DNA from: an uncultured Candidatus Saccharibacteria bacterium | Lineage (GTDB): Bacteria > Patescibacteriota > CAZHWT01 | DNA length: 64,000 nt | NCBI GenBank assembly: GCA_964554805.1 | Contig: CAZKPX010000001.1 | Coordinates: forward strand, 124,818 to 188,817 | Direction: 5' to 3' | Shown here: in pieces, positions 1 through 64,000 of the stretch | How the letters are laid out: every line of letters starts with the position of its first letter | Position numbering within the stretch: position 1 is the stretch's first letter | Position numbers and translations under genes: made by a program | Notes under the pieces: generated by a model | Told to the model about the DNA's origin: nothing | The model's database searches: none | The model's input: the letters and a program-made list of their open reading frames with translations, nothing else

Positions 1-719
1 CCGGCTACTTTTGAGGCATACTGGACTGGAATCGGTCGCTGACCTTCAGTAATATAGACGATTCCGGCAATTACTGCTACGGCAATAATGGCTATGATGA
101 AGAAGGCGCCATAGCCTCCGGTGGCTGCGGCAACAGCATTGCCAATCGTGACCGGGAAGCCTGCCAAGATGCCAGCGAAGATGAGAATAGAGATACCGTT
201 ACCGATACCTCTTTCGGTGATTAATTCACCTAGCCAGACAACTAGCATGGTGCCGGCTGTTAAGGTGATCAGAAGAAGGATAGTATGGGTCAGATCCATG
301 GCATTGACTACGCCGTAATTGCGCAGCAAGGCGAAGATGCTAATACCTTGGAGGATGGCTAGCGGAACCGTTAAGTAGCGGGTGTAGCGGTTGATTTTGT
401 TCTGACCACTCTCCCCTTCTTTGCTCAATTCTTCGAGCTTGGGGATGGCCATGGTCAATAACTGGATAACGATGGAGGCGGTGATAAATGGACCAAGTCC
501 GAGGGCGGCAATAGAAAAGTTGACCAATCCTCCGCCGGAGAATAAGTTCAGCATTCCCAGCAGTGCGTCACCGTTCATAGCTGACTGCAATTGAGCCACA
601 TTGGCTCCAGGCATAGGAACATGAGCCAAGACTCGATATAGCACAACAATGCCGATAGTAAAGAGAAGCTTGGACCGGAGATCCGGGGTACTCCAGACAT
701 TACGCAAGAATTTAATCAT
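1..719 (-). CDS. secY: Preprotein translocase SecY, N-terminal part (gene continues beyond window start)
   Basis: Reverse-complement translation from the ATG at 717-719 gives MIKFLRNVWSTPDLRSKLLFTIGIVVLYRVLAHVPMPG..., a SecY-like N-terminus with TM segments. It sits directly downstream of rplO, as in the spc operon. Confidence 0.85.
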   Translation of the reverse strand, partial: MIKFLRNVWSTPDLRSKLLFTIGIVVLYRVLAHVPMPGANVAQLQSAMNGDALLGMLNLFSGGGLVNFSIAALGLGPFITASIVIQLLTMAIPKLEELSKEGESGQNKINRYTRYLTVPLAILQGISIFALLRNYGVVNAMDLTHTILLLITLTAGTMLVVWLGELITERGIGNGISILIFAGILAGFPVTIGNAVAAATGGYGAFFIIAIIAVAVIAGIVYITEGQRPIPVQYASKVA

Positions 720-771
720 ATGTTCGTTGACCCCTATTAGCAGCTAGCGCTTTGCGTAACTGAAACGTGTC

Positions 772-1188
772 TTATTGCTTAGAGTTTAACTTATCTTGAG
801 CAGCTTTGGTCAGAACTACACCTTCGAACTTGTAGTTCTCTTGGCCGGTAAGGCCAATAATCTTGATTGGACCACGGTATGAAGCTTCGACTAATCCGCG
901 CTGAACAAGAACTTCAGGTGAAATAGTACTACCATCCGGGAAGGCAGTCAATCGAGCAGCATTGATGGCTACTTTTTTGGTGCTGAGAACGGTGTTGCCG
1001 AAACCACGCTTGAATGGAAGTCGCTTGATTAAAGGTAGCTGACCACCTTCAAACCCTGGACGAGTTTTGCCGCGAGCCTTTTGCCCTTTGGTGCCACGAC
1101 CACTGGTCTTAGCTTTGCCGCTTCCGTAACCGCGACCAAGACGCTTCTTTTGCTTTTCGGTTATAGAGGTTAAATTTGTTAAATCCAT
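772..1188 (-). CDS. rplO: 50S ribosomal protein L15
   Basis: ORF translation has a GRGxGSGxGKT-type Gly/Arg-rich N-terminus and the spc-operon position. Confidence 0.9.
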
Positions 1189-1230
1189 AGTAATTCCTTC
1201 GGAATTGGCGGCTAGAACTAGTGACTAGAA

Positions 1231-1767
1231 CTAGCTAGCAGCCTCAACTTCCTTTGCTTTCTTGGCAGGATCAGCCTTCTTGTCAGTGCGTTCAGGGCGA
1301 GCCTTTAGCTGGCGAAGTGCTTCCATAGTAGCATAGACATTGCTGGCTTTGTTGTTGGTACCGAGTACTTTTGATAATACGTCGCGAATACCGGCGGCTT
1401 CTACAACTGCACGAACCGCACCACCGGCAATAACACCGCTACCTTCTGGAGCTGGCTTTAGCATAATACGAGCTGCGCCTAACTTGACTTCAATTTGATG
1501 AGGGATAGTAGCATGAAATAGCGGCACAGTAATCATACTCTTTTTGGCTTTGGAAGATCCTTTACGAATAGCGTCAGCTACTTCTGGAGCCTTGCCCAAA
1601 CCAACGCCAACGCGACCTTTTTTATCACCAACAACCACAACGGCGCTGAATGACATGGTGTTACCACCTTTGGTCTTTTTGGAAGTGCGATTGACTTGAA
1701 CTACAGCTTCGGCGAATTCGCTCTTTGTTTCTTCATTTGTTCTTGATTGACGTGGTTGAAATGCCAT
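1231..1767 (-). CDS. rpsE: 30S ribosomal protein S5
   Basis: S5 core motifs (VVVGDxxGRVGxGxGKA). It abuts rplO directly with no L30 gene between them. Confidence 0.9.
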
Positions 1768-1769
1768 AG

Positions 1770-2120
1770 TTAGAATATCAATCCTTTCTGTCGCAGCTCT
1801 TCTGCAACAGCCTTAATACGACCGTGATATTTGTATCCGCCTCGATCAAAGACGATATGGGTAATCTTCTTTTGCTGAGCTTTGTCAGCCAATAGATCAG
1901 CTACCATGATGGCCTTTTCGGTCTTGGTGCCTTTTTTGTCTTTTGGTAAATCTAGGCCAGAGGCTGCTACTAAGGTGTGACCAGCTTTGTCATCTATAAG
2001 CTGACAAACAACATGCCGGTTAGAGCGGAACATGGACAAGCGGGGCTTGGTGGCTGTTCCACTGACAGTTGATCGAATTTTGGCGTGACGACGAGCGCGT
2101 CCTGTTTTGGTTTGCAACAT
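1770..2120 (-). CDS. rplR: 50S ribosomal protein L18
   Basis: L18-like sequence (ARRHxKIR ... FDRGGYKYHGRIKA). Confidence 0.9.
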   Translation of the reverse strand: MLQTKTGRARRHAKIRSTVSGTATKPRLSMFRSNRHVVCQLIDDKAGHTLVAASGLDLPKDKKGTKTEKAIMVADLLADKAQQKKITHIVFDRGGYKYHGRIKAVAEELRQKGLIF

Positions 2121-2132
2121 AATAATTACCTC

Positions 2133-2687
2133 TTACTTTCCGACTGCCTTGGCTGCTTTACCTGCTTTGCGGCGGATAACTTCACCAGCATAGCGGATAC
2201 CCTTGCCCTTATATGGTTCTGGTGGCTTAACGGCGCGGATCTTGGCGGCTGATTCGCCGACTAATTGCTTGTCGATACCAGAAATACTGATCTTGGTGTT
2301 TTCGGCTACAGCGTAGGTGATTCCTTGTGGAGGAGTCATAAGAACTGGGTGAGAAAAACCAACCGATAATTGGAGCTTTGACCCCTGCATCGAAGCTCGG
2401 TGACCAACACCGGCCATTTCCAGATTCTTGGTGAAGCCTTCTGATACTCCGGCAATCATATTTGCAACAAGAGTTCGTGATAGACCCCACAGAGCTGCGG
2501 TCTGCTTGGTTGGACGTGCGATGGCAACTACAACTTGATTATCTTCAAGTTTAACTGAGATTTCAGGCAGAATCTCTTGAGACAGCTGACCTTTTGGTCC
2601 AGACACCTTAACCAATGTACCTTCGATTTCGACTGATACACCATTAGGTATAGATATAGGCATTTTTCCGATACGTGACATTACCAA
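2133..2687 (-). CDS. rplF: 50S ribosomal protein L6
   Basis: MSRIGKMPISIPNGV... L6 N-terminus with two repeated domains. Confidence 0.9.
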   Translation of the reverse strand: MVMSRIGKMPISIPNGVSVEIEGTLVKVSGPKGQLSQEILPEISVKLEDNQVVVAIARPTKQTAALWGLSRTLVANMIAGVSEGFTKNLEMAGVGHRASMQGSKLQLSVGFSHPVLMTPPQGITYAVAENTKISISGIDKQLVGESAAKIRAVKPPEPYKGKGIRYAGEVIRRKAGKAAKAVGK

Positions 2688-3076
2688 ACCCTCCCTAGGA
2701 ACTCGCCACCGACACCCTTTTGCTTGGCTTCTTTGCCAGTCATGATACCGGATGGAGTGGAGAGGATAGCGATACCCATACCGCCTAAGACGTTTGGAAT
2801 ATCTTTGGCACCGATATACTGGCGACGACCTGGAGTGGAAGCGCGTTCAATGCGAGTGACTGCGGGACGACGACCATCATAGCGCAAGGTAATAACAAAC
2901 ATCTTGCGACCTTTACGGTCTTCGATCTTGGAGTCCTGAATAAAATTGGCTTGCAATAGAACCGCCAGAACAGACTCCTTCATCTTGGAATAAGGAGCTT
3001 CAACCTGTTCGAGGTGGGCCATGTAGCCATTTCGAATTCTTGTAAATAAATCAGCAATTGGATCAAGTGTCATCAT
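2681..3076 (-). CDS. rpsH: 30S ribosomal protein S8
   Basis: DPIADLFTRIRNG motif typical of S8. Confidence 0.9.
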   Translation of the reverse strand: MMTLDPIADLFTRIRNGYMAHLEQVEAPYSKMKESVLAVLLQANFIQDSKIEDRKGRKMFVITLRYDGRRPAVTRIERASTPGRRQYIGAKDIPNVLGGMGIAILSTPSGIMTGKEAKQKGVGGEFLGRVW

Positions 3077-3082
3077 AATAGT

Positions 3083-3268
3083 TTACCAGCTAGATTTTGT
3101 AATACCTGGGATCTGTTCCTTTAGAGCTAGCTCTCTAAAGCAGATACGGCAAATGCCGAAATCGCGCATATAACCACGAGGTCGACCGCAGCGTCGGCAG
3201 CGATTGTGAACTCGAGTGGTGTATTTAGGAGCTTTGAGGCTTTTTTCAATAAGTGCTTTTTTGGCCAT
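3083..3268 (-). CDS. rpsZ: 30S ribosomal protein S14, type Z (zinc-binding, 61 aa)
   Basis: 61-aa protein with CRRCGRPRG...CRICFRE, the CxxC...CxxC zinc form of S14. Confidence 0.9.
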
Positions 3269-3281
3269 ATAGGTAATTCCT

Positions 3282-3845
3282 TTAAGCGGTCTTCTCCAGC
3301 GGTAATCCCAGCTTGGTTAGGAGAGCTTGAGCATGCTGAGGGTCTTGTGACTTAGTAACAAGCGTGATTTGTAAGCTACGAGTCTTGTCGATACGATTAG
3401 GATCAATTTCCAAGAATACGCCCTGCTCGGTAACACCGAAGGTATAGTTACCGCTTCGATCAAAGCCATTTTTGGATAAACCTTGGAAGTCGCGAGTACG
3501 AGGCAAAACAATGCTGAACAGCTTGTCGGTAAAGTCCCACATACGGGCACCGCGAATGGTTACCTTGGCGCCGATCTTGTCGCCCTTGCGGAGCTTGAAG
3601 CCGGCGATAGCCTTTTTGGCTTCGGTAACAATTGGCTTCTGACCAGTAATGATGGTCAAATCTTGAACCGAGCGCTCAATTTCATCCTTATTACCTTGAG
3701 CACGACCGAGGCTCATGTGAACCATGACTTTCTCAAGTCTTGGTGCGGCCATAGGATTGGTAAGCTTGAATTCCTCGATGATGGCAGGAGCTATTTCGTT
3801 GTTATATTTGTCTTGTAATCGTGACATATTGTTTACCTTTTGCAA
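3282..3845 (-). CDS. rplE: 50S ribosomal protein L5 (true start probably the internal MSRLQDKYN near 3827)
   Basis: L5-like sequence and spc-operon order. Confidence 0.9.
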
Positions 3846-3856
3846 TGGTATACCCT

Positions 3857-4180
3857 TTAAAGTGTAGCTCCGCTGGCTTTGCTCTTGCGGACTTTTTTGC
3901 CGTCAATGATGGCGAATGAGACCTTGGTTGGCTTGCCAGTTGATGGATCAACTAGAGCCACGTTGGAGATGGCAATTGGCATGGTCTTGTCGACAATACC
4001 GCCCGGATCGCGCTGATTAACTGGCTTGCGGTGACGCTTGACCATGTTAATACCTTCAACCAGAACTTTGCTATCTGCAGGCATGACTCGGAGAACCTTG
4101 CCTTGCTTGCCTCGGAATTTGCCTGAGGTTACTATGACTGTGTCGTCTTTTTTAATACGTAGAGCTGACATGTTATACAA
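3857..4180 (-). CDS. rplX: 50S ribosomal protein L24
   Basis: KOW-type motif [21 protein letters not shown]. Confidence 0.9.
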
Positions 4181-4541
4181 CCTCCGGAGCGAGAGAAATA
4201 ATTTTCATATAGCCGCCGTCTCGAATTTCACGAGCGATAGGACCGAAGATACGAGTTCCGCGTGGGTTTTTGTCCTTGTCGACAATAACGGCTGCATTTT
4301 CGCTGAAACGAACATAAGAGCCATCATCGCGACGAACTTCTTTACGAGTTCGAACAATCACGGCCTTAACGATTTCGCCATCTTTGACGCTACCGTTTGG
4401 ATTGGCACCTTTAACAACGCCAACGAACTGCTCGCCAAGACGGGCTTTCTTTTTACCGGTTCCGCCCGGGACGTTAATGCACATTAAACGCTTGGCGCCG
4501 GTGTTGTCTGCAACATTTAAGTAAGATCTGTTCTGAATCAT
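4173..4541 (-). CDS. rplN: 50S ribosomal protein L14
   Basis: [17 protein letters not shown]..., an L14 signature N-terminus. Confidence 0.9.
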
Positions 4542-4571
4542 GGCGATTACCTATCTTTGACTTTGCGGTCC

Positions 4572-4916
4572 TTACTTGGCCTTTTTCTTGGCAGCTGCTT
4601 TGGGCTTGGCAGCGCTGGCGGATTTTGCTTTAGTAGCTACTTTGACCTTAGTAGCAGAAGCTTCGCGGATAATTTCGGTAACTACCCAGCGCTTTAGCTT
4701 AGACAAGGGGCGGCTTGATCGAATACGAACAGTGTCGCCAATCTTTGGCTGAACTTCGGCTGAATCGGATAAATACTTGGTGGTCCAGCGGAAGCGCTTG
4801 TGGTAGAGAGGATGTACCTTGAAGGTTGTAACTTCAACGGTAACTGTTTGTTGCATCTTGTCGGATGTAACAATTCCTACCATGGTTTTTTGGGTGGCTG
4901 GTTGCTGTTGGTTCAT
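4572..4916 (-). CDS. rpsQ: 30S ribosomal protein S17 with Lys/Ala-rich C-terminal tail
   Basis: S17 OB-fold core (VGIVTSDKMQQTVTV...HPLYHKR), followed by a KAKSASAAKPKAAAKKKAK tail. Confidence 0.85.
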   Translation of the reverse strand: MNQQQPATQKTMVGIVTSDKMQQTVTVEVTTFKVHPLYHKRFRWTTKYLSDSAEVQPKIGDTVRIRSSRPLSKLKRWVVTEIIREASATKVKVATKAKSASAAKPKAAAKKKAK

Positions 4917-5116
4917 GCTAATTCCTTTACCTGTATCAAAGACTTGAGTTGGGCAATTTGACGACGAAGAAGACCGTGGCTGCGGACATTGTTAATAGTG
5001 CCCTGAGCGCCCTTCATTCGGTTGTCGATCAGCTCATGCTCCAGCTTAGCTACGTCTTGACGTAGTTCAGCAGCAGTTTTTTGTCGAGCTTGATCTAGTT
5101 GTTGTCGCTTCATCAT
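4913..5116 (-). CDS. rpmC: 50S ribosomal protein L29
   Basis: 67-aa helical protein in the conserved position between rplP and rpsQ. Confidence 0.8.
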   Translation of the reverse strand: MMKRQQLDQARQKTAAELRQDVAKLEHELIDNRMKGAQGTINNVRSHGLLRRQIAQLKSLIQVKELA

Positions 5117-5120
5117 ATAA

Positions 5121-5555
5121 TTAATCCTCTTCAGCCTTTACTGGTTCGCTGTCACGAGCGACGATGAGTGTGCCCACAGAAAGTTTGTGAGAAGCGCGTC
5201 GCATGGCTTCGCGAGCCAATTCTGGAGATACTCCAGACATTTCAAATAACATAGTTCCAGGACGGACAACGGCGACGAAGTGATCAACTGATCCCTTACC
5301 GCTACCCATTCGGACTTCGGCTGGTTTTTTGGTGACTGGCTTGTCAGGGAAGACTCGAATCCAAATCTTACCACCACGCTTGGTGTGGTGAGTCATGGCG
5401 CGACGAGCAGCTTCGATCTGACGAGCAGAAATCCAACCGCATTCAGTGGACTTGAGTCCAAATTCACCGAAGTTTAAAGTTGATCCTCGCCAAGCCATGC
5501 CTTTCATACGGCCACGGAAGGTTCGTCGATACTTTTGCTTAGATGGTTCAAGCAT
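5121..5555 (-). CDS. rplP: 50S ribosomal protein L16
   Basis: L16 sequence ([19 protein letters not shown]...). Confidence 0.9.
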
Positions 5556-6237
5556 GGCGAGGTCCTCCTTGTCGACGAGCTGGTTGTGGAGCAGATGAGT
5601 CTACATTCTGAGCCTGATCCTTATCGCGATGGATCCAAACCTTAACACCGATGGTGCCATAGGAGGTCATAGCTGTGTCGGAAGCGAAGTCGATATTGGC
5701 ACGAAGGGTGTGGAGTGGGATAGTGCCGATACTCTTTTTCTCACTTCGAGCAATATCAGCGCCATTGAGACGACCGCTGATCATAATCTTGACTCCCTTG
5801 GCGCCTGCTGACATGGTGCGCTCGGCAGTCATGTTAATAGCACGACGAGGGGACATACGACGCTCAATCATCTCAGCAACATTGCGGGCTACCAACGTAG
5901 CGTACAAATCAGGGCGACGGACTTCAATGATGTTGAGCTTGAGCTTTTCACCATTTAGGCGAGACTGCAATTCAGCCTTAAGAGCTTCGGAGCTAGCACC
6001 GCCTCGACCAATAACCATACCTGGCTTGGCGACGTGGACATTGATAGTAATTTCGTTCACAGAACGCTCGATCTCAACACGCTGACAACCAGCATTCTTG
6101 AGCTTTTTGGTGATGTAATCACGCAATTCCAAATCCTTGTGCAACAACTCAACAAATCGCTTGCTGTCGAACCAGGTTGAACTCCAGTTTTTGGTTAAAG
6201 CTAAGCGAAGGCCTAGCGGGTGTGTTTTATGACCCAT
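5548..6237 (-). CDS. rpsC: 30S ribosomal protein S3
   Basis: [12 protein letters not shown]... KH domain followed by the S3 C-terminal domain. Confidence 0.9.
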
Positions 6238-6719
6238 TATTCTGTACCTTTTTCTGTGCTGCTTTTAGCAGCGGTGACGCGCGACGAGCGACGAGCGACG
6301 GGTTTGGTTTTCTTGTCGCTTGTTGCTTGTTGCTTGTTGCTTGCTTTTGCTTCGGCTAAGGCGGCGCGGCGCTTGCCGAGAATCAGTGGCTCATCTGTCA
6401 ATATGACGCGGACATGAGATGTGCGCTTCATTATAGACATGCCACGACCGCGAGAAGCTGCGCGCATTCTCTTGAGTGTTGGCCCTTCGCCAATTTCAAG
6501 AGTACGGATCCGCAGATTGCTCACAGGTAACTGATGATTGTTAGTAGCGTTTGCAATTGCAGATTGTATCACATCTTGGACAGTTTTGGCAGCCCTCAAA
6601 TTCATGAGGCTCAAAGCGTTGACGGCTTCGGTTGGTGAAAGGTCACGAACTGCAGTGGCTACAAGGCGAACCTTGCGTGGCGACTGACGGACGTACCGAG
6701 CGGAGGCAACAACGTTCAT
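6237..6719 (-). CDS. rplV: 50S ribosomal protein L22 with basic C-terminal extension
   Basis: L22 core. The C-terminal tail is encoded by the GCGACGAG repeat region at 6271-6345. Confidence 0.85.
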   Translation of the reverse strand: MNVVASARYVRQSPRKVRLVATAVRDLSPTEAVNALSLMNLRAAKTVQDVIQSAIANATNNHQLPVSNLRIRTLEIGEGPTLKRMRAASRGRGMSIMKRTSHVRVILTDEPLILGKRRAALAEAKASNKQQATSDKKTKPVARRSSRVTAAKSSTEKGTE

Positions 6720-6721
6720 GG

Positions 6722-7003
6722 TTATCTACCTGCCTTTCCGGCCTGCTTCTTGGCGTGAGTACGGAAGGTGCGAGTTAGGGAGAATTCGCCTAGCTTGTGG
6801 CCGACCATTGACTCCGTGACGAAGACTGGGACATGAATACGGCCATTGTGGACGCCGAAGGTATGTCCGACCATGTCAGGGCTGATAGATGAAGAGCGAG
6901 CCCAAGTCTTGATGACTTCTTTGGTGCCAGCTTGATTCATTTTCTGAACCTTGATTATTAATTTTTCGTCCAAATATGGACCTTTTTTGCTAGATCGAGA
7001 CAT
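6722..7003 (-). CDS. rpsS: 30S ribosomal protein S19
   Basis: [15 protein letters not shown]... S19. Confidence 0.9.
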
Positions 7004-7005
7004 AA

Positions 7006-7833
7006 TTATTTCCTACGACGAATAATAAGTTTATTTGAAGCCTTATTCTTCTTGCGAGTGCGGAGACCCATGGCTTTCTTACCCCAAGGTGTCTTAGGTG
7101 CCATACCGATACCGGACTTACCTTCACCACCACCATGAGGGTGAGCATTGGGGGCCATAGCCACACCGCGAACAGCTGGGCGAATACCTTTGTGGCGATT
7201 GCGACCGGCTTTGCCGATTTTGATCGTACCGTGCTGAGTATTGCTGACGACACCAATTGTAGCACGGCAAGACAAGTTAACCTGACGAACCTCGCCACTT
7301 GGCAATCGAAGCTGAGCTTTGCCGTTGTCTTTTGACATCAATTGGACAGAAGCTCCGGCTGAACGAGCCAGCTGGGCACCCTTGCCTGGAATAAGTTCAA
7401 TGTTGTGAACCACAGTACCGAGTGGAATCTGCTCTAGAGGCAGTGAGTTGCCGTTGGCGATTTCAGACTCTGGACCAGAACTGATTGGTTGACCAACTAC
7501 CATTTTGTCGGTAGCGATGATGTATCGCTTGTCGCCATCAGCATAGGCGACCATGGCGATATGAGCCGATCGGTTTGGATCGTACTCAATAGTCTTGACG
7601 ACGCCTGGCACACCAGTCTTGCGACGAGCGAAGTCAATTTCGCGATAGAGACGCTTGTGACCGCCGCCTTGGTGACGAACAGTGATGCGACCTTGGTTGT
7701 TACGGCCGGCCCGTTCTGACTTACCTTTGGTCTTGCTCTTGAGAGGTTTGACGTTCTTGGTTAGTTCGGGGTGTGTTAGTCCAGTGCGGTGGCGCTGACC
7801 TGGAGTAAGTGGTCGATAAATCTTGATAGCCAT
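7006..7833 (-). CDS. rplB: 50S ribosomal protein L2
   Basis: 275 aa with L2 motifs (GGGHKRLYR..., [10 protein letters not shown]). Confidence 0.9.
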
Positions 7834-7834
7834 A

Positions 7835-8128
7835 TTATTCTTCTACCTCCAATAGGTTAAGACTTTGGCCAGCTTTCAAAGTGACGTAGGCCTTCTTGTG
7901 CAAAACACCTGCATTCTCAACGCGGCGCTTAGTCTGACGACGTGGGCTAGCTGGGAATTGGACGGTTTTGACAGTGACAACGGAAACGTCGTAGAAGCGC
8001 TCTACAGCTTTTTTAATGTCTTCTTTGGAAGCTGCGATATTAACTATAAAAGCATACTTGCTTTGACTAGCTAACTGGACGGCTTTCTCAGAGATGACTG
8101 GTTTTACTAATACATCAATGACTTGCAT
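7835..8128 (-). CDS. rplW: 50S ribosomal protein L23
   Basis: L23-like sequence in its S10-operon position. Confidence 0.85.
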
Positions 8129-8130
8129 AA

Positions 8131-8865
8131 TTACTCCGACTTAGCCTTAGTGGCTGTGGCTGACTTTTTAGTCGCAACAGGTTTTTTTGTCGTCTTTGCA
8201 GCTGGCTTGGCTTGTGGCTCAGCTTTACTTGACTCTGTCTTAGTAACGAATGTGTCTTCAAGAACTGACAGACTGTCCTTGAGGATAATAACGGTTTGAT
8301 AGTGCAAAACCTCGTATGGGTGGAGCACTGGAGCAACCATGACTTTGACATTATCGAGGTTGCGAGCAGCCTTGATTAGTTGCTCATTTTTTGTTGGGGC
8401 GACAATCAAAGCTGAGCGACCGATGGTCAACTTGGCGAGAATGTCTGAAATTAGCTTAGTTTTGGATTGCTTAAGATCGAGGTTGTCTAGGACAATAATC
8501 TTTTCCTGTTGAAGCTTGTCGCTCAGAGAGGAGAACAAGGCAGCGCGACGCATACTGGTAGGCATGGTAGCGTGCGGCTTGTGGAAACGAGGACCAAAGG
8601 TTATACCACCACCGGTCCAAATTGGAGAACGAGTGGAACCGTGACGAGCACGTCCTGTACCCTTTTGACGCCATGGCTTGCGGCCACCACCGGATACTTC
8701 GGCTCGAGTCTTGGTATGAGCAGTACCGGTGCGAGCGTTGATTAAACGAACTCGGATAGCCTGGGCAACTAAGCTTGGATTGATTGGGGCATCAAAGATA
8801 GCAGCATTTAGCTCTACCTGTTCAACTGATTTACCTGTTTGGTCTAGTACGTCGATCTTTTTCAT
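8131..8865 (-). CDS. rplD: 50S ribosomal protein L4 with Lys/Ala/Thr-rich C-terminal tail
   Basis: L4 core plus a low-complexity tail. Confidence 0.85.
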   Translation of the reverse strand: MKKIDVLDQTGKSVEQVELNAAIFDAPINPSLVAQAIRVRLINARTGTAHTKTRAEVSGGGRKPWRQKGTGRARHGSTRSPIWTGGGITFGPRFHKPHATMPTSMRRAALFSSLSDKLQQEKIIVLDNLDLKQSKTKLISDILAKLTIGRSALIVAPTKNEQLIKAARNLDNVKVMVAPVLHPYEVLHYQTVIILKDSLSVLEDTFVTKTESSKAEPQAKPAAKTTKKPVATKKSATATKAKSE

Positions 8866-8869
8866 ACAA

Positions 8870-9526
8870 TTATCCTTGCTTAGACTGCTCTTGCTTCTTA
8901 ATAACTACCCAAGTTGAGCGAGCTCCTGGAACTGCACCTTTGACTGAAATCTTGTTGCCGTCGATAGCGATGACCGTTAGGCCACGAGTGGTGATTTGCT
9001 TATGTCCCATATGACCAGCCATACGAGTACCTTTCCAAACTTTTCCTGGTGAACTACCAGCACCGATACTTCCTGGGGCGCGGTGACGATCTGATTGACC
9101 GTGAGTCTTGGGTCCGCCGGCGAAACCATGTCGCTTAACACCACCTTGGAAGCCTTTACCCTTTGAAACGGCGGTGACTGAGATAGTGTCACCGACACTG
9201 AGGATATCGGAAATAGCAACAGCTTGGCCAACTTCTAGGCCTTCGATGGACTCTAAGCGTTCTTCTTTAAAAATACGAGGCTTGGAATCAAGCTTTTGAA
9301 CCTGACCCGCCACAGGCTTGGTCAGCTTGTTGGCACGAGCGGTGCCGTAGCCTACTTGAACTGCAGAGTAGCCGTCTTTGTCGTTAGTTTTGAGACGAAC
9401 GATAGTGGCAGGTTGGACTTCGACAATGGTAATTGGCAATTGCTTGCCTTCATCGTTGAAGACCTGGGTCATTTCGAGTTTTCGGGCCATGAGTTGCTGC
9501 ATAATGTTATTTCCTAAATTGGGCAA
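8870..9526 (-). CDS. rplC: 50S ribosomal protein L3
   Basis: L3 sequence (MQQLMARKLEMTQVF...). Confidence 0.9.
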   Translation of the reverse strand: MPNLGNNIMQQLMARKLEMTQVFNDEGKQLPITIVEVQPATIVRLKTNDKDGYSAVQVGYGTARANKLTKPVAGQVQKLDSKPRIFKEERLESIEGLEVGQAVAISDILSVGDTISVTAVSKGKGFQGGVKRHGFAGGPKTHGQSDRHRAPGSIGAGSSPGKVWKGTRMAGHMGHKQITTRGLTVIAIDGNKISVKGAVPGARSTWVVIKKQEQSKQG

Positions 9527-9659
9527 ACAAAAACCCGGGGAGTGCTTTACCTTGGTAACTGTCTCCGCCCTGTGGGCGGACTGTGCTACAAAGGCTTCCT
9601 GGTTCCGCCGGTTGGCGGAGGGATTAAAGCAAAGCCCTAAGCTTTCGCTGCTGTTACGT

Positions 9660-9968
9660 TTACATTTTTACTTCAATGTTCACACCAGCCGGAACGGTTA
9701 GGTGCATGAGCGAATCAATAGTCTTAGGAGTTGGTTCTAAAATATCGATCAGGCGCTTATGAGTGCGCATTTCAAAAGCTTCGCGCGAGTCCTTGTCAAT
9801 GTGGGGACCACGGATAACAGTAAAGCGCTGCACTTCGGTAGGAAGTGGTACTGGACCGGCGATTTTGGCGCCAGTACGCAGGGCTGTGTCCAAGATCTCT
9901 TCGGAGGTCTGGTCAAGCACTTTGCTGTCGTATGATTTTAGTCGTACTCGAATTCGTCCTTTAGCCAT
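9660..9968 (-). CDS. rpsJ: 30S ribosomal protein S10
   Basis: [14 protein letters not shown]... S10. Confidence 0.9.
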
Positions 9969-10026
9969 AATGTGATACCTTATACACTATTCTTGCCTGA
10001 AAGGCAAGCCTTAATCTTTGATTAAG

Positions 10027-10096
10027 GCAGAGAGAAGTGAGAAGAAAGAAGTAAAAGTTTTGGTTATATTCTACTTTTCTCTTCTCGCTTCTCTCT
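10027..10096 (-). promoter_or_regulatory. Long GA/CU-rich inverted repeat (about 25-bp arms) in the S10-operon leader, between tuf and rpsJ
   Basis: GCAGAGAGAAGTGAGAAGAAAGAAGTAAAAG ... ACTTTTCTCTTCTCGCTTCTCTCT form an extended stem-loop. It lies about 60 nt upstream of the rpsJ start. Confidence 0.5.
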
Positions 10097-10116
10097 ATTT
10101 ACTAGTCGCTGGCTCA

Positions 10117-10152
10117 ATTCTGGAAGAGAAGATTGCTCGACTCTTCCAGAAT
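10117..10152 (-). terminator. 12-bp perfect-stem hairpin just downstream of the tuf stop (ATTCTGGAAGAG...CTCTTCCAGAAT)
   Basis: Inverted repeat seen directly. It is not followed by a U tract on the minus strand, so it could be a partial terminator or a processing structure. Confidence 0.35.
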
Positions 10153-10179
10153 GGCCTGCAAAATCAGTTATTGAGCGAC

Positions 10180-11379
10180 TTAAGCAATAACCTTGGTGAT
10201 GATACCTGCGCCAACAGTACGTCCCCCTTCGCGAATGGCGAAGCTGAGGTTCTCTTCTAGAGCTACTGGAACGATCAACTTTACTTTTACAGTAACGTCG
10301 TCACCAGGCATGACCATTTCCTTGCCTTCTGGAAGAGTTACTTCACCAGTAACGTCAGTGGTTCGGAGGTAGAATTGAGGACGGTAGCCGTTCAAGAAAG
10401 GAGTGTGGCGTCCGCCTTCGTCCTTCTTAAGAACGTATACTTGGGCTTCGAATTCTACGTGTGGCTTAATGCTGCCTGGCTTGGCCAGAACCTGACCACG
10501 CTCAATGCCTTCGCGGTCAACACCACGAAGTAGAAGACCGACGTTGTCGCCAGCCTGACCTTCGTCAAGCATCTTCTTGAACATTTCAACACCAGTAACA
10601 ACAGTACTCTTGATTTCAGTACCCATACCAACGATTTCAACGCTTTCGTTAACCTTAACAACGCCGCGCTCGATACGACCAGTTGCAACTGTACCACGTC
10701 CGGAGATAGTGAATACGTCTTCAATTGGCATCAAGAAAGGCTGGTCAACTGGACGCTCTGGTACTGGGATGAATTCATCAACAGCTTCCATCAAGTCAAT
10801 GATAGCTTTTACATTAGGGTCTTCGTCAGTCAAAGTAGCAGCTTCTAGAACACCTAGAGCGGATCCACGAAGAACTGGAGCGTTATCGCCGTCAAAACCA
10901 TTCTTGGTCAACAGCTCACGAATTTCCATTTCAACGAGGTCGGCTAGTTCAGGGTCAGAAACCTGGTCCATCTTGTTCATGAACACAACGATCTTAGGAA
11001 CATTAACCTGGTGAGCCAATAGAATGTGCTCACGAGTCTGAGGCATTGGGCCGTCAGCAGCTGATACAACCAAAATTGCACCATCCATCTGAGCAGCACC
11101 AGTAATCATGTTCTTGATATAGTCGGCGTGTCCAGGAGCATCGATGTGAGCGTAGTGGAACTTGTCAGTTTCGTACTCAGTGTGAGAGATGGAAATGGTG
11201 ATACCACGCGCCTTCTCTTCTGGAGCGGCGTCGATAGCGTCGTATGCCTTAAATTTTGCTCCACCCTTGGTTTCCAAGACGCGAGTGATTGCCGCTGTCA
11301 GGGAAGTTTTACCATGGTCAACGTGACCGATGGTGCCCACATTTTTATGTGGCTTGCTTCGTTCAAACTTTTCTGCCAT
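10180..11379 (-). CDS. tuf: Elongation factor Tu
   Basis: [22 protein letters not shown] motifs; 399 aa; AGGAGG-type RBS upstream. Confidence 0.95.
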
Positions 11380-11472
11380 GTGTGGCCTCCTAAAATAATG
11401 TAATCTGCTCGGTCTTTAAGCCCGGAGCTTTATGGCACTTGCCATGATATCTTATACCAGATTTCTAGGTTT

Positions 11473-13554
11473 TTATCTAGCTCGGTTTTCGATAATTGTT
11501 TGGGCTACGTTGCGTGGAACTTCTTGGTAGTGGCTAGGCTCCATAGCGGAGCTAGCACGTCCCTGAGTCATACCACGTAACTGAGTGGTGTAGCCAAACA
11601 TCTCGGAAAGAGGTACTGTGGCGTGGACAACACGGACGTTGCCGCGCTGCTCCATTTCCTGGATCTGACCACGCTTAGCGTTTAAGTCGCCGATGACATC
11701 ACCCATGAACTCTTCGGGGGTGGTGACTTCGACTTTCATAACTGGTTCAAGGAGAGAAGCTTCGGCTTTGCGAGCTCCATCTTTGACTGCCATGGAGGCG
11801 GCTACCTTGAAGGCAACTTCGGATGAGTCGACTTCGTGGTATGAACCATCATAAACGGTAACTTTCATATCTACAACAGGGTAGCCTGCCAAGACACCTG
11901 AATCCCAGGCCTCTATAACACCTTTTTGAACTGCAGGAATAAATTCACGAGGAATGGATCCGCCAACGACTGCGTTCACAAACTCATTGCCTTCGCCTGG
12001 GTTTTTTGGTTCCAAGCGAAGCCAAACGTGACCATACTGGCCACGACCACCAGATTGCTTGACATACTTGCCTTCGATTTCGACCGGCTTGCGGATAGAT
12101 TCTCGATAGGCAACCTGTGGGGCGCCGACATTGGCCTCAACTTTGAATTCACGCTTCATGCGATCGACCAAGATTTCGAGGTGCAACTCACCCATACCGG
12201 CAATCAGAGTCTGAGAAGTCTCAACGTTTGAAGTGACAGCAAAGGTTGGATCTTCTTCGGCCAAGCGACGTAAGGCCAGACCCATCTTTTCCTGGTCACC
12301 CTTAGTTTTAGGCTCTACAGCTACCTGGATAACTGGAGCTGGGAATTTGATGCTTTCTAGTACAACAGTTCCGCCATCAACAGTTAGAGTATCGCCAGTA
12401 ACGGTGTCTTTTAGCCCCACAGCGGCTGCGATATCGCCAGCGTAGCAGGTGTCGATTTCTTCACGGTGGTTAGCATGCATCTGCAGGATACGTCCTACAC
12501 GCTCTTTAGCGCCTTTGGTAGAGTTGGTAATGTATGATCCAGACTTAAGAGAACCTGAGTAAACTCGCAAGTAGGTCAAACGACCAACGAATGGGTCAGA
12601 CATGATCTTGAAAGCTAGGGCGATGAATGGTGCGTCATCCTTGGTTTCAACAACGACTTCTTCCTCGGAGCTAGCACTGATGTGACCGATGATTGGAGGA
12701 ACATCCATTGGAGATGGCAGGTAGTCCAACACTGCATCAAGCAGCAATTGAACCCCTTTGTTTTTTAGGGCGGTACCAGTCAATACTGGGAAAATCTTTA
12801 CATCAATGGTGGCTTGACGAAGGGCCGGGATAAGCTCTTCAACAGTGATTTCTTCACCAGACAGATACTTTTCTAGCAACACATCATCAGTTTCGGCTAC
12901 TTTTTCAACTAGTTCGGCGCGCCACTTGGTGGCTTCTTCGAGCATGTCGGCTGGAACATCAGTGATTTCCATTTCCTTACCCATATCATCTTTCCAGATG
13001 GTAGCTTTCATATCGAGCAGGTGAACTACTCCGGTGAAGCTGGATTCGGAACCGATTGGTAACTGAAGCGGAACTGGATTGGCGCCCAGACGCTGTTTGA
13101 TGGAATCTACACAGTGGTAGAAGTTTGCACCCATGCGGTCCATTTTGTTAATAAAGCAGATACGTGGCACATGATACTTATCAGCTTGGCGCCAGACAGT
13201 TTCTGATTGAGGCTCAACACCAGCTACGCCGTCAAACAAGACTACACCGCCATCAAGAACACGCAAGCTGCGCTCTACTTCAGCGGTGAAGTCAACGTGC
13301 CCTGGGGTGTCGATGATATTGATACGAGTATCTTTCCAGAAACAAGTAGTGGCAGCAGAGGTAATGGTAATACCACGCTCCTGCTCTTGCTCCATCCAGT
13401 CCATGGTGGCAGCACCTTCATGTACTTCACCGATTTTATATGTCTTGCCGGTGTAGTAAAGGATTCGCTCGGTTGTGGTGGTCTTGCCAGCATCAATGTG
13501 AGCAATAATACCGATGTTGCGAATTTTTTGGAGGTTATGTGTCGTACTGTCCAT
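11473..13554 (-). CDS. fusA: Elongation factor G
   Basis: [25 protein letters not shown] motifs; 693 aa. Confidence 0.95.
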
Positions 13555-13607
13555 GGTATTGATCCTAATTGGTAATAGTGGGTCGGGTAGTTAACGGAAC
13601 CGACAAT

Positions 13608-14075
13608 TTAATACTTAAAGTGAGAGAAGGCACGGTTGGCATCTGCCATTTTCTGCATGTCTTCGCGGCGCTTTACAGAAGCACCGGTGTTCTTGGAAGC
13701 ATCCAAAATTTCGCCAGCTAAACGCTCTTTCATAGAACGACCTGGACGCTTTTTGGCGAAGGAGATCATCCAACGAGCGGCCAAAGCTTCTTTGCGATCA
13801 CCGCGAACTTCGATGGGTACTTGGTATGACGAACCGCCAACACGACGAGACTTAACTTCTTGTCGAGGAGCAACGTTCTTCATGGCTAATTCAAAAGTCT
13901 CTAGTGGGTTCTCTTCGCCCATTTCTTTGAGCTGATCAAAAGCGCCGTAGACGATGCCTTGAGCAACAGTCTTCTTGCCGCCAATCATAACTCGATTGAT
14001 AAACTTGGCTACTACACGTGAGTGATAGATAGCATCTGGTTCAATAATTCGTTTTGGTGCTCTTTTACCGCGCAT
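13608..14075 (-). CDS. rpsG: 30S ribosomal protein S7
   Basis: S7 sequence in str-operon order. Confidence 0.9.
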   Translation of the reverse strand: MRGKRAPKRIIEPDAIYHSRVVAKFINRVMIGGKKTVAQGIVYGAFDQLKEMGEENPLETFELAMKNVAPRQEVKSRRVGGSSYQVPIEVRGDRKEALAARWMISFAKKRPGRSMKERLAGEILDASKNTGASVKRREDMQKMADANRAFSHFKY

Positions 14076-14102
14076 AATAAAAATCCTCTAGGGGTAAATC
14101 CC

Positions 14103-14537
14103 TTAGGAAGCCTTGGCTCCCTTTACTACTTCAACCTTCTTGGCGCCATATAGTGAACGAGACTGACGACGCTTTTCAACGCCCTTGGCATCGAGAACAC
14201 CACGAATAATGTGATACTTCACACCTGGCAAATCTTTAACACGACCGCCGCGAACAAGAACGATTGAGTGTTCCTGTAGGTTGTGGCCTTCGCCTGGAAT
14301 GTAGGCAGTAACCTCTTGCTTGTTGGACAAGCGAACACGAGCAACCTTACGCAAAGCTGAGTTAGGCTTTTTTGGAGTCATGGTTTTGACGATGGTGCAG
14401 ACACCGCGCTTTTGGGGGTTGGTGGTAACACTGCTCTTGCGCTTGTTAGAGTTGTAACTACGACGCAGGGCTGCAGCCTTGACTTTGGTATTTTTGCTGG
14501 AACGTCCTTTGCGGACAAGTTGGTTAATTGTTGGCAT
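14103..14537 (-). CDS. rpsL: 30S ribosomal protein S12 (144 aa, with an internal basic insertion)
   Basis: [12 protein letters not shown]... and the [26 protein letters not shown] motifs. Confidence 0.9.
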
Positions 14538-14671
14538 ACATGATTGCTCTTAAATAATTTTATTCTTGCTAATGATATTTTGCTAAAAACTTAATCTAAT
14601 TTCAGTCAACCTCACGATTGGATCGGAGTAAAAATTGCGCCCTGCTTTTAAGTGGGCGCTCAACAGGGGGG

Positions 14672-14700
14672 ATTATATACAAAAATCAGTGACGGGTCAA
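14672..14700 (-). promoter_or_regulatory. Sigma70-like promoter for the rpsL (str) operon: TTGACC, 17-nt spacer, TATAAT
   Basis: On the minus strand: cTTGACCcgtcactgatttttgtaTATAATcc. This is a perfect -35/-10 consensus with 17-bp spacing, about 135 nt upstream of the rpsL ATG. Confidence 0.55.
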
Positions 14701-14718
14701 GCCCCATTCTGCTTTATG

Positions 14719-14750
14719 GAGCGACGAGCGACAGGCTACGGGCGACGGGG
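14719..14750. repeat. Copy of the dispersed GCGACGAGCGACRGG heptad-repeat element
   Basis: GAGCGACGAGCGACAGGCTACGGGCGACGGGG. Related copies lie at 6271-6302, 34489-34520, 50001-50038, 51860-51889 and 60165-60194. Confidence 0.6.
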
Positions 14751-14822
14751 AAGAAATTGCTCAAAACTTAGGCAAATAATACCCCTCCTCTAGACCTCGG
14801 GGTTGTTTGCTAAATGGTGGGG

Positions 14823-14854
14823 AATCAGAGCTGGCTAGGTGGCCAGCTCTGATT
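14823..14854 (-). terminator. 12-bp perfect inverted repeat (AATCAGAGCTGG / CCAGCTCTGATT) overlapping the stop codon of the 229-aa gene
   Basis: Palindrome seen directly. The TAG stop (14835-14837) falls in the loop. There is no strong U tract, so the function is uncertain. Confidence 0.4.
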
Positions 14855-15524
14855 CGGCGTCCTGTCGAACTTTCTCTTCGATCAGCCTGATGGTCTCATC
14901 CTCAGTGTTAGTCATCATGCCATACAGCAACTGCTGTATGGGGAGTCCTGCTTGACGATAGGGGGCGTAAAAGAACCTCTCGAAGTAATCCCGGATTCGC
15001 CAAGTGACGGTTGAATCAGTGTCCGGATTGAGTTGGCGGAACAAGTCTCCTTCAAATACTCGACTATCTATTTGTCGCATAAATTCAAAGATTTGATTGT
15101 CTCCAAATCTCTGAATGAGTAGTTCTGGATGCTGAGTGGCTTCCAGAGACACACTGATTGCAACCCAGCATAGCTCGACTTGATGGCGGTCGTTTAATGA
15201 CCAGACTAGTCGGATAGATAGAAGATCTACTTCTGACTGTCGCAGATTGAGAACCAGACCAAAGCCGGGCAAATAGGTATCTTGGTCACCTACTTTGTCA
15301 TATGTTTCAGGGATGTATGTCTCCAAGCCTACTGCTACCCGGTAGTCGCTATCTGGGTGGAGTATGCACCACTGTCCATAGCTAAAGTCGAGGTGCGGAC
15401 TGCCGTCCTTTGGATCCAAGCGCCTATCCGGATGGATAATGGCTTTTATCATTTCCATCAGATCTTCAAGCTGGACAATACCAGCTTTATAGTCTCGCTC
15501 TTCACTCATTGCCCTGCTCTCCAC
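14835..15524 (-). CDS. Hypothetical protein (229 aa), first gene of the accessory island
   Basis: Long ORF between the rpsL promoter and the island. No recognisable family. Confidence 0.5.
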   Translation of the reverse strand: MESRAMSEERDYKAGIVQLEDLMEMIKAIIHPDRRLDPKDGSPHLDFSYGQWCILHPDSDYRVAVGLETYIPETYDKVGDQDTYLPGFGLVLNLRQSEVDLLSIRLVWSLNDRHQVELCWVAISVSLEATQHPELLIQRFGDNQIFEFMRQIDSRVFEGDLFRQLNPDTDSTVTWRIRDYFERFFYAPYRQAGLPIQQLLYGMMTNTEDETIRLIEEKVRQDAESELAT

Positions 15525-15654
15525 TGGCCGCCTGATTACGGCGTGGCCATTCTATAGCGATTCATTGGTAATGTCAAAAAAGTGACGGACGACGAAGTTT
15601 CAACTAACCTAAAATCATAGCTATAGGCAAAACTACGTCTTAAGCCAATGGTTT

Positions 15655-15688
15655 TTGGCTGAAGGTTGTTAGATGATGTGATACAATG
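15655..15688 (+). promoter_or_regulatory. Candidate extended -10 promoter (TGaTACAAT) for a small plus-strand transcription unit
   Basis: tgtgATACAAT at 15679-15687. The -35 is weak (TTGGCT at non-optimal spacing). Confidence 0.3.
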
Positions 15689-15740
15689 TGGCGGCCTTGA
15701 GGGTCAGGGCGAGACAGATTGGAAGAGTTTGGAGGAGATC

Positions 15741-15938
15741 GTGCTGCTTGAAAAAATTGTAAATGGGACTCCATTTCAATTGCTGGCGACTGCAGTGCTG
15801 GCGGTTGGTGTGGTCAGAGTCATCGCTGCGAATCGTGGGCTACGGCCTCGCCAAACAAATACGGGACGGCCTGGAAGACAGACGGCAGGACCAAGGCGGG
15901 AGCTCGTCCGGTTAAAAATTCATCCGATTGAAATCTAG
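15741..15938 (+). CDS. Small ORF (65 aa, GTG start): hydrophobic helix followed by an Arg/Pro-rich tail
   Basis: GGAGG RBS (15731-15735) sits 5 nt before the GTG. The protein is VLLEKIVNGTPFQLLATAVLAVGVVRVIAANRGLRPRQTNTGRPGRQ.... A strong terminator follows. The ATG at 15666 on the ORF track lies inside the candidate promoter. Confidence 0.35.
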   Translation: MLLEKIVNGTPFQLLATAVLAVGVVRVIAANRGLRPRQTNTGRPGRQTAGPRRELVRLKIHPIEI

Positions 15939-15968
15939 CAGGCTGCTACAGTCATGCGTTTGCAAGTT

Positions 15969-16007
15969 GAGCCCGACCAGACATTTAAACTGGTCGGGCT
16001 ATCTTTT
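15969..16007 (+). terminator. Rho-independent terminator (AGCCCGACCAG-loop-CTGGTCGGGCT plus a T run)
   Basis: 11-bp perfect stem followed by ATCTTTTTG. Confidence 0.6.
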
Positions 16008-16019
16008 TGACCATTAATC

Positions 16020-16046
16020 TTACCTATAGGCTTATTATGGTATAAT
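16020..16046 (+). promoter_or_regulatory. Extended -10 promoter (TGgTATAAT) upstream of the 111-aa gene
   Basis: ttattaTGGTATAATtaat at 16038-16046, about 95 nt upstream of the ATG at 16143. Confidence 0.45.
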
Positions 16047-16142
16047 TAATTTAAGATTGATGAGCTGAGAACTAGTGAGGAGGGTAGCACGGGTCTTGAT
16101 TGTGGATTGGACTGAGTCGATCGATATCGACTGGAGGCGGCC

Positions 16143-16478
16143 ATGTCATGGGTAAAATCCTGGTGGGCGGGGCTCTGCGATTTTTTTGTTAGCCCATTCG
16201 ACTTCAGCATGTCTTTCCCTGATGAGCAGGGAGTAATCCACTCCGTTGTGAGCCGAGACGGCAAAGATTTGTTTGAAGCCGTCGACGCTATCAACCTCAA
16301 ACCGATGGCGGCTTATAGCCCGCTTTTCGATCAGAATGTGGTACGGATACCTTTGGATGAAACCTTAAAACTCCAAGAGGGTTGGAGGGTGGAGTTCGAG
16401 AAGGGCTTTGCTCGTCATGAGCAAGCGCTATTCCAATCGTTTATCAACAACCCTCTGGAGTACGGGCCGGGAGTGTAG
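16143..16478 (+). CDS. Hypothetical protein (111 aa)
   Basis: ORF with a promoter upstream and a terminator downstream. No family recognised. Confidence 0.5.
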   Translation: MSWVKSWWAGLCDFFVSPFDFSMSFPDEQGVIHSVVSRDGKDLFEAVDAINLKPMAAYSPLFDQNVVRIPLDETLKLQEGWRVEFEKGFARHEQALFQSFINNPLEYGPGV

Positions 16479-16549
16479 AGTAGCTGTCGACTTCGCGGAT
16501 GTTTTACGAGAGCTTTTTCCGGAGAGACGTCGCTTGAATGTTAGATGAA

Positions 16550-16589
16550 GGGCCATAGCAAAAAAATGCTATGGCCCTCGTTCATTTTT
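16550..16589 (+). terminator. Rho-independent terminator (GGGCCATAGC-A7T-GCTATGGCCC plus T-rich tail)
   Basis: 10-bp perfect stem followed by TCGTTCATTTTT. Confidence 0.6.
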
Positions 16590-16669
16590 GCACAAGAGAA
16601 TCTTTGCTTTTTGAATTGCTAAGTGGTATATAGAAGTCATAGATTTTGGTTTGAGACAAGGGAGGAACC

Positions 16670-17215
16670 ATGTCGCCGCATGTTGGCCTCTCGTTGCACG
16701 AGGGGCTCAATGACTCAGATGACCTGAAGCGATACACTACTAGTTCGTTTGCATTTAAGAGCAAGGCGGACGGAGTATGGTATCTCATTGAATGCCGGGA
16801 GGATAACTGGGTCTATGACTACCGCGGTAGCAGCTGGCTGCGGAGTATGGTTGGCAAATCCATCCATAAGCACCCCAACCGCCAAGTGGTGGAAGATCTC
16901 CGAAAAATGCGCAATCGGATAACTCAAGACACTTTTGCGGACGACGATGCTAAGATTGATGAGAAAGCCAGACAAGTGGATTTGAGGCCGCTACTACGCT
17001 GGTACTGGAATCCGTGGGATTTGTTTTGGATTGGAGTGTGTATCGTAATTCTCCTGGCTTGGGTGATGGTGAATATGGCCTTTGTGGTCGGTGTTCAGCT
17101 GAAGGAGATATGGCGAGATCCTCGATGGTACTGGGGCTGGTATATGCAGGGTGTCCGTCGGAGAATTCAACCTGTGTGGAGAAAGTGTGCCCAGGCACTG
17201 CGCTTCCACCAATGA
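16670..17215 (+). CDS. Hypothetical membrane-anchored protein (181 aa) with a Trp-rich C-terminal TM region
   Basis: AGGGAGGAA RBS before the ATG. Soluble N-terminal part, then WYWNPWDLFWIGVCIVILLAWVMVNMAFVVGV..WYWGWY. Confidence 0.55.
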   Translation: MSPHVGLSLHEGLNDSDDLKRYTTSSFAFKSKADGVWYLIECREDNWVYDYRGSSWLRSMVGKSIHKHPNRQVVEDLRKMRNRITQDTFADDDAKIDEKARQVDLRPLLRWYWNPWDLFWIGVCIVILLAWVMVNMAFVVGVQLKEIWRDPRWYWGWYMQGVRRRIQPVWRKCAQALRFHQ

Positions 17216-17229
17216 TAGAAATGTCTGCG

Positions 17230-17266
17230 GCCCGTCTCGAAATTCGAGGCGGGCTATTTTGTTATT
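17230..17266 (+). terminator. Rho-independent terminator (GCCCGTCTCG-AAATT-CGAGGCGGGC plus TATTTTGTTATT)
   Basis: 10-bp stem with one G-U pair, followed by a U-rich tail. Confidence 0.55.
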
Positions 17267-17348
17267 AAAAGTAGCAAGCGTCTTGATTATAGACTTATAG
17301 TATGTTATATTTCGTGTAGTCTTTTGGGTTTCTTTCAATGAAGGAGAA

Positions 17349-17786
17349 GTGCTGGTGGCCAGACAGACTATTTTTGCAACTGGGGAGAGGTATGATGCTA
17401 TTCGCCGAGCCGAGGCTCGAGGCGAAATTTCGGCCCAATTGGCCCAATTGGAGCGACGACGGCAAAAAGCGAGCATCAATGGGTCTCAGCCAACGGTAAC
17501 GTCCAAAATCATGGACTACCTTTTTGGCTGGACCATTAGCGATCGGTGCTACATTGGTCACGGCGAAGTGTTGGCTGTTGAATGCCACAAACCCGCCCGA
17601 GGGGGCGACTTGCAGTATCGGTGGCTCGAACACTGGGAGACTGCAGGGGGTGTTCTCAATGACAAACCATGGCAGTCTTTTGGTGAGATGGGGAAATGCT
17701 TGGGCAAGAGCACAGCCCTGAAGGTTCGCCAAGAACTGGCCAGAAAAAGACCGGAGATATTGCAGGTACGGATTCTGAAAGACTAA
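17349..17786 (+). CDS. Hypothetical protein (145 aa, GTG start)
   Basis: AAGGAGA RBS 4 nt upstream and a terminator downstream. A fully overlapping minus-strand ORF (17295-17813) was judged spurious. Confidence 0.45.
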   Translation: MLVARQTIFATGERYDAIRRAEARGEISAQLAQLERRRQKASINGSQPTVTSKIMDYLFGWTISDRCYIGHGEVLAVECHKPARGGDLQYRWLEHWETAGGVLNDKPWQSFGEMGKCLGKSTALKVRQELARKRPEILQVRILKD

Positions 17787-17817
17787 GAATCTGGACCGCT
17801 GCATCCGTAACAACTAT

Positions 17818-17864
17818 GAGGGTTGGTTAGCAATTTGGCTAACCAACCCTCGCATTCGTTTTAA
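17818..17864 (+). terminator. Strong rho-independent terminator (14-bp perfect stem GAGGGTTGGTTAGC / GCTAACCAACCCTC plus GCATTCGTTTTAAAAG)
   Basis: Inverted repeat and U tract seen directly. Confidence 0.65.
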
Positions 17865-18099
17865 AAGCATTATGTGATTGTAAGCACGCTAAGGCAGAGC
17901 TATAAAATCATATTGGCATGACTTGCACCTTAAAGTATGAACATGCAATAACTATTTAAAAGTATAAGATTTGACTCTTTGATCTACCTACTATATGGAG
18001 TATGAATTAGATACACCATACTCATTATATCTTATAGTTATTTACATAATGCTTCTTATATGTTAGTATACTATAGTTCCCTGTTGTTTAAGGCTTTGA

Positions 18100-18516
18100 A
18101 TGAAAGGTTGTCATGTGGGCTTAAACACACAGCTAATAGCTGTTCCTGGCGATATGGCATTGCCTAACCACCTGAGCAGCGAATGGCTTGATGAGCATGA
18201 ATCAGAGATCTGCTATCTAGCAGAATGGAGAAAGGACTATGTCCTACACAGATGGTTCACTGCAAAGGTCGAGCATGCTTCTACCCTAGACCATGAAGGG
18301 TCGGGGTGTCGTATCGTTCGACAAGTTCTCGAGGAGCTTTTGGAAGTAGTGCGAACTATTCGCACCTGCACTAAAACCGAAGCAGAGATACTGTTTCCTG
18401 GTGCTTGGGGTTCGGGTCATCTTCCAGATGAAGATTACCTGGATTCAATCGAAGGCTCTCTGACTGACGCTCTGGCTCACCGAGATATTACAAATTTTTA
18501 CTACATTGCATCCTAG
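18100..18516 (+). CDS. Hypothetical protein (138 aa), preceded by a 220-bp AT-rich segment
   Basis: ORF followed by a terminator. No family recognised. Confidence 0.45.
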   Translation: MKGCHVGLNTQLIAVPGDMALPNHLSSEWLDEHESEICYLAEWRKDYVLHRWFTAKVEHASTLDHEGSGCRIVRQVLEELLEVVRTIRTCTKTEAEILFPGAWGSGHLPDEDYLDSIEGSLTDALAHRDITNFYYIAS

Positions 18517-18540
18517 CTTTGGGAATGCAGTGGAAGATGT

Positions 18541-18581
18541 CCCCGACTTTGGCTTGCTTGAGTCGGGGATCTTTCATTTTT
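18541..18581 (+). terminator. Rho-independent terminator (CCCCGACT...AGTCGGGG plus ATCTTTCATTTTT)
   Basis: 8-bp stem and a T run. Confidence 0.55.
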
Positions 18582-18619
18582 ACTCATTATTAATTATCAA
18601 GATACCAGTTATATACAAC

Positions 18620-18648
18620 AAAACCCCACCTACAATAGGTGGGGTTTT
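18620..18648 (-). terminator. rpoC terminator: perfect hairpin AAAACCCCACCT-ACAAT-AGGTGGGGTTTT (reads as a terminator on either strand)
   Basis: 12-bp perfect stem flanked by A and T runs, 28 nt after the rpoC stop. Confidence 0.6.
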
Positions 18649-18675
18649 GTAATTGATAATTCTTAATCCGCAGAT

Positions 18676-21600
18676 TTACGAATCGATGCGAGCGGAGTCG
18701 CCGGTTGGGATGAGGCGGCCGATGATGACGTTCTCTTTTAGTCCAACCAGACGATCGATCTTGCCCTGGGTAGCGGCATTGGTTAGGACGCCGGTGGTTT
18801 CCTGGAAGGAAGCGGCTGATAACCAAGACTCGGTTAAGAGTGACGAGCGGGTAATACCGAGAATAGTCATCTCAGCAGTAGCCACTTCTCCACCCTCAGC
18901 TAAGATGCGGCCGTTTTCCTCTTCGAACTTGATGCGCTCAATGAGGTCTCCTGGCATCATACTGGAGTCACCGGAAGACATGACACGAACCTTATCGAAC
19001 ATTTTGCGAACGATGATTTCGGCATGCTTGCTCTGGATGTCGATACCTTGGCTCTTATAGACGTTCTGAACTTCTTGCAGCAGATACTGCTGAACAGCTT
19101 TGACGCCGCGGATAGCCAACATTTCTCGGAGGTCGAAGTGACCTTCGGTGAGAGCTTGACCGGCTAGAACAGTTGCGCCATTGGCAACGGCTACTACTGA
19201 TCCAATCGAGATGACGTATTCACGCTCATCACGAAGCTGGTAAGATAGAGTGATGGTAGTCTTCTGGCCGGACTTGGTTGCCACTTCAACAGTAGCATTG
19301 TCGCGGGCTTTGACTTCACCGTCGGCAGTCTTGTAGATAGGTTGACCCTTAACTACTTCAGCGCCGTTCTTAACAAGAGCTTTTTCGTCTTCTTTAAGAG
19401 TAATAGACTCGCTCAAGATTTCGATAGACTCTACCTTGGCGATGGTGCGGCCGTTTTCTTGCTTATCAAGAGTAACAGCACCGCTGATTTCTGACAGAAT
19501 GGCTGGATCTTTAGGTGTGCGAGCTTCGAAAAGCTCTTCAACACGTGGCAGACCCTGAGTAATATCTTTACCAGCAACGCCACCAGTGTGGAAGGTACGC
19601 ATGGTTAGCTGTGTACCAGGCTCACCGATTGACTGAGCGGCGATAACACCAACTGCAGTACCCATCTTAACCAACTGTCGGCTACCGAGATCTCGACCAT
19701 AACAGAGAGCACAGATGCCGTATTTGGCTTGGCATGTCAGGGCGGTGCGGTAGGTGACTTCAGCTACGTCAGCTGCTTCAACAATTTGCTTCATTTCAGC
19801 TTCGCCGATTAAAGTACCGGCTGTCATGACAACCTTATCCTTGGCATCAACGATGTCTCGGGCGATGACACGGCCGAGAGCCTGATCTTGCCAACCATTG
19901 GTTTGGGTGGAGACTGTTAGGCCATCCTTGGTGCGACAGTCGTCGGTACGGATGATGACATCATGAGCAACGTCGACTAAACGACGGGTCAAGTAACCAG
20001 CTTCGGCGGTCATCAAGGCGGTATCGATCAATCCCTTACGGGCGGCACGAGCACCGATGAATCCGTCAAAAGCGGTAGAGCCTTCGATAATATTGGTCTT
20101 GATTGGAGTTTCGATAAGTCGACCCATTGAGTCGTTCATCAATCCTCGCATACCGCTGAGCTGCTTGATGGTATCGCGGTTGGCACGACCAGCCTTGGAG
20201 GCGACGATGAAGGATAGGATGGAATGGGGATCGAGTTGCTCGATAGCCAAGTTTCCAACTTCTTCATTAACGCGGCTCCATAGATCGATGATCAAAGCGC
20301 GACGTTCGCGAGCAGTGGTCAATCCACGTCGGTAGTTCTTTTCGATAACGTCAAGTTCTTTGTTGGCCAAAGCCAGAATCTCGGTACGTTCTACAGGAGT
20401 GTGGAAGTCTCCGACACCAAAACTAGTACCAGCGATGGTGGAATAGTGACGACCAAGTTCCTTGAAGGCGTCGACGAGCAAGACCGTCTGATCGGTTCCG
20501 AACTGATCAAATGACTGAGCCAGAAGGTCGCGCATGGCACGACGATCAACTGCACTGTTGTGGTAGCGCAACTCAACTGGTAGAACCTCGTTGAGATACA
20601 GACGACCAACAGTGGTTTCGACCGGCTGGCCATCCATATAAATGGTGACCGGAGCTTGGATGTGAACAGTCTTGTTTTGCTCAGCCAAAATAGCTTCGGC
20701 GCTGGACAGGAAGGTGCGACCCTTGCCCTTAGCTTGATCGTTGGCGACGGTTAGGTAGTACAGACCAATGGCAAACTCGTTCTTCATGTCGATAACTGGA
20801 GCACCATCAGACAACTTAAGCATGTTGTGAGGAGCCAGCATTAAACGCTCAGCTTCTTCAATAGACTTAGATGACAGTGGAATGTGGACAGCCATCATGT
20901 CTCCGTCGAAGTCAGCATTGAAGGCGTTACAGACTGCAGGGTGCAGCTTGATAGCGTTGCCCTCGATCAGGACTGGATAGAAGCCTTGGATACCAAGACG
21001 GTGAAGGGTAGGGGCACGGTTGAGGAGGATTGGGTGATTTACCGAAACCTGCTCGAGGATGTCCCAGACTTCAGTGCCGCGACGTTCGAGAACGTTTTTG
21101 GCGCTCTTGACGTTAGGGGCGAACCCTTGGGCGATGATTTCTCGGAGAACGAAAGGCTTGAACAATTGGAGAGCCATTTCTTTGGGCAGACCACACTGGT
21201 CAAGACGCAGCTCAGGACCAACGACGATAACTGAACGACCGGAATAGTCGACACGCTTACCAAGTAGGTTTTGGCGGAAACGACCTTGCTTACCCTTAAG
21301 CATTTCGGACAGTGAACGCATCTTCTGCGCGGCTCGACGAGTGGTAGCTCGCTTTTCGCGCTGAGATGAGTCGATCAACGCGTCAACTGCTTCTTGGAGC
21401 ATGCGCTTTTCGTTGCGCAAGATAATCTCAGGAGCACCGAGATCCATCAAACGACGAAGACGGTTGTTGCGGTTGATGACGCGACGATACAGGTCATTCA
21501 GATCTGAAGTGGCGAAACGACCACCGGATAACTGAACCATGGGACGCAACTCTGGTGGAATAACTGGTAAGACCGTGGTGATCATCCAAACCGGATTGAT

Positions 21601-22557
21601 ACGAGCCATCTTGAGGCCTTCAACGACACGCAGACGCTTGGTAGCCTTGGTGCGCTTTGCCAATGAAGGACTCTTGGTTTCCAATTTGAGCTGCTGAGCC
21701 AGTTCGTCCAAGTCAACGACTTCGAGGACGCGCATGATGGCTTCGGCACCCATGCCAACCTTGACAATGCTATCAGCATCCCAGAATGCTAGTTCGGCGT
21801 AATCATTTTCTGACAGAAGATCAAGTGGCTTAAGGGCCTTAATCTTGCTCTCTAGTTCATGGAATGACTTATCGAGCAGGGCTTGTTCTTTGGCAAGATC
21901 TTCGCGAAGAGAGCTGATGCGCTTCTTAAGGTTAAGATGACGCTCTTGCTGACGGATTTCGGTTGATTCGGCTTTGGACTTCTTGCTCTCGGCAGCAACT
22001 TCATCAGCAGCGGCTTCAATTTCTTGAATGCGCTCGTCAGTATCTTGCTGTAATTCTAATTTCTTTTCGGCTAATTTGGTGTGCAACTGGTTAACTAGTT
22101 GTTCACGAGCACCTTCATCGACCTGCTCAATAAGGTATTGGGCGAAGTAGATAACGCTTTCCATGTTGCGAGGACTGATGTCGAGCAACAGAGATAGTTT
22201 GGAAGGAGCGCCGCGGAAGAACCAGACGTGAGCTACAGGGGCGGCCAGGTTGATATGAGCCATACGCTCACGTCGGACCTTGGAATGAGTGACTTCGACA
22301 CCACACTTATCACAGATAACACCCTTATAGCGAATACGCTTGTATTTACCACAGTAGCATTCGAAATCGCGAACCGGGCCAAAAATACGTTCGTCAAATA
22401 GACCGTCTTTTTCTGGCTTGAGGGTGCGATAGTTGATTGTCTCAGGCTTGGCAACTTCACCAAAAGACCATTGCTTAATGTCTTCTGGAGAAGCCAAGGT
22501 GATTTTTAAGGCCTGAAAGTCTTTTAACTCAGTCATATTAGGCATCCTCCTCTTCAT
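18676..22557 (-). CDS. rpoC: DNA-directed RNA polymerase subunit beta'
   Basis: 1293 aa. N-terminal zinc-binding CxxC...CxxC, NADFDGD catalytic motif, and C-terminal cysteines. Confidence 0.95.
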
Positions 22558-25500
22558 CTACAACTTGGGTGACCTCGACTACATGGACGCTGTCGTCGGG
22601 GGTTTCAATGAACTCTTGTTCGCTACCAGCAGCGGCGGCAAAGGCGGCTGCTTCAGCTTCGTCTTCGGCTTCGACGGTTAATTCTTCAACTGAAGCGTCA
22701 ATTTGGCTTTCAACATCGTCGGTAATTTGAGTACCGGCATCTGTTTCGCCAGCCACTACTATTTGTTCTTCTTCGTCAATTTCTACGACTTCGCCGATAA
22801 CATCTACTGCCAATCCGAGAGAGTTGAGCTCTTTGACAAGAACCTTGAATGACTCTGGGATACGGGCTTGAGGAATGTCGATGCCTTTAACAATAGCTTC
22901 AAAAGCCTTGGCACGGCCGACAATATCATCAGACTTAATCGTTAACATTTCCTGCAAGGTGTGAGCGGCACCATACGCTTCGAGAGCCCAGACTTCCATT
23001 TCACCGAGACGCTGACCACCCATTTGAGCCTTACCGCCGAGTGGTTGCTGAGTAATGAGTGAGTATGGTCCGGTTGATCGAGCGTGAACCTTGTCTTCAA
23101 CCAAGTGGATCAGCTTCATAATGTGAGCATGACCGACTGTAACATCCTGATCGAAGGCGTCACCAGTTCGACCATCATAGAGAGTCGCCTTACCGGAAGC
23201 TGGTAAACCAGCTTTTTTGAGTTCTTCAACAACAGAGTTGGTTGAGTTGAGTTCGTAAGCAGGTACAGCGTAGTACTTGTTTTGAGCATGAGCAGCCCAG
23301 CCAAGGTGAGTTTCTACGATCTGACCGACGTTCATACGAGCAATAATAGACAGTGGGTTCAAGATGATGTCGACTGGAGTACCGTCGGCCAGATATGGCA
23401 TATCTTCCTGAGGGAGAACCTTGGCGATAATACCTTTTTCACCGTGACGACCAGAAATCTTGTCACCAACCGAGATCTTGCGACGCTGAGCCACCTTGAC
23501 CTTGATTGACATCAATTCTCCAGGGCCTAACTCATCGCCCTTTTCCTTATCAAGGATTTGGATGTCGATAACGGTTCCCCGATCTCCGTGAGGCATAACC
23601 AATGAGGTATCGCGAACTTCGCGAGCCTTTTCACCGAAGATTGCACGGAGCAAACGCTCTTCAGCAGTTAACTCTGTTTCGCCTTTAGGAGCAATCTTTC
23701 CGACCAAGATATCGCCAGGTCGAACTTCGGCTCCGATATAAACCACACCGGTTTCGTCAAGGTTGGCTAGAGCTTCTTCGCCAACGTTTGGAATATCACG
23801 AGTGATTTCTTCCGGACCCAACTTGGTGTCCATAACGGTGGCTTCGTACTCTTCGATGTGAATCGAGGTTAGTAAGTCTTCGGATAGCAGTCGCTCATTG
23901 ACGACAACTGAGTTTTCGTAAGTGAAACCTTCCCATGGCATGAAGGCGGTGACCATGTCGCGACCAAGTGATAATTCACCACCATCGCTGGATGGGCCAT
24001 CGATCAGAACATCGCCGGCAGCCACCTTTTGGCCGACAACAACAGAAGCTTGCTGGTTATAACAAGTATCGTTGTTAGTACGCTTGAACTTTTCGAGGTA
24101 ATGAGTGGCTTTATCGCCATTGTCGTAGATGACTTCAACACGTCGACCATCTACATAGGCGACAGTACCAGCATCCTTGGCAACAATGGTTCGACCTGAG
24201 TCAACCACCACTGGGCGCTCCATACCTGTACCAACAAGTGGGGCGGCAGGATTGATCAATGGTACAGCTTGGTTTTCCATGTTGGATCCCATCAATGGGA
24301 ACTTACCAACGTCGGAAGAGATGAATGGAATTAAGGCAGCGGAAATGGAAACCATTTCGAATGGAGAGGCATCTACGTAGTCAACGTTTTCAACAACTTC
24401 ACTAGAGAAGTCGCGCAAGTGACGGACGTTAACACGAGAATCAGTCAATCGACCCTTGTCATCAGTGTTAACTGTGGCTTCGGCGATGTGATACTTCTCT
24501 TCTTCCTGAGCATCCATGTAGACAATTTCATCAGTGATATAGCTACCGTCTTGCTTGTGCTCAACCTTACGGTATGGAGCCTCAATAAAGCCGTGCTCGT
24601 TGATCTTGGCAAAGGTAGCCAAGGCTGATAGTAGTCCTACAGAAGCACCTTCCGGAACTTTGATCGGACAAATACGACCGTAATAGGAAGAGTGAACGTC
24701 GCGGACTGAGAAGCCGGCGCGATCGCGGGTCAAACCACCTGGACCGTATACAGATAAACGGCGAAGATGTTCGATTTCGGCTAATGGGTTGATCTGGTCC
24801 ATGAACTGAGATAGCTGAGATGAACCGAAGAATTCATTAAGAGAGGCGACAATTGGACGAGCGTTTACCAACAGAGATGGTGATAGCTTGCGGTCAACCA
24901 TAGCTACACTGAGTCGCTCGCGAACAAGACGCTCAAGACGCAAGACACCGATACGCAGGTTGTGTTGAATCAATTCACCAGCCTGACGAACTCGTCGGTT
25001 GGACAAGTGGTCAATGTCGTCGGTTTGCCCTTGAGTATTGTTTAGGACAATTAACTCTTTGAGAGAAGCGACTACATCTTCAAGAGTTAGTAGCCAATCT
25101 TCTGGGGTGTTAGAACCTTCAAGTCCGAGACGCTTGTTGAGCTTGTAGCGGCCGACTTTACCCATTGAGTAACGACGATCATTAGAGAACAGAGCCTCAA
25201 AGAAGCTGCGGGCGTTTTCCAGAATAGCTGGATCGCCTGGTCGCATCTTGGAATAAATCTCGATAAAAGCTTCGTTTTGATTGGAAGTTGGGTCTTTTTC
25301 TAGAGTAGATTCGATGAACTTGTGCTCGTCGCTGGTGTCAACATCAGCAAAGAGAGCTTTAATTTCGTCATCAGAGCCGGCACCAAAAGCGCGAAGCAAG
25401 GTCGTGGCGGTCATCTTGCGACGACGATCAATCTTAAGAGTTAGCACATCGCTCTTAGCGGTTTCGAATTCGATCCAGCTACCGCGAGTTGGGCGGAGAG

Positions 25501-25999
25501 AAGCAGTGTATAGCTGACGACCACTGGCTGGGTCAGTAATGCTGGAGTAGAAAACACCTGGAGAACGGGTTAACTGGTTAATAACAACACGCTCGTTACC
25601 ATTAATAATAAAGGTACCGTTTGGTGTCATAAGAGGAAGATTACCGAGGTAAACATCCTGCTCGATTACTTCACCGGTTTGCTTGTCGATCAGCTTGGCT
25701 GGAGCCATCATAGCTGTTTCGTAGCTGGCACGCTTGAGAATTGCTTCTTCGACGCTGTGCTTGGGATCTTCGAAACGGACATCGCCGATTTCGAGAGAAA
25801 GGTTTTTGCCAGTGTAGTCATCAATTGGATTTACTTCGCGGACGACTTCATTGACGCCTTCCTGAAGCAACCAGTTGTATGAATCGTGCTGGACTTTGAT
25901 AAGATTTGGCAATTCCAGTCCGGATGCGGAACCACTGAGGTAGGTTCGCTCAACGCGGGTGCTTGGAACAGCTGGAGTATTTTTGACTGTTTTTGCCAT
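22538..25999 (-). CDS. rpoB: DNA-directed RNA polymerase subunit beta
   Basis: 1153 aa with typical beta-subunit motifs and an acidic C-terminal tail. It overlaps the rpoC start by 20 nt. Confidence 0.95.
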   Translation of the reverse strand: MAKTVKNTPAVPSTRVERTYLSGSASGLELPNLIKVQHDSYNWLLQEGVNEVVREVNPIDDYTGKNLSLEIGDVRFEDPKHSVEEAILKRASYETAMMAPAKLIDKQTGEVIEQDVYLGNLPLMTPNGTFIINGNERVVINQLTRSPGVFYSSITDPASGRQLYTASLRPTRGSWIEFETAKSDVLTLKIDRRRKMTATTLLRAFGAGSDDEIKALFADVDTSDEHKFIESTLEKDPTSNQNEAFIEIYSKMRPGDPAILENARSFFEALFSNDRRYSMGKVGRYKLNKRLGLEGSNTPEDWLLTLEDVVASLKELIVLNNTQGQTDDIDHLSNRRVRQAGELIQHNLRIGVLRLERLVRERLSVAMVDRKLSPSLLVNARPIVASLNEFFGSSQLSQFMDQINPLAEIEHLRRLSVYGPGGLTRDRAGFSVRDVHSSYYGRICPIKVPEGASVGLLSALATFAKINEHGFIEAPYRKVEHKQDGSYITDEIVYMDAQEEEKYHIAEATVNTDDKGRLTDSRVNVRHLRDFSSEVVENVDYVDASPFEMVSISAALIPFISSDVGKFPLMGSNMENQAVPLINPAAPLVGTGMERPVVVDSGRTIVAKDAGTVAYVDGRRVEVIYDNGDKATHYLEKFKRTNNDTCYNQQASVVVGQKVAAGDVLIDGPSSDGGELSLGRDMVTAFMPWEGFTYENSVVVNERLLSEDLLTSIHIEEYEATVMDTKLGPEEITRDIPNVGEEALANLDETGVVYIGAEVRPGDILVGKIAPKGETELTAEERLLRAIFGEKAREVRDTSLVMPHGDRGTVIDIQILDKEKGDELGPGELMSIKVKVAQRRKISVGDKISGRHGEKGIIAKVLPQEDMPYLADGTPVDIILNPLSIIARMNVGQIVETHLGWAAHAQNKYYAVPAYELNSTNSVVEELKKAGLPASGKATLYDGRTGDAFDQDVTVGHAHIMKLIHLVEDKVHARSTGPYSLITQQPLGGKAQMGGQRLGEMEVWALEAYGAAHTLQEMLTIKSDDIVGRAKAFEAIVKGIDIPQARIPESFKVLVKELNSLGLAVDVIGEVVEIDEEEQIVVAGETDAGTQITDDVESQIDASVEELTVEAEDEAEAAAFAAAAGSEQEFIETPDDSVHVVEVTQVVDEEEDA

Positions 26000-26483
26000 A
26001 AAATGCTGCCTTCTGGGGTATTGGTTAGTTGTCAGTTGGACTAGCTGACTAATAAACAGATAATCTGTAGAGATCGTGTCGCCGCCGTACCGCAGTAAAC
26101 GCTCTGCCGGCTAGACGCACGCTCCGTATTATCCAATCTATTGTCTGGACTAGAAAAACTGGAACTATCTAAGAAGTTGACCGTGCTTCTTAGGGGTGAT
26201 GCTAAGGTTTTAGTTTTTTGTTTTTAAACTGATTCGTTGGTGCGTTTATGTAGTTCAATCGAGCAAACTAGGTAATTTTGGAGCTTGCTTGATCGTCTAA
26301 ACAACGAAAATTAGACGCATGTACCGACTGTCCCCGGAGGAACCCAATGCGTCTTCTGAAAGAAGTGTAAGTTTTATTGTTGTGTTACTAATCTCAGAGT
26401 AATTACCCAAACTAAATTTAGTGGAGTCACTGTACCACAATAAGCCTCGACCGTCAAGGTGCAGGCATGGCATGATTCGATAG

Positions 26484-26511
26484 TTGATTTGTGGAATATA
26501 TGCCCTATAAT
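26484..26511 (+). promoter_or_regulatory. Sigma70-like promoter (TTGATT, 16-nt spacer, TATAAT) for the 26534 gene
   Basis: agTTGATTtgtggaatatatgcccTATAATagg. The ATG at 26534 follows about 22 nt downstream. Confidence 0.45.
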
Positions 26512-26533
26512 AGGCGACGAAGTGGCGAGTCGA

Positions 26534-27073
26534 ATGCAGAAGGAGAAGATCGTGGACAAGTGGCTTGTTTTCAGTGTAGTAGCCGTTCTGGGCTTGGCGG
26601 TGATTTGGTTTATCGTGAGAAGATGCTGGCCGAATAAGGTCAAGCCTGAATTGAGTGCTGGTAAAGATACAAAGCAGGAGACTGCAGAAGCTCCGGTGGA
26701 GATCGTACCGTACCGTGAGCCGACTGTTAACAAAGTCAGTAGTTGCACAATTTCAGTTCAACCAACCATCGCTGCGGCCAATCCCTACTTCAAGGTACGA
26801 CGCGATATGAAATCACTGTTGTTTGAGCTTTCAAAGGAAGTGAGCCTTCACCAGCAAAGATCTATTCGCAACAAGCTGACTAATGAGCTGACCATTAAGG
26901 CGACTCACATACACTGGGTCAACTCGAATGAGCTGCTCGTTGTTCGCCCCCACCAAAAGCGGAAAGATAGTAGCTGGCAAGCACAGACGATCAGTGCTGT
27001 ACAAAGCTGTTTGAAGAGAGAGTTTCCCTGGTGGGAGATTGACTTGGTCTCGAATGGTATTCAGAAGCAATGA
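26534..27073 (+). CDS. Hypothetical membrane-anchored protein (about 180 aa; N-terminal TM, then a soluble domain)
   Basis: MQKEKIVDKWLVFSVVAVLGLAVIWFIV... The ORF-track start at 26459 lies inside the promoter. Confidence 0.5.
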   Translation: MQKEKIVDKWLVFSVVAVLGLAVIWFIVRRCWPNKVKPELSAGKDTKQETAEAPVEIVPYREPTVNKVSSCTISVQPTIAAANPYFKVRRDMKSLLFELSKEVSLHQQRSIRNKLTNELTIKATHIHWVNSNELLVVRPHQKRKDSSWQAQTISAVQSCLKREFPWWEIDLVSNGIQKQ

Positions 27074-27082
27074 TGCTAGCAG

Positions 27083-27120
27083 ATGGCGCTCCCTATGTTG
27101 GGGGGCGCCATTCCTTTTTT
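27083..27120 (+). terminator. Rho-independent terminator (ATGGCGCTCCC-loop-GGGGGCGCCAT plus TTCCTTTTTT)
   Basis: 11-bp stem and a T run. Confidence 0.65.
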
Positions 27121-27179
27121 AAAAAATATAAACTGACAGTAGCATTCCCAAAGTTTGACTATTAAGGCATACTTAACAT

Positions 27180-27677
27180 ATGCAAGAACCACTTCACCCT
27201 GAAACTAAGATTGGTCATATTCATTTGAAAGTGTCGGATGTGGCGAAGTCTATTGAGTTTTATCAGGATGTGTTGGGGTTTGAACTGGTGGATGACTTTG
27301 GGCATGCGGCTTTTTTGTCGGCTGGTGGGTATCACCATCATATTGGCTTGAATACTTGGGAGAGCCATAAGGGGCGTCCGGCTGATGGGCATACCGGTTT
27401 GTATCATGCAGCCATTTTGTATCCGAGTCGCAAGGAATTGGGTAAGGCTTTGGAACGGCTGATGAAACATAAATACCCAATCATTGGGGCTTCTGATCAT
27501 GGGGTGAGTGAGGCTATATATTTGGAAGACCCGGATGGTAATGGTTTGGAATTGTACTGGGATAGGCCGCGCGAAGATTGGCCAATGAAGGCTAATGGTA
27601 AGCCTGAAATGTTCACTAAACCACTTGATTTGGACGACTTATTAGCTCAAGCTCATCGACGAGCTCATTTGGACTAG
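27180..27677 (+). CDS. VOC-family protein (glyoxalase / extradiol-dioxygenase-like fold)
   Basis: IGHIHLKVSDVAKSIEFYQDVLGFELV ... GYHHHIGLNTWES ... AIYLEDPDGNGLELYWDR. These are typical paired beta-alpha-beta-beta-beta modules with metal-binding His/Glu residues. Confidence 0.7.
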   Translation: MQEPLHPETKIGHIHLKVSDVAKSIEFYQDVLGFELVDDFGHAAFLSAGGYHHHIGLNTWESHKGRPADGHTGLYHAAILYPSRKELGKALERLMKHKYPIIGASDHGVSEAIYLEDPDGNGLELYWDRPREDWPMKANGKPEMFTKPLDLDDLLAQAHRRAHLD

Positions 27678-27807
27678 TTTTCCATGGAGTGCTAGTTGAT
27701 TATCAGAGACAATAGTGCATGGAAAGGGCTAGAGTGCTAACCATAATTAAGCCATGAGGGCGTGGAAATTGACTGGTTTGCAGACTCAAGACGACCACTC
27801 CTCTAGC

Positions 27808-29334
27808 CTAGTCTACTAACTGGAGAGTGTAATTGGATGTTTGCTGAATGACTGGCAGGTCGGGATTGAAGGGTTTGTCGGCTTGGCGTTTGTTGAGGTC
27901 TTGGATGTAGAGGGTCAGATAGCCTGGCTGACAGTCTTGAATGAAACGAATGTCCTGACGCTTAGTGATATAAACATTAAGATAATCTAGGTCAGTATAG
28001 TCTTGGCCATAGTATGAGCAGATGGTGGTATTTGAAGGAAGTTCGTTTATAATGTCTCTTTTTTGAACAACTGAAATCCTGTGGTCAGTAGTTAGGTCGG
28101 TTTTGATGGCTTTGGCGGTGTAAAAAGTGTTGAGGGTAAGTGATCCAACGAGTAATAAAGCCAATGAGGTAACAACAATATTGCGGATTGGTGGATTATT
28201 TTTAGAAACTATAAATGAGTAACCAATGAGGGAAACGAGTAAAAGGGTTGGTAGCCAATAGCCGATCAGGATGTAGTGATGATGAATGGTGTCCTGGTAG
28301 CCTGAGCCAAAGATGATGAATAGTAGCCAGGGTGCAATAATGAGGATGGCTAGCGTTTTATTTAGTTTGAAGAAAGCATATCCGCCTGCTAGCAAAAGTA
28401 GGGTCGCCAATAAACCTATGATGGCTGGTTGGGTTAGTTGAGGCATTAGCGCGGCTTGAATAAGGGTGAAATTGTAGTCGATGGCCCTGCCTAGTCGCTC
28501 CAGCAAAGTACTGGATGAGGATTGACCAAGGTAGCTGATGATGGCTGAAGTGTTTTGCCAGTTGGAAGTGAATTGGCCGATGAGATATGGGATATGAATG
28601 ATAATCGCAGTGAGGGCAAGGATGGCTGGGCCTGGCCACTGGGATATTTTGTTTTTATAGAGCCAGTAGCCACAGAATAGCATTGCCCAGAGTGGTAAGA
28701 CAAATAGAGCTGTGGAATGAAGCCCCATGCTGAAACCGAGACATATGCCGGCTATGGCCCACCATGATAATTGAGATAGCTGGCGATTCTTTATTTTTAA
28801 TGGCAGGTCTTTTTGAATGGCGTAAAAGCTACAAGTTAGACCTAATACTGCCAGAGGTAATGGATTGGGATTCCAGACGCCGATCGATAGGCCGAAATAC
28901 CAATAACCGACAGCTATGAATAGGCTGGCTAAAAGTGCTAGCAGCTGGCGCGACCGCCGACTTAGTGATTGTAAAAGCCAGTGATAGCAAACCAGATAGA
29001 TGAGGCCGATGCCGAATAGACAGGCTAGCGTATTAACTAACAAATGGAGCTGCGGCCATGGGCCGAGGGCTGCGAATGGCAGCATGGCGTAATAATATTG
29101 TGGTGGCAAGGAGAAAGCGCTGACTGAGGCTGATGGTCCGAGAGTCGGCCAGTTTCCAGCCAAAGCTTGTTGGAGGACAAAAGCATCACGAGCTTGGTCG
29201 TAGTAAAATTCGACGTAGTGAAATAAGGGGAATGCTCGAAGGCTAATAGCCAGAACAATGATTGTCAGGACTAATCCGCCATAGAGTAATGGCCAGAATT
29301 GATTAGAAAATTGGAACCGACTGTTTGAGTTCAT
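27808..29334 (-). CDS. GT-C-fold glycosyltransferase (ArnT/PMT-like, about 12 TM)
   Basis: 508-aa polytopic membrane protein. The first loop carries a YYDQARDAF motif resembling the DE-motif loop of GT39/GT83 enzymes. Confidence 0.55.
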   Translation of the reverse strand: MNSNSRFQFSNQFWPLLYGGLVLTIIVLAISLRAFPLFHYVEFYYDQARDAFVLQQALAGNWPTLGPSASVSAFSLPPQYYYAMLPFAALGPWPQLHLLVNTLACLFGIGLIYLVCYHWLLQSLSRRSRQLLALLASLFIAVGYWYFGLSIGVWNPNPLPLAVLGLTCSFYAIQKDLPLKIKNRQLSQLSWWAIAGICLGFSMGLHSTALFVLPLWAMLFCGYWLYKNKISQWPGPAILALTAIIIHIPYLIGQFTSNWQNTSAIISYLGQSSSSTLLERLGRAIDYNFTLIQAALMPQLTQPAIIGLLATLLLLAGGYAFFKLNKTLAILIIAPWLLFIIFGSGYQDTIHHHYILIGYWLPTLLLVSLIGYSFIVSKNNPPIRNIVVTSLALLLVGSLTLNTFYTAKAIKTDLTTDHRISVVQKRDIINELPSNTTICSYYGQDYTDLDYLNVYITKRQDIRFIQDCQPGYLTLYIQDLNKRQADKPFNPDLPVIQQTSNYTLQLVD

Positions 29335-29450
29335 GTTTTTTAAGATTAGCAGACAATTGTTGTAAGTACAAAGGATATTTGAATTTTATAATGGAAATGG
29401 TAAAGGCTGCCCGACAAATGATATCGGACAGCCTGTTTTGATGGTGCTAG

Positions 29451-30020
29451 CTAGTGAGACCAGTCACGCTCCACTTGGTCTATCCAGTACCATTCGATAT
29501 GGCAGTCGGAACAGCGCGACATAAAACATTGACCGGGCTCAGTATCAAGCCTTAGGACACCCGTAACCCCCGATTCATCCAAGCGCTCGATCCGCTCGCC
29601 GATTGAGATTGTATTCTCAAAGCGACCAGCAAAAACAATGGGGTCTTGGTATCTCTCTTGATGCTTGCCGCATGACGGGCAACAGATGACGGCCGCTCCG
29701 CAGTCGAGACATAGACCAACAGACTCTCCCAGGTAGCAGTTTTCCTGGGCGGTTGTCAGGAGCTGTGGCAGCTTTGATTGGAGCAGTGTGGTTTGCTGGT
29801 GACGACAAGCTCGCTGCACTGCCAATGCCTCGCGATTGCATACTTCGATATTCTGATTCTGATGATCAATCCGTGACTGCAGAGCCTTAATCTGTTCTTG
29901 AGCCAGGCTTATTAGCAAGGCTCGCGGATGAAGACCATCTATGTCTTGCTTAGCAAGATCCTGAACCGCCGTTGACTGGGCCAGATCGTTAGCTGGACGA
30001 TTCGTTTCAGTCTGACTCAC
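29451..30020 (-). CDS. Cys-rich zinc-ribbon protein with coiled-coil N-terminal half (COG1579-like)
   Basis: CLDCG...CPSCG and CFMSRCSDCH cysteine clusters after a predicted helical region. Confidence 0.35.
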   Translation of the reverse strand: MSQTETNRPANDLAQSTAVQDLAKQDIDGLHPRALLISLAQEQIKALQSRIDHQNQNIEVCNREALAVQRACRHQQTTLLQSKLPQLLTTAQENCYLGESVGLCLDCGAAVICCPSCGKHQERYQDPIVFAGRFENTISIGERIERLDESGVTGVLRLDTEPGQCFMSRCSDCHIEWYWIDQVERDWSH

Positions 30021-30140
30021 TTTGTACTCCCTACTCTACCAGGTCGCACCTTTGACCTACTGCCTGACATTATAGTTTAAAAAGGCAGCTAGTCAAGCAA
30101 AGATTTTCTGAGATGGAAAATGCGAAGAGGTGAAGAATTT

Positions 30141-30407
30141 TTAAATTCGTTTTAACTTTGCAAGTAGACCACCAATAAGCCCAGCTATTGGTAGTACTGA
30201 CAACCATATTACGGTTAATATATCCAACAATCCAAGAACTAAATACACAACCATAGCGATTGCTGCTCCGTAGACGAACATCATTTGACTGCTAGGCAGG
30301 CTTTTATTGCATTCTTTTACACTCAGACAACTAACTGCTAACGTCACTACAATGACCGCTAGCCCATATAGTAGACCATCTAGAATCACATAATTTAATA
30401 AAGCCAA
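30141..30407 (-). CDS. Small membrane protein (88 aa, 2-3 TM)
   Basis: Strongly hydrophobic ORF with no homology assessed. Confidence 0.3.
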   Translation of the reverse strand: MALLNYVILDGLLYGLAVIVVTLAVSCLSVKECNKSLPSSQMMFVYGAAIAMVVYLVLGLLDILTVIWLSVLPIAGLIGGLLAKLKRI

Positions 30408-30574
30408 GATAACGGCACTAGCACCGCCATATAAGAGAAAATTTTAAGTTGGATTAATTTATGTTTATCCATAAGGTTTTCAGCCTGCCCAGGTGAGTAT
30501 TATATTATATTAAGCATTTGGCTCATGATATGGAGGAGGTGTTCTGAGATGCACACCCGGAAGGGGTGAGACTT

Positions 30575-30991
30575 TTAGTCGTCTTTGATGAGGTGCTTGT
30601 CTACTACAGATAGGAGATAGTCGACGTCGAAGGGTTTCATGATGAAGTCGTCGACTTGGAGGTCGCGGGCGATTTGGGGGGTGGACATGTTGGCGGAGAC
30701 GAAAATGACGGGGATGGTTTGGCCGACGGGGTGTTGGCGGAGTTGTTTGAAGACATCGCGGCCGTCTCCCCCACCGACCCAGATATCCAGGAGGATGAGC
30801 TGCGGAGGATCTTTTTCAATCAGTGGCATAACCTGATCGGCAGAATCAATAGCTAAGACTTGATAACCCTTTGTTCCAAGGATGGCAGTGAGTGCATCGA
30901 GAATGTCTTGGTCGTCTTCGACTACCATAACCGTGCTATTGTTTGAACTGGCTGGGGCTAATTCTAATTCAAGGGCGACTGATGAGTCCAT
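30575..30991 (-). CDS. Stand-alone response-regulator receiver domain (CheY-like)
   Basis: VMVVEDDQDILDAL ... LILLDIWVGGGDG ... FVSANMS ... K at the expected positions (phospho-acceptor Asp, Thr/Ser, Lys). Confidence 0.7.
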   Translation of the reverse strand: MDSSVALELELAPASSNNSTVMVVEDDQDILDALTAILGTKGYQVLAIDSADQVMPLIEKDPPQLILLDIWVGGGDGRDVFKQLRQHPVGQTIPVIFVSANMSTPQIARDLQVDDFIMKPFDVDYLLSVVDKHLIKDD

Positions 30992-31012
30992 ATGTTAGTC
31001 TGCTTGGCAGTG

Positions 31013-32203
31013 TTAAAGGTATTTGGCTACATTTGCATAGTGCTCACTCAGAGTCTCAGCATAATACACATTTCCATCACTATCATGCAAGTAGTAAAGG
31101 TATGGTGTGTCTTTTGGCATGGCTACTGCCTTGATGGCTTCGAGGCTGGGATTGGCAATTGGAGCGGGCGGAAGACCCACATTTCGACGGGTATTATAGG
31201 GTGATGGGGTGGCCAGATCCACCTCGGTGATAGCATGTCTCCACCAGGTCTTTTCGGCATTTGAATAGCCGAGGAAATACTGAATGGCTGCATCAGCCCC
31301 AAGTATTTCTCCGGTACGTAGGCGGGTTAGCATGATATCGCCGATAATTGGTCGTTCGTCTCCTGAATATGATTCTCGCTCAATAATAGCAGCTAGGATC
31401 AACGCTTGGTACTCAGTCAGATTCTGCTTGGCAAAGCCGGCTTGAACATCTGGGGTAACCTTTTTAAGGTAATTGTCTAGCATTTTGACAATAAGCTCTT
31501 GGGCGGTGGCGTCACTGTCGATGTGATAGGTATCAGGAAACAAGTAACCCTGGAGGCTGGAGGCTGGAGGCAGTCGATTGCCTAGTTTTTGGCGGAGGGC
31601 GGCGTTTGGGGTAAGGGCAAGATCCGAAAATTCCTTGCCGGTAAAGCTGATTTTGCCTTGCTGATACTGTTTATCTATTTCTTCGGCTAATTCTTCTCGT
31701 CGCCAGCCTTCCGGGAAGGTGATGATGGCTTGTTGTCGTTCAGCAAGCGATAGTCGGTCGGTTAAATCTTTCATTGAAATATTTTGAGGGATGGAAAAGT
31801 TGCCGGCTTGAATGGCGCTCTTGGGATTGAGGCGCAGATACATCTTAAAATACTCAATATTGGCAATTAATCTGGCTTGCAGCAATTGCTGCGATATCTG
31901 ATCGGCAGTTACGCCGGGCTCAATAGTCAAGGCAACCGGCTGGCCGGACGGCTGAGCAGGAGTGTAGGCAGCTTGGTAATACTGATAGCCGAACCAACCA
32001 GCGATGGCTATAGCTAGGATAGCTACGGCGGCGATTGCTAGGCCAATCCATTTGAAGAGCGCGCGTCTAGGTTTGGAGACTGGAGGCTGGAGGCTGGAGG
32101 CTGGGTTGGAAAATTCTAGTGATGGCATACTTGATGACTCTGATGGTGATTGGATGGGGTCTGGATTGGTTGGGGTATTTGGTTCGAGGTTACTATTATT
32201 CAT
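31013..32203 (-). CDS. mltG: YceG/MltG-like endolytic transglycosylase with a Pro/Ser-rich N-terminus and TM anchor
   Basis: Single TM anchor, then a C-terminal YceG-like domain (ITFPEGWRREE..., GLPPAPIANPS). Adjacent to ruvX, as commonly seen. Confidence 0.55.
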   Translation of the reverse strand: MNNSNLEPNTPTNPDPIQSPSESSSMPSLEFSNPASSLQPPVSKPRRALFKWIGLAIAAVAILAIAIAGWFGYQYYQAAYTPAQPSGQPVALTIEPGVTADQISQQLLQARLIANIEYFKMYLRLNPKSAIQAGNFSIPQNISMKDLTDRLSLAERQQAIITFPEGWRREELAEEIDKQYQQGKISFTGKEFSDLALTPNAALRQKLGNRLPPASSLQGYLFPDTYHIDSDATAQELIVKMLDNYLKKVTPDVQAGFAKQNLTEYQALILAAIIERESYSGDERPIIGDIMLTRLRTGEILGADAAIQYFLGYSNAEKTWWRHAITEVDLATPSPYNTRRNVGLPPAPIANPSLEAIKAVAMPKDTPYLYYLHDSDGNVYYAETLSEHYANVAKYL

Positions 32204-32609
32204 ATGATTCTAAGTAGTGGTTAAGAATGGCAGCGGCGGCATAGCTGTCTTCGAGCAGGCGGCGGCGTTTTTGCGATAGACCTGAGGCGATCATCATGGC
32301 CATGGCTTGTTTGGTAGTCATTATTTCGGAGTGGAAATGGCTGGGTAGGCTGGTTTGCCGACTGACGAGCTCAGCTAGTTTGGCGATAGTCTGGGTGGCT
32401 GGGGTATTGGTTTGCAGATTGTCGGCTGGCCAACCCCATAACAAGGCTTCTGGTCGCTCTTGGTCGACAACTGTCACGATGCGACTGATTAGCTCAACCT
32501 GCGAGTTGTAGCGAATAACTTCGAGCGGACGAGACGGAGTCATACTGCCAATGGCTAGGCCGACCTTGGAAGTACCATAATCAAGACATAAAAAAACTGG
32601 CTGATCCAT
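32196..32609 (-). CDS. ruvX: Putative Holliday-junction resolvase / pre-16S rRNA nuclease RuvX (YqgF)
   Basis: Starts at the internal MDQPVFLCLDYGTSKVGLAIG (RNase H-like DxGxxxxGxA motif). The ORF-track N-terminal extension (PHLPPPTSY) is encoded by a CCTCC repeat and is probably not translated. Confidence 0.65.
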   Translation of the reverse strand: MDQPVFLCLDYGTSKVGLAIGSMTPSRPLEVIRYNSQVELISRIVTVVDQERPEALLWGWPADNLQTNTPATQTIAKLAELVSRQTSLPSHFHSEIMTTKQAMAMMIASGLSQKRRRLLEDSYAAAAILNHYLESYE

Positions 32610-32828
32610 TACCTGTATTGTACAACACTCTTGGGATTGAAGGTAGGAGGTGGGAGGTGGGAGGTGGGGCGAACTGGTACGGGTGACGAGCACGGGTAAA
32701 GAATCACTATCCATGTATTGACGCGTACTCGTCCTTGTTGCTCGCCCTACAACAACCTCCTACCTTCCACCTTCTGATCTGGGTTATTGCAGCTGGACTA
32801 ATTGTGGATAAAGGGCTAAAATGCGCCC

Positions 32829-34484
32829 ATGTCACAATCAGTGGGGCTAGGCAAGCCTGGCCAAAAACATGGGCTGCCTGAATCTAGCTTTACCCTCGGT
32901 CATACCGGATCTTCTGGGCAGATTTCTCCTGTTATTCAACAATTTATAGATTTACGCCAAACCTTGATTGGTCAGGCCGGATCCAAACAGCCGATGGTCG
33001 AGGTTAATGAGGCAGTAGGCATGTGGGCGTTTGCCTATGAGAAACTGCGCAATAGTGTTGAATATCGCGAAGAGACGGTATTGCTTCGAGCAGCTATTAA
33101 ACGTATTTTGAAACGACGACTGAGCCCTTTATGGAACTATGAATCTACTGCCAGCGCGCTGGTAAGAGAATTGATCTGGGCTCGATATTTGAAGAATGAT
33201 GCCGTGCCTCAGTCTAAAGTCGAAGAGATTGAGAAGTTGTTGGCCAAATATAGCGTATTGCGGCAAGCTATGGTGGGCAACAAAGAGGCGGAGGAATGGG
33301 AAGATTGGATATTGGGTATTGCGGCTTGTGATATTGAGCAGGTGTTGCTGAGTCGACAAGCTAGTTATGCCCTGGCAGAAGTGATGTTGCTGTGGTTGAA
33401 AGATAACATGGTGGTCAAGGGGATGCCGGCTGGAGATGTCGAGTTGCAATTGTATCTGGCGGTACACCGAACATTGCTCAAATCTGATCGCAGTCTATTA
33501 AACTATCATTTATTTTTGATAAATGTAGCTGGCTGGCATCAAGCTGACGAGAAAAAGGCTTTGGAGGTTGCTAAACAGCTGGCCTCAATACGCAAGAGAT
33601 TGGATGAGCAGCTTAACTACGAACATGGCCAGGCTTTGGCTAGAGCGGTTAAGAAGCAGACCCCACCTTTTATTGTACTGGATGATATAGTCAGCGCTAA
33701 TCTGGAGATGGCTACTGCGAATGTAGGAGATGCCGACACTCTTGATAAGAAGGTTGAAACGGTTTGCCAAAGCCGCTATCGGCAAATTGGCCAGCGTATC
33801 AGGACGGCTATTTTCCGAAGTATTATTTATATCTTTATTACCAAAGTTGGCTTGGCGCTATTGCTTGAAGTGCCGTTTGATAATTATTTTTATGGTGAGA
33901 TCCATTGGCCTCAACTGGCTTTTAATATTGCCTTTCCCCCACTGTTTATGGCTATTCTAGGTCTGAGCATCAAGACGCCGAGCGATAAAAATACAGAGGT
34001 CATAGGGCAAAAATTGCTGCGAATTGTGCAAGGGCTGCCTGATAAAGAGGTAATTAATCTGGATAATGGCTCATCACGGGCATCCGCTTGGTCGTGGATT
34101 TTCTTTGTAATATCTGCCGCGACATTTATTGGCGTATCGCTGCTGCTGTGGCAGTTCGACTTTACCATCATGGGCATTGGCTTATTCTTGTTCTTCTTCT
34201 GCGTGGTGGTGTTCTTTACCTATCGGGTGAGGCAGATTGCCCGCGAGATGAGCGTTATTCGGGAGAAGGAAAACTTTATAGAAAGTTGGATTACGATTAT
34301 TACTTTGCCATTTTTGGCACTTGGTTATCGATTATCAACCGAGTTCGGCAAGATCAATGTGACAACCTTTATTCTGGATGTATTGTTGGAAGCACCGTTT
34401 AAATTTATTCTGGATATGGCTGAAAGCTGGGTGAGTTTTGTTCGAACTAAACGGGATGAAGTGATTGATCGGCATGATTACTGA
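32829..34484 (+). CDS. Hypothetical protein (551 aa): soluble N-terminal domain of about 330 aa plus a C-terminal multi-TM domain
   Basis: Long ORF with no family recognised. It is followed by a GCGACGAG repeat and a hairpin. Confidence 0.5.
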   Translation: MSQSVGLGKPGQKHGLPESSFTLGHTGSSGQISPVIQQFIDLRQTLIGQAGSKQPMVEVNEAVGMWAFAYEKLRNSVEYREETVLLRAAIKRILKRRLSPLWNYESTASALVRELIWARYLKNDAVPQSKVEEIEKLLAKYSVLRQAMVGNKEAEEWEDWILGIAACDIEQVLLSRQASYALAEVMLLWLKDNMVVKGMPAGDVELQLYLAVHRTLLKSDRSLLNYHLFLINVAGWHQADEKKALEVAKQLASIRKRLDEQLNYEHGQALARAVKKQTPPFIVLDDIVSANLEMATANVGDADTLDKKVETVCQSRYRQIGQRIRTAIFRSIIYIFITKVGLALLLEVPFDNYFYGEIHWPQLAFNIAFPPLFMAILGLSIKTPSDKNTEVIGQKLLRIVQGLPDKEVINLDNGSSRASAWSWIFFVISAATFIGVSLLLWQFDFTIMGIGLFLFFFCVVVFFTYRVRQIAREMSVIREKENFIESWITIITLPFLALGYRLSTEFGKINVTTFILDVLLEAPFKFILDMAESWVSFVRTKRDEVIDRHDY

Positions 34485-34488
34485 TTGC

Positions 34489-34520
34489 AAGCGACGAGCG
34501 ACGTGCGACAGGCGACGAGG
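34489..34520. repeat. Copy of the GCGACGAGCGACGTG... heptad-repeat element
   Basis: GCGACGAGCGACGTGCGACAGGCGACGAGG, immediately after the stop of the 551-aa gene. Confidence 0.6.
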
Positions 34521-34545
34521 TTGAGTTTGAAATATTTTGATGTGG

Positions 34546-34579
34546 TACGAAAAAGCGCTTGGATTGGTATCCAAGCGCT
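34546..34579 (-). terminator. Terminator of the tRNA cluster: 9-bp perfect hairpin AGCGCTTGG-loop-CCAAGCGCT followed by TTTTTCG on the minus strand
   Basis: Inverted repeat seen directly. It may also terminate the convergent 551-aa gene. Confidence 0.55.
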
Positions 34580-34610
34580 GTGGCCGAAATGGCCGGTGTC
34601 TCTGACCTTG

Positions 34611-34681
34611 AGCGGATGAGAGGATTCGAACCTCCAGCCTTCCCAGGAGTCGGGATGCTCTGCCTTTTGAGCTTCATCCGC
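34611..34681 (-). tRNA. tRNA-like gene with a non-canonical anticodon arm (4-bp stem, loop GACUCCU); isotype unassigned, possibly a pseudo-tRNA
   Basis: Perfect 7-bp acceptor stem (GCGGATG/CATCCGC). D arm GCTC-AAAAGGCA-GAGC. T arm GGAGG-TTCGAAT-CCTCT. The anticodon region is 2 nt short and lacks U33 and R37. Confidence 0.5.
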
Positions 34682-34697
34682 ACTTCCTCATGAAGGG

Positions 34698-34773
34698 CGC
34701 CCGCAGAGGGATTTGAACCCCCGATCTGCTCTTTACGAAAGAGCTGCTCTAGTCCAGGCTGAGCCACACGGGC
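34698..34773 (-). tRNA. tRNA-Thr (anticodon CGU)
   Basis: 76-nt cloverleaf. Acceptor GCCCGTG/TGCGGGC, anticodon stem GCTCT/AGAGC, loop TTCGTAA, T loop TTCAAAT. No encoded CCA. Confidence 0.8.
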
Positions 34774-34817
34774 GATATGCCGACTTGCTTTATGCTCTGG
34801 CGAAACCTGAGCAGTAG

Positions 34818-34891
34818 TGGGCGAGAAAGGATTCGAACCTCTGACCTCAGAACTGTCAGTCCTGCGCTCTTACCATCTGAGCTACACGCCC
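34818..34891 (-). tRNA. tRNA-Val (anticodon GAC)
   Basis: 74-nt cloverleaf. Acceptor GGGCGTG/CTCGCCC, D arm GCTC-AGATGGTAA-GAGC, anticodon loop CTGACAG, T loop TTCGAAT. Confidence 0.85.
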
Positions 34892-35211
34892 GTCTCCGTT
34901 TTGCCTTGGCTATATTGGCCTGGGCACATTTTCTTAGGGGAGGTAGTTGAGGAATACTCCTCAACTCCTCCTGCATTTACGCTCAACGATAACAGATAGC
35001 ATCGTGCATCAACAAACGATTTTCTCGGGGAAGACCTCGTTGGATGCTGGACCTATCTGCTGCTTCCGCTGTTCCGAGACGGCGCGCGAGCGTGTCTGAA
35101 TCTTATATCATGTTTATAAAATAGCTGTCAACAAGATGTTTGCACTACAATTAGTTGCATCGCATTGGTGACGAGGACGAGGAATGCCAATTTAAAAGCA
35201 CTTACGAGCCA

Positions 35212-36774
35212 TTAGTCCGATTTGATTTCGACTTTGATTTGGATGGCTGAGTCTCGGCTAGGGAGATTGTCGAATGGTGCAGGGAGTTTGGGGCTGAGTT
35301 TGATGTCGTAACCGCTGAAGTTGGGTTGCCCCTTGAGATACTCTTCGACAATACTAGGATTTTTGCCTTTGACTTGGCTGATAAGGGAGGCCGTGTCGAT
35401 GTCAGGGATTATCTGGGCGCGGAAAGTTGAGGTTATTTGCATTACGCCATCATCCTCCACTTCGGTTACGGCGGTTTCAATAGCCGGCTCCTGATCAGTT
35501 AGTTTGTAGCCTTCAGGTACTTTGCCCTCAATAGTCTCACTGAGTAGTGAATTTAGATCTGTCTTGCTAACCACAGGAGAGGAGGCAGTCATAGTCAGAT
35601 TGAGAGTAAAGTTTTCTGCTTCTTCGTTAGTGGCTTTGCTGAAATCGGCGGTGGTAACTTTTATTTCAATAGCGTCATCGAGTAGAAGCTGGTCTGAGGT
35701 GATTTTGGCTTGGAGATCCTTGATGGCTTGCTTCTCTACTTCATCGGTTAATGACTGCAGTGCCTCTTGCCTGTCTTGGGAGGTGACTACGGTGACATTC
35801 TTTTTGGTTCCGCCAGTAAAAGCTGCATCATTACGGCCGGTCATGGAAGAGCTGCCAAAATTGCCGATGCTGAAGGTGCTCTTGGCGGCTACATTATATT
35901 CAGGACCAATTTGAGTAGCGGTCACTGCAGCATCGATCTTGCCGGGGGTGGTCTTGTTGATGGTTTCGAGAGTGTCGGGATCAATGGCTACTTCGGTCGT
36001 TGCGGCAGGTGCGGTAACTGAGCGGTTTAAGGCAAAGCTGACGTTGTCGGTTTTGACGATGGTGCCCTGTGGCAAAGTGCGGGGCTGCGTGGTTTGATTG
36101 AAAATAGTGATGGTGCCAGTGGCTTTTTCACCAACATCTTTTTTGCCAGTGGCGGCAAAGGATTTTTGCTGACTCGTTTCAACGGATACAACAGTTGCTG
36201 GCACCACCATATCTTGTTGATTGACAGAGGTGGCATCTGGGTTGGCGGTTAATTGAACATCACGATCAATGGTTCGCTCCTGAGTGTAAATGGTAATAGT
36301 GGCTTGTGGTAGGAAATAGAGGGCCATCATGATGCCGCCAATACCAACTGCCAGGAAGATAGCAACGAGGCTGACGGCTACCTTATGGCCGGCTAGCCAG
36401 GCCTTGATGGACTGTAGTTTGGAGGTGGGAGCTTGGGGGCTGGAGGTAGTGGGGGGCGCTACTTCTGCTGGTTCAGCGAGAGCGGCTGAGGGGTCGACGA
36501 TGGGGGCAGGGCTGTCAGTCTTGAGACCGGCTCGGGCGGCTAGGGCGGCTGTTTGGTGGCTGGCGGTGCTGATAGTAATAGATTTGCCAAGTTGAGCGGC
36601 GCGGTCGGCTAAAACTCGAAAGGCAATATCTCCTTGAGCAATACTGGCTCGGGCCGGCACGTCAATGGTAACTGAGGCAGCTGGCTCATCTATCAGCTTT
36701 TGAATAAGTTGACCCAGCTCTTCTTGAGGGCTGAGGTGAATAGTGGCAGAGGTGAGGGTGTTTGATTGATCCAT
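35212..36774 (-). CDS. Hypothetical bitopic membrane protein (520 aa): cytoplasmic N-terminal domain of about 135 aa, one TM, large Thr-rich extracytoplasmic domain
   Basis: ORF immediately downstream of the FtsA-like gene (13-nt gap). Confidence 0.5.
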   Translation of the reverse strand: MDQSNTLTSATIHLSPQEELGQLIQKLIDEPAASVTIDVPARASIAQGDIAFRVLADRAAQLGKSITISTASHQTAALAARAGLKTDSPAPIVDPSAALAEPAEVAPPTTSSPQAPTSKLQSIKAWLAGHKVAVSLVAIFLAVGIGGIMMALYFLPQATITIYTQERTIDRDVQLTANPDATSVNQQDMVVPATVVSVETSQQKSFAATGKKDVGEKATGTITIFNQTTQPRTLPQGTIVKTDNVSFALNRSVTAPAATTEVAIDPDTLETINKTTPGKIDAAVTATQIGPEYNVAAKSTFSIGNFGSSSMTGRNDAAFTGGTKKNVTVVTSQDRQEALQSLTDEVEKQAIKDLQAKITSDQLLLDDAIEIKVTTADFSKATNEEAENFTLNLTMTASSPVVSKTDLNSLLSETIEGKVPEGYKLTDQEPAIETAVTEVEDDGVMQITSTFRAQIIPDIDTASLISQVKGKNPSIVEEYLKGQPNFSGYDIKLSPKLPAPFDNLPSRDSAIQIKVEIKSD

Positions 36775-36786
36775 GATTTGTCCTGT

Positions 36787-38079
36787 TTAGCTCATTTGCT
36801 TGACGATATCCTGAAAGGCAGAGGCTACTTCGGTGTCTTCTTGTTGTCGTTGCAACCAGAATAAGGAAAGGGCGGCTAGAGACATATCGGCGGCGGATAA
36901 AGATTTGGTCTGATCAAATAACTTGGGCAAGATATCTATGTGCAAAATTTCTATAGTTGGCTGCTGGCTAAAGCCAAGAGCTTTGGTCCATTTTTCTTTG
37001 CCCAAGGTGCTCACTAAGTCTTCTAGCTGACTACCCCCACCGGAAAGATATACTTGGTTGGGTAAGGCATTTTCGTTATCTAGTTGTGACAAGGCAATAC
37101 TTAGGCCATGTAGCCAGATATCAACTTCTTCTTTGATAATTGGTTTAATTGTTTTTTCTTGGGTGGCGGAGATAGCTTTTTGGTTGTAGTCTATCTTTAG
37201 TTTTTCAGCTTCATCCATGGTCATGGAATATTGTTTGGCGAGACGCGTGGTGATGGCGCGGCCAGCAATAGGGAAAGTGCGAGTATTGGTGACCGAGCCG
37301 CTCTCAACAAGCGTAACTGTGGTTGTGCCGGAACCAATATCAATGACGATGGCGTTGGCTTGCTGAGGTTTAGATACGACTGAAATAGCTGCTTCGGCCA
37401 ATGCATAGGCTTCTGAAGTGAGAGAGGACAGGTCTACATTGAGCTGATTAAGAATTTGTTGTAAGGCTACTACTGTTTGGTCGGCAACGTAGGCTGTAAA
37501 GAGACTGACTTCGACTTCTTTGCCGGCGAAATTAATCGGCGAGGTTACGGTGTAGCCGTCCAAGCTAAATCGAGTTACACCGGCATTGACCAGACGGACT
37601 TGATCGGCCGTAATGGCCATATCTTTGGCAACAGTTTCCTGATTGTCAGCTAGGACATTTTGAGTGACTCTTTCCAGGATTAGCTTGAGTTCTTTGTGGT
37701 CGATTTTGTCTTTGGCATTGGGACGGTTGAGACGAGCCAGAGTGCTGACTCCGGAGACAAGGGCTCCGCCGAGGCCCAAAATGAGTTGTTCGGATAATAC
37801 GCCAGCTTGGTCAATGGCTTTGGAAGATGCTTGGTCCATGGTCTCGACCAGAACATCGAGATTGGCAATTAGACCAGCATTCATAGTGGATGGCTGTTGC
37901 GGTACATAGCCATATCCTAGGATGTGAATACCGTCTGGCTGGGCTTCAATAATGGCAGCGCGTACTGCAGAAGCACCGACATCGATGACTGTGAAGTACT
38001 GGGATTCAGAGGGTTGATCAGATTTTTTGGGCTTTAAAGCGGGAACCGAGGGCAGTTTGGGCAATTTCATAAGCAACAA
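36787..38079 (-). CDS. Actin-fold ATPase of the FtsA/PilM family
   Basis: VIDVGASAVRAAI (phosphate-1-like), ...DIGSGTTTVTL, SGGGSQLEDL (adenosine/phosphate-2-like), and a C-terminal amphipathic segment. Confidence 0.6.
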   Translation of the reverse strand: MLLMKLPKLPSVPALKPKKSDQPSESQYFTVIDVGASAVRAAIIEAQPDGIHILGYGYVPQQPSTMNAGLIANLDVLVETMDQASSKAIDQAGVLSEQLILGLGGALVSGVSTLARLNRPNAKDKIDHKELKLILERVTQNVLADNQETVAKDMAITADQVRLVNAGVTRFSLDGYTVTSPINFAGKEVEVSLFTAYVADQTVVALQQILNQLNVDLSSLTSEAYALAEAAISVVSKPQQANAIVIDIGSGTTTVTLVESGSVTNTRTFPIAGRAITTRLAKQYSMTMDEAEKLKIDYNQKAISATQEKTIKPIIKEEVDIWLHGLSIALSQLDNENALPNQVYLSGGGSQLEDLVSTLGKEKWTKALGFSQQPTIEILHIDILPKLFDQTKSLSAADMSLAALSLFWLQRQQEDTEVASAFQDIVKQMS

Positions 38080-38284
38080 ATGAGTATCGCAATTGATACT
38101 GTTGTTTATATATTAAAGCATTTTTGGGGGGTAAGGGGCAAGGTGAAGGATTTGGAGTGGTGATGAGGATGGGTGACGAGGACGAGTTTGTATAGTTAAA
38201 TTTGACAGAGTACTGGTTTGTAAAAGCGAGACACCCCCGGCGACAGTGTTGTCGACGGGGGTGGAAGTTTTAGCAATGACCCTG

Positions 38285-38593
38285 CTACCTTTCTGAGCTG
38301 AGGTGTATATTGACCACCTCTACTGGAAGTTGTTTTATTTGATCGCGGGCTACTAGCCCCATTGTGTACAAACCGCGTAGATCTACAGTTTGGAAAGCTA
38401 AGTCAAAGTTTTCGAATCCTTCTCCAGACCATTTTTCCTCAACTTGCCGGACTACCTCCTGGCGTACTTGCTCTGTAATGAGATCGCGAGGTGCAATAAG
38501 GGTTATTACCCCGCTCTTTCCCCCAGGCAAGCTGAAAGGTAGCTGTTCACTGTAGGGCTGATCAACAGTCTGAGATGCATCCTGGCCAGTCAT
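38285..38593 (-). CDS. Hypothetical protein (102 aa)
   Basis: ORF only. Confidence 0.4.
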   Translation of the reverse strand: MTGQDASQTVDQPYSEQLPFSLPGGKSGVITLIAPRDLITEQVRQEVVRQVEEKWSGEGFENFDLAFQTVDLRGLYTMGLVARDQIKQLPVEVVNIHLSSER

Positions 38594-38789
38594 GTCTCAA
38601 CCTTTCACCTAAATCTCGTCCGGTCTCCTCTATAACTATCTCCTTTTAACTCTTGGACGAGGTAATGTCAAGCATTTTCTTCCTGCCTAATTATTTAAGA
38701 CGGTTAACGCATTTGATATGAGAATGAATGAATAAAAACAGAAGCGATCTACTTCTTGTAGGATTATTTGTTTTGTTATAGCAATTTGT

Positions 38790-38833
38790 TTTTAAATAAA
38801 AACGAAGAACCCCGCCTGGTAGACCGGACGGGG
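38790..38833 (-). terminator. GC-rich hairpin followed by a U tract (terminator of the 125-aa gene)
   Basis: CCCCGCC...GGACGGGG stem, with TTCTTCGTTTTTATTT on the minus strand. Confidence 0.5.
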
Positions 38834-38859
38834 TTGTATTCCTCGAGACGAGGTGTGTC

Positions 38860-39237
38860 CTAGCCGAAGCTGAGGACCGGAGCGGGCAGATAGAAGGTCT
38901 CGACGACCTCCTTGGCGCCCGCGATGATGACGCCGCGCTGCTTGAGCTCGATAACCTCTTCTACGGCGTGATGATCACGCTGAGAAAAAGGCACTGAGAG
39001 CCAGTGGTCGACGACATCGACATCGCCGGCATCTTCGATGAACTTGCGCATGTCGGCAATGGTGCCAGTGGCAAGTGGCAAGTTCGGACTTCCCTCCTCC
39101 ATGAAAAGGAAGACCGGGCCTACCGCCTCAGCCTGGCCGAAGAGGCTGTCTCCTTGGAGCTCCCGGATTGCGGTCACGCCATTGTTCGAAAACTGTCCAA
39201 AAGTGCGACGCATTATATTCTCCAATGCGCTATCCAT
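38860..39237 (-). CDS. Hypothetical protein (125 aa), encoded in a compositionally atypical GC-rich segment (about 58% GC)
   Basis: ORF with strongly GC3-biased codons, unlike neighbouring genes. Confidence 0.5.
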   Translation of the reverse strand: MDSALENIMRRTFGQFSNNGVTAIRELQGDSLFGQAEAVGPVFLFMEEGSPNLPLATGTIADMRKFIEDAGDVDVVDHWLSVPFSQRDHHAVEEVIELKQRGVIIAGAKEVVETFYLPAPVLSFG

Positions 39238-39611
39238 AAGCTTCCACTCTGCACCTGCAGGGATTACTTATGTACATTTTTATTATATCAACCATTGAGC
39301 TGTTTGTCAGGTACTATAGGTCTTATCTGTATAAATTAATGGTCTGTCTTCGCTGTCATCCTGAACTTGTTGGCTTCGCTTTCAAAATGCGCAGGATCCG
39401 TAGATAGTGGCGATATAGAATGATTCTAAACGAGAACTGCAGCGAGCTGCGAATAAATCCAAACAGGACGGACATGACATGGTTAGATTGCCGCGCTTCG
39501 TTCGCAATGACGGCAGAACAAAATGCAGCTGGATTGCCGCGCTGCGCTCGCAATGACACTTATAAATGGTGCCTGCTCTCTATTCTCTGCTCTCTGCTCT
39601 CTGTTCTCTGC

Positions 39612-41555
39612 TTACTGCAAAACCGCTTTGATGCGGACGACGTCTCGGGAGATTTTTTCGTCTTTTTGGATGGTAAACTTGCCTTCGATAAGGTTGGTAT
39701 TAGCTATGTGAGGGCCGCCGCAGAATTCTCGGGAATAAACTTGTTCGCGGGGGTCAATAGACTCAACTTGAGTGGCTTGATTGTTCTCGTTTGTAGTTGA
39801 CTTCTGTGATCCACCGATTGAGTAGACTTTAACTGTATCGCCGTATTTTTCGCCGAAGAGGCCGATGGAGCCGGATTTTTGGGCTTCTTGTAGCGGCAGG
39901 ATGGCATAGGAAACTGGTAAGGCTTCGGTTATTTTTTGATTGACGATGTCTTCTACTTGTTGCTTTTGCTCCGGAGTTAAGCGGTTTTCGGAAGTGAAAT
40001 CGAAGCGGAGTCGTTCAGGTGTAATATTGGACCCGCGCTGGGCAATGGTGTCCCCTACTACGTCTCGCAAAGCCTGTTGAAGGAGATGGGTTGCAGTATG
40101 ATACTGAACTTCTTTGAAACTGTCTCCGCCGAGTCCACCTTTGAACATGCCGGCTGAACCTTGGCGAGATAGTTCTTGGTGCTTAGTAAATAGTTCCTGG
40201 TATTTGTCTTGGATTTCCAAGCGATCATCGATTGAATATTGGTGAACATTTTCATTTAGTTCATCAATAAAGATGTCAGCTGGGAGACCGAAGGTTTGGA
40301 AGAAGTCAAAAGCCTTGGCTGCTACTTCATCTAATGTGGGTGTTTGACCGCTTAGATTTTTAGTGTATTTTTCAACTTCTTTTAATCCCCTATCGAGAGT
40401 TTGCAAGAATTTCTGCTCTTCTTCGACAAGCTGGTTGAGAATATTGTCACCCACTACTTGAGGATAGGCTTCGGCATATATATTTTGAATAGCCTTGCCG
40501 ACTTCATGTAAAAATGGCTTGTCTATACCGAGTTTCCGACCTTGTCCGATGGCACGTCGTATAACGCGGCGGAGAACATAGCCTTGAGTTTTGTTTGAAG
40601 GCGTTACGCCGTCAGACAATAACCAGATGGCGGCCTTAAGATGGTCTGCGATGACTCTGTAGGAGTATTCATTGCCCTGGTATGCTCCCAGATTGGCAAC
40701 GTTTTCTACGGCTTCAATGATGGGCCAGAATAGGTCGGTTTTAAATACATCCGGAGTATTCTGCTGGGCCGCAAGCATGCGCTCCAAGCCTCCACCAAAA
40801 TCAATATTCTTTTGAGGAAGTTGTTTAAAGCTGCCATCAGCTTGTTTTTGGTATTGCATGAAGACGTTATTGCCGATTTCGAGGTAGCGACCACAGTCGC
40901 AGTTGGGGTGACAATGAGGACCAAATTCTGGGGTATGCTCCACGTCTTCAAATTCATAGAATATTTCTGAGTCTGGGCCACCTGGCTCACCGACTGGCAT
41001 CTTGTCTGGAGTACCAGAGCGGGACCACCAATTCTTTTTGGCACCATAACTAAAGATTCGACCACCTTGCATGCCTTGCTGTTCAGCATTGTCGATGACT
41101 TTGGCATCTATGCCAACCGAAGCGTATAAATCTTCCCAAAGCATAATAGCTTCTTGATCTCGGTCAATGCCATTCGATCCGGCGAAGACGCTGACATATA
41201 ATTTGTGAGTATCTAGGCCGACTTCTTGAGTTAAAAATTCAAACATCCACTGCAACTGCTCTGTCTTGAAATAATCGCCGAGACTCCAGTTGCCCAACAT
41301 CTCGAAGACAGTGGTGTGGCGATTGTCGCCGACTTCTTCAATATCCTGGACGCGAAAACATCGCTGACTGTCGGCGATGCGGGTTCCTTGAGGATGAGCT
41401 TCGCCCAGTAGATATGGCAACATGGGCTGCATTCCGGATCCAGTAAAAAGGGTAGTCGGATCGTTGTCTGGCACTAATGGTGCCGATGGGACAATGGCGT
41501 GCTGCTTTGATTTATAAAAATCTAGATATTTTTGGCGAAGTTCATTTCCGGTCAT
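39612..41555 (-). CDS. alaS: Alanine--tRNA ligase (short form without C-Ala domain); start at the internal MTGNELRQKY
   Basis: N-terminal class-II catalytic domain (FTGSGMQPM, RCFRVQDIEEVG, WSLGDYFK) and an editing domain with HxxxH...CGGPH. Confidence 0.9.
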   Translation of the reverse strand: MTGNELRQKYLDFYKSKQHAIVPSAPLVPDNDPTTLFTGSGMQPMLPYLLGEAHPQGTRIADSQRCFRVQDIEEVGDNRHTTVFEMLGNWSLGDYFKTEQLQWMFEFLTQEVGLDTHKLYVSVFAGSNGIDRDQEAIMLWEDLYASVGIDAKVIDNAEQQGMQGGRIFSYGAKKNWWSRSGTPDKMPVGEPGGPDSEIFYEFEDVEHTPEFGPHCHPNCDCGRYLEIGNNVFMQYQKQADGSFKQLPQKNIDFGGGLERMLAAQQNTPDVFKTDLFWPIIEAVENVANLGAYQGNEYSYRVIADHLKAAIWLLSDGVTPSNKTQGYVLRRVIRRAIGQGRKLGIDKPFLHEVGKAIQNIYAEAYPQVVGDNILNQLVEEEQKFLQTLDRGLKEVEKYTKNLSGQTPTLDEVAAKAFDFFQTFGLPADIFIDELNENVHQYSIDDRLEIQDKYQELFTKHQELSRQGSAGMFKGGLGGDSFKEVQYHTATHLLQQALRDVVGDTIAQRGSNITPERLRFDFTSENRLTPEQKQQVEDIVNQKITEALPVSYAILPLQEAQKSGSIGLFGEKYGDTVKVYSIGGSQKSTTNENNQATQVESIDPREQVYSREFCGGPHIANTNLIEGKFTIQKDEKISRDVVRIKAVLQ

Positions 41556-41641
41556 AGTGATATCCTTGTAGGTTTGGATTATAAAGGTTACTTGGCTAGG
41601 ATACAAGCTTGATGATTTAAAGCTTATAGTTTGCATGCTTG

Positions 41642-41650
41642 TGGTATAAT
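41642..41650 (+). promoter_or_regulatory. Extended -10 element TGgTATAAT upstream of the 122-aa gene (divergent from alaS)
   Basis: gcttgTGGTATAATccgg, about 40 nt upstream of an AAGGAGAA RBS and the ATG at 41689. Confidence 0.4.
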
Positions 41651-41688
41651 CCGGCAGTAGGGCTTTAGGTTTATTCAAGGAGAAGACA

Positions 41689-42057
41689 ATGCCCAAACCG
41701 GTTGATCAGATATTACTGCTGGACGAACTGAGCACCTCTCAGATCGAATTCGTAAAATCTTTTGTAGATCAGTCCTCTCATGCAATTGAGGTGAGAAATG
41801 ACTCATCTGCTATAGGTGGATTACCGTTGATGGCTATTCACTGGGCCATGATTGAGACAATCGAGAATACCGGCTCGGCCTTACTATCTCACGCTCAACT
41901 GACCGGATTGGTTGCGCAGGCAATCGTAGACCACGGCTTGAGTGCTCGGAATGGCGAGACTGCCGAGCAATACGGTCTGAGAGCACTTGCTGCGCTGCAG
42001 CAAGATATAGACGACATGGAAAGGCTTCGTTGTTCGTCTTTATCGAAGCACAAGTAA
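41689..42057 (+). CDS. Hypothetical protein (122 aa)
   Basis: Strong RBS, ORF, and a terminator downstream. Confidence 0.45.
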   Translation: MPKPVDQILLLDELSTSQIEFVKSFVDQSSHAIEVRNDSSAIGGLPLMAIHWAMIETIENTGSALLSHAQLTGLVAQAIVDHGLSARNGETAEQYGLRALAALQQDIDDMERLRCSSLSKHK

Positions 42058-42074
42058 ATCTATTGTCACAAAAT

Positions 42075-42112
42075 AGGCGGCCCTCGAAAGAAGGCCGCCT
42101 GTTGAATTTTTT
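42075..42112. terminator. Bidirectional rho-independent terminator (AGGCGGCC-loop-GGCCGCCT flanked by A and T runs)
   Basis: 8-bp GC stem sitting between convergent genes. Confidence 0.65.
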
Positions 42113-42830
42113 AGTACTGGTCAGCGGTGTAGTAGTGGTGTTTTTCTTTGAAGCTGATATCTGTTTGATGCTGCCATTCAAGGATGGGGTTTTCGATGCC
42201 TTCAAAGGCTCGGTCCAATTGCTGGATTTCTTCGACAGTCATAAAGGCATTTTTGCCACCTTCGATATCTTCGATAAGCTGGCCTTGAGGATTTATACCC
42301 AGTAGACCAAAAAAGATTTTATCTTCCAGAAGTGACTGATCTTCCTGATTAACATCGATTTTGTGATAAATGTTAATAACTTTTAAGTCGCAGGTTAAAC
42401 CTGTTTCTTCTAGTAATTCTCGTTGGCCAGCCTGGATGATGGTTTCGCCCCAGCGTAATTTACCGCCTGGTGTGCACCAATAACCAAAGAAAGGCTGCTT
42501 GAGTCGTTGTTGAACCAGCACTTTGTCGGGCTGACCTTCATGCTGTTGGACGATGCCGATAATGACGCTGACTTTTGGTTGGCGCTCGATGGTGTTGTTG
42601 TCGGTATCGATTTTGTTGGCATGCTCTTTGCCGACGGCGGTCAGGGTGTATTTTGATTGATCATTTTTGATGATGTAGCCTAGCTCAATCAACTTTTTGA
42701 GATGAAAGTTGAAGTGGTCGCTATCGAGGCCAGATTGCTTCTGAATATGAGCGTAACCAGCATATGGTGTGAAGAGCAGGACCTTCAGAATGTGGATTTG
42801 GACAGGATGAATTTTGGTTTGATGAGACAC
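42111..42830 (-). CDS. Winged-HTH + NUDIX hydrolase fusion protein (GTG start)
   Basis: NUDIX box GGKLRWGETIIQAGQRELLEETGL. N-terminal HTH-like segment (LKKLIELGYIIK). GGAGGT RBS. Confidence 0.7.
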   Translation of the reverse strand: MSHQTKIHPVQIHILKVLLFTPYAGYAHIQKQSGLDSDHFNFHLKKLIELGYIIKNDQSKYTLTAVGKEHANKIDTDNNTIERQPKVSVIIGIVQQHEGQPDKVLVQQRLKQPFFGYWCTPGGKLRWGETIIQAGQRELLEETGLTCDLKVINIYHKIDVNQEDQSLLEDKIFFGLLGINPQGQLIEDIEGGKNAFMTVEEIQQLDRAFEGIENPILEWQHQTDISFKEKHHYYTADQY

Positions 42831-42838
42831 TGCTTACC

Positions 42839-42854
42839 TCCGGTGGCTCGTTTA
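42839..42854. promoter_or_regulatory. Perfect 16-bp palindrome GCTCGTTTAAACGAGC immediately upstream of the HTH-NUDIX gene RBS (candidate operator)
   Basis: Seen directly. A related GCTCGGTTTAAAACGAG occurs at 63741-63757. Confidence 0.3.
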
Positions 42855-43084
42855 ACGAGCGAATATTGAATATGGGATATGGGATATGGGGTATGAAAGT
42901 TTATATCTAGAGACTTTTTAACACGCGTTTAGAGAAAATGCTAGTGAAGTAGGGTTTAGTGGTGATTTAAAACTTATACCGTAAAGGTCAAAACTGCAAC
43001 TTAAAACTAAAAACTCTGAGATTCGAGTTAGAAATTTTTGGTTGCAGTTTTGCCTTTTTCATCTTGAGTTTTACGTTTTAAGAC

Positions 43085-44053
43085 TTAAGATCCGCGGCGG
43101 AAGAAAAGTTTCTTGGTCGACTTGGCGTCTTTGTCTTCTTTGCGACCTTTGTCTTCTGCGTCAGCAGCCTTTGGCTTTGACTTGGCTTCTGCCTTGGTTT
43201 CTTTATCTTTGGCTTTGTCCGAGAAATGCTTGGTGGATTTATCAGAATCTTGGGCATCCATCTTGTCTTCCTTCACAACAGGAGTGGCTTCTTCTAAAAT
43301 TCGGGTGGTGTAATGAGCAGTGACTGGTGCTTTAGGCGCTTCGGCGATTTCTTCTGAAGCTAGCATTGGTCGAGCAGTTGATTCCTCCTGGGGCTCCTCT
43401 TTGGCTACCTCTTCAATAGCCTCTTCGGTGGCAGTTTGACTGTGCATAGCGTAATGATGGCTGTGAGATCGACGACGGGTTGAATGAACTGAGACAGGCG
43501 CAGGCCTATGGTCCTCTGGGCTATCTTCCTCGTCTTCAATTTCTCTAATCATGAGGACATCTGGTACTTCAAGTTTGCTGGAGTCTAATTTATTAGAATC
43601 TAATTTATTTGAATCGGCCTTGGCTTCCAGCTGGTTGGCCGGGACTATTTCTTCGCCATACTCTTCCCAGCCACTGCGGAAAGCTTCGGCTATTTCGGAG
43701 ACGGTTTCGCGAGCGGTTTCGATGTGTTGCTCGATAGTTGAGGCTAGATGTTGAGCCTGGTGAGTAGCTTCGCCAATTTTTTGCGGAGCAGCCTCTACCA
43801 AACCGGCTGCACCTTCATTTAACGCTTGGTGCAGGGATTTGCTGACACCTTTGGCTTCCTTGGCTAGTTGGTAGGCTTCGGTCTCCCACTCTTTGGCGTA
43901 TTGCTTGACTAAATGACGCATTTCCTGGCCGTTTTTGGGGGTTAATAATAGGGCAGCAGCAGCTCCGGCCATAGCACCAACTACGGCACCGACGATGAAT
44001 TCGGCTTGTTTTGGATCTACTGGTTGGTGTTCTTGATTAGTCTGATGATCCAT
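43085..44053 (-). CDS. YtxH-like protein with a long acidic/basic low-complexity C-terminal region
   Basis: FIVGAVVGAMAGAAAALLLTPKNGQEMR matches the YtxH/DUF948-type N-terminal helix. Contains KLDSNKLDSSKL tandem repeats. Confidence 0.55.
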   Translation of the reverse strand: MDHQTNQEHQPVDPKQAEFIVGAVVGAMAGAAAALLLTPKNGQEMRHLVKQYAKEWETEAYQLAKEAKGVSKSLHQALNEGAAGLVEAAPQKIGEATHQAQHLASTIEQHIETARETVSEIAEAFRSGWEEYGEEIVPANQLEAKADSNKLDSNKLDSSKLEVPDVLMIREIEDEEDSPEDHRPAPVSVHSTRRRSHSHHYAMHSQTATEEAIEEVAKEEPQEESTARPMLASEEIAEAPKAPVTAHYTTRILEEATPVVKEDKMDAQDSDKSTKHFSDKAKDKETKAEAKSKPKAADAEDKGRKEDKDAKSTKKLFFRRGS

Positions 44054-44423
44054 GGCGATGTTGATCCTCCTTGGATTGTTCTTGTTGTTTAGCAATGATG
44101 CGCGAGACAGTCTGGAAGGCGGTCAGGCCAACTGAAGCAGGGCCTAAGAATTTGGTGGTGAGGTGAGAAACGGAAGAGGTGGCACTGGAAACTGAGCTGA
44201 CCATGGTACGAAGACCTTGGAGAACTTCGTCTGCGTATTGCTGCTGAATCACGGCCTTGGCTGAGACTTTTTCAACATCAGCCAGGATACGCTCGGTGCG
44301 AGCCAAGCTCTTGCGAAGATCTTTGAGTACGAAGAATAATTGAATACCAATAACAATCAGTGTTACACCAAGCAACACGATCATAATAGAGAGCAGAATC
44401 TGAGTTCCGGTTAATGAAAACAT
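44037..44423 (-). CDS. DUF948-like small membrane protein (N-terminal TM, then coiled coil)
   Basis: 128 aa. ILLSIMIVLLGVTLIVIGIQLFFVL followed by a helical region. Upstream of the YtxH-like gene, as in ytxG-ytxH arrangements. Confidence 0.45.
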   Translation of the reverse strand: MFSLTGTQILLSIMIVLLGVTLIVIGIQLFFVLKDLRKSLARTERILADVEKVSAKAVIQQQYADEVLQGLRTMVSSVSSATSSVSHLTTKFLGPASVGLTAFQTVSRIIAKQQEQSKEDQHRHGSSD

Positions 44424-44464
44424 GGGCAGTGTCCTTTTTATGTGGTTATATCTATGATACTAAA

Positions 44465-44640
44465 TCATGAGTCAAAGGGCAAAGGTCAAATCTAGCAAGC
44501 ATGGGAGAGTTAAGGCAAAAATCAAAAGGCAAAGGGCAAAAGTTAAGCTTTGAAAGTTAAATGTTTAACCACGACATAAAATAAACTTTATACTTTTGAT
44601 TTTTATTTTTGCCTTTTGACTTTGGACCTTTGACCTTACT
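44465..44640. repeat. Imperfect inverted repeat built from AAAGGCAAAGGGCAAAAG / CTTTTGCCTTTTGACTTT units (5' region of the DUF948 gene)
   Basis: Left arm 44469-44542 and right arm 44593-44637 are reverse-complementary with G/T substitutions. The same unit occurs at 55672-55763. Confidence 0.4.
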
Positions 44641-45652
44641 TAACATATTCTTTCTCGATAACTTGGTTGGGTTGACCGAGTAGGCCTTGGTCTATGCCGT
44701 GAAGTAAAACGCGAGTAGAGCCGGCGTTGCCGGATTTGAGCCGAATTTTGGTATTGGCGCTAAATGATTGGCTGGATGAAGGGAGCAGTAAACCGCTGAA
44801 TAACTGTTTGTCATCACCACTAACCTCTATCCAGGCTGGTGAGGCACCGATGACTACCTCGATGTTGACATTGGATAAGGTGGCTGAAGCAGTAGACTGA
44901 GTGGGCGTTGGACGTCCAGCAGATGATGAAGCTTGGATAGTAGCCTGGCTGGCAAGTTTGACAGGTCCGACCACGGTTCTTTCGACGACAGTTGATTTGC
45001 CTAGCTTGTTGACTGCTTCAAAGCGAAGAGTGTTGCTGCCAGTAGCCAGGCCTACGGTAAATTTAAATTTGCCATCTGGATCCAATTGCACTGATTGGCC
45101 ATTGAGAGTTAGGGTGGAGTCAGGATTGGTTTGGCCCTCAACTTGGAGCTGGCCATTGGTTGAGGTAGAGTTTGATTGCGGTTGAGATAAAGATAAATCG
45201 GGATTTAGGGCTACAGAAACATACTGATTGTAGCTGTAGCCGATGACTACCAAAATTGCCAGGGTTAAAAATCCTACGACCACCCATCCGGGAGTAATTT
45301 TTGATTTCTTTGGCTCAATGGGAGAAAGTGGTTGACTAAGCTGTTGCTGTTCGCGCTGTTCATCATACTCACGTCGGAAAAAAGGCAGTACTTCATGCTC
45401 GTCTAGGCCAACATATAAGGCATAGGCTTTGATGAAACCTTTTAAATAAAGTGGATCGGTTAGGCCAAAAAACTTGCCCTGCTCAATGGATTGAAGCATG
45501 GGAACTCTGACTTTAATGGCTTTGGATACGTCTTCGAGCGATCTGCCTTTAGCTTCACGAGCAGCTCTCAAAATATCACCCGTACGTTTGGTGTTGAGGG
45601 TCGAGGGGTTATTTTTCTTAGTTTTAGAGGGAATGCGAGTCTGAGTGGGCAT
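44636..45652 (-). CDS. rodZ: RodZ-like cytoskeleton protein (N-terminal XRE-type HTH, TM, C-terminal beta-rich domain)
   Basis: ILRAAREAKGRSLEDVSKAIKVRVPMLQSIEQGKF..., then a single TM and a Ser/Thr-rich periplasmic region. Confidence 0.6.
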   Translation of the reverse strand: MPTQTRIPSKTKKNNPSTLNTKRTGDILRAAREAKGRSLEDVSKAIKVRVPMLQSIEQGKFFGLTDPLYLKGFIKAYALYVGLDEHEVLPFFRREYDEQREQQQLSQPLSPIEPKKSKITPGWVVVGFLTLAILVVIGYSYNQYVSVALNPDLSLSQPQSNSTSTNGQLQVEGQTNPDSTLTLNGQSVQLDPDGKFKFTVGLATGSNTLRFEAVNKLGKSTVVERTVVGPVKLASQATIQASSSAGRPTPTQSTASATLSNVNIEVVIGASPAWIEVSGDDKQLFSGLLLPSSSQSFSANTKIRLKSGNAGSTRVLLHGIDQGLLGQPNQVIEKEYVK

Positions 45653-45854
45653 GACAATGAGCTGTTAAGCCTATGATAGCATCGATGTTGCCTTGGGGGA
45701 ACAGGCAGGCTGCTGCACTGGCCGCCTTTGGCGGCGAGACGCGAGACACGGATATGGAGACAAGACATTACAAAATATAAACTCAGCTCTATCCCTTGTT
45801 GCCGGGCCGTGTCTCGATATCCATGTCTCAATATTCTCCACCACAGGTGGCTGC

Positions 45855-48044
45855 TTAGAATTCTTCTGCGGAGGCTTGGTTGCTGCTGCCGCCAAGGATG
45901 CCGTCAACATCTCGACGGAGAACTTCTCGAGGCTTGGAGCCTTCACCTGGACCCACGACGCCTGCTTCTTCTAATTGATCAAGAATTCTGGCCGCCCGGG
46001 CGTAACCGACTGACAAACGACGTTGCATGAGTGAGGATGAGGCTTTTTCGCTGGCGCAGATAAGCTTGACGGCTTCGCCAAAGAGCGGATCTCTATCCTG
46101 GCTATTGCCGCCTCCCCCACCAACTCCAGTACCAATGTTGGTGGTTGTGGTCAACACTTCTTCTGTGTAATCGGCTTGAACACCCTGGCCGCGGATATGA
46201 TCGAGCATCTTTTTGATTTCTTCATCGCGAACCCAGTTGCCTTGAATACGCATTGGTTTGGCAGCATCGGGTGGCATAAACAGCATGTCCCCCTTGCCGA
46301 GCAGTTTTTCTGCGCCAGGATGATCCATAATAACGCGGGAATCAGTGTTGCTGGAGACGTTAAAGGCGATTCGGGCAGGGATGTTAGCCTTGATTAAACC
46401 GGTAATAATATCGGAAGATGGCCTCTGGGTAGCCAAGATAAGGTGGATACCGACCGCACGAGCTTTTTGAGCAATACGAACGATAGCGTCCTCTACTTCG
46501 GCCGGGGCGGTCATCATCAAATCGGACAACTCATCAATGATAATAACGATGTAGGGCAAGGCTTGGAAGCCAGACATCTCGTTGAAGCCTTCGATATTAC
46601 GCGCGCCAACTTCGGCCAATTTTTTGTAGCGACGATCCATTTCGCCAGTGGCCCACTTGAGAGCTGATACGACCTTGTCGTTTTCAGTGATAACGGGGGC
46701 CAAGAGGTGGGGGATGCCATTGTAGCCAGTTAATTCGACAAACTTAGGGTCGACTAAGATTAACTTTAATTCTGAAGGACTGTTGTTGAACAACAACGAA
46801 CTAATAAAGGCGTTGATGGCTACTGACTTACCAGAGCCGGTTGAACCGGCAACCAGTAAATGCGGCATGCGAGTCAAGTCGGCGATAACGGCATGGCCAG
46901 AGACACTTTGGCCTAGTGGCAATAAAAGTCGTGATTTAACTTCTTTGGCTTCTGGGGATTCAAGGATTGATCGGAGACCGACCACGGCGGCTTTGTTGTT
47001 AGGTATTTCAATACCAACTAAACTCTTGCCGGGGATTGGGGCTTCGACGCGAACAGCACCACTCTTAGCAGCTACAGCCAAAGCCAGGTCATTGGATAAG
47101 GTGGTAATTTTGGAAATCTTGGTTCCGCTGGCTAATTCAAGAGCATATTGAGTGACGGTCGGACCAATATTCACCTCAACCACTTTGGCTTGAATGCCGA
47201 ATGACTCTAGGGTTCGCTCGATAATTGCGGCTGTGCCCTTGATGTCGCCGGGCTCGCCTTTGCTATTTTGATTGCTCAATAAGGTTAAGGGTGGGTAGTC
47301 CCAAACAACACTTTCACCGGCAGCATTGGACAGTACTTGGGTTGAGTTGAGCGGAGTGGCGGCTGGTTTTGGCTCAATAGGTGCGGCGGCGGCAACTGCT
47401 CGAGTCCCAACCTCATTAACCGCAAAGGCAGCTCCGGTGTATGAGGGGGTGGGCTGAGAACTTTCTTTATCTTTTTTGGCTAGGGCTTTTTTGCTGGCCC
47501 TGGCAGCAGATTCTGAAGCTTGGAAGAAGAAGCTGAGTGAGGTATTGAGTAGGACTAAGAAGCCGGCTATTATCCATAGCATGAGTAAGAACCAGGCCCC
47601 AAAGGGTGTGACGAACCTGGATACGCCATCGAAAATAACATAGCCCACTGCTCCACCGCCAATGCCTAATTCAGCACGCTGGAGCGCGCTAAATGGAGAG
47701 AACATGGATGATATGGGGTGCAGCAGAGCGGCCAGACCGACAGTGATGATGGTTAGGCCGAGTAGTACATTGGGCTTGCCTAGCCCCCATCCGACATGGC
47801 TCAGCAAAAGAGCCAAGGCTAACAGAATGACGGGCACCATGAATGAAGCCCAGCCCACCAGGCCATTGAGCCAGGCTTGAAGAGTGTTGCCGGCTCCAGC
47901 TGCTTGTCCAATAAAGGCTAACAGCGTTAACCCGGCAAGCGCAAAACATACCAAGGCGATCAGAGACTGGATGCTCTCGGCTTTTAGCTTAAATTTTTGC
48001 TTCTTCTTATATTTGGTGGGTCTTTTGGCTTTTTTGGCAGGCAT
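45855..48044 (-). CDS. ftsK: DNA translocase FtsK/SpoIIIE
   Basis: 4 N-terminal TM helices. Motor domain with GSTGSGKS Walker A, LLFNNSPSELKLILVDPK, and a C-terminal gamma-like wHTH. Confidence 0.9.
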   Translation of the reverse strand: MPAKKAKRPTKYKKKQKFKLKAESIQSLIALVCFALAGLTLLAFIGQAAGAGNTLQAWLNGLVGWASFMVPVILLALALLLSHVGWGLGKPNVLLGLTIITVGLAALLHPISSMFSPFSALQRAELGIGGGAVGYVIFDGVSRFVTPFGAWFLLMLWIIAGFLVLLNTSLSFFFQASESAARASKKALAKKDKESSQPTPSYTGAAFAVNEVGTRAVAAAAPIEPKPAATPLNSTQVLSNAAGESVVWDYPPLTLLSNQNSKGEPGDIKGTAAIIERTLESFGIQAKVVEVNIGPTVTQYALELASGTKISKITTLSNDLALAVAAKSGAVRVEAPIPGKSLVGIEIPNNKAAVVGLRSILESPEAKEVKSRLLLPLGQSVSGHAVIADLTRMPHLLVAGSTGSGKSVAINAFISSLLFNNSPSELKLILVDPKFVELTGYNGIPHLLAPVITENDKVVSALKWATGEMDRRYKKLAEVGARNIEGFNEMSGFQALPYIVIIIDELSDLMMTAPAEVEDAIVRIAQKARAVGIHLILATQRPSSDIITGLIKANIPARIAFNVSSNTDSRVIMDHPGAEKLLGKGDMLFMPPDAAKPMRIQGNWVRDEEIKKMLDHIRGQGVQADYTEEVLTTTTNIGTGVGGGGGNSQDRDPLFGEAVKLICASEKASSSLMQRRLSVGYARAARILDQLEEAGVVGPGEGSKPREVLRRDVDGILGGSSNQASAEEF

Positions 48045-48050
48045 TTTTTT

Positions 48051-48100
48051 AAAGTGAGCAGAGAGAAGAGAACAGAGAGAAGTCTTTCTGCTCTCACTGC
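48051..48100 (-). promoter_or_regulatory. GA/CU-rich inverted-repeat element immediately 5' of ftsK (the mRNA leader is CU-rich, with no Shine-Dalgarno)
   Basis: AAAGTGAGCAGAGAGAAGAGAACAGAGAGAAG...CTTTCTGCTCTCACT. A second copy lies at 48170-48200. Confidence 0.4.
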
Positions 48101-48255
48101 AGTACGATTATTAATTGTACGGGTTTGGCAGCCTTAATGGCTGGTCGATATTTAGTATAACACTTTATATTTAAGTGAGAAGAGAGAAGCAGAAGCGATG
48201 AGGTGTTTGAGCTTCTGACGAGAAACACCCCTGCCATCCAGACAGGGGTGTATGA

Positions 48256-48807
48256 CTAATCAAAGCCAGGTCCATGCAAATCGATGCTTCGATTGCCGAG
48301 CAGGGTGTTGATACATGCGCTGCCAGCGCGTCGCACAACTGACTTAAGTCCAGACCAGCAGACTCTCATCCCTTGCATAATCAGGAGCCCGGTCAGGTGG
48401 AGACTGATGATGCAGACTGTGACAAAAGCCCCTTTTACAACTTCGACCAACAACTGCTGGAGTTGGTAGTAGTTGAGATGGCCCACTAAGGGCAGATAGG
48501 GCGAGGGCTGACTGACAGTGCTCGGCGCAGCTTTGTAGTCTAGCCAGCCGAGCCATCTGTACCCTAGATATAGCCAAGACGCGACTAAGCACCCGATGAA
48601 ACTTAGCCATAGTACAGCTACAACAATTCGTCCCAACAGGCTCAGCCGATAGACGAATGACCAGGAAATCATTTCAACGATCAAGGCTGCAGCTAAAATG
48701 ACCGCAACTGACCAAATGGTCAAGAGGTTGGCATCCGACACGAACCGGGTCAAGAATTGATCCAGACTGCCAGACAGGAGATTGATCGGAGTTCTTTCCG
48801 TTTCCAT
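48256..48807 (-). CDS. Hypothetical membrane protein (183 aa, about 4 TM)
   Basis: Hydrophobic ORF. A terminator hairpin (ACACCCCTG...CAGGGGTGT) follows at 48200-48240. Confidence 0.4.
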   Translation of the reverse strand: METERTPINLLSGSLDQFLTRFVSDANLLTIWSVAVILAAALIVEMISWSFVYRLSLLGRIVVAVLWLSFIGCLVASWLYLGYRWLGWLDYKAAPSTVSQPSPYLPLVGHLNYYQLQQLLVEVVKGAFVTVCIISLHLTGLLIMQGMRVCWSGLKSVVRRAGSACINTLLGNRSIDLHGPGFD

Positions 48808-48992
48808 GTGCTCTCTCCTTGGCGAGGCAGCAAATTAAGCTTGTCTAGGCAAAGTATAGCACAGACTTGGGTTAAGATTAGCTTGCTGAAGCTAAGGCAA
48901 AGTGTATACCTGAGTTGCTTCCAGGAGGAGCAATACGACATTGTACGAACCGAGAATAAGCTAAGCCATTGGACAAGGGAGGCAAATCTGCA

Positions 48993-49055
48993 CCGTACAA
49001 GATTTAATCCCGCGCGGCGCGTTGGGATTAAATCTTAACATGGTGCGTTGGGATT
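48993..49055. repeat. Palindrome plus direct repeat of GGGATTAAATCTT in a 470-bp non-coding gap
   Basis: AAGATTTAATCCC-GCGCGGCGCGTT-GGGATTAAATCTT-N13-GGGATTAAATCTT. Confidence 0.5.
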
Positions 49056-49274
49056 AAATCTTAACCTCACTTGCTGGTTCTTGCTTTCTTGGATATCTAC
49101 ATATAGCAAACTCTACGGGCCCCGCCTGTAGAGTTTCGGTTTTAGTAATAAAAAACAGCCCTGAGAGCCGTCATTCAAGGCTAATGATTAATCTTTTTGA
49201 CGACTAAATAGCCTAGCCCAGCGACTCGGTCTCTGAGCAATATCTTCAATGGCGGCTGATTCAGGTGGACTGGT

Positions 49275-49790
49275 CTACTGCTCATCTATTTCTGGCCGAT
49301 CTTCAAGAGCAAGGGGCTCATCCTCTAAAACACTTGGATCTTCATAGCTAGAAACGGTGAGATTGTGCTCGCCGGCCCACTTATGTTCCCCAAGTAATCC
49401 AACTTGAATAGTGCCACTACCATAAAACCTTACGCCAATAACCGTACCACTAGAAAGTCGATGAGAGAACTCACTATAGGATCCGCTTCTTTCCTTTTGA
49501 GCTTCGTTCCACTGATTGCAGAGTTGTGTGGCCTCTTGTGTATCACCACCTAATTGATCAATGGCGGCTACTAGTTGAGCAAACTCTGGGCTCAACTCTT
49601 GGAGTGTGTCTAAGTTACTCTGGGCGTTTTCTGCGAATTCTAGTCTGGCATGTTGGCCGTCGGGGCGCACCTTATTATTAGATGTTGCCTGCTGATAAAA
49701 ATCACCATCTTTGGTTGTGTCTGACTCCGGGCTTGGCATTTTGAAACCCTGTGGAGCTTCTGAACCTGGATTCTCAGCACTCATATACAT
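49275..49790 (-). CDS. Hypothetical protein (171 aa)
   Basis: ORF only. Confidence 0.4.
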   Translation of the reverse strand: MYMSAENPGSEAPQGFKMPSPESDTTKDGDFYQQATSNNKVRPDGQHARLEFAENAQSNLDTLQELSPEFAQLVAAIDQLGGDTQEATQLCNQWNEAQKERSGSYSEFSHRLSSGTVIGVRFYGSGTIQVGLLGEHKWAGEHNLTVSSYEDPSVLEDEPLALEDRPEIDEQ

Positions 49791-49903
49791 TCTCCTTGAT
49801 GATAAATAATTGTTTTAAGTATAGCAAATAAGATACTGGTTATCACCCAATAATACAAAAAGACGACTCAGTGAGTCGTCTTTTTGTTACCTATCGGCCG
49901 AAT

Positions 49904-52081
49904 TTATTCAGCCTGAGGTTGAGTGTCTGTTGGGGCGTCGGATGAGTCGACTGAATCAGGGGCGATGGCGGCTGATTTGGGGGCCTTGGTCGCTTCGGTG
50001 GCGGAGCGACGAGCGACAGGCGACGAGCGACGAGCGGGTGCTGGCTTGGCGGCTGCGCTGGCTGGGGCGGTGATTGGGCGGCGAGGAGTCGAGGTGCCGG
50101 TGCCGCGCATTTCGATGAGAACTGGCAGAACAATTGGGGTTCGGTCGGTTTCTTGCTTGAAGTACTTGCCGAGACGATCTTGAATGCGAGAGCGGATAGT
50201 TCCCCACTCTTGGTTCTTGGTTTGCGGATCGGTGATAACAGAGCGAGCAATAGAACGAGCTTCAGCCATTAACTTTTCGTTGAGACGAGCGTAAACAAAG
50301 CCGCGAGTTTGGACTTCGACTTCGCCAATCAGTTCTTTATCTTTGTTGAGTGTCGCACCGACGATGAAGACACCGGAATCGGCTAGCTGTTTGCGATCGG
50401 CAATGACAACTTCGCCAATGTCCCCTACTCCCAGACCATCGACCATGACGGAGGTATATGGGTGCTCTTCGCCCAGCTTGGCGTTGCCTTGGTTATCAAA
50501 GAGGACTTCCTGACCCGCGACAACCGTGAAAATGTGACCTTCAGGGTATCCCATTTTTTGGGCCATCTGCTTGTAGGCCTTGAGTTGACGCATCTGACCA
50601 GAGATAGGTACTAGGTATTTGGCTTTGACTAAAGCAATAGTTGTTTTGAGTTCTTCGGCGGCGGCATGTCCGGATACGTGAAGATTGTTCATAATATCGG
50701 AATAAGCGATGGTGGCGCCCAGGTCGGTCAGCTCGTCAATGATATCGTTGATGCCGCTTTCGCTACCAGGAATTGGATCGGCGGAGAAAATGACTTTGTC
50801 TTCCGTCTTAATGGTAAAGAGCTTGTGTTGACCTGATGTCAGTCGGGCTAAGGCCGAACCTTCTTGGCCATACGCACCAGTTAGAATGATTAATTGCTGA
50901 TCATCTGGGTAATCAGAGATAGCAGTATCGCGAACGACAACGCCGTCAGGGATTTGAGCATAGCCCAAACGTGTGGCGATGCCCATGACGTTATCAATGC
51001 TTCGACCAGCAAAGGCAACCTTGCGGTTGTAGCGCATGGCCACATTGATGGCTTGCTGCATACGGGTAACGTTGGAAGAGATGGTTGTTAGGAAGACGCG
51101 GCCTTTGGCGTTGCGCATTTCGGTATCCAGGCGATCTTCTACAACTGCTTCGGATGGGGTGTAGCCGGGTTTTTCGACACGTAGACAGTCGGACATGAGG
51201 GCCAGAACGCCTTCGCCACCGGCGCGAGCCAATTTGTCGACTTCGATAATAGTACCGTCAACGCTAGTCCAGTCATACTTGTAGTCACCGGTGTGGATAG
51301 TTGATCCAATTGGCGTCTTGATGACATAGCCAAAGGTGTCTGGGATGGAGTGGTTGACGCGGAATGGATTGAGGGTGAAATGACCGAAGGTGTATTCTTG
51401 GTCTGGCTCTATTTCGTGTAAGTCTAATTTGGCTCGGAACTCTGATAGTTTGCCTTTGATTAATTCAAGGGCAAAGCGAGGAGCGTAGATTGGAACATTC
51501 ATTTTGGGTGCTAAATAAGGGACAGCACCGATATGATCCTCGTGACCATGGGTGATAACGAGGGCCTTGATGCGATGTAGTTTATCCTTTAGATAGGTCA
51601 TATCTGGGATAACAATATCGATACCAAGCATGTCGCTAGAAGGGAAGCCCATGCCGCAGTCAACAACAATAATGTCGTTGCCATACTCGTAGACAAACAT
51701 GTTTTGGGTGACAAAACCATTACCTCCTAATGGTAAGACTTTTAGGACTGGGGCGCCTTCAGGATTGAAGGACCCTTGCTCGTTGAGAGACTGTTGTGCC
51801 ATACGAGCACGATTGATTGGCTGATGGCGATTGCGTCGGACTGGAGCGCCGCTGTTGGCGGGAGCGACAGGCGACGTGCGACGAGTAGGAGCAGCACCTG
51901 TACTACCTACGGCTTTGGGGGCTGCAGGTCGAGCAGTTGGGCTGGTAGCACCTGTTGGGGTGGTTGGAGTCGAAGCTGAAGTAGGAGCGCTTGGCTTTGA
52001 GCCGGCGCTGGCATTGATGCCATTGTTGGTCCGAGGACGGCCGCCTGATCTATTTGGGTTTGGTCGGAAATATTCTGACAT
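49904..52081 (-). CDS. rnj: Ribonuclease J (beta-CASP metallo-beta-lactamase) with low-complexity N- and C-terminal extensions
   Basis: VITHGHEDHIGAVPYL motif and a beta-CASP region. Ser/Pro/Ala/Arg-rich tails of about 130 aa (N) and about 90 aa (C) contain GCGACGAG repeats at 51860-51889 and 50001-50038. Confidence 0.85.
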   Translation of the reverse strand: MSEYFRPNPNRSGGRPRTNNGINASAGSKPSAPTSASTPTTPTGATSPTARPAAPKAVGSTGAAPTRRTSPVAPANSGAPVRRNRHQPINRARMAQQSLNEQGSFNPEGAPVLKVLPLGGNGFVTQNMFVYEYGNDIIVVDCGMGFPSSDMLGIDIVIPDMTYLKDKLHRIKALVITHGHEDHIGAVPYLAPKMNVPIYAPRFALELIKGKLSEFRAKLDLHEIEPDQEYTFGHFTLNPFRVNHSIPDTFGYVIKTPIGSTIHTGDYKYDWTSVDGTIIEVDKLARAGGEGVLALMSDCLRVEKPGYTPSEAVVEDRLDTEMRNAKGRVFLTTISSNVTRMQQAINVAMRYNRKVAFAGRSIDNVMGIATRLGYAQIPDGVVVRDTAISDYPDDQQLIILTGAYGQEGSALARLTSGQHKLFTIKTEDKVIFSADPIPGSESGINDIIDELTDLGATIAYSDIMNNLHVSGHAAAEELKTTIALVKAKYLVPISGQMRQLKAYKQMAQKMGYPEGHIFTVVAGQEVLFDNQGNAKLGEEHPYTSVMVDGLGVGDIGEVVIADRKQLADSGVFIVGATLNKDKELIGEVEVQTRGFVYARLNEKLMAEARSIARSVITDPQTKNQEWGTIRSRIQDRLGKYFKQETDRTPIVLPVLIEMRGTGTSTPRRPITAPASAAAKPAPARRSSPVARRSATEATKAPKSAAIAPDSVDSSDAPTDTQPQAE

Positions 52082-52084
52082 ACT

Positions 52085-52180
52085 ACTTTGAAGGAGAAAG
52101 GAGAGGGATCCGCCAGTTGGCGGAGTGAGAAGTTCTTTTTAACTTCTTTTTCTGTTATCTCTTTTCTCTTATTATTCTTT
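52085..52180 (-). promoter_or_regulatory. GA/CU-rich leader element with two short hairpins immediately 5' of rnj
   Basis: GGAGAAAGGAGAGGG, CCGCCAGTTGGCGG hairpin, and GAGTGAGAAGTTCTTTTTAACTTCTTTTTCTG. Confidence 0.35.
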
Positions 52181-52313
52181 CTGGCCGAAAATCGGCCTAT
52201 TACTTACGATACGCCATGAAGCGCCTGTGGCGCGGATATTGGATATGGGGCATAGACAGATATGTTAGTCTATGTCCAGGTTGTGGCGTAAGGTTATTCA
52301 AAGGGGCACTGAG

Positions 52314-53435
52314 TTACCAGTTGGGCAAGAACTGCTTGATGTTCTGGGGCGTTATATAAAACTGCTGAGCCTGACCGCTGACCATTTGCAGAGCGATTTT
52401 TCGAACAAGGCCATTAATAATACGCTCCATAGTACGAATGCCTGCGTCAAAACCGAGCGGACGGACTAGCATGGGCCAGACCGCATCGTCCATAACGACG
52501 GAACCTTGAGGAATATTAGCAAATCCCAACTGCCGTGGAAAGAGGTACTCTCTGGCAATATGGATCTTTTCCTCATCAGTATAGCCCGGCATTTGAATGA
52601 CTTCGAGACGATCAAGAACTGCATTGGCAATGCCGTTGGTATTGTTGGCAGAAGCAATAAACAGCACCTCTGACAAATCGAAGGGATGATCGATATAGTT
52701 ATCGCTAAAGGCGTTATTTTGCTCGGGATCCAAGAGCTCGAGTAGCACACCCATGATTTCGGCTCGAGCACTTTCAGCTGTTCGGTCAATTTCATCGAGC
52801 AGAATGACGGGGTTTCTGACACCGACTCGACGCAGGGACTTTATAATTTGGCCCGGTTCGGCAGATGGAAGACTCCGACCCTGACCGCGCAATTGCTGAG
52901 CGGTGCCCATACCACCCATGGGGATACGAATGAAGGGACGGCCCAAGCTTTCAGCCACCGAGGCAGCAATAGAGGTTTTACCAATACCGGGCAGACCGAC
53001 AAAACATAGGATGGGTGATCGAGCGATGCCTGAGGCTTGACCACGAGATTGCATGATAAGGACGGATAAATGCTCCAAAATGCGCTGTTTGATCGGCAAT
53101 AAACCGTAGTGATGCTGATTTAGAACATCTTGAGCATACCGTAAGTCTAATATATCCTGATTCCTCTTGGACCATGGTAGGGCTGTTACCCATTCCACGT
53201 AGGCGTAGACCTCCTCATAGAGGTTGAGATACCCAGTAACGCCGGCTGAGCGATTGAGGCGGCCGACTGTGCCTTCGAGACGAGCTTGTAGCTCGGGCGG
53301 CAGGTCGGCTCCACTGATTGCCTGGAGCATGCTTTGCAATTCTTGAGTTAAAGGTGCGTCAACAGTAGGAACCGTACTGAGCTGCGGCTCAGTTGGTGCA
53401 GCGGTTGACCCTTGGGGCAGCTGGGCAGAATTCAT
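52314..53435 (-). CDS. Lon-like AAA+ ATPase lacking both the N-terminal LON domain and the C-terminal S16 protease domain
   Basis: YVEWVTALPWSK...LDLRYAQDVLNQHHYGLLPIKQRILEHLSV, Walker A GLPGIGKTS, ILLDEID Walker B, LELLDPEQNNAFSDNYIDHPFDLSEVLFIASANN, LDRLEVIQMPGYTDEEK. All are collinear with Lon. The protein ends at the AAA/protease boundary. Confidence 0.7.
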   Translation of the reverse strand: MNSAQLPQGSTAAPTEPQLSTVPTVDAPLTQELQSMLQAISGADLPPELQARLEGTVGRLNRSAGVTGYLNLYEEVYAYVEWVTALPWSKRNQDILDLRYAQDVLNQHHYGLLPIKQRILEHLSVLIMQSRGQASGIARSPILCFVGLPGIGKTSIAASVAESLGRPFIRIPMGGMGTAQQLRGQGRSLPSAEPGQIIKSLRRVGVRNPVILLDEIDRTAESARAEIMGVLLELLDPEQNNAFSDNYIDHPFDLSEVLFIASANNTNGIANAVLDRLEVIQMPGYTDEEKIHIAREYLFPRQLGFANIPQGSVVMDDAVWPMLVRPLGFDAGIRTMERIINGLVRKIALQMVSGQAQQFYITPQNIKQFLPNW

Positions 53436-53446
53436 ACAAGCTTAGT

Positions 53447-53491
53447 ATACATGATTTTGCTTAGCAAAATCATGTATACTAAGCGCGACTC
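53447..53491. promoter_or_regulatory. Perfect 21-bp inverted repeat GCTTAGTATACATGATTTTGC-TTA-GCAAAATCATGTATACTAAGC between pnp and the Lon-like gene
   Basis: Seen directly. It lies 12 nt upstream of the Lon-like start codon and about 70 nt downstream of the pnp stop. Confidence 0.5.
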
Positions 53492-53561
53492 GAATATAGA
53501 ATACGGAATATAGTTTGATGAATTTGACTACAACCGATATTCTATATTCACTATTCTCCGG

Positions 53562-55655
53562 CTAGGCTTGCTCCGGCTTCGGCAAGAGGGCTTTGCGGGA
53601 TAGATTGATTCGGCCTTGATCGTCAATCTTAACGACTTTGACGTTGACCATATCGCCTTCATTGACGACATCAGTCACGTTGTCGACTCGAGCATGCTCT
53701 AGTTCTGAGATATGAATCAGTCCGTCTTTGCCTGGAACTAGTTCGACAAAGGCACCGAAGTCCATAACTTTGACAACTTTACCAATATATTCTTCATCTA
53801 CCTTAATTTCCTTGGTGAGATTCTGGATCCATTCGATAGCTCGCTGCAAACCTTGAGGATTGTCGCTAGCAATAGTGACCGAGCCATCGTCTTCGATGTC
53901 GATTTGAGCGCCGGTTTCATCAATGATTTGGTTGATCATTTTGCCACCCGGTCCGATAACAATACCGATCAGTTTGGGATTGATCTTGATCATCTGAACG
54001 CGTGGTGCGTATTGTGACAATTCAGGGCGAACATCAGTGATGGTCTTCATCATTTCGTTGAGGATATGAGCTCGACCAACCTTGGCTTGAGCCAAAGCTT
54101 CTTGGAGAATCTTCTGGCTAATACCGGTTAATTTCATGTCTAGCTGGAGAGCGGTAATACCTTTGGAGGTACCGGCTACTTTGAAGTCCATATCGCCCAT
54201 GAAGTCTTCGAGACCTTGAATGTCGGACAGGATGGCATACTGATCACCGTCAGTGATAAGCCCCATGGCAATACCTGATACAGGAGCTGTGATTGGCACA
54301 CCGGCGTCCATGAGGGACATGGTTGAGCCACAGACAGAACCCATGGATGAGGAGCCATTGGAAGAGAGGGTTTCTGATACAACACGAATGGTGTAGGGGA
54401 ATGACTCTTCTGAAGGGATAACTGGCACTAAGGCGCGTTCAGCCAAGGCGCCGTGACCGATTTCGCGTCGGCTAACCGAACCAATGCGACGGACTTCGCC
54501 AACTGAGTAAGGAGGGAAGTTGTAGTGGTGGAGATACTTTTTGCTTGATTCGCCTTCCATGCCATCAATGATTTGGGCTAAGGAGGTTGAACCTAATGTG
54601 ACGACTGACAGGACCTGAGTTTGTCCGCGAGTAAAGAGAGCTGAGCCATGGGTTCGAGGCAACACACCAACCTGTGTCCAGATATCACGAACCTGATCGA
54701 GGCTGCGACCGTCTACGCGCTTCTTTTCGGTCAAGACGAGCTGGCGGACAACTTGCTTGACAGCCTTTTCGACAGCACCGGACATTTCCTTTTTAGTAGC
54801 GCGATCTTCAAACTTGGCCAGCACTTCGGCTTTGAACTCACCGACCGCATCTTCGCGAGAAGTTTTGTCTGGAGTCAGAAGACTGGTGGCTACATGTTCC
54901 TGAACATACTGATTAATTTCTTTTTCAAGTTCAGGGTCAATCTTGATGGCTTCAAAGGCATACTTTGTTTTACCTGCCTGAGACTTAAAGTCTTCGATGA
55001 GACTGACTATTTCAGAGATTTGTTCATGACCAGCCTGCATGGCGGTCAACATCTGTTCTTCAGTTACCTGATTGGCACCTGCTTCAACCATGGCAATGGC
55101 CTGATTGGTTCCGGATAAGGTCAAATCGAGATTGGTGGCTTGGCGATCAGCAGCTTGAGGATTGGTAACATAGTTGTCTTGACCTAACAGACCCATTCGA
55201 ACTGCACCGACAGGACCTGCCCATGGAATAGAAGAGATACTTAAAGCTGCTGAGGCTGCAATAACACTTAGGATATCTGGCTCGTTGTCGCCATCAATCG
55301 ACAGGACGGTAATGATTACCTGAACCTCGTTATAGAAGTCTTTGGGGAAGAGAGGGCGGATTGAACGATCGATGATACGAGCAGTTAAGGTGGCGTGATC
55401 GGTTGGACGGCCTTCGCGCTTGATGAAGCGTGAAGTGTGAATTCGTCCACCAGCGTATAGACGCTCAGCATATTCAACTGTTAAAGGGAAGAAATCCATG
55501 TCTTCTCTGGCTGTGGCGCTACAGACACTGGCTAGAACCATGGTGTCACCATACCGAGCTACTACAGCTCCATCGGCTTGTTCAGCCATGCGGCCAGTCT
55601 CTAATGACAGGGTTCGACCGGCAATTTGACGTTCGACTTTTATTGTTTTATTCAT
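53562..55655 (-). CDS. pnp: Polyribonucleotide nucleotidyltransferase (PNPase); start at the internal MNKTIKVE
   Basis: Two RNase PH-like domains, KH domain (IGPGGKMINQI), and S1 domain (GKVVKVMDFGAFVEL). Confidence 0.9.
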   Translation of the reverse strand: MNKTIKVERQIAGRTLSLETGRMAEQADGAVVARYGDTMVLASVCSATAREDMDFFPLTVEYAERLYAGGRIHTSRFIKREGRPTDHATLTARIIDRSIRPLFPKDFYNEVQVIITVLSIDGDNEPDILSVIAASAALSISSIPWAGPVGAVRMGLLGQDNYVTNPQAADRQATNLDLTLSGTNQAIAMVEAGANQVTEEQMLTAMQAGHEQISEIVSLIEDFKSQAGKTKYAFEAIKIDPELEKEINQYVQEHVATSLLTPDKTSREDAVGEFKAEVLAKFEDRATKKEMSGAVEKAVKQVVRQLVLTEKKRVDGRSLDQVRDIWTQVGVLPRTHGSALFTRGQTQVLSVVTLGSTSLAQIIDGMEGESSKKYLHHYNFPPYSVGEVRRIGSVSRREIGHGALAERALVPVIPSEESFPYTIRVVSETLSSNGSSSMGSVCGSTMSLMDAGVPITAPVSGIAMGLITDGDQYAILSDIQGLEDFMGDMDFKVAGTSKGITALQLDMKLTGISQKILQEALAQAKVGRAHILNEMMKTITDVRPELSQYAPRVQMIKINPKLIGIVIGPGGKMINQIIDETGAQIDIEDDGSVTIASDNPQGLQRAIEWIQNLTKEIKVDEEYIGKVVKVMDFGAFVELVPGKDGLIHISELEHARVDNVTDVVNEGDMVNVKVVKIDDQGRINLSRKALLPKPEQA

Positions 55656-55671
55656 ACTTGGTTGTGGGGCA

Positions 55672-55763
55672 GAAATCAAAGGGCAAAAGGCAAAGGGCAA
55701 AAATGTGTCAAGTTATATTTTTGACTTTCATTTTTGACTTTTGCTTTTTGACTTTTGACTTTC
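55672..55763. repeat. AAAGGGCAAAAGGCAAAGGGCAAAAA / TTTTTGACTTTTGCTTTTTGACTTTTGACTTT inverted-repeat element in the pnp 5' leader
   Basis: Arms at 55672-55705 and 55716-55763. Same unit family as 44465-44640. Confidence 0.4.
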
Positions 55764-55880
55764 TAAGCCCCTTCTCCTTTAGGATAATGGATTTAATTCT
55801 GGATTAGCTAGAATATAGGTTAATTGCTCTTAGAATGACACAGCCTGCAGTTGAAGGCAGGCTGAGCAAGAAATTTTGAT

Positions 55881-56150
55881 TTACTGCTTGAGACCGAGCT
55901 TGTCGACGATAGCCTTGTATCGCTCGGCATCTTTTTGAGTCAAATAGCGAAGTAAACGACGACGCTTGCCAACCATCTGTAATAGACCACGGCGAGAGTG
56001 ATCGTCGCCTGCGTGCTCTTTAAGGTGATCGGTTAGCTTCTTGATCTTCTCGGTTAGCAGAGCGATTTGCACCTCAGGAGAACCCGTGTCTTGCTCGTGA
56101 GTCTTGTAAGAAGTAATGATTTCGGTTTTATGGTTCTTATTTAATGCCAT
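55881..56150 (-). CDS. rpsO: 30S ribosomal protein S15
   Basis: [46 protein letters not shown]... S15. Upstream of pnp as in the classic rpsO-pnp arrangement. Confidence 0.9.
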
Positions 56151-56275
56151 AGGTTTATTATTGTTCTGCGCTGAGGCGCTGCTTTGTCTATTGTAGCCCA
56201 CAAAAATATATGTGACAAGCCACTAACATGCTGCCGTATCTTACCAGATATAGCATATAGAATGCAACTATTTGG

Positions 56276-57517
56276 TTATTGGGCTTGATTGACTGCTGAC
56301 AAATCAGGCTGTTCGGGCGCATCCTCCTGTTGTTGTGCTGGAATTGGTGATGATGTAGGTTGGGCAGATACTTGTGCTTGTATCTCTGCTTGCACTACTT
56401 GAAGCACTTTTTGGCGGGCTTCGGCCAGTGTAATATCGGTAAGCCTAAATCCGGAGGCCAAGATATGACCGCCACCATTGAGCTGGCGGGCCATAGCTTG
56501 AACATTGATAGTAGGATCGATGGAGCGCAAGCTACCGCTCACTTCTCTATCTTCCTTTTCTTTAATTACGATGCCTACTTTGGCGCCTGGGACTGACGTG
56601 ATGTAGCCATTAACCAAGTTGCCCAATGTATCTTGATCGGCTTCAGAAGCGCCGGTTTCGGCTATATCTGCCAGCTGAACATCGGTGATAATAATGTCGT
56701 CGCTAATTGTTTCTATGCGACCCAAGACAAGTGCCCATAGTTTAAGGGCTGGAACTGACATGGTTCGGAATAAGCTCTGCATAAGACCGGCCAAATTGGC
56801 GCCACCATCTACAAGATCAGCTGCCTGTCGGAGACTGGCTGAGGTGGTGTTGCGATTCATAAAGGCAGAAGTATCGGATAGGAGGCCAGCTAAGAGGTTG
56901 GTAGCCATATCAGGGGTGGCTGGCTGCTCTAGTTCTGCAATAACATCAGCGACAACATGAGAGGCTGAGGCGTAATTCGGATTAATTACATTAAGCGTGC
57001 CAAAATTGTTATTATCGGCATGATGGTCAATATTTACCACAGGGATACGGCTGATCTGGCTGGCAAAGGTGATATACCATTGGCCGAGCAACTTGGGGTC
57101 AGCAGTATCGACGACAAAAATAGCGTCAAAATCTAGGCCAGTTTGAGAATAGCTGATTTGATCGGCGGTAATTTCGCCAGTGGCAGGGGTGAGAATCAAA
57201 TTAAATTTTGAATCTTCGGCGTTATAATTGATTTTTTCAATGGGGTTGGTGCCGAGGTTGATAGAGATAATAAGGCTCTTCTGTCCGACGGCGCTGCCGA
57301 CCTGATCAATGCCCGGCAAAAAAGACATTGCGCCTTGATCGAAGTCTTCGATAGCGACAACTACTTGCTTGCCGGCATTCTTTAGGGCTGAGGCTAATGC
57401 CAGAGCAGATCCGACGGCGTCAGGGTCAACATTAGTTCCGGAGGTGACGAGAACCCGCTCAATGGCAGGGTTATCGACCAGTTCTTTGATTTGTTGGATA
57501 GTTGTGTCTATCTGCAT
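56276..57517 (-). CDS. nrnA: DHH-family phosphoesterase (NrnA-like oligoribonuclease / pAp phosphatase)
   Basis: DHH motif (NIDHHADNN), DHHA1-like C-terminal region (GGGH), and a Gln/Pro-rich tail. Confidence 0.7.
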   Translation of the reverse strand: MQIDTTIQQIKELVDNPAIERVLVTSGTNVDPDAVGSALALASALKNAGKQVVVAIEDFDQGAMSFLPGIDQVGSAVGQKSLIISINLGTNPIEKINYNAEDSKFNLILTPATGEITADQISYSQTGLDFDAIFVVDTADPKLLGQWYITFASQISRIPVVNIDHHADNNNFGTLNVINPNYASASHVVADVIAELEQPATPDMATNLLAGLLSDTSAFMNRNTTSASLRQAADLVDGGANLAGLMQSLFRTMSVPALKLWALVLGRIETISDDIIITDVQLADIAETGASEADQDTLGNLVNGYITSVPGAKVGIVIKEKEDREVSGSLRSIDPTINVQAMARQLNGGGHILASGFRLTDITLAEARQKVLQVVQAEIQAQVSAQPTSSPIPAQQQEDAPEQPDLSAVNQAQ

Positions 57518-57535
57518 AAGATTTAAAAATAATGA

Positions 57536-57595
57536 AAAGTGAGAAGGAGAAGTGAGAAGTTTTTGATTTCTTCTGGCTTCTTCTTTTTACTTCTA
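57536..57595 (-). promoter_or_regulatory. GA/CU-rich imperfect inverted repeat immediately 5' of nrnA
   Basis: AAAAGTGAGAAGGAGAAGTGAGAAG...CTTCTGGCTTCTTCTTTTTACTTCT. Confidence 0.35.
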
Positions 57596-57757
57596 GCTTA
57601 TATGTATCACCTATATGTACAGTCTTTACTCTGTAGACAAGTGCGATAACAGTTTATATCACTTATCCTATAGGTATGTCAAGTATTTGATATAAGCGGT
57701 TCTATTGAGGTGATGTATTGATTATAAAGGTAGTGTCAACAGACAGGCTAAATTCAA

Positions 57758-57805
57758 TAATTTATTCAAATTTAACGCGAAAGGCGACCCCGCTTGGGGT
57801 CGCCT
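57758..57805 (-). terminator. Terminator: 10-bp perfect hairpin AGGCGACCCC-GCTT-GGGGTCGCCT plus a U-rich tail
   Basis: Seen directly, downstream of the 146-aa gene. Confidence 0.5.
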
Positions 57806-57847
57806 GTGATCTTGAGTCTTGGAGTAAAATCCCTCCATATACGCTCA

Positions 57848-58288
57848 CTAAACGTAGCGAGCGTACTGATTACCATCTCGGGGTTTTGGCAGACCCTTGA
57901 AGTTCGGCAACTCGCCGGTTTTAAAGAACTTTTGAAGATCTGAGTAGAACCGCTCTGCTTGGCCATTGGATCCGGTTGACCACTGCGGTTCCATAACGAG
58001 GGACAATACCATTATTCCGCATTTGGATTTTTGCGGCATTTCCCCGTAGAGAGTCTTCGATCCATTGACCACAGAGTTCCAGACTTGGGTGAGCTGGAAT
58101 CTCAGATGGATCTCATCCTTTGGTGCATCCCCACCATTATTATTGACCGTGCTGAGCAAGGTTGCGTATTTATCTCGCAGCTCTTGCACAGCCGCTGCTT
58201 CTTTCTTGAAACTTTCAATGTTCAACATCACATCCTCCATCCTATCTACCTTGTCGGAAAGTTCCGACAGGTTGGAATTCTTGTCCAA
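57848..58288 (-). CDS. Hypothetical protein (146 aa) in an AT-rich segment between nrnA and infB
   Basis: ORF only. It occupies the position where rbfA/truB usually lie, and is not RbfA-like. Confidence 0.4.
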   Translation of the reverse strand: MDKNSNLSELSDKVDRMEDVMLNIESFKKEAAAVQELRDKYATLLSTVNNNGGDAPKDEIHLRFQLTQVWNSVVNGSKTLYGEMPQKSKCGIMVLSLVMEPQWSTGSNGQAERFYSDLQKFFKTGELPNFKGLPKPRDGNQYARYV

Positions 58289-58561
58289 TCAGAGCGCAGT
58301 CTAAAAAAGTGCTGTGCCCTAGTTGGACAAGATGAGGAACGAATTGTTAATTATGCTACAAGCCCCGCTTCTTATGTACTTAATAATCACAAAAAGCGGT
58401 TTTTAGGTTGGCCTTTTTGCAAGGCTTGCGCATAGTTCACTACTATTGAAGTAGTTCTTCAATAGTGCTTCCTCACTCTAATGACCTTTTGGCAATAGTG
58501 TCGAGTGAATGCACCAACAGTTAGTCATTGAGGATTAGCAGCCGCTACTCAGATGTAGGTA

Positions 58562-58596
58562 CAAAAAAGACGGCCATTGAGGGTCGTCTTTTTTGT
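58562..58596 (-). terminator. infB terminator (AAGACGGCC-ATTGAG-GGTCGTCTT flanked by A6 and T6)
   Basis: 9-bp stem with one G-U pair. Reads as a terminator on either strand. Confidence 0.55.
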
Positions 58597-58618
58597 TGTA
58601 TTTAAGAATGGACTAAGT

Positions 58619-60145
58619 TTACAGTGCTTCGATGATGTCGCCGGATTGGAATTCGAAGCCTGGTTTGAGGAGAATACCGCATTCGGTATTTTTCTTGGCT
58701 TCACCAACCTTTTCGACGCCGTGGCGGATTTCACTGATCACGCCTTCTTCAAGCACGACTTCATCGCCGCGAGTGACATTTACTTTCCAGTTGCGACGCA
58801 TCAGGCCGTCGGTAATGCGACAACCAGCCACGATATCTCCAGAGCGTAGTTCGAAGGTTTGCAGGACTTCGGCGCGACCTTTGATAGGGACTTCTTTTTC
58901 GGGTATGCCGCCGGCCAAAACGTCTTCGATATCTTCGAGGAGCTGGTAGATGATTTCGTATTCCTGAACCATGACTTTTTCGAAGTCGATGGCCCGCTTG
59001 GCTGCTGGGTCTACTTTGACTCTAAAGGCCAGCAATAGTGATCCGGATGTGGCGGCCAGCATAACATCTGACTCTGATACGCTACCGGTGCCAGCAAGAA
59101 TAAATCGCGGACGATCACCTGCTTCAGACTGGATTTGTTCAATGCTGCTGACTATAGCTTCCAAGGAGCCTTGGGTGTCAGCCTTGAGGATGAGTTTGAG
59201 TTCGCGGACTTCGCCGGTATTGGCAAAGAGGGCTGTCAGATCGGTTGGATCATAGGCAGCTGCTTCGATGGCATCTTGATCTTTGACTTCCTGTTCTTGG
59301 CGGGTCTTAGCAAGAGCCATAGCTTCTTTTTCACTAGCTACAACTTCAATAACTGCTCCGACGGACGGTACTGTCTTGAGACCTAAGATTTCTACGGGAG
59401 TAGATGGTCCTGCTTGACGAATTGATTGGTTTTGATCGCTAGTTAAGGCTCGGACCTTGCCAAACGATGTGCCTGAAATAATAACATCGCCCACTTTTAA
59501 GATGCCTTTTTGGACAATTACGTCGGCAATGGCGCCGCGCTTGGCATCTTGATTGCTTTCGACAACTATTGCCTGAGCAGGGCTGGTGGTGTCTGCTTGC
59601 AGCTCTTGTAATTCGGCCAGCAAGACTACCATTTCAAGTAATTCATCGATGCCGATGTTTTGGGTAGCAGAAGTTTGGACTAAGGGTACATTTCCGCCGT
59701 AGCCTTCTACTAGAACATTTTCTCGAGCTAGTTGCTCTTTGACGCGTTCAGGTTGAGCACCGACGGCATCTATTTTGTTCATAGCGACGATGATTGGTGC
59801 TTCGGCAGCTTGCGCATGGGAGATAGCTTCTTTGGTTTGAGGCATAACGCCGTCGTCAGCAGCCACTACCAAAATGACGATGTCGGTTAGCTTGGCACCG
59901 CGAGCGCGCATTTGAGTAAAGGCGGCGTGACCAGGAGTATCAATGAAAGTGATCGGATGACCATTCTTGGTGACTTGGTAGGCGCCGATGTGCTGTGTGA
60001 TACCGCCGGACTCACCGGCTGCTTGTTGAGTGCTGCGAATTGCATCGAGCAGGCTGGTTTTGCCATGATCGACGTGACCCATGATGGTGACGATGGGTGG
60101 GCGGGTTGAGGATTGGGTTGTAACTGTTTTGTCTTTTTTAGCCAT
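58619..60145 (-). CDS. infB: Translation initiation factor IF-2 (short form, 508 aa, lacking the N-terminal domains)
   Basis: G domain ([21 protein letters not shown]) followed by the beta-barrel and C-terminal domains. Confidence 0.9.
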   Translation of the reverse strand: MAKKDKTVTTQSSTRPPIVTIMGHVDHGKTSLLDAIRSTQQAAGESGGITQHIGAYQVTKNGHPITFIDTPGHAAFTQMRARGAKLTDIVILVVAADDGVMPQTKEAISHAQAAEAPIIVAMNKIDAVGAQPERVKEQLARENVLVEGYGGNVPLVQTSATQNIGIDELLEMVVLLAELQELQADTTSPAQAIVVESNQDAKRGAIADVIVQKGILKVGDVIISGTSFGKVRALTSDQNQSIRQAGPSTPVEILGLKTVPSVGAVIEVVASEKEAMALAKTRQEQEVKDQDAIEAAAYDPTDLTALFANTGEVRELKLILKADTQGSLEAIVSSIEQIQSEAGDRPRFILAGTGSVSESDVMLAATSGSLLLAFRVKVDPAAKRAIDFEKVMVQEYEIIYQLLEDIEDVLAGGIPEKEVPIKGRAEVLQTFELRSGDIVAGCRITDGLMRRNWKVNVTRGDEVVLEEGVISEIRHGVEKVGEAKKNTECGILLKPGFEFQSGDIIEAL

Positions 60146-60164
60146 AGATGTAACCTTTGGTTAT

Positions 60165-60194
60165 AGCGACGAGCGACGAGAACGAGCGACGAGG
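60165..60194. repeat. Copy of the GCGACGAGCGACGAG heptad-repeat element in the infB-nusA spacer
   Basis: AGCGACGAGCGACGAGAACGAGCGACGAGG. Confidence 0.6.
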
Positions 60195-60245
60195 AATTTA
60201 AACCTACCAAGATTGCTCACTTCCCTGCTGGCCGACCATACTTGT

Positions 60246-61442
60246 TTAGCTTTGTTCGTTTTCTTCAGTAGATTCTTCGGTTGCTTGTTCGATATCATCG
60301 GCCAATTCTTCAACTACTTCTTCAGTAATGGTTGGTTCTTCTTCAGCGGCTTCGATGATGGCTTCGTCTAGTTCCTGGTCAGGATCTGGTTGAGTGGCTT
60401 GGGCTTCGACAGTGGCTTCGATGGAGGTTTCGTCGGAGACTCGGGTATCCTGGGCGTCTTGGGTATCCTGGTCATCTTGGGGGGCTGCAGAAACATCGGC
60501 GGCAGCGGTTTCGCCGCTGATGTCGATGCGGAAACCGGTTAGTTTGGCAGCCAGACGAACGTTTTGGCCTTCTTTGCCGATAGCCAGAGATAGCTGATCG
60601 TCCATGACGACAACTTTGGCTTCTTTGCCTTCGGTATCAACCTTGATGTCAATAGCTTTGGCTGGAGACAGGGCGGCTACGATGAAACGCTCTACATCTG
60701 GACTCCACAGAATAAGATCGAGCTTTTCACCGTTCAGTTCATTGGTGATAGCCTGGACGCGAACGCCTTTTTGACCAACACATGAACCGACTGGGTCGAC
60801 GCCTTCTTGGTTGGAGGTGACTGCTACCTTAGAGCGATTACCTGCTTCGCGGGCAATGGCTTTGATTTCAACTGCACCGGAGGCTACTTCTGGGACTTCT
60901 AGCTCAAATAGAGCAGCTAGCAGATTAGGATGTGAGCGGGATAGGATGATTTCCTGACCACGTGGACCATCTTTGATTTCTGAGACATAGACCTTTAAGC
61001 GCTGGTTGAGACGATAGTTTTCGCCTTGAGCTTGCTCTTGCGGAGGCATAATACCGATGGTACGACCGATGTCGAGCATCCAGTTTGGGCCTTCTTTGCG
61101 CTGGATCATGGCAGAGATAACGGTGCCGATTTTTTTGCCGTAGTCGTCCATGATGGCTTCTTTTTCGGCTTCACGGATGCGCTGGAGAATAACTTGCTTG
61201 GCGGTCTGGGCAGCAATGCGGCCAAACCCAGCAGGAGTTACATCTTTGCCATCGAGAAGAATGCGAACTTCGCCGGTGTCTGGATCGACATCAGCAATCA
61301 GTTCTTGTTCTTCGGTAATCTCGCCAAAATCGCGGCGATAGGCTGCTAACAAAGCATGACGAAGTGATTCTAAAATAATATTTGGATCGATGCCGCGCTC
61401 GGAAGCTACTTGATTGAGGGCGGCCATAAATTCTGTACGCAT
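60246..61442 (-). CDS. nusA: Transcription termination/antitermination factor NusA (no AR1/AR2; acidic C-terminal tail)
   Basis: N-terminal domain, S1, and two KH domains. The C-terminus is Glu/Asp-rich. Confidence 0.9.
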   Translation of the reverse strand: MRTEFMAALNQVASERGIDPNIILESLRHALLAAYRRDFGEITEEQELIADVDPDTGEVRILLDGKDVTPAGFGRIAAQTAKQVILQRIREAEKEAIMDDYGKKIGTVISAMIQRKEGPNWMLDIGRTIGIMPPQEQAQGENYRLNQRLKVYVSEIKDGPRGQEIILSRSHPNLLAALFELEVPEVASGAVEIKAIAREAGNRSKVAVTSNQEGVDPVGSCVGQKGVRVQAITNELNGEKLDLILWSPDVERFIVAALSPAKAIDIKVDTEGKEAKVVVMDDQLSLAIGKEGQNVRLAAKLTGFRIDISGETAAADVSAAPQDDQDTQDAQDTRVSDETSIEATVEAQATQPDPDQELDEAIIEAAEEEPTITEEVVEELADDIEQATEESTEENEQS

Positions 61443-61570
61443 ATTTAATTTTCCTTTCGGTATTCTATTGTTTGTCTGGAGTAGTCTCGCTTATTTGTAA
61501 AAATGAAAAAAGGCGGTCTGCTTGCGCCCGCCAACTAAAGATACTACATCAGACTGGTTATTTCTGGGTG

Positions 61571-61599
61571 ATTATAGCACAGAAAGCGACTGGAGACAA
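61571..61599 (-). promoter_or_regulatory. Sigma70-like promoter for nusA (TTGTCT, 17-nt spacer, TGcTATAAT)
   Basis: Minus strand: cTTGTCTccagtcgctttctgTGCTATAATcacc, about 130 nt upstream of the nusA ATG. Confidence 0.5.
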
Positions 61600-61654
61600 G
61601 CTGCAGGAGACTAAATCTTTTCAGTGATTTAGTTTTGAGTTTTGAAAAATTAGG

Positions 61655-61740
61655 CGGTTTTAATAAGGTGCTCGGAAATGAGACCAAAGTCGTCTTTGGA
61701 AATGCCGATCAGGCCGTGACGGAGGGTGAATTGCCAGCCC
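61655..61740 (-). pseudogene. Duplicated 3' fragment of the EVE-domain gene (about 88% identical to 62775-62870)
   Basis: The reverse complement translates in frame to WQFTLRHGLIGISKDDFGLISEHLI, matching the C-terminus of the 62770-63204 gene. There is no start codon and no upstream similarity. Confidence 0.45.
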
Positions 61741-61880
61741 TTCCAACATAATAGTGTCTCTCTGAGGATGACTGGCATATTTAAGTTATGCTATTTTGTC
61801 AATTACAATACATCAGCGCAGCTTCAGTTTCAACCCAGTGTGTAACTTTTTATAGGATAGAAATTGACGAGGAAGTGGGA

Positions 61881-62723
61881 TTAAAATTTGATGGCGCTGA
61901 AGATAGTTTGGCCAATTGTGGAGTCTTGGGGCTGACCGTCGATCTGCTTGAGCTGAATGACATAGTTGCGCTGATTGGCCGCAACTACATAAACATCTTC
62001 GGTTATATAGCTATCTGTGTCTGAATTATAGGAGGTTTGAGTCAGACTGATGGCTTGCTGATTGCCCAGTTTGAAAGAGTGCTGATTGGTGATTTTGTTA
62101 GGCTGTGGGTTGAATGTAGCTCCATCGCGCCATACTCCAACTGGAGCCTCCTGCCAGGATTTAGTATATATCTGAGCGAGTTGGTCTAGACTCAATGAAT
62201 CAACTAGAGGGCTGCTACAAATGACTCGAATAGAGGTGCCTTGACTACTATCGGATAGCTTGTAGCTAACTGAGGCAGTAGCGACTAGACCGAGACCCTT
62301 ATATTCAATGCCGGGCGTAAAAATATTAGACTTCCCCTCATAACTCCACCCCCCTTCTCTTTGATTGATAACAGGAGGAATAGCCAGGCTGACTTGACAG
62401 GAATTAGTGTCTGGTCCTTGATAGGTCCAGCCTTGAGGCAAGGCTGCTGTCTGCGAGGCAGATGTGGTTGTTTGCTGAGAGTTGGGTGTGGGGGTTGGTG
62501 CTGAAGGTATTACTTTGGGTTGTGAATTAATTTGATAAAACGCGGCTACCGCAACAGCTCCGGCGACAGCGAGTGTGATAATGGCAATTAGACTGATGAT
62601 AGGCCATTTGCTGGTGGACTTGGTTGATGGCTTTGGTGATATTTGAGTCTGCGATTGTGCTGATTGAAGCGGCACGATGGATGCTTGGCTTTGGTCGTCG
62701 AGCGAAGATTGAGGATCGTCCAT
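61881..62723 (-). CDS. Hypothetical membrane-anchored/secreted protein (280 aa; N-terminal TM, Ser/Thr/Gln-rich linker)
   Basis: ORF with IISLIAIITLAVAGAVAVAAF TM. Flanked by about 90-bp direct repeats. Confidence 0.5.
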   Translation of the reverse strand: MDDPQSSLDDQSQASIVPLQSAQSQTQISPKPSTKSTSKWPIISLIAIITLAVAGAVAVAAFYQINSQPKVIPSAPTPTPNSQQTTTSASQTAALPQGWTYQGPDTNSCQVSLAIPPVINQREGGWSYEGKSNIFTPGIEYKGLGLVATASVSYKLSDSSQGTSIRVICSSPLVDSLSLDQLAQIYTKSWQEAPVGVWRDGATFNPQPNKITNQHSFKLGNQQAISLTQTSYNSDTDSYITEDVYVVAANQRNYVIQLKQIDGQPQDSTIGQTIFSAIKF

Positions 62724-62769
62724 ATGTTAATTAGAACAGAAGCTGCAATATGAAGCAAACACGTAAGGG

Positions 62770-63204
62770 TTATTTTGCCAATAAGGCTTCGGATATCAGA
62801 CCAAAGTCGTCCTTGGAGATGCCGATGAGGCCGTGGCGGAGGGTGAATTGCCAGTTTTTCTTGTCAGGAATGAACTTGAGCTGATCGATGAGGGGTTTGA
62901 TATCAGTTGGGTTGGAGGAAAGATAGTGGAATGGCCGGCGATAAGGCTGGTAGTGTTCGTTGACAGTTACTTTGGTGATTTTACCTTCTTCGACTTGACC
63001 GATAGAAATGAAGGCCTCGACAGGCGTTTTGTCATTGAGTGAGACTTTGGGAGCGTAAAAAATGACCCAGTCATCTTTTTTGATTCGGGCTAAGGGTGCA
63101 CGTTTGCCATGGCCGATTTGTAAAAATTCGCCGGCTTGGCCTCTTTGGGTATGTTCTTGGGTGGCGACGGAGATCCAGTATTTCATAGAGATACATTGTC
63201 TCAT
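62770..63204 (-). CDS. Putative EVE (PUA-like) domain protein; probable start at MKYWIS (63186)
   Basis: About 138-aa protein with MKYWISVATQEH...WVIFY...pattern suggestive of an EVE/PUA-like fold. Assigned by resemblance only. Confidence 0.4.
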   Translation of the reverse strand: MRQCISMKYWISVATQEHTQRGQAGEFLQIGHGKRAPLARIKKDDWVIFYAPKVSLNDKTPVEAFISIGQVEEGKITKVTVNEHYQPYRRPFHYLSSNPTDIKPLIDQLKFIPDKKNWQFTLRHGLIGISKDDFGLISEALLAK

Positions 63205-63279
63205 GGATGGGCAAGAGGGTCGCCGGCTGGCGGATTAAGGAGGCGTGAGGAGGAGGAGGAGAAGGAGGAGTTTATTAAT

Positions 63280-63316
63280 GTAGAAATGCGAAAGCGCCGG
63301 GGGGGTTCCCCGGCGC
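63280..63316 (-). terminator. Terminator (GCGCCGGGG-GGGTT-CCCCGGCGC plus U tract) downstream of the 80-aa coiled-coil gene; copy 1 of a duplicated module
   Basis: 9-bp GC stem. The minus strand continues TTTCGCATTTCTAC. Confidence 0.5.
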
Positions 63317-63358
63317 CGTGATGGTGGCTTGGTTAGGCAGCTGATGACTATCAGGGAT

Positions 63359-63601
63359 TCAGGACTTTGTGTCCATTGGCTGCACGGTCTCGGCCATAAG
63401 AGCTATGCCTTGCTGGAGCAGTGCTTTGACCTCTGCGATTTCCATCCGAAGTCGCGCCACCTCGTCAGTGAGGATTTTCGCCTCTTTGACTTCCCGCTGA
63501 AGCAGCCCAACCTGATCGGCGAGTCTTTCCGTTCCGCCCCTCAGCTCTCGGACTGCGCCAACGACGAGGTCGACATCAGTCGAATCGATAGTTTTTGCCA
63601 T
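63359..63601 (-). CDS. Hypothetical small coiled-coil protein (80 aa from MAKTIDSTDV)
   Basis: ORF with heptad-like charged repeats (EVKEAKILTDEVARLRMEIAEVKALLQQ). Confidence 0.4.
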   Translation of the reverse strand: MAKTIDSTDVDLVVGAVRELRGGTERLADQVGLLQREVKEAKILTDEVARLRMEIAEVKALLQQGIALMAETVQPMDTKS

Positions 63602-63744
63602 CTTAAAATCTTTCACGAAGGCCTCAGTCATAAGCACGATGCTTAAGACATACATCTGTTATTCTATGCTACTATGGGTTATTTGTCAATTTAATTCTTT
63701 GAGGTTTTACATTCTTAGCTTTTTGCAAACACAAGCAGATGCTC

Positions 63745-63785
63745 GGTTTAAAACGAGAAAGCGCCGGGGAGATTTCCCCGGCGCT
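63745..63785 (-). terminator. Terminator (GCGCCGGGG-AGATTT-CCCCGGCGC plus U tract); copy 2 of the duplicated module, downstream of the partial gene
   Basis: The same stem sequence and flanks (GTGATGGTG..TTGGTT) as at 63280-63330. Confidence 0.5.
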
Positions 63786-63817
63786 GTGATGGTGTTTGGT
63801 TTGTGTCCAATGATGGA

Positions 63818-64000
63818 CTATTCCTCTGAGATGAGGTCGATAATCTGCTCCATGCGAGGGAGCGGGTTGTCGGGAGTGATGGCCAGATGCTGCAGCCAAG
63901 TGCTCGGCGCAGAAATCCTGGTCGCCCGACCGATCGTCATCACCCTGACGGTCTTGTTTTCAGCTTCAGTTTCTTCAGAAGCACCAAGCTGAATCAGGTT
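63818..64000 (-). CDS. C-terminal 60 codons of a gene that extends beyond the window end (hypothetical)
   Basis: Reverse-complement frame from 64000 reads NLIQLGASEETEAENKTVRVMTIGRATRISAPSTWLQHLAITPDNPLPRMEQIIDLISEE and ends at a stop at 63818-63820. Confidence 0.4.
   Translation of the reverse strand, partial: NLIQLGASEETEAENKTVRVMTIGRATRISAPSTWLQHLAITPDNPLPRMEQIIDLISEE

Follow-up and report, generated by a model that had tools for sequence, protein, structure and literature searches.

In many bacteria, long simple-sequence repeats are most often heptanucleotides, according to later papers that summarise the survey by Mrazek et al. (2007, as cited in PMC4679880 and PMC4692102); those summaries tentatively ascribe this excess to how much DNA the polymerase contacts, a length that would favour slippage. 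Dispersed heptamers in Calothrix PCC 7601 and Nostoc go by the name STRR (Mazel et al. 1990, as cited in PMC4692102). The GGGAATC repeats of Xanthomonas and the GGGGAYT repeats of Nostoc are mostly intergenic and include some inverted pairs that could fold into stem-loops (Rehm et al. 2015, PMC4692102); at a given intergenic site, close relatives carry repeats that vary in both length and sequence (PMC4692102). In marine Beggiatoaceae, TAACTGA occurs in sets of 2–6 in ribosomal-protein operons and, when coding, at protein peripheries (MacGregor 2015, PMC4679880); the same repeat is found in some Cyanobacteria and Bacteroidetes, and S1, cold-shock or CsrA-type proteins have been proposed as its binders (PMC4679880). 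The ‘hypervariable’ locus of Gracilibacteria is a 9-mer repeat, and our search of the available library found no reports of heptamer repeats in the CPR, or Patescibacteria. To our knowledge, the origin of dispersed heptanucleotide repeats, their spread to many loci and their preference for seven bases are without explanation.

Here we describe tracts of the heptad GCGACGA in the window, the whole 64-kb stretch of patescibacterial DNA analysed, and the heptad arrays of its relatives. We consider it probable that GCGACGA is a species-specific family of short tandem heptanucleotide repeats of the STRR/LSSR type, carried by a heptad-prone lineage of Patescibacteria, and it is best described as a new addition to the known heptanucleotide-repeat class in a CPR lineage.

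The GCGACGA family

A sequence-only reading of the window had claimed six tracts of GCGACGA and GCGACRG heptads, and two degenerate variants. Searching the 64-kb window for GCGACGAGCGACGAG with at most two mismatches returned 11 matches at six loci, all on the plus strand, against a mean of 0.13 in shuffles, none of which (0 of 100) reached 11. All six tracts are present (Table 1), each resolved by Tandem Repeats Finder as a head-to-tail array of period 7 with 3.6–4.7 copies. Both degenerate variants exist as well and have the exact 15-mer GGTGACGAGGACGAG in common, and the gene contexts proposed for the tracts (L22, rpsL, RNase J, infB–nusA) proved correct by Pfam. Since the L22 tail, tract included, does not differ by a single base in an independent Logan assembly (L001), the tracts are not assembly artefacts.

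Table 1. Positions of tracts, paired arrays, hairpins and associated genes in the window. Hairpin z-scores overstate independence (see text).
Feature	Position	Strand	GCGACGAGCGACGAG matches	Details
Tract, in frame, L22 C-terminal tail	6271–6302	+	6274–6302	units GTGACGC, GCGACGA, GCGACGA, GCGACGG
(CTTGTTG)4.6 array, partner of L22 tract	6312–6343	+		encodes L22-tail SNKQQATSDKK
Intergenic tract near rpsL	14719–14750	+	14721–14735	
Intergenic tract after 551-aa gene	34489–34520	+	34491–34519	
Tract, in frame, RNase J C-terminal tail	50001–50038	+	50006–50034	peptide PARRSSPVARRSA
Tract, in frame, RNase J N-terminal tail	51860–51889	+	51871–51885	peptide PTRRTSPVAP
Tract, nusA–infB spacer	60165–60194	+	60166–60180	one unit short by a base
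Degenerate variant, 26 nt past stop of 520-aa minus-strand gene	35166–35186	+		GGTGACGAGGACGAG at 35167–35181
Degenerate variant, intercistronic spacer	38155–38190	+		GGTGACGAGGACGAG at 38172–38186
Hairpin, L22 tail	6268–6348	both		+: -47.2 kcal/mol, z -7.3; -: -20.1 kcal/mol, z -1.9
Hairpin, S15–pnp spacer	55668–55775	both		+: -43.1 kcal/mol, z -6.5; -: -29.1 kcal/mol, z -3.5
Hairpin after rodZ-like gene	44505–44645	both		+: -38.3 kcal/mol, z -5.4; -: -32.4 kcal/mol, z -4.1
L22	6237–6719	-		Pfam
S12	14103–14537	-		Pfam
RNase J	49904–52081	-		Pfam
IF-2	58619–60145	-		Pfam
NusA	60246–61442	-		Pfam

Copies of the family measure 30–38 nt, about four units, and end in GCGACGRGG or a near variant; their near-equal sizes are closer to those of an element than to those of a microsatellite. 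The 22 full units that can be placed in register comprise 12 of GCGACGA, four of GCGACAG, two each of GCGACGG and GCGACGT, and one each of GTGACGC and GCTACGG. Substitutions fall at unit positions 1 to 7 in the numbers 0, 1, 1, 0, 0, 4 and 10 (P=1.6e-6 against a uniform distribution), leaving the GCGAC core near-invariant and the variation concentrated in the last two positions, an unevenness that points to either constraint on the core or a templated process. GCGACAG, two substitutions away from the consensus, recurs in four of the six arrays, and GCGACGT in two; the former argues that the arrays are linked through common descent or exchange of units, rather than each having grown independently.

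Period-7 arrays in the window and its relatives

The GCGACGA tracts have much company. Period 7 accounts for 22 of the 48 rows returned by Tandem Repeats Finder across the window, and a period scan found seven strong period-7 runs against none in shuffles; the other runs were mostly of period 14 and 21, the remaining periods giving 0–2 each and the shuffles essentially none. Exact duplications of 7-mers number 19 (3.3 expected) and triplications five (0 expected), whereas exact duplications at periods 4, 5 and 8–12 stand at expectation. A more sensitive listing yields about 23 period-7 arrays built on many unrelated units (on the plus strand GCGACGA, CTTGTTG, CTGGAGG, AGGTGGG, AGTGGCA, CTCTGCT, ATATGGG, CAAAGGG, TTTTGAC, AGTTTTG and others), which makes the GCGACGA tracts one family within a general heptad phenomenon. 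About half of these arrays are intergenic, compared with a coding share of about 85% for the window, and the coding arrays lie mostly near gene ends: at the C-terminus of L22, both termini of RNase J, and the N-termini of YceG and RuvX, YceG having an additional internal array that forms a PPASSLQ loop. The window is 48% G+C, with a plus strand that is G- and T-rich throughout, and 53 of its 64 likely genes lie on the minus strand; HIP1 (GCGATCGC) occurs in it once.

The best matches to L22 and RNase J are metagenomic proteins; the nearest named relatives, at 44–48% identity, belong to Woykebacteria, Saccharimonadales, Daviesbacteria, Taylorbacteria and Zambryskibacteria, all Patescibacteria. 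The window shares the order nusA, infB, S15, pnp, RNase J, ftsK, rodZ-like, alaS with one Saccharimonadales and one Woykebacteria contig. The wealth of heptamers had suggested a cyanobacterial source, which we rejected in view of the single HIP1 site, an unsplit rpoC and the placement of L22 and RNase J among Patescibacteria.

Heptad arrays are as dense in most near relatives as in the window. Against 3.6 period-7 arrays per 10 kb in the window, near relatives L002, L122 and L124 have 3.8, 3.6 and 4.1, and L123 has 1.5; the density is 0.5 in L128, whose RNase J is 76% identical, and zero both at the Saccharimonadales (L126) and Woykebacteria (L127) loci and in 50 kb of the E. coli S10–str region (L129). 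A negative control of 64 distant RNase J loci (564 kb), taken from a metagenome scan with RNase J at 33–60% identity over the best segment, gave 0.7 per 10 kb, with period 7 rarer than periods 6, 9 and 12. The period-7 excess is thus bounded: near relatives have it, and distant Patescibacteria and E. coli do not.

What the near relatives have in common with the window is the arrays, of about three to six units and filling spacers and gene edges, and not the units, which turn over between species. GCGACNN occupies 6–8 sites in the window, and no GCGACGA tract occurs in 57 kb of near relatives, where the units are instead TCGATTC, CAAGCAG, ATCCTAC, CTCCAGT, CTAAATC, CCTCCAG, GTCGACA and others; the claim of a lineage-specific family found both between genes and in frame within them is upheld. 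One and the same spacer often holds different units in different species, as seen just before infB, just before RNase J and between S15 and pnp. All four features tested for the STRR or heptameric LSSR class were found, namely 7-nt units, dispersal, location and turnover, and a period-7 excess as assessed on the 64-kb window together with near-relative contigs.

Heptad arrays were also seen in two other settings. Scanning genome contigs with GCGACRRGCGACRRGCGAC gave, among the matches listed, GC-rich Actinomycetota, Gemmatimonadota and similar, the useful one being an unrelated Yanofskybacteria contig (L067) that, although chosen by the motif search itself, carries eight arrays in 8 kb, including (GCGACAA)4 within a 1168-aa open reading frame. 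Three phage contigs (L196, L198 and L202) are likewise dense in heptad arrays, TCGTCGC among them; the phage collection yielded no nucleotide match in a search for their host, and their terminase relatives are only ~30% identical, with mixed hosts.

Protein tails and paired arrays

On the coding side, the minus strand, the unit reads TCGTCGC. GCGACGA has stop codons in none of its six frames and, seven not being a multiple of three, an in-frame tract cycles through the three phases with every 21 nt, giving A-R-R-S-S-P/L-V and adding about 7–13 residues to each tail; the L22 tract, for example, is translated as PVARRSSRVTA. The disordered peptide expected of coding copies is present and is rich in Arg, Ser, Ala and Val.

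The proposal that the repeat had been exapted into protein tails holds only in part: the tracts do supply residues, but comparison with relatives shows that the L22 and RNase J tails are older than the GCGACGA repeat. Across Patescibacteria, L22 relatives have Lys/Ala-rich C-terminal tails of 30–80 residues, unrelated in sequence and free of the GCGACGA repeat; the N-terminal tail of RNase J is kept throughout the near clade (all relatives above ~62% identity), and its C-terminal tail is present in the three closest relatives. Comparing orthologues of the two proteins thus finds the tails in relatives and confines the tract itself to one species, and in nucleotide alignments the orthologous tail sites have unremarkable sequence with partial similarity. 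We also considered whether the tails consist wholly of decayed heptads, and rejected this, as tail-coding DNA outside the tracts has no period-7 autocorrelation (0.24–0.31, equal to other lags). Taken together, the age of the tails and the absence of period 7 outside the tracts imply that the tracts were laid into pre-existing tails. Heptad arrays can be caught growing in such a place: the RNase J C-terminal tail of L122 carries a different array, (CTCCAGT)3.5, grown by 9 nt from a CCTCCA seed that stands unexpanded in L123, direct evidence for growth in situ.

The L22 tail also brings two arrays together. Positions 6271–6345 consist of GCGGTGACGCGCGACGAGCGACGAGCGACGGG, a 9-nt spacer and CTTGTCGCTTGTTGCTTGTTGCTTGTTGCTTGC, and the L22 tract forms with the CTTGTTG array a 32-bp hairpin on the plus strand only, confirming the suggestion that the two would pair through G-U wobbles on that strand (-47.2 kcal/mol, against -20.1 on the minus strand). 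When each copy was folded in both orientations, the L22 copy was the only one that pairs, solely with this separate array; for the other five of six, neither strand folds significantly (z from -1.6 to +1.0). Two further pairs of arrays in the window form hairpins (Table 1), and inverted pairs also precede rpsJ in L002 and occupy the S15–pnp spacer of L123, with different units but complementarity retained. Because one complementary unit makes entire tandem arrays pair, the z-scores overstate independence, and the repeated occurrence of inverted pairs across spacers and species is the stronger argument.

The three plus-strand hairpins contain G-U pairs, 10 in that of L22 and 4 and 6 in the others; on the minus strand, G-U pairs are absent from the two hairpins with the greatest asymmetry, which show A-C mismatches at the matching positions. 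Change of C to T on the plus strand of a former palindrome would give this asymmetry, a reading that agrees with that strand's surplus of G and T; it could also reflect a function on the plus strand, or selection acting against strongly structured sense mRNA. An antisense transcript behind the L22 plus-strand hairpin was set aside, as no promoter-like or terminator-like site for such an RNA was found within 6000–6500. Among known RNA families, Rfam at gathering thresholds recognised three tRNAs in the window and nothing else.

Origin of the tracts and comparison with described repeats

We infer that arrays arise and lengthen through replication slippage or template switching with a 7-nt step, that they would then be homogenised locally, and that units may be exchanged or copied between loci, this last in view of the presence of GCGACAG, a variant with two substitutions, in four arrays. 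Slippage alone leaves unaccounted for how one unit came to occupy 6–8 unlinked sites, and arrays of equal length in the independent samples compared (window and L001; L124 and L125) give no sign of slippage still under way. Arrays would survive where extra sequence is tolerated, in intergenic DNA and disordered protein tails, and in-frame tracts add a short basic disordered stretch to the tails of the RNA-binding proteins L22 and RNase J. Their orientation on one strand probably follows the strong G+T excess of the plus strand. The GCGACGA tracts most likely have no dedicated function.

The next most likely reading, though we judge it unlikely, is that the tracts are functional cis-elements in which GCGAC, spaced every 7 nt, serves as a platform for a factor that binds DNA or single-stranded nucleic acid and so affects transcription, translation or mRNA stability. 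Such a role would suit a conserved core with variable positions 6 and 7, a single orientation and a uniform size of about four units, and TAACTGA offers a precedent (PMC4679880). It would also suit the location of some copies: one precedes the -35 hexamer of a predicted rpsL promoter by 18 nt (TTGACC-17-TATAAT at 14700–14672 on the minus strand, near consensus), and another stops ~20 nt short of the infB start codon, a position at which L124 has a different heptad array. Arrays of other heptad families abut start codons, as at RNase J, where they do so without a Shine-Dalgarno sequence in both the window and L122. The six GCGACGA copies, however, have no common position relative to genes. One sits upstream of a promoter, one beyond a terminator, one (the infB copy, the only one of the six in a leader) in a 5′ leader and three in coding sequence; the post-terminator copy begins 5 nt past the stop of the convergent plus-strand 551-aa gene and 34 nt beyond the terminator of the minus-strand tRNA cluster that it faces. 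The notion that copies mark gene-block boundaries accordingly fits two of them, at operon or convergent boundaries, and fails for the one inside the nusA–infB operon and the three inside genes. Further against a cis-element, the close relatives that lack the family bear the same genes, and no candidate binding protein was identified.

A more ambitious scheme, to which we attach little credence, treats the arrays not as passive microsatellites but as both product and target of a strand-specific process shared with phages. A templated mechanism would deposit GCGAC-N2 units or copy them from one locus to another, long hairpins of paired arrays would act in the form of single-stranded DNA or antisense RNA from the G+T-rich strand, and the arrays would be a source of peptide for the ends of essential proteins. 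If true, such a process would hand a reduced genome a steady supply of new peptide at those ends.

That the family is a REP-like or MITE-like element, a small non-autonomous sequence that a transposase disperses and that genes subsequently incorporate, was the origin proposed by the sequence-only reading, and we find it very unlikely. Dispersal over unlinked sites, uniform size and unit variants common to several copies are what a mobile element might leave, the L22 copy and its partner array together make a long imperfect palindrome, and the heptad-dense phage contigs mean that a transfer vehicle exists in principle. But comparison of the flanks of the six copies found no common sequence outside the heptads, no terminal inverted repeats and no target-site duplications; five of the six are neither palindromic nor folded; and Pfam recognised no transposase in the ten window proteins scanned. 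Such an element would be nothing except a microsatellite, and the many unrelated heptad arrays alongside behave in the same way. Those arrays, with the lack of shared flanks or folds, are the signature of simple-sequence repeats of the STRR/LSSR type and not of a mobile element. It follows for annotation that such tracts should not be called mobile elements, nor the Arg/Ser-rich peptides derived from them taken as conserved motifs.

The 7-bp repeats of the Haemophilus influenzae hmw promoters are of contingency type, and the GCGACGA tracts might by analogy be hypermutable loci of phase variation, where genes are switched or tuned as units are gained or lost. A non-triplet unit would indeed shift the frame in coding copies, and promoter or leader regions hold some of the copies. 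Yet the affected genes are essential housekeeping genes (L22, RNase J, rpsL, infB), the arrays are short and interrupted by variant units, so that slippage is suppressed, and independent samples show no array length polymorphism (window against L001; L124 against L125); we regard phase variation as highly improbable. Chance, or a by-product of GC-rich codon repeats, has next to no probability: lone GCGACGA is fairly common outside the tracts (13 on the plus strand against 4 on the minus, a surplus due to the use of TCG, CGT, CGC, GTC and GCT codons on the minus strand), but motif counts, the period scan and exact-duplication counts refute this reading, three copies are non-coding, and period 7 is incompatible with codon repeats.

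A species-specific tandem heptad family, our preferred reading, extends a phenomenon known since 1990 to a small-genome CPR lineage. The sharp bounds of the heptad-prone clade make it a compact comparative system in which to seek a correlated gene or repair defect, and the tails show neatly how repeats whose 7-nt unit is out of frame, and which are read in each of the three phases, lengthen the disordered ends of essential RNA-binding proteins.

Among described repeats, the family resembles REP/BIME and MITEs in being short, dispersed and mostly extragenic, and the paired arrays of the window form intercistronic hairpins as REPs do. It departs from REP/BIME in that five of six GCGACGA copies are not palindromes, from MITEs in having no inverted termini, target duplication or conserved internal sequence, and from both in that the ten Pfam-scanned window proteins include no linked transposase. 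Closer are the Xanthomonas GGGAATC and Nostoc GGGGAYT repeats, which likewise show a strong excess of heptameric simple-sequence repeats, mainly intergenic and with some inverted pairs; these G-tract repeats are capable of forming G-quadruplexes, whereas GCGACGA has neither runs of G nor a predicted structure of its own. With TAACTGA the family shares sets of 2–6 copies, a patchy phylogenetic spread, an association with ribosomal-protein operons, copies just upstream of starts and a peripheral position in proteins when coding. TAACTGA, however, contains stop codons in the forward direction and lies mostly in 5′ leaders, whereas GCGACGA is open in every frame of both strands and favours no particular position relative to genes, the concentration in leaders being absent.

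The cyanobacterial STRR differ in unit and host, ours being GCGACNN in Patescibacteria, and in that a sizeable share of the GCGACGA copies lies in frame in the tails of housekeeping proteins and all sampled copies lie on one strand. STRR match the present family in their tandem 7-nt units, in having few units per array and one unit at many unlinked loci, in the presence of several unit families per genome, in units that differ between related strains, and in having no known function.

Heptad arrays at gene edges

In both the window and L122, a contig from a near relative, pyrimidine- or A-rich heptad arrays adjoin the RNase J start codon, and at these sites no Shine-Dalgarno sequence is evident before the start. 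In Beggiatoaceae, the TAACTGA repeats show a similar layout. Several other arrays lie next to a stop codon, as at alaS, where the array has a higher-order period of 21 nt, with further cases in the window at 34489 and 44607. For the minus-strand tRNA cluster at 34611-34891, Rfam predicts three tRNA genes and ARAGORN two (Thr-CGT and Val-GAC); given these genes and the clean terminator at 34579-34554, the mechanically called ORFs at 34447-34767 and 34749-34976 are spurious.

Features and their coordinates
Feature	Contig	Position	Strand	Detail
TCTCCTTTCTCCTT	window	within 52082-52170		ends 9 nt ahead of RNase J ATG
(ATCCTAC/ATCCTAA)4	L122	1830-1857		ends 6 nt ahead of RNase J start codon
CTCTGCT/CTCTATT array	window	39573-39612		begins 2 nt past alaS stop codon
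CCTCCAG arrays, YceG	window	31550-31571, 32074-32104
CCCACCT array	window	32641-32668		PHLPPPTS at RuvX N-terminus
RNase J	window	49904-52081
rodZ-like gene	window	44636-45652	-	inverted heptad pair directly past its stop
pnp leader hairpin	window	55668-55775	+	arms CAAAGGG/CAAAAGG versus TTTTGAC/TTTTGCT
(GCGACAA)4-type arrays	L067	1185-1210, 1763-1791		GCGAC core as in window family
tRNA cluster terminator	window	34579-34554	-	clean

Coding arrays and arrays in other lineages

Within YceG, CCTCCAG arrays give rise to two copies of the peptide PASSLQ, the first belonging to the N-terminal region and the second to the YceG domain region, and the same unit recurs in L122, in other genes there. 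RNase J bears an N-terminal extension of ~110 residues, rich in Pro, Ser, Thr, Ala and Arg, together with a C-terminal extension of ~65, whereas the typical Patescibacteria enzyme, at ~560 aa, has neither; the N-terminal tail occurs throughout the clade and the C-terminal tail in the three closest relatives only.

Arrays also crowd three IMG/VR phage contigs (L196, UViG_3300045008_000213; L198, 3300045144_000112; L202, 3300045018_000028) that carry genes for a gpA terminase, a lambda-type portal and a Mu gpT-like head protein. With 9-16 arrays per 6-15 kb, nearly all of their intergenic spacers are occupied; the units include TCGTCGC (the reverse complement of GCGACGA) and CTAAATC, both known from the window lineage, and some arrays pass gradually from one unit into another. 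In L067 (MGKV01000008.1), a contig of Candidatus Yanofskybacteria, which is a distant lineage within Patescibacteria, GCGACAA arrays lie in frame within a 1168-aa ORF, among eight period-7 arrays in an 8-kb stretch of a contig selected by the motif search itself.

Paired-array hairpins

Inverted pairs of arrays fold together at the L22 tail (6268-6348), at 44505-44645 and in the pnp leader (55668-55775), and in all three the plus strand, antisense to the genes, gives the more stable fold. The plus-strand versions hold 10, 4 and 6 G-U pairs, respectively, and many of these positions are A-C mismatches on the minus strand. G + T richness of the plus strand runs through the entire window, yet the minus strand carries 53 of the 64 genes, among them those of the ribosomal-protein and rpoBC operons, so that either these genes are on the lagging strand or the skew arises from some other cause.

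Past the rodZ-like gene, the second inverted pair (44473-44637) is built from the same CAAAGGG and TTTTGMC families as the pnp leader and folds at -38.3 kcal/mol on the plus strand and -32.4 on the minus strand; it may act as a 3' stabiliser or a terminator-like hairpin.

The S15-pnp spacer holds a long imperfect hairpin, and the orthologous spacer of L123, another near relative, holds one as well (3205-3300), made of different heptads (AAAAATC versus ATTCTTA/ACTTTTG). Between the two spacers, the sequence turns over while position and pairing are kept. In Escherichia coli, the hairpin of the pnp leader is cleaved by RNase III; by analogy, the heptad hairpins in the same leader of the window and L123 recall that structure.

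Follow-up and report, generated by a model that had tools for sequence, protein, structure and literature searches.

Between rpsL (14103-14537, minus strand) and rpoC (18676-22557, minus strand) of the window, the whole 64-kb stretch of DNA that was analysed, lies a gap of 4138 bp containing a minus-strand gene, gene A, and plus-strand open reading frames (ORFs) of 65, 111, 181, 143-145 and 138 aa, labelled B to F. These coordinates and ORFs bear out the claim of an earlier note that a 4.1-kb block interrupts the rpsL-rpoC arrangement. The rpsL side of the block is housekeeping (rpsL, rpsG, fusA and tuf) and the other flank is rpoB/rpoC; a second insertion of the same kind is present upstream of rpoB, where the annotated genes are glyoxalase, response regulator, YceG and RuvX. 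The features of the block are listed below.

14538-14834, minus strand: predicted rpsL promoter and leader, with promoter-like TTGACC-17-TATAAT at 14700-14672 (scan score 11/12)
14822-14855, minus strand: 14-bp perfect hairpin over the gene A stop codon, -27.4 kcal/mol, z-score -8.7, with no clear T-run after it on the minus strand
14835-15509, minus strand: gene A, an acidic protein (pI 4.6) of 224 aa, or of 229 aa from the GTG at 15524, predicted as alpha/beta
15549-15577, minus strand: promoter-like TTGACA-17-TAGAAT of gene A, 11/12 matches
15679-15687, plus strand: extended -10-like TGaTACAAT of unit B, sequence prediction
15741-15938, plus strand: ORF B (B65), 65 aa, doubtful, with one hydrophobic segment and an Arg-rich tail
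15969-15999, plus strand: predicted intrinsic terminator of unit B, -22.7 kcal/mol, z-score -5.4
16038-16046, plus strand: extended -10-like TGgTATAAT of gene C, sequence prediction
16143-16478, plus strand: gene C, 111 aa, acidic, orphan
16549-16578, plus strand: predicted intrinsic terminator of gene C, -26.9 kcal/mol, z-score -6.4
16624-16632, plus strand: extended -10-like TGgTATATA of gene D, sequence prediction
16670-17215, plus strand: gene D (D181), 181 aa, basic, 13 Trp (7.2%), one predicted transmembrane helix near the C terminus, orphan
17229-17255, plus strand: predicted intrinsic terminator of gene D, -22.2 kcal/mol, z-score -5.0
17283-17311, plus strand: promoter-like TTGATT-17-TATATT of gene E with an upstream TG, sequence scan
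17355-17786, plus strand: gene E, 143 aa (145 aa from 17349), basic, orphan
17817-17852, plus strand: predicted intrinsic terminator of gene E with a 15-bp stem, -27 kcal/mol, z-score -7.2
17860-18099, no strand: AT-rich non-coding spacer, GC about 0.38, with promoter-like TTTACA-17-TAGTAT for gene F at 18041-18069
18100-18516, plus strand: gene F, 138 aa, acidic, orphan
18541-18568, plus strand: predicted intrinsic terminator of gene F, -20 kcal/mol, z-score -3.9
18609-18659, no strand: bidirectional hairpin AAAACCCCACCTA...TAGGTGGGGTTTT, -25 to -26 kcal/mol on either strand

The plus strand between 15600 and 18600 holds four ORFs of at least 100 aa, spanning 575 codons together; four such ORFs were found in none of 2000 dinucleotide-preserving shuffles, for which the mean was 38 codons. 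Six ORFs, mostly on the strand opposite to their surroundings, had been proposed; the five on the plus strand are present and four of them exceed chance, whereas the one of 65 aa is doubtful. All units have their highest codon score in the proposed frame, with GC higher at codon position 1 than at position 2. Housekeeping genes score 0.4-1.0, higher than C to F (-0.05 to 0.25), and have a third-position GC (GC3) of about 0.45-0.50, lower than C, D and E (0.57-0.60); similar scores and GC3 occur in other weakly expressed genes of the window. Independent gene calls in a public collection comprise the same plus-strand ORFs, ORF B excepted, and start gene E at the GTG at 17355 (143 aa).

In GC content the block does not look foreign. 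Outside the low-GC zone its GC is 0.46-0.51 (window mean, 0.479), and GC equals the genome average save in the 240-bp AT-rich spacer. The segment before 18100 had been described as AT-rich, which holds for about 17750-18250 (GC 0.38), the only part of low GC, but not for the remainder, which resembles the window.

Each plus-strand stop codon is followed, 14-71 nt downstream, by a predicted terminator with a T-run behind it. The five terminators (-20 to -27 kcal/mol; z-scores -3.9 to -7.2), which none of 200 shuffles equalled in folding, agree with the strong terminators placed earlier at 15969, 16550, 17230, 17818 and 18541 and support the reading of B to F as a string of separate transcription units. 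Independent terminators are compatible with a shared function. On its plus strand the island carries 7 copies of a loose extended -10 motif, against 16 in the whole 64 kb, and four of the 7 precede B, C, D and E, at 31-105 nt from the start. That every ORF has its own ribosome-binding site is upheld for C, D and E (GGAGG-type motifs) and for A (GGAGAG), but F has only a weak AAGG and the GGAGGAG of ORF B is merely 3 nt ahead of its GTG. The bidirectional hairpin at 18609-18659 would end minus-strand transcripts of rpoC and give those of the plus strand a second stop.

Two of the predicted proteins had been singled out by composition. D181, with 7.2% Trp and one predicted transmembrane segment, fits the description of a Trp-rich membrane-anchored protein. 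The small hydrophobic peptide corresponds to B65, which has its one hydrophobic segment but is doubtful as a gene: its codon score is negative (-0.26) and it has no gene call in the public collection. The unit B transcript shows a mild excess of structure (z-score -2.6), and the unit may be a short non-coding transcript instead of a protein gene.

For gene A, first taken as an ORF of 229 aa, the ATG at 15509 is the most likely start, giving 224 aa, because a GGAGAG 8 nt upstream, the database gene call and the N-terminal alignment with its homolog agree on this codon. Its single homolog in a search of 1.84 billion representative proteins (about 15 billion sequences) is distant (P0006; 31% identity, E = 1.2e-7), and a profile search added no further members to the family. 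The homolog is encoded upstream of rpsL, on the same strand, in a related genome (L162) whose RpsL, RpsG and EF-G are 78%, 81% and 80% identical to those of this genome. The order there is gene A homolog, DUF4287, rpsL; rpoC is absent from the 8.4 kb upstream, and TTGACT-17-TATAAT, comparable to the promoter-like element here, precedes rpsL. Both proteins contain the motifs AGI..L.DL..MIK, LDFSYG, PGF, VFEGDLFR.L.PD and P.QQLL. These motifs and the same-strand site upstream of rpsL indicate a small clade-restricted family, with two known members; because it stays beside rpsL in the relative, gene A appears to be older than the plus-strand orphan genes and separate from them.

Within the same 1.84 billion proteins, genes C, D, E and F had no match other than themselves. 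The block proteins had no family match in Pfam, NCBIfam, PHROGs (noise only) or the PDB, in keeping with the earlier description of ORFs without a recognisable family, and the homolog of gene A is the only relative found. No Rfam family matched in the block. Structure prediction, advised as a route to fold assignment, yielded no fold; AlphaFold2 on C to F gave a very low mean pLDDT of 38.5, from concatenated single-sequence input that makes this a weak test. The block has one further copy (L081), whose DNA is 100% identical and so offers no differences by which to measure selection on C to F. Orphan status is to be expected here because the lineage is so thinly sampled.

In outgroup Patescibacteria of four lineages (L168, L170, L171/L172 and L173), with RpoC 54-58% identical to that of this genome, rpoC is followed by rpsL after 55-178 bp. 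The closest relatives (RpoC 76-78% identical) carry quite different genes past rpoC: FMN reductase, two membrane-anchored hypothetical proteins and murI in L164, an acidic hypothetical protein in L163, and FMN reductase on the P0009 contig. A search of 161 loci and of the close relatives L162-L167 turned up only two similarities to the island, the homolog of gene A in L162 and a brief, weak D181 match in L164 (E = 0.008). Since the four outgroup lineages keep rpoC adjoining rpsL, comparison of these junctions supports the block as an insertion relative to an ancestral rpoC-rpsL adjacency. The proposal of a variable region is borne out by the differing junctions, and conservation of the block at this site in distant lineages, which would have spoken against it, was not seen in the outgroups. 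Acquisition of six unrelated genes as one block is upheld as to the insertion, but not as to its unity, gene A being an apparently older, rpsL-linked family and B being doubtful. Across bacteria, a multi-kilobase rpoC-rpsL gap is common; the two genes are not adjacent in 28 of 60 informative rpoC-seeded contigs.

The block is probably a flexible islet specific to its lineage, made up of fast-evolving orphan genes that are singly transcribed and insulated from the flanking operons, in uncultured Patescibacteria (CPR) of which few genomes are sampled. It would have the rpoBC terminator on one side and the promoter of rpsL (str operon) on the other, where the ancestral spacer would have been about 55-180 bp. 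Two layers can be proposed. The first would be gene A, a putative clade-restricted, fast-evolving cytoplasmic protein that stays upstream of rpsL and co-oriented with it in the sole other sampled genome showing the rpsL-upstream region of the clade. The second would comprise the orphan genes C, D, E and F, and perhaps the small unit B, on the opposite strand, each unit consisting of one gene, preceded by a promoter-like element of the extended -10 type and a Shine-Dalgarno sequence (the weak AAGG at F) and followed by a strong predicted intrinsic terminator. Such an insertion would be tolerated as lying outside both flanking operons. As the plus-strand units point head-on at the rpoC 3' end, their terminators, with the bidirectional rpoC hairpin, would halt antisense transcription into rpoC. 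The proteins are likeliest to be dispensable, rapidly changing accessory proteins, one membrane-anchored and the others small and soluble; as a set, the genes do not resemble a system whose parts cooperate. Unsampled mobile DNA may be their source, or they may have arisen locally. In Patescibacteria, genomic islands and genes gained by transfer are reported in the hundreds, amounting to as much as 13% of genome length (PMC12455944).

Flexible genomic islets resemble the block in being absent from the outgroup junction, in content that differs between close relatives, in their hypothetical or orphan genes and in a harmless site between a terminator and a promoter. They differ in that the block is without mobility genes, tRNA, flanking direct repeats or GC deviation, and in the apparently older, rpsL-linked gene A; lacking these four marks, the block would probably be missed by standard island predictors. 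An insertion sequence or transposon was rejected, as transposase and terminal inverted repeats were not found.

A rather unlikely origin is a prophage or integrative element that has degraded, leaving moron-like cargo units behind once the mobility genes had gone. Phage morons, which sit between phage genes, each consist of one gene with a promoter and terminator to itself. The plus-strand units resemble them in that a promoter-like element and a ribosome-binding site (weak for F) precede a single ORF and a terminator follows it, opposite to the neighbouring genes. Orphans are also typical among phage accessory genes, and the GC3 of C, D and E exceeds that of housekeeping genes. The units nevertheless lie outside any recognised phage or prophage: no integrase, recombinase, transposase or phage structural gene was found in the block, no tRNA lies at the junction, flanking repeats (at most 13 nt) are at chance level with no significant direct or att-like repeats, and GC is average. 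A tBLASTn search of 50,697 phage records and 72,556 plasmid records returned nothing at E <= 0.1, and two scans of viral contigs were negative.

It is likewise unlikely, and a little more so, that some or all of the plus-strand ORFs are non-functional, representing decaying or non-coding DNA or short RNAs. The missing homologs, the low codon scores (negative for the uncalled B65), the very low AlphaFold2 confidence and the mild excess of structure in the unit B transcript would fit such an origin. Against it stand the four long ORFs tiling one strand, which shuffling did not reproduce, the well-spaced Shine-Dalgarno motifs before C, D and E, the terminators close behind the stop codons, the superior score of every proposed frame, the agreement of independent gene calls and the empty Rfam search. 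Small CPR genomes are compact, with which the keeping of 3 kb of junk is at odds.

There is a slim chance that the block, or part of it, is a new functional module of episymbiotic CPR, with new-fold anti-phage or host-contact proteins including D181 and a type I toxin-like B65, or with the gene A family as a factor specific to the clade and linked in function to the str operon.

The defence, immunity or toxin island suggested earlier was not borne out. The sole PADLOC (PADLOC-DB v2) match among the block proteins is noise, namely a type I restriction specificity subunit (E = 0.0064, 13 bits) over 28 residues of the doubtful B65, and a known anti-phage system was rejected for want of a significant match to these HMMs. 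The neighbours examined are housekeeping or annotated non-defence genes, none recognised as a defence gene, and the hypothetical ones upstream of rpoB had no Pfam match. A type II toxin-antitoxin or toxin-immunity pair was rejected, as each gene has its own terminator and no toxin, antitoxin or immunity domain was found by Pfam or NCBIfam. An undescribed anti-phage or toxin-immunity island parked in a conserved neighbourhood is the least probable reading: the proteins are of no known family, membrane-anchored D181 and small hydrophobic B65 are of types common among abortive-infection effectors and type I toxins, and the junction varies between relatives, but the genes form no operon or coupled pair, nuclease, ATPase, NTPase and protease domains were not found by Pfam, and the relatives' junctions are filled by metabolic and membrane genes, none of them defence. 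The likeness to catalogued defence islands (PADLOC/DefenseFinder) goes no further than the broad notion of a variable accessory locus with small uncharacterised proteins.

Other bacteria, too, have small genes in this position between rpoC and rpsL, among them the L7Ae-family gene ybxF/rplGB of Bacillus; the block differs in having no L7Ae or ribosomal-protein domain and in carrying most of its genes on the opposite strand.

By itself, the locus reveals no new system, and much of its apparent uniqueness stems from the few related genomes sampled. As a flexible islet, it would offer four or five proteins that have no relatives in about 15 billion sequences and are encoded in compact, easily cloned units, and a clean, well-bounded case of a small CPR genome gaining lineage-specific genes at an operon boundary with core transcription undisturbed.

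The minus-strand genes rpsL and rpoC are separated by a gap of 4138 bp that contains six ORFs, one on the minus strand (A) and five on the plus strand (B to F). The 4.1-kb interruption described in the earlier note is a real feature, and its coordinates and ORF sizes are as claimed.

14103–14537, minus strand: rpsL, flank of the block
14700–14672, minus strand: near-consensus promoter-like element TTGACC-17-TATAAT, ahead of rpsL
Within the gap, minus strand: ORF A, 229 aa
Within the gap, plus strand: ORFs B, C, D, E and F, of 65, 111, 181, 145 and 138 aa, respectively
18609–18659, both strands: bidirectional hairpin at the end of rpoC
18676–22557, minus strand: rpoC, the other flank of the block

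The 181-residue product of ORF D (D181) has one transmembrane helix and 13 tryptophans (7.2%), and that of ORF B (B65) a single hydrophobic segment, matching the Trp-rich membrane-anchored protein and small hydrophobic peptide noted previously. The AT-rich segment placed before 18100 proved narrower than proposed: its low GC content (0.38) is real but restricted to approximately 17750–18250, the remaining block lying at the window mean of 0.479. No paralogues of the block proteins were found within the window.

Comparison of the rpoC–rpsL junction in relatives, as the earlier note had proposed, showed that four outgroup lineages of Patescibacteria (loci L168, L170, L171/L172 and L173) share the order (RuvX-YceG-)Trx-rpoB-rpoC-rpsL-rpsG-PHP-fusA(-tuf-rpsJ), within each contig's reach, with an rpoC–rpsL spacer of only 55–178 bp. 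Because the two genes are adjacent in all four, adjacency is ancestral and the block in the window is therefore an insertion. Different genes fill the junction in the closest relatives: an FMN reductase, two paralogous membrane-anchored hypothetical proteins and murI in L164, an acidic hypothetical protein in L163, and an FMN reductase in the P0009 contig. Among rpoC-seeded contigs from diverse bacteria, rpsL was adjacent in 32, 1–10 kb away in 11 and absent within at least 5 kb in 17, and the contents of such gaps differ widely.

Several further features of these loci were observed. The PHP-domain gene between rpsG and fusA in all four outgroup lineages is missing in the window (13554–13608) and in the related locus L162, where rpsG and fusA are adjacent. 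RpsL (14103–14537) is 144 aa long with a C-terminal extension, and a similar one occurs in L162; some Chloroflexota/Dehalococcoidia matches covered the full RpsL query, which most other matches did not. The L164 spacer after rpoC (13200–13600) translates to repetitive peptides (LPTCRLAYLPTC..., WGYWVYWGYW), pointing to a short tandem repeat in the DNA there. Residues 110–131 of D181 (window 17000–17070; RWYWNPWDLFWIGVCIVILLAW), its transmembrane anchor, are similar to the anchors at the N termini (KKWYKNPWIWVGVVALVIFIVAW) of the two L164 paralogues (14739–15659 and 15681–16439); the pairwise BLASTP match (E = 3e-4) spans just 38 residues, and the likeness may be fortuitous or reflect an anchor motif specific to the clade.

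A second lineage-specific insertion, similar to the rpoC–rpsL block and approximately 4.6 kb long, lies upstream of rpoB, between rpoB and a response-regulator gene. The distance between these two genes is just 0.4–1.3 kb in L163 and L164.

26000–30560: second insertion
Within it, plus strand: 204-aa ORF
27180–27677, plus strand: glyoxalase/VOC protein
Within it, minus strand: 508-aa multi-pass membrane protein
Within it, minus strand: 189-aa Cys-rich protein
Within it, minus strand: 88-aa transmembrane ORF
30575–30991, minus strand: response-regulator gene, far flank

Elsewhere in the window, on the minus strand at 34611–34891, Rfam reports three tRNAs (34611–34681, 34698–34773 and 34818–34891), and ARAGORN only two (Thr-CGT and Val-GAC).

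On the plus strand between 15600 and 18600, four ORFs reach 100 aa or more and total 575 codons; four such ORFs appeared in 0 of 2000 dinucleotide-preserving shuffles (shuffle mean, 38 codons). In every unit the proposed frame has the top codon score, with GC content higher at codon position 1 than at position 2. The scores are 0.30 for A, 0.25 for F, 0.11 for C, 0.09 for E, −0.05 for D and negative for B65, housekeeping genes scoring higher (0.4–1.0). Two ORFs that overlap D and E on the minus strand (161 and 172 aa) were rejected as true genes on their lower codon scores and the plus orientation of the terminators. An 8.1-kb public contig, whose DNA is 100% identical to that of the window and so shows zero variation on which selection could be gauged, carries gene calls for C, D and F as well as for shorter versions of A (224 aa) and E (143 aa), with B uncalled.

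Each of the five plus-strand hairpins named in the earlier note lies 14–71 nt past a stop codon and has a T-run after it. Their folding energies of −20 to −27 kcal/mol (z-scores −3.9 to −7.2) were equalled in 0 of 200 shuffles, bearing out strong rho-independent terminators after the plus-strand ORFs. A ribosome-binding site for each ORF held in part: C, D and E are preceded by GGAGG-type motifs, but F by a weak AAGG only. The island's plus strand contains seven copies of a loose extended −10 motif (TGnTAnAWW), versus 16 in all 64 kb, and four copies lie 31–105 nt upstream of the B, C, D and E starts; promoter-scan matches were also obtained for E and F. The strong unit terminators, backed up by the bidirectional hairpin at the end of rpoC, would plausibly block antisense transcription into rpoC. 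No Rfam family matched in the island, a sensitive scan giving sub-threshold signals on the terminator hairpins only.

On the minus strand, a −10-like TGCTAGATT at 15940 lies right where the doubtful ORF B65 has its stop codon. At the level of sequence alone, a transcript starting there would be antisense to unit B and overlap its 3′ end, an arrangement seen in type I toxin–antitoxin loci. Between 8000 and 26000 genes are nearly all on the minus strand, yet the plus-strand cumulative GC skew is mostly positive and rises steadily, with skew peaking (0.15–0.26) over the plus-strand island genes.

A full HMMER search, in which the six proteins were joined into one query, covered 1.84 billion representatives (of approximately 15 billion proteins) and returned only self-matches for C, D, E and F. 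The single distant homologue of gene A, P0006 (232 aa, 31% identity, E = 1.2e-7), lies in L162, a locus of 48.1% GC whose RpsL, RpsG and EF-G are 78%, 81% and 80% identical to those of the window. A profile of these two family members found no further ones. P0006 is just upstream of rpsL on the same strand, with one DUF4287 gene between them, and rpoC is absent from the 8.4 kb upstream on L162. Gene A is therefore clade-restricted and fast-evolving and has kept its link to rpsL; it belongs to a different event from the plus-strand orphan genes.

Nothing credible was found for any of the six proteins in Pfam, NCBIfam, PHROGs or PADLOC, in agreement with the description of ORFs of no recognisable family. 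tBLASTn against phages and plasmids found no match, nor did two scans of viral contigs or a sequence search of the PDB, and an AlphaFold2 model of C–F as one concatenated single sequence was unusable (pLDDT 38.5). A helix-turn-helix spotted by eye in the 145-residue product of ORF E had no Pfam support even at E ≤ 1. RpoC is 76–78% identical to that of three uncultured relatives and then at most 58% identical to Patescibacteria such as CPR3, Curtissbacteria and Woykebacteria. The nearest relatives are represented by the assembly GCA_964536215.1 and by contigs from SRR31724220 and JGI 3300047677. An rpsL-seeded genome scan gave matches 65–75% identical, scattered over many phyla, and a metagenome scan with the C terminus of RpoC as seed, used solely for the junction survey, gave relatives at most 51% identical; neither found relatives closer than approximately 50% RpoC identity. 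The lineage is thus a very thinly sampled one within the CPR, and with just three or four relatives, mostly on short contigs, orphan status is expected and not remarkable.

A 13-nt near-repeat at the island edges (14673 and 18609) is no more than chance would give in 5 kb and was rejected as a target-site duplication. The block and its surroundings show no integrase, transposase or tRNA and no significant flanking repeat, and the GC content of the block does not deviate. The promoter–ORF–terminator build of the units resembles that of phage morons, although the block lacks a phage context. Of the earlier proposal of an acquired variable region of possible defence, immunity or toxin kind, the inserted variable region stands, but the functional role has no positive evidence: the PADLOC check of the island gave no credible match, and no defence neighbours, operon pairs or enzymatic domains were recognised.

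According to published work (PMC12455944), Patescibacteria commonly carry genomic islands and transferred genes. The block is a lineage-specific orphan-gene islet, an already known kind. The evidence supports a composition of an older rpsL-linked gene A and four or five one-gene orphan units aimed at the 3′ end of rpoC, and supports reading the whole as a flexible islet at an operon boundary, with the rpoBC terminator on one side and the rpsL promoter on the other.

Follow-up and report, generated by a model that had tools for sequence, protein, structure and literature searches.

A probable stand-alone transcription unit with a candidate 65-codon reading frame in the rpsL-rpoC island of an uncultured Candidatus Saccharibacteria genome

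A stand-alone transcription unit is probably present at 15679-16009 of the 64,000-nt stretch of DNA that was analyzed (hereafter, the window), as judged from its sequence signals. From these signals, and from their agreement with the neighboring cassettes, we infer transcription, translation, topology and activity as follows. The unit would be a single-gene cassette of ~315 nt, one of five plus-strand units in a 4.1-kb island without homologs between rpsL and rpoC. Transcription would begin at ~15694 from an extended -10 element that acts independently of a -35, and would end at the hairpin at 15970-16009. As its most likely product we propose a 65-aa peptide initiated from GGAGG-N5-GTG, the translation of which is put forward tentatively, at a little under an even chance. 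The peptide would be a membrane protein that crosses the bilayer once, through residues 11-31 as a helix, and leaves a short N-terminus on the outside; its cationic, disordered tail would be placed at the cytoplasmic face on the basis of the positive-inside rule. It may act at the membrane, for example by modulating a partner protein or by perturbing the bilayer. Features of the unit and of its surroundings are collected in Table 1.

Table 1. Predicted features of the candidate unit and of the island around it (positions refer to the window).
Feature	Position	Strand	Remarks
Extended -10 element, TGATACAAT	15679-15687	+	Predicted transcription start ~15693-15695
Shine-Dalgarno sequence, GGAGG	15731-15735	+	5-nt spacer to GTG 15741
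65-codon candidate ORF, MLLEKIVNGTPFQLLATAVLAVGVVRVIAANRGLRPRQTNTGRPGRQTAGPRRELVRLKIHPIEI	15741-15938	+	GTG start; TAG stop at 15936-15938
Codons 11-31, predicted hydrophobic helix	15771-15833	+	Core FQLLATAVLAVGVVRVIAA
Codons 32-65, Arg/Pro/Gly/Thr-rich tail	15834-15935	+	Predicted disordered; 8 Arg, 1 Lys, 2 Glu
Intrinsic terminator, AGCCCGACCAG/CTGGTCGGGCT, then ATCTTTTTG	Hairpin 15970-16000; whole 15970-16009	+	
224-aa gene	Island, divergent	-	
111-, 181-, 143- and 138-aa genes	Island	+	Each a single-gene unit with its own strong terminator
Terminators of the four plus-strand island genes	16549-16578; 17229-17255; 17817-17852; 18539-18570		

The ORF map of the window placed rpsL (14103-14537), rpsG, fusA and rpoC (18676-22557) on the minus strand. 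A search with the S7 protein among GTDB species representatives identified two assemblies labeled 'uncultured Candidatus Saccharibacteria' as the nearest genomes, with 86% and 79% identity to the S7 of the window. Gene order from rpsL onwards was shared with both genomes at ~80% amino acid identity, and synteny ended exactly upstream of rpsL. The interval 14538-18675 had no blastn or tblastx similarity to either of the two genomes, which places the unit inside an accessory island, as a preliminary description of this DNA had stated. Besides the unit, this 4.1-kb rpsL-rpoC spacer contained five genes without homologs.

No island protein had a significant match in Pfam, PHROG, PADLOC, NCBIfam or PDB sequence searches; the best PHROG match (E = 0.031) was to a family of unknown function. 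The 224-aa and 111-aa proteins, searched against 5.8 billion protein clusters, matched only themselves, and all four of the island proteins looked up in a 15-billion-protein collection were singleton clusters. The 224-aa protein additionally had no match in genome contigs, and its single-sequence AlphaFold2 model (pLDDT 49) was of insufficient quality for a fold search. No similarity to IMG/VR, INPHARED or PLSDB was found. Contigs from three sibling sequencing runs were 99.9-100% identical and represented the same strain, so that they held no diversity for conservation analysis. Altogether, the island is without homologs in the databases searched and is known from one strain only. Its codon usage was weak and foreign-looking overall.

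The island was also considered as a series of integron cassettes. By inspection its hairpins are short, perfect, T-tailed terminators unlike attC, and none of its proteins had a Pfam match, hence no integrase; this reading was rejected. Two further observations concern the island. A 23-nt direct repeat, GTAGCAnGnGTCTTGATTnTnGA, occurred at 16084-16106 and 17271-17293 with 83% identity between the copies. The first copy belongs to the leader of the 111-aa gene and the second overlaps the -35 of the 143-aa gene; the repeat may be a shared operator for an island regulator. An AT-rich, ORF-free spacer of ~200 nt (17860-18060), which follows the bidirectional terminator at 17817-17852 and precedes the promoter of the 138-aa gene, had no Rfam match.

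Each sequence element of the unit is weak when taken singly. The TGATACAAT promoter had no usable -35, with CTGAAG in that place. Sites with TGn and at least five of six matches to TATAAT numbered 22 on both strands of the window (128 kb of strand), and TGNTAHAAT was not enriched, with seven found against six expected. Three of the sites with TGn and at least five of six matches fell in the island (15679, 16038 and 17303), all of them on the plus strand and upstream of island units. On the minus strand, seven of ten extended -10 sites were upstream of host genes by our reading of the ORF map. The chance rate of a GGAGG with a start codon and an ORF of at least 60 aa was ~3 per 55 kb of strand (~0.015 per 280 nt). 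An ORF of at least 65 aa arose in 62% of dinucleotide shuffles of the gap that holds the unit, and one of at least 90 aa in 19%.

The terminator hairpin was predicted by folding to have an 11-bp stem, a 9-nt loop and a free energy of -20.8 to -21.5 kcal/mol; the automated terminator scan missed it because its loop is longer than 8 nt. It starts 32 nt past the stop codon of the ORF, and no other plus-strand gene lies upstream for it to terminate. Strong hairpin-plus-T terminators (-17 kcal/mol or stronger) numbered about 14 in the window, nearly all of them intergenic and 9-71 nt after a stop codon on the same strand. Five of these were inside the island, one behind each plus-strand unit.

Other hairpins were seen elsewhere in the window. 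Two near-identical GC-rich hairpins, GCGCCGGGG...CCCCGGCGC, each with a T-rich tail, were found 470 nt apart on the minus strand (63293-63317 and 63760-63785), one of them inside a plus-strand ORF. The L22 gene (ORF 6237-6719; its 160 aa are long for L22) contained an internal 22-bp stem at 6281-6333 (-36 kcal/mol) with GCGACGA / TTGTTGC heptamer-like repeats.

The layout of the unit was the same as that of its four plus-strand neighbors in the island. All four neighbors had a strong terminator, 14-71 nt past the stop codon; three of the four had a TG-extended -10, and three of the four a GGAGG or AGGAG ribosome-binding site 4-9 nt from the start codon. The 111-aa gene, with GGAGG at 16133 and ATG at 16143, repeated the GGAGG-N5-start arrangement of the unit itself. 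Of all stretches of the window that lack an ORF of at least 100 aa, the 618-nt gap in which the unit lies (15525-16142) was the longest, against a median of 126 nt. Multiplying the rates of promoter, ribosome-binding site with ORF, and terminator gave a joint chance of ~2e-3 after correction for the number of 350-nt windows, a rough product inferred on the assumption of independence. The conjunction of signals, the match to the layout of the neighboring cassettes and the position in the largest gene-free gap together make a stand-alone unit likely. The extended -10 promoter, the GGAGG with a GTG-initiated 65-codon ORF and the 11-bp-stem terminator that the preliminary description had listed were each found in the sequence (Table 1), and its description of them as one self-contained unit agrees with the arrangement predicted for the neighboring genes.

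The candidate ORF fills the interval from promoter to terminator. The frame is intact over the whole unit, with zero internal stops and no visible switch to a better frame, and frame +1 had only a marginally better codon score. The same frame is open upstream to a TTG at 15666 (90 aa), and this start was rejected on the grounds that it lies upstream of the predicted transcription start and overlaps the promoter. Two other ORFs were also set aside: a 50-aa ATG-initiated ORF in frame +1 (15763-15915) with no ribosome-binding site, and a 44-aa antisense ORF (15640-15774) with no signals.

No homolog of the 65-aa peptide was found among 5.8 billion protein clusters. An exhaustive HMMER search of 1.84 billion representatives returned three matches only, to eukaryotic lectin-repeat proteins; these were spurious and are not homologs, since a repeated 'VISANYGRRDRTTCSSGRP' motif inflates the score. 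Likewise, translated searches of metagenome, viral, phage and plasmid DNA yielded no homolog of the peptide, and neither did PDB sequences. No gene was called at 15741-15938 in an identical Logan contig, and the 65-aa and 90-aa products were both absent from the 15-billion-protein collection, whose coverage includes the NCBI record.

Codon statistics were unfavorable to coding. Under the host model the 65-codon ORF had a log-likelihood of -0.30 per codon; 99.7% of real 65-codon windows scored higher, and the median for out-of-frame ORFs was the same as this value. Small host genes used as controls (S10, L23, S19, L29 and a 61-aa ORF resembling S14) scored +0.13 to +0.49, and in each of them its own frame was clearly best. 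Under a model trained on the island, the ORF scored -0.04 versus 0.15 +/- 0.07 for held-out island genes, beneath all 49 control windows; frame +1 outscored the ORF frame, which was not the best of six. The synonymous codon choice of the ORF (-0.48) was the worst measured. The Arg-rich tail was the least coding-like part, with a sliding codon score of -0.5 to -0.67 over 15831-15890; only the first third of the frame, with ~0 to +0.3 over 15666-15760, scored like coding sequence. In the same frame upstream of the GTG, the 25 codons at 15666-15740 scored +0.30 under the island model and were more coding-like than the ORF, which hints at a longer ancestral gene or at short-sample noise.

Other measures were closer to those of genes. 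The amino acid composition of the ORF was protein-like, at the 27th percentile of real gene windows, a value as high being found in just 8% of out-of-frame ORFs. GC content at codon positions 1, 2 and 3 was 0.68, 0.48 and 0.45, and the high first position was as in island genes. By our informal odds, which are a judgement and not the output of a tool, the ribosome-binding site and ORF count ~10-30 to 1 for coding and the codon evidence ~6-20 to 1 against it. Taken together these odds lean slightly to a translated peptide, over a non-coding RNA, which is given roughly one chance in a handful or a little better, and a decayed remnant, which is rated somewhat lower still.

In the predicted peptide, the hydrophobic stretch is followed by 25 residues with seven Arg among them, and eight Arg fall in the 35-aa tail. 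The Kyte-Doolittle 19-residue mean reached a maximum of 2.08, as high as in 6% of spurious ORFs between 55 and 100 aa. Single-sequence AlphaFold2 modeled a helix at residues 11-31 (pLDDT ~87-91) followed by a disordered tail. Hydropathy and model are thus consistent with the single hydrophobic helix and Arg-rich tail (7 Arg in 25 residues) that had been read from the translation previously. A secreted cationic peptide, cleaved after VIAA, was also considered by eye; this reading was disfavored because export would be opposed by the Arg at +2 and by the strong positive charge at the mature N-terminus.

The best-surviving rival to a translated peptide is that the unit is transcribed and its product is a ~315-nt non-coding RNA, trans-acting or structural, in which the ORF and the GGAGG are incidental. 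This is an unlikely reading that still carries appreciable weight. The promoter and terminator signals stand whatever the coding status, the codon usage, above all the synonymous choice, is like that of non-coding sequence, the gene callers skipped the ORF, and an ORF of its length is common by chance in the shuffled gap. However, at the rate given above, chance seldom produces a perfect GGAGG-N5-start with an ORF of at least 60 aa behind it. Rfam 15 was searched with the whole window at gathering score and with the local region at relaxed E-values. For the unit it returned no match even at E up to 10, other than sub-threshold matches attributable to chance (greA leader, 15 bits against a threshold of 60; Guanidine-II, 14 bits against a threshold of 32), and ARAGORN found no tmRNA. 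Without the terminator the predicted fold had z = -0.9, with 19% of shuffles as stable; z was -3.1 with the terminator included, owing to the terminator hairpin. No copy or complementary target of note was present in the 64-kb window, and promoter positions indicated no overlap with the transcript of the divergent 224-aa gene.

The same searches turned up a third tRNA-like gene elsewhere in the window. It was detected by Rfam at 34611-34681 on the minus strand (50.6 bits) and has a shortened anticodon region; ARAGORN omitted it and reported only the adjoining Thr and Val tRNAs.

A decayed or non-functional remnant, either a former cassette with a drifted coding sequence or a coincidence of signals in an AT-rich spacer, is regarded as less probable again. 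The contrast between the coding-like 15666-15760 and the Arg-rich part of the ORF counts in its favor, conservation was found nowhere, the whole island shares the weak and foreign-looking codon usage, and the signals are weak one by one. Against decay, the frame is free of internal stops, and the marginally better frame +1 lacks a ribosome-binding site; the ribosome-binding site and terminator of the unit equal those of its neighbors in strength. A small, compact genome is, moreover, not expected to retain 600 nt of junk. Overall, the translated peptide remains the preferred reading of the unit.

One particular form of the coding reading is a type I toxin-antitoxin module, in which the mRNA of a membrane-damaging peptide is checked by an antisense RNA. 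Criteria used in searches for type I toxins are an ORF of less than 60-70 aa, a predicted transmembrane region and a polar or charged C-terminus; tandem or paralogous copies, and spacing from the flanking genes by no less than 400 nt on the upstream side and 250 nt on the downstream side, have served as heuristics that are not strict (PMC2887945). The peptide, if translated, would have less than 70 aa, a single helix that is predicted to be transmembrane and a C-terminus that is both polar and charged, and the unit stands alone in an accessory region. A predicted long-range helix between the 5' and 3' ends covers the ribosome-binding site with a probability of ~0.8-0.99; yet 19% of shuffles equaled or exceeded this occlusion, and two neighboring island genes had similar predicted occlusion of their ribosome-binding sites.

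Sequence signals for an antisense RNA did not support such a module. The best antisense promoter, TGCTAGATT (15940 to 15932), had only four of six matches and occurred at chance rate; the minus strand had no sigma-70 match over 15643-17240 and no terminator hairpin. The 64-kb window contained neither a tandem nor a paralogous copy, and the unit is separated from its flanking genes by 217 and 205 nt, less than the 400/250-nt heuristic. Pfam, NCBIfam, PHROGs and PADLOC gave no toxin family match; the sole PADLOC match was sub-threshold (13 bits, E = 0.0064), and the type I restriction specificity subunit that it pointed to does not belong to a toxin family. With 8 Arg the tail is both polar and cationic, yet at 35 aa, Pro/Gly-rich and without aromatics, it is far longer than, and unlike, the typical short C-terminal clusters (PMC2887945). 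Translation itself is also doubtful. The toxin-like label of the preliminary description was therefore not retained, given the lack of antisense signals, paralogs and toxin-family matches, the chance-level occlusion and the short gaps, and a type I module is considered very improbable. An equally low estimate is attached to the broader proposal that a Patescibacteria episymbiont here carries a working membrane-toxin cassette (type I-like, or encoding a stand-alone peptide for lysis or host interaction), with the island as an array of autonomous cassettes without homologs, acquired or formed de novo. Among the papers searched, none names type I toxins together with Saccharibacteria. Finally, the unit is unlikely to be a leader or attenuator of the 111-aa gene, given that the TGGTATAAT promoter of this gene lies downstream of the terminator at 15970-16009.

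A real peptide would be another small membrane protein missed by annotation, in a poorly understood episymbiotic lineage, and the variable island that encodes it might bear on host interaction. At present, the value of the unit is as a flagged candidate for transcriptomes and proteomes of the source population, which is represented in SRR16798009, SRR16798008 and SRR16797978.

Among known systems, morons are genes that bring along a promoter and a terminator of their own and are found inserted among other genes (PMC3594210). The unit is moron-like in having its own promoter-like element and a putative strong intrinsic terminator, in lying among similar single-gene units, in codon usage unlike that of host core genes and in its absence from the nearest relatives. 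Unlike morons, it occupies a chromosomal site between rpoC and rpsL, with no recognizable phage or prophage, integrase or structural genes. By analogy, its layout most resembles a moron-type autonomous cassette, here outside a phage context.

With type I toxins such as Hok, Fst/Ldr, TisB, Ibs, ZorO and TxpA the candidate shares a small ORF of less than 70 aa, one predicted transmembrane helix, a partly comparable charged or polar C-terminus, a stand-alone unit and the fact of having been missed by gene callers (PMC2887945, PMC6563280, PMC3919570). Unlike these toxins, the unit is without antitoxin RNA signals, tandem copies, family similarity or above-chance occlusion, and it combines a long, 35-aa Arg/Pro/Gly-rich tail with flanking gaps shorter than the heuristic.

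Likeness in size (less than ~70 aa), in a single helix, in a positive flank suggesting an N-out/C-in orientation and in having been missed by annotation is seen with unannotated single-helix small membrane proteins. Small membrane proteins of known families are conserved, and are usually encoded in an operon with, or beside, the complex that they regulate. Unlike these, the peptide has no homolog and its neighbors have no homologs of known function, so that no partner can be proposed. Among unannotated small membrane proteins the peptide would be an ordinary one, standing outside every named family.

Follow-up and report, generated by a model that had tools for sequence, protein, structure and literature searches.

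A tRNA-like gene with a glycine-type acceptor and a shortened anticodon arm in a tRNA operon of a Patescibacteria bacterium

The window, i.e. the whole 64-kb stretch of DNA that was analyzed, comes from the core chromosome of a bacterium of the Patescibacteria (CPR). Encoded in it are the S10/spc ribosomal-protein operons, tuf, rpoB/rpoC-sized ORFs, mltG, ruvX, alaS, ftsK, RNase J, PNPase, and infB. Near the genes alaS, ruvX, mltG, and an ftsA-like gene lies a tRNA operon consisting of tRNA-Val(GAC), tRNA-Thr(CGU), and a third, tRNA-like gene (X) with an aberrant anticodon arm (Table 1). Homologs of the proteins flanking this operon are labelled Patescibacteria, Paceibacteria, or Woesebacteria.

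Table 1. Features of the tRNA operon. Positions are those of the window; L139 and L140 are contigs from Logan SRR28413663 that carry parts of a related operon (see below).
Feature	Position	Strand	Basis
Promoter-like site TTGACA, 18-nt spacer, TGaTATAAG	35102..35131	minus	read by eye; hexamers shared with L140
Structured 204-nt leader, promoter to tRNA-Val	34892..35095	minus	fold
tRNA-Val(GAC), canonical, first gene of operon	34818..34891	minus	ARAGORN; Rfam 66.5 bits
tRNA-Thr(CGU), canonical, middle gene of operon	34698..34773	minus	ARAGORN; Rfam 56.2 bits
tRNA-like gene, 71 nt, Gly-type acceptor and contracted anticodon arm	34611..34681	minus	Rfam, fold
Acceptor 5' strand GCGGAUG, pairing with 34612-34618 (CAUCCGC); discriminator U73 = 34611	34675..34681	minus	sequence
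Aberrant anticodon arm UCCCG-ACUCC-UGGGA, 15 nt instead of 17; loop ACUCC = 34646-34650	34641..34655	minus	cmscan, fold
T arm GGAGG-UUCGAAU-CCUCU, canonical	34619..34635	minus	Rfam alignment
Trailer AGAGACACC and small hairpin GGCC-AUUUC-GGCC	34582..34605	minus	conserved, aligned with L139
Intrinsic terminator, 11-bp stem, 4-nt loop, T-run	34546..34579	minus	terminator search; conserved in L139

The near-consensus promoter-like site is located about 204 nt upstream of tRNA-Val. It was not flagged by a consensus promoter scanner, since its -10 hexamer ends in G; it probably acts as a promoter. The leader between this site and tRNA-Val folds with -72.7 kcal/mol (z=-4.42, 0 of 200 shuffles equally stable) and contains the near-perfect hairpin GGAGGAGUUGAGGA-GUAU-UCCUCAACUACCUCC. 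It has no match in Rfam and may represent either a processing leader or a small RNA that has escaped annotation. At the other end of the operon, a terminator stem-loop at 34579-34554 and a T-run downstream of it lie on the strand of the tRNAs, in agreement with a preliminary description of this DNA that had placed the tRNA-like gene as the 3'-most of three tRNAs beside a terminator. Because of the promoter-like site upstream and the terminator after the third gene, the three genes are likely to form one transcription unit (Val-Thr-X), in which the tRNA-like gene would be co-transcribed with tRNA-Val(GAC) and tRNA-Thr(CGU). The trailer preceding the terminator may be a processing or terminator-associated element. 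CCA is encoded in none of the three tRNA genes. In the cmscan alignment of tRNA-Val(GAC), a U6.U67 mismatch is flagged in the acceptor stem of this nonetheless high-scoring gene.

In RNA sense, the tRNA-like gene reads GCGGAUG AA GCUC AAAAGGCA GAGC A UCCCG ACUCC UGGGA AGGCU GGAGG UUCGAAU CCUCU CAUCCGC U. It is matched end to end by the Rfam tRNA model RF00005 (model positions 1-71) with a score of 50.6 bits, compared with a gathering score of 29, and with E-values of 1.5e-9 in a local scan and 6.8e-8 for the whole window. The Rfam models of mascRNA and tmRNA gave no match at this locus, to which the tRNA model alone was assigned. All 16 base pairs of the acceptor stem (7), D-stem (4), and T-stem (5) are formed with zero mismatches, and the conserved nucleotides A14, A21, G18G19, U54-U55-C56, and A58 are kept. 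Retained tertiary contacts include the Levitt pair A15:U48 and the triples A9:A23:U12, G10:C25:G45, and C13:G22:G46. Among the tertiary-contact nucleotides, the sole exception is position 8, which is A instead of U. A8 is discounted as a defect, because it is also found in otherwise normal tRNAs, including a tRNA-Gly(UCC), among the matches listed in a metagenome pattern scan. Stems and conserved loop nucleotides were checked for scattered further degeneration outside the anticodon arm, and none was found. The 601-nt sequence from promoter to terminator is base-for-base identical in two independent assemblies, Logan SRR16798008 and SRR16798009; the lesion in the anticodon arm is therefore real and not an assembly artefact. 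The feature is thus confirmed as a genuine tRNA-shaped gene that had been described accurately, and the full pairing together with the RF00005 alignment bears out that its acceptor, D, and T arms are canonical.

The sole irregularity in the RF00005 alignment lies in the middle of the anticodon hairpin, where the gene has 7 nt and the model 9. This gap matches the earlier statement that the region between the D and T arms is 2 nt too short. ARAGORN, which had been named as a check in the preliminary description, called both neighboring tRNAs and skipped the tRNA-like gene, whose computed fold is a near-cloverleaf with a short arm. The unconstrained minimum free energy structure (RNAfold) has -28.5 kcal/mol, and a cloverleaf lies within 0.4 kcal/mol of it. 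With an anticodon arm of 5 bp, including a closing G.U pair, and a 5-nt loop, the cloverleaf has -28.1 kcal/mol; with a 4-bp stem and the 7-nt loop GACUCCU it has -27.4 kcal/mol. The latter had been proposed as the best fold. It indeed lacks both U33 and a purine at position 37, having A33 and C37 in this register, but it is slightly less stable than the fold with the 5-nt loop. As an isolated element, the arm also forms 5 bp and a 5-nt loop (-4.7 kcal/mol). Pair probabilities in the arm range from 0.72 to 0.99, the value for the closing pair G31.U37 being 0.72. The sequence Y32-U33-NNN-R37 cannot be obtained in any register of the loop, and the combination of a 5-bp anticodon stem with a 7-nt loop, U33, and purine 37 that is expected of a decoding tRNA is not present.

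The acceptor of the tRNA-like gene carries G1-C72, C2-G71, G3-C70, and U73, which are experimentally defined glycine determinants in bacteria (PMC9976931, Table 1); the combination of U73 and G71 is stated to be exclusive to tRNA-Gly (PMC9976931). Because of this acceptor set and the UCC in its loop, the gene is identified as derived from a tRNA gene of the Gly(UCC) type. Of the two identities considered in the preliminary description, Glu(CUC) and Gly(UCC), the latter is retained. CUC would be the anticodon in the 7-nt register, but a Glu identity is at odds with the Gly-type acceptor and also with the D arm, which is unlike that of tRNA-Glu. Judged by these sequence features, the ancestry of the gene is of the tRNA-Gly(UCC) type and not that of a tRNA-Glu. 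With bacterial tRNA-Gly(UCC) of the glyT-type elongator class it shares the acceptor set, UCC in the loop, the canonical T arm, a D arm GCUC/GAGC with G18G19, and a variable region of 5 nt. Normal tRNA-Gly(UCC) genes from metagenomes (L023/L083/L122) share the 5' half A8A9-GCUCAA...AGAGCA with it. In contrast to these tRNAs, the anticodon arm comprises 15 and not 17 nt, and U33, R37, and the register of C35/C36 are lacking. Bacterial GlyRS uses C35 and C36 as determinants. A CC is present in the tRNA-like gene, but it cannot be placed at positions 35 and 36 of a 7-nt loop on the observed stem. As C35/C36 are out of register, glycylation of the RNA is predicted to be impaired.

Conversion of a canonical NUUCCRN loop into the present one requires at least a 2-nt deletion plus the loss of U33, i.e. 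two or more events. The simplest route starts from a Gly(UCC) loop from which AA was removed and U33 was also lost. An ancestor connected by one step, namely an Arg(CCU)-like arm that lost 4 nt, was rejected, since the implied ancestor would be 2 nt too long. The loop also contains the anti-Shine-Dalgarno-like motif CUCCU, which was treated as coincidental, as it is entailed by YUCC.

Relatives of the locus were located via homologs of both flanking proteins, the closest ones having about 70% protein identity. In relatives with 54-65% identical flanking proteins, the ftsA-like, 520-aa-family, and 551-aa-family genes are adjacent and co-oriented, and tRNA genes are absent from the syntenic locus in L003-L008, L141-L142, and L212-L215. 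As the loci of these relatives are free of tRNA genes and their genes are co-oriented, the operon is regarded as a lineage-specific insertion accompanied by an inversion of the 551-aa gene. In L004, L007, and L008, this gene comes immediately after the 520-aa-family gene and has the same orientation, and the tRNA operon of the window sits at the inversion junction. The 551-aa protein (32829-34484, plus strand), whose gene is turned around in the window compared with these three relatives, is conserved in CPR bacteria and has no Pfam domain. No ortholog with the sequence or the acceptor identity of the tRNA-like gene was found among the relatives sampled, of which the closest have about 70% protein identity.

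A related operon was found in a single sample, Logan SRR28413663, in which the flanking proteins are 68-70% identical to those of the window. It is represented by the contigs L139 and L140, both of which break inside a tRNA. The promoter hexamers of the window operon are conserved upstream of the tRNA in L140, and trailer and terminator are identical in 50 of 59 positions (85%) between the window and L139. The 3' half of the terminal tRNA in L139 is identical to the tRNA-like gene in 27 of 46 positions (59%), with differences in the acceptor strand and the T arm. The terminal gene has thus diverged faster than the non-coding trailer, which suggests relaxed constraint. The terminal tRNA of L139 is itself irregular. 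Its anticodon loop GAGCUAC has A33 instead of U33, its T stem contains a U.C mismatch, and its anticodon arm can close as a 6-bp stem with a 5-nt loop. The trailer motif AGAGACAYCGGCC-loop-GGCC is conserved at about 70% identity of the flanking proteins, beyond the conservation of the terminal tRNA itself. The leader in L140 comprises about 300 nt, has little similarity to the leader in the window, and shows no significant fold (z=-1.6). The contig ends L140 7370-7412 and L139 2510-2558 overlap by 10 nt (CAGAGGAGCU) inside the anticodon arm. The 5' acceptor half CGGGAUG in L140 does not pair with the 3' half GGCGCCC-G or CGCCCGC-U in L139, which suggests two tRNA genes sharing their core, or two strains. 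A homolog search with a 140-aa ORF of L139 yielded a self-match only.

Genes with shortened anticodon arms were also found in other bacteria. A scan of 185,579 species genomes, in which the window's own genome is absent, for Gly-type acceptors with a gap of 25-26 nt between D-stem and T-loop yielded 10 matches, none of which is an ortholog of the tRNA-like gene. Among the tRNA genes retrieved are L014 4812-4882, L009 3132-3202, and L013 7139-7213, all with 6-nt anticodon loops. The first of these, from an Actinomycetota MAG, is a Gly-type gene with the loop CUCCAA; the loop CUCAAC also occurs in this set, and ARAGORN reports 2-nt anticodons. The 6-nt loops are sporadic 1-nt deletions in unrelated phyla. 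As Gly-type genes that are 1-2 nt short occur in unrelated phyla, such lesions apparently arise as ordinary accidents. The metagenome pattern scan used a loose pattern and returned mostly coding sequences among the matches listed; ranking the retrieved tRNAs by their identity to the tRNA-like gene is uninformative, as the set is biased by the search patterns.

The closest parallel is encoded in another CPR bacterium, Candidatus Uhrbacteria UBA12432 (L015, DOJV01000023.1), in which two tRNA-like genes lie next to each other at 6867-6938 and 6947-7016, preceded by the promoter-like sequence TTGACA-N17-TAATAT. Pairing is complete in their acceptor, D, and T stems, while the anticodon arm is 2 nt short in the first gene and 5 nt short in the second. 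The first gene (55.1 bits) has the Gly-type acceptor GCGGGAU...AUCCCGC-U and the 15-nt arm CUUGU-CUCUG-GCAAG with a wobble closing pair, and it is called Arg(UCU) with a 4-bp stem by ARAGORN. The second gene (41.2 bits) combines a Glu-like body with an anticodon arm of 12 nt. The first gene thus resembles the gene in the window in its acceptor type and its wobble-closed 15-nt arm, and both loci share a CPR host, perfect acceptor, D, and T arms, and an upstream promoter-like site; the stem sequences, in contrast, show no homology, and the second gene with its Glu-like body and 12-nt arm differs further. The pair hints at a recurrent and possibly selected class of anticodon-short tRNA-like genes. 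It was found with a pattern demanding the same geometry as that of the gene in the window and is subject to ascertainment bias.

Taken together, the gene is probably a recently disabled, redundant copy of a tRNA of the Gly(UCC) type, i.e. a non-decoding relic that is drifting and not a conserved functional RNA, a reading that is held with modest confidence. With its anticodon hairpin shrunk to 15 nt, the RNA would be unable to present a normal anticodon on the ribosome, and this contracted arm is the kind of lesion that abolishes decoding and marks a relic. As the last cistron of a presumably active Val-Thr-X operon, the gene would still be transcribed. RNase P and 3' processing would release its RNA from the transcript, and CCA would be added. 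These steps are expected because the acceptor/T minihelix and the D/T elbow are intact, and they follow general rules of tRNA processing. Transcription, processing, loss of decoding, and relic status are all read from the sequence in this way. The relic reading is favored because no conserved ortholog was found among the relatives sampled, because the counterpart in the related operon has been outpaced in conservation by its own trailer, and because similar sporadic lesions occur elsewhere. Of the readings offered in the preliminary description, a pseudo-tRNA fits best, as the arm lacks a canonical anticodon, no ortholog was found among the relatives sampled, and the terminal tRNA of the one related operon is a different one. 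Another of these readings was a tRNA that needs editing; we know of no precedent for insertional editing of a bacterial anticodon loop. Like tRNA pseudogenes and "undetermined" tRNAs with indels in the anticodon loop, the gene has a single local lesion abolishing the anticodon and no ortholog in the relatives sampled. In contrast to tRNA pseudogenes, it shows no other decay and is still part of an intact operon with conserved promoter and terminator. tRNA genes with a disabling indel in the anticodon loop are already known, and the gene described here is a new, unusually clean instance in an unusual host.

A working tRNA-Gly(UCC) is presumably encoded elsewhere in the genome. Within 20 core ORFs of the window, GGA is used 99 times and GGG 21 times, i.e. 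in 120 of 9,599 codons. Use of these codons in core genes requires a competent Gly(UCC) decoder, and as the RNA encoded in the window is unlikely to be one, a paralog elsewhere is implied. The converse, that the gene is itself a working decoder with an unconventional loop, either as a reader of GGA/GGG or as a frameshifting (doublet-reading) tRNA, is highly improbable. It would account for the Gly-type acceptor, the UCC in the loop, and the use of GGA and GGG, and neither ARAGORN nor Rfam detected another tRNA-Gly in the 64-kb window. This last result says little, since the window is a fraction of the genome, and the RNA has no U33 for a U-turn, no purine 3' of the triplet, and a predicted loop of 5 nt. 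To our knowledge, there is no functional precedent for a 5-nt anticodon loop.

Against the relic reading, the body of the gene is flawless, and every change falls within the anticodon loop, a pattern that resembles selection on the body more than it does neutral decay. Dead genes are also unlikely to be retained for long in the streamlined genomes of CPR bacteria, and the Uhrbacteria pair hints in the same direction. The gene might instead encode a functional non-decoding RNA whose acceptor/T half is used off the ribosome, a reading that is considered unlikely but not negligible. Such an RNA might be glycylated and serve a tRNA-dependent transferase as donor, either for cell-wall cross-bridges or for the aminoacylation of lipids; alternatively, a protein that handles tRNAs might be bound or titrated by it. 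The closed anticodon hairpin would exclude the RNA from translation. The pristine body including the covarying A15:U48 pair, the complete glycine acceptor set with its U73 and G71 stated to be specific for tRNA-Gly (PMC9976931), and the near-consensus promoter-like site shared with two essential tRNAs are all consistent with such a function. So are the two anticodon-truncated but otherwise perfect tRNA-like genes of the Uhrbacteria, another CPR lineage, and the ability of the terminal tRNA in the related operon to form a 6-bp stem with a 5-nt loop. Ascertainment bias weakens the former parallel, however, as the search pattern demanded this geometry, and the counterpart in the related operon differs in acceptor and T arm. 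No ortholog sharing the sequence or the acceptor identity was detected among the relatives sampled. In addition, the GlyRS determinants C35/C36 are out of register, and a Pfam survey of 36 ORFs in the window revealed no Fem, MprF, or other tRNA-dependent transferase domain. A precedent for a tRNA-Gly that is partitioned from the ribosome exists in Staphylococcus, where non-proteogenic tRNA-Gly species serve as pentaglycine donors for peptidoglycan and are kept from translation (PMC7826273). They have a normal anticodon loop, changes in the D and T stem-loops, and weak EF-Tu binding (PMC7826273). The gene in the window has the opposite pattern, i.e. canonical G18G19 and UUCGAAU and an aberrant anticodon loop, and does not match this type; the staphylococcal tRNAs would be a functional analogy if the off-ribosome reading is right. 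A tRNA-shaped upper half with a reduced or missing anticodon arm is also known from the tRNA-like domain of tmRNA, bacterial Y RNA (YrlA), and mascRNA, but unlike the gene in the window these belong to larger RNAs or are distinguished by additional domains. A more general and still more doubtful version is that expressed tRNA-like RNAs without a decoding role are maintained as a class in Patescibacteria, with an intact body, often a Gly-type acceptor, and a short closed anticodon hairpin. Independent examples would be the gene in the window, the two Uhrbacteria genes, and the terminal tRNA with a 5-nt loop in the related operon, and the RNAs would have roles off the ribosome, for example in carrying aminoacyl groups for the modification of the envelope, or in occupying tRNA-binding enzymes as ligands or decoys.

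Two further explanations concern the origin of the lesion and of the locus. Loop-only changes with an untouched body would be explained without invoking selection by a single event, such as the imprecise loss of a group I intron from the anticodon loop or another complex indel, by which 2 nt were lost and non-canonical loop bases were left in one step. Such a rearrangement scar would be a mechanism by which the relic originated and not a separate function. Group I introns are frequent in the anticodon loops of Patescibacteria tRNAs (PMC13011429), and the locus is rearranged, as seen from the inverted 551-aa gene. On the other hand, no intron-bearing tRNA-Gly was found here, "Gly" is absent from the text of PMC13011429, and no intron remnant is recognizable in the 7 nt, which makes this route improbable. 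Even less credible, and the least probable of all readings, is an integration site (attB) or a tRNA remnant associated with a mobile element, which had been among the options of the preliminary description. The 3' ends of tRNA genes are common integration sites, and the operon is missing in most relatives. The gene is of full length, however, and the 22 nt at its 3' end are not repeated in the 64-kb window, even when 3 mismatches are allowed. Domains of integrases or phages were absent from the Pfam survey of the 36 window ORFs, and the operon is surrounded by core chromosome. Within the window, this reading is thereby largely refuted. Pattern scans of viral contigs gave no tRNA-like matches, so that a phage origin is not supported either.

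If the gene is a relic, as favored here, its significance is that of an annotation issue, since tools based on covariance models call a tRNA that ARAGORN skips, and it should be flagged as non-decoding; it would also be a record of tRNA-operon turnover in a reduced CPR genome, at a core locus that has been rearranged. If the gene is maintained instead, it would add a rare natural case of a tRNA body uncoupled from decoding, in hosts with poorly known envelope and translation biology, and its Gly-type acceptor on a closed anticodon hairpin would be a handle for finding off-ribosome uses of aminoacyl-tRNA in CPR bacteria. In the unlikely case that the genome has no other reader of GGA/GGG, the gene would challenge the rule of a 7-nt loop with U33. 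The literature on tRNA-like RNAs of CPR bacteria was searched, and nothing specific was found. Among the neighbors of the operon, the AlaRS ORF (39612-41696, minus strand) encodes a protein of 694 aa with catalytic and SAD domains that seemingly does not have the long C-terminal region of a typical bacterial AlaRS, and the homolog in L140 comprises 654 aa.
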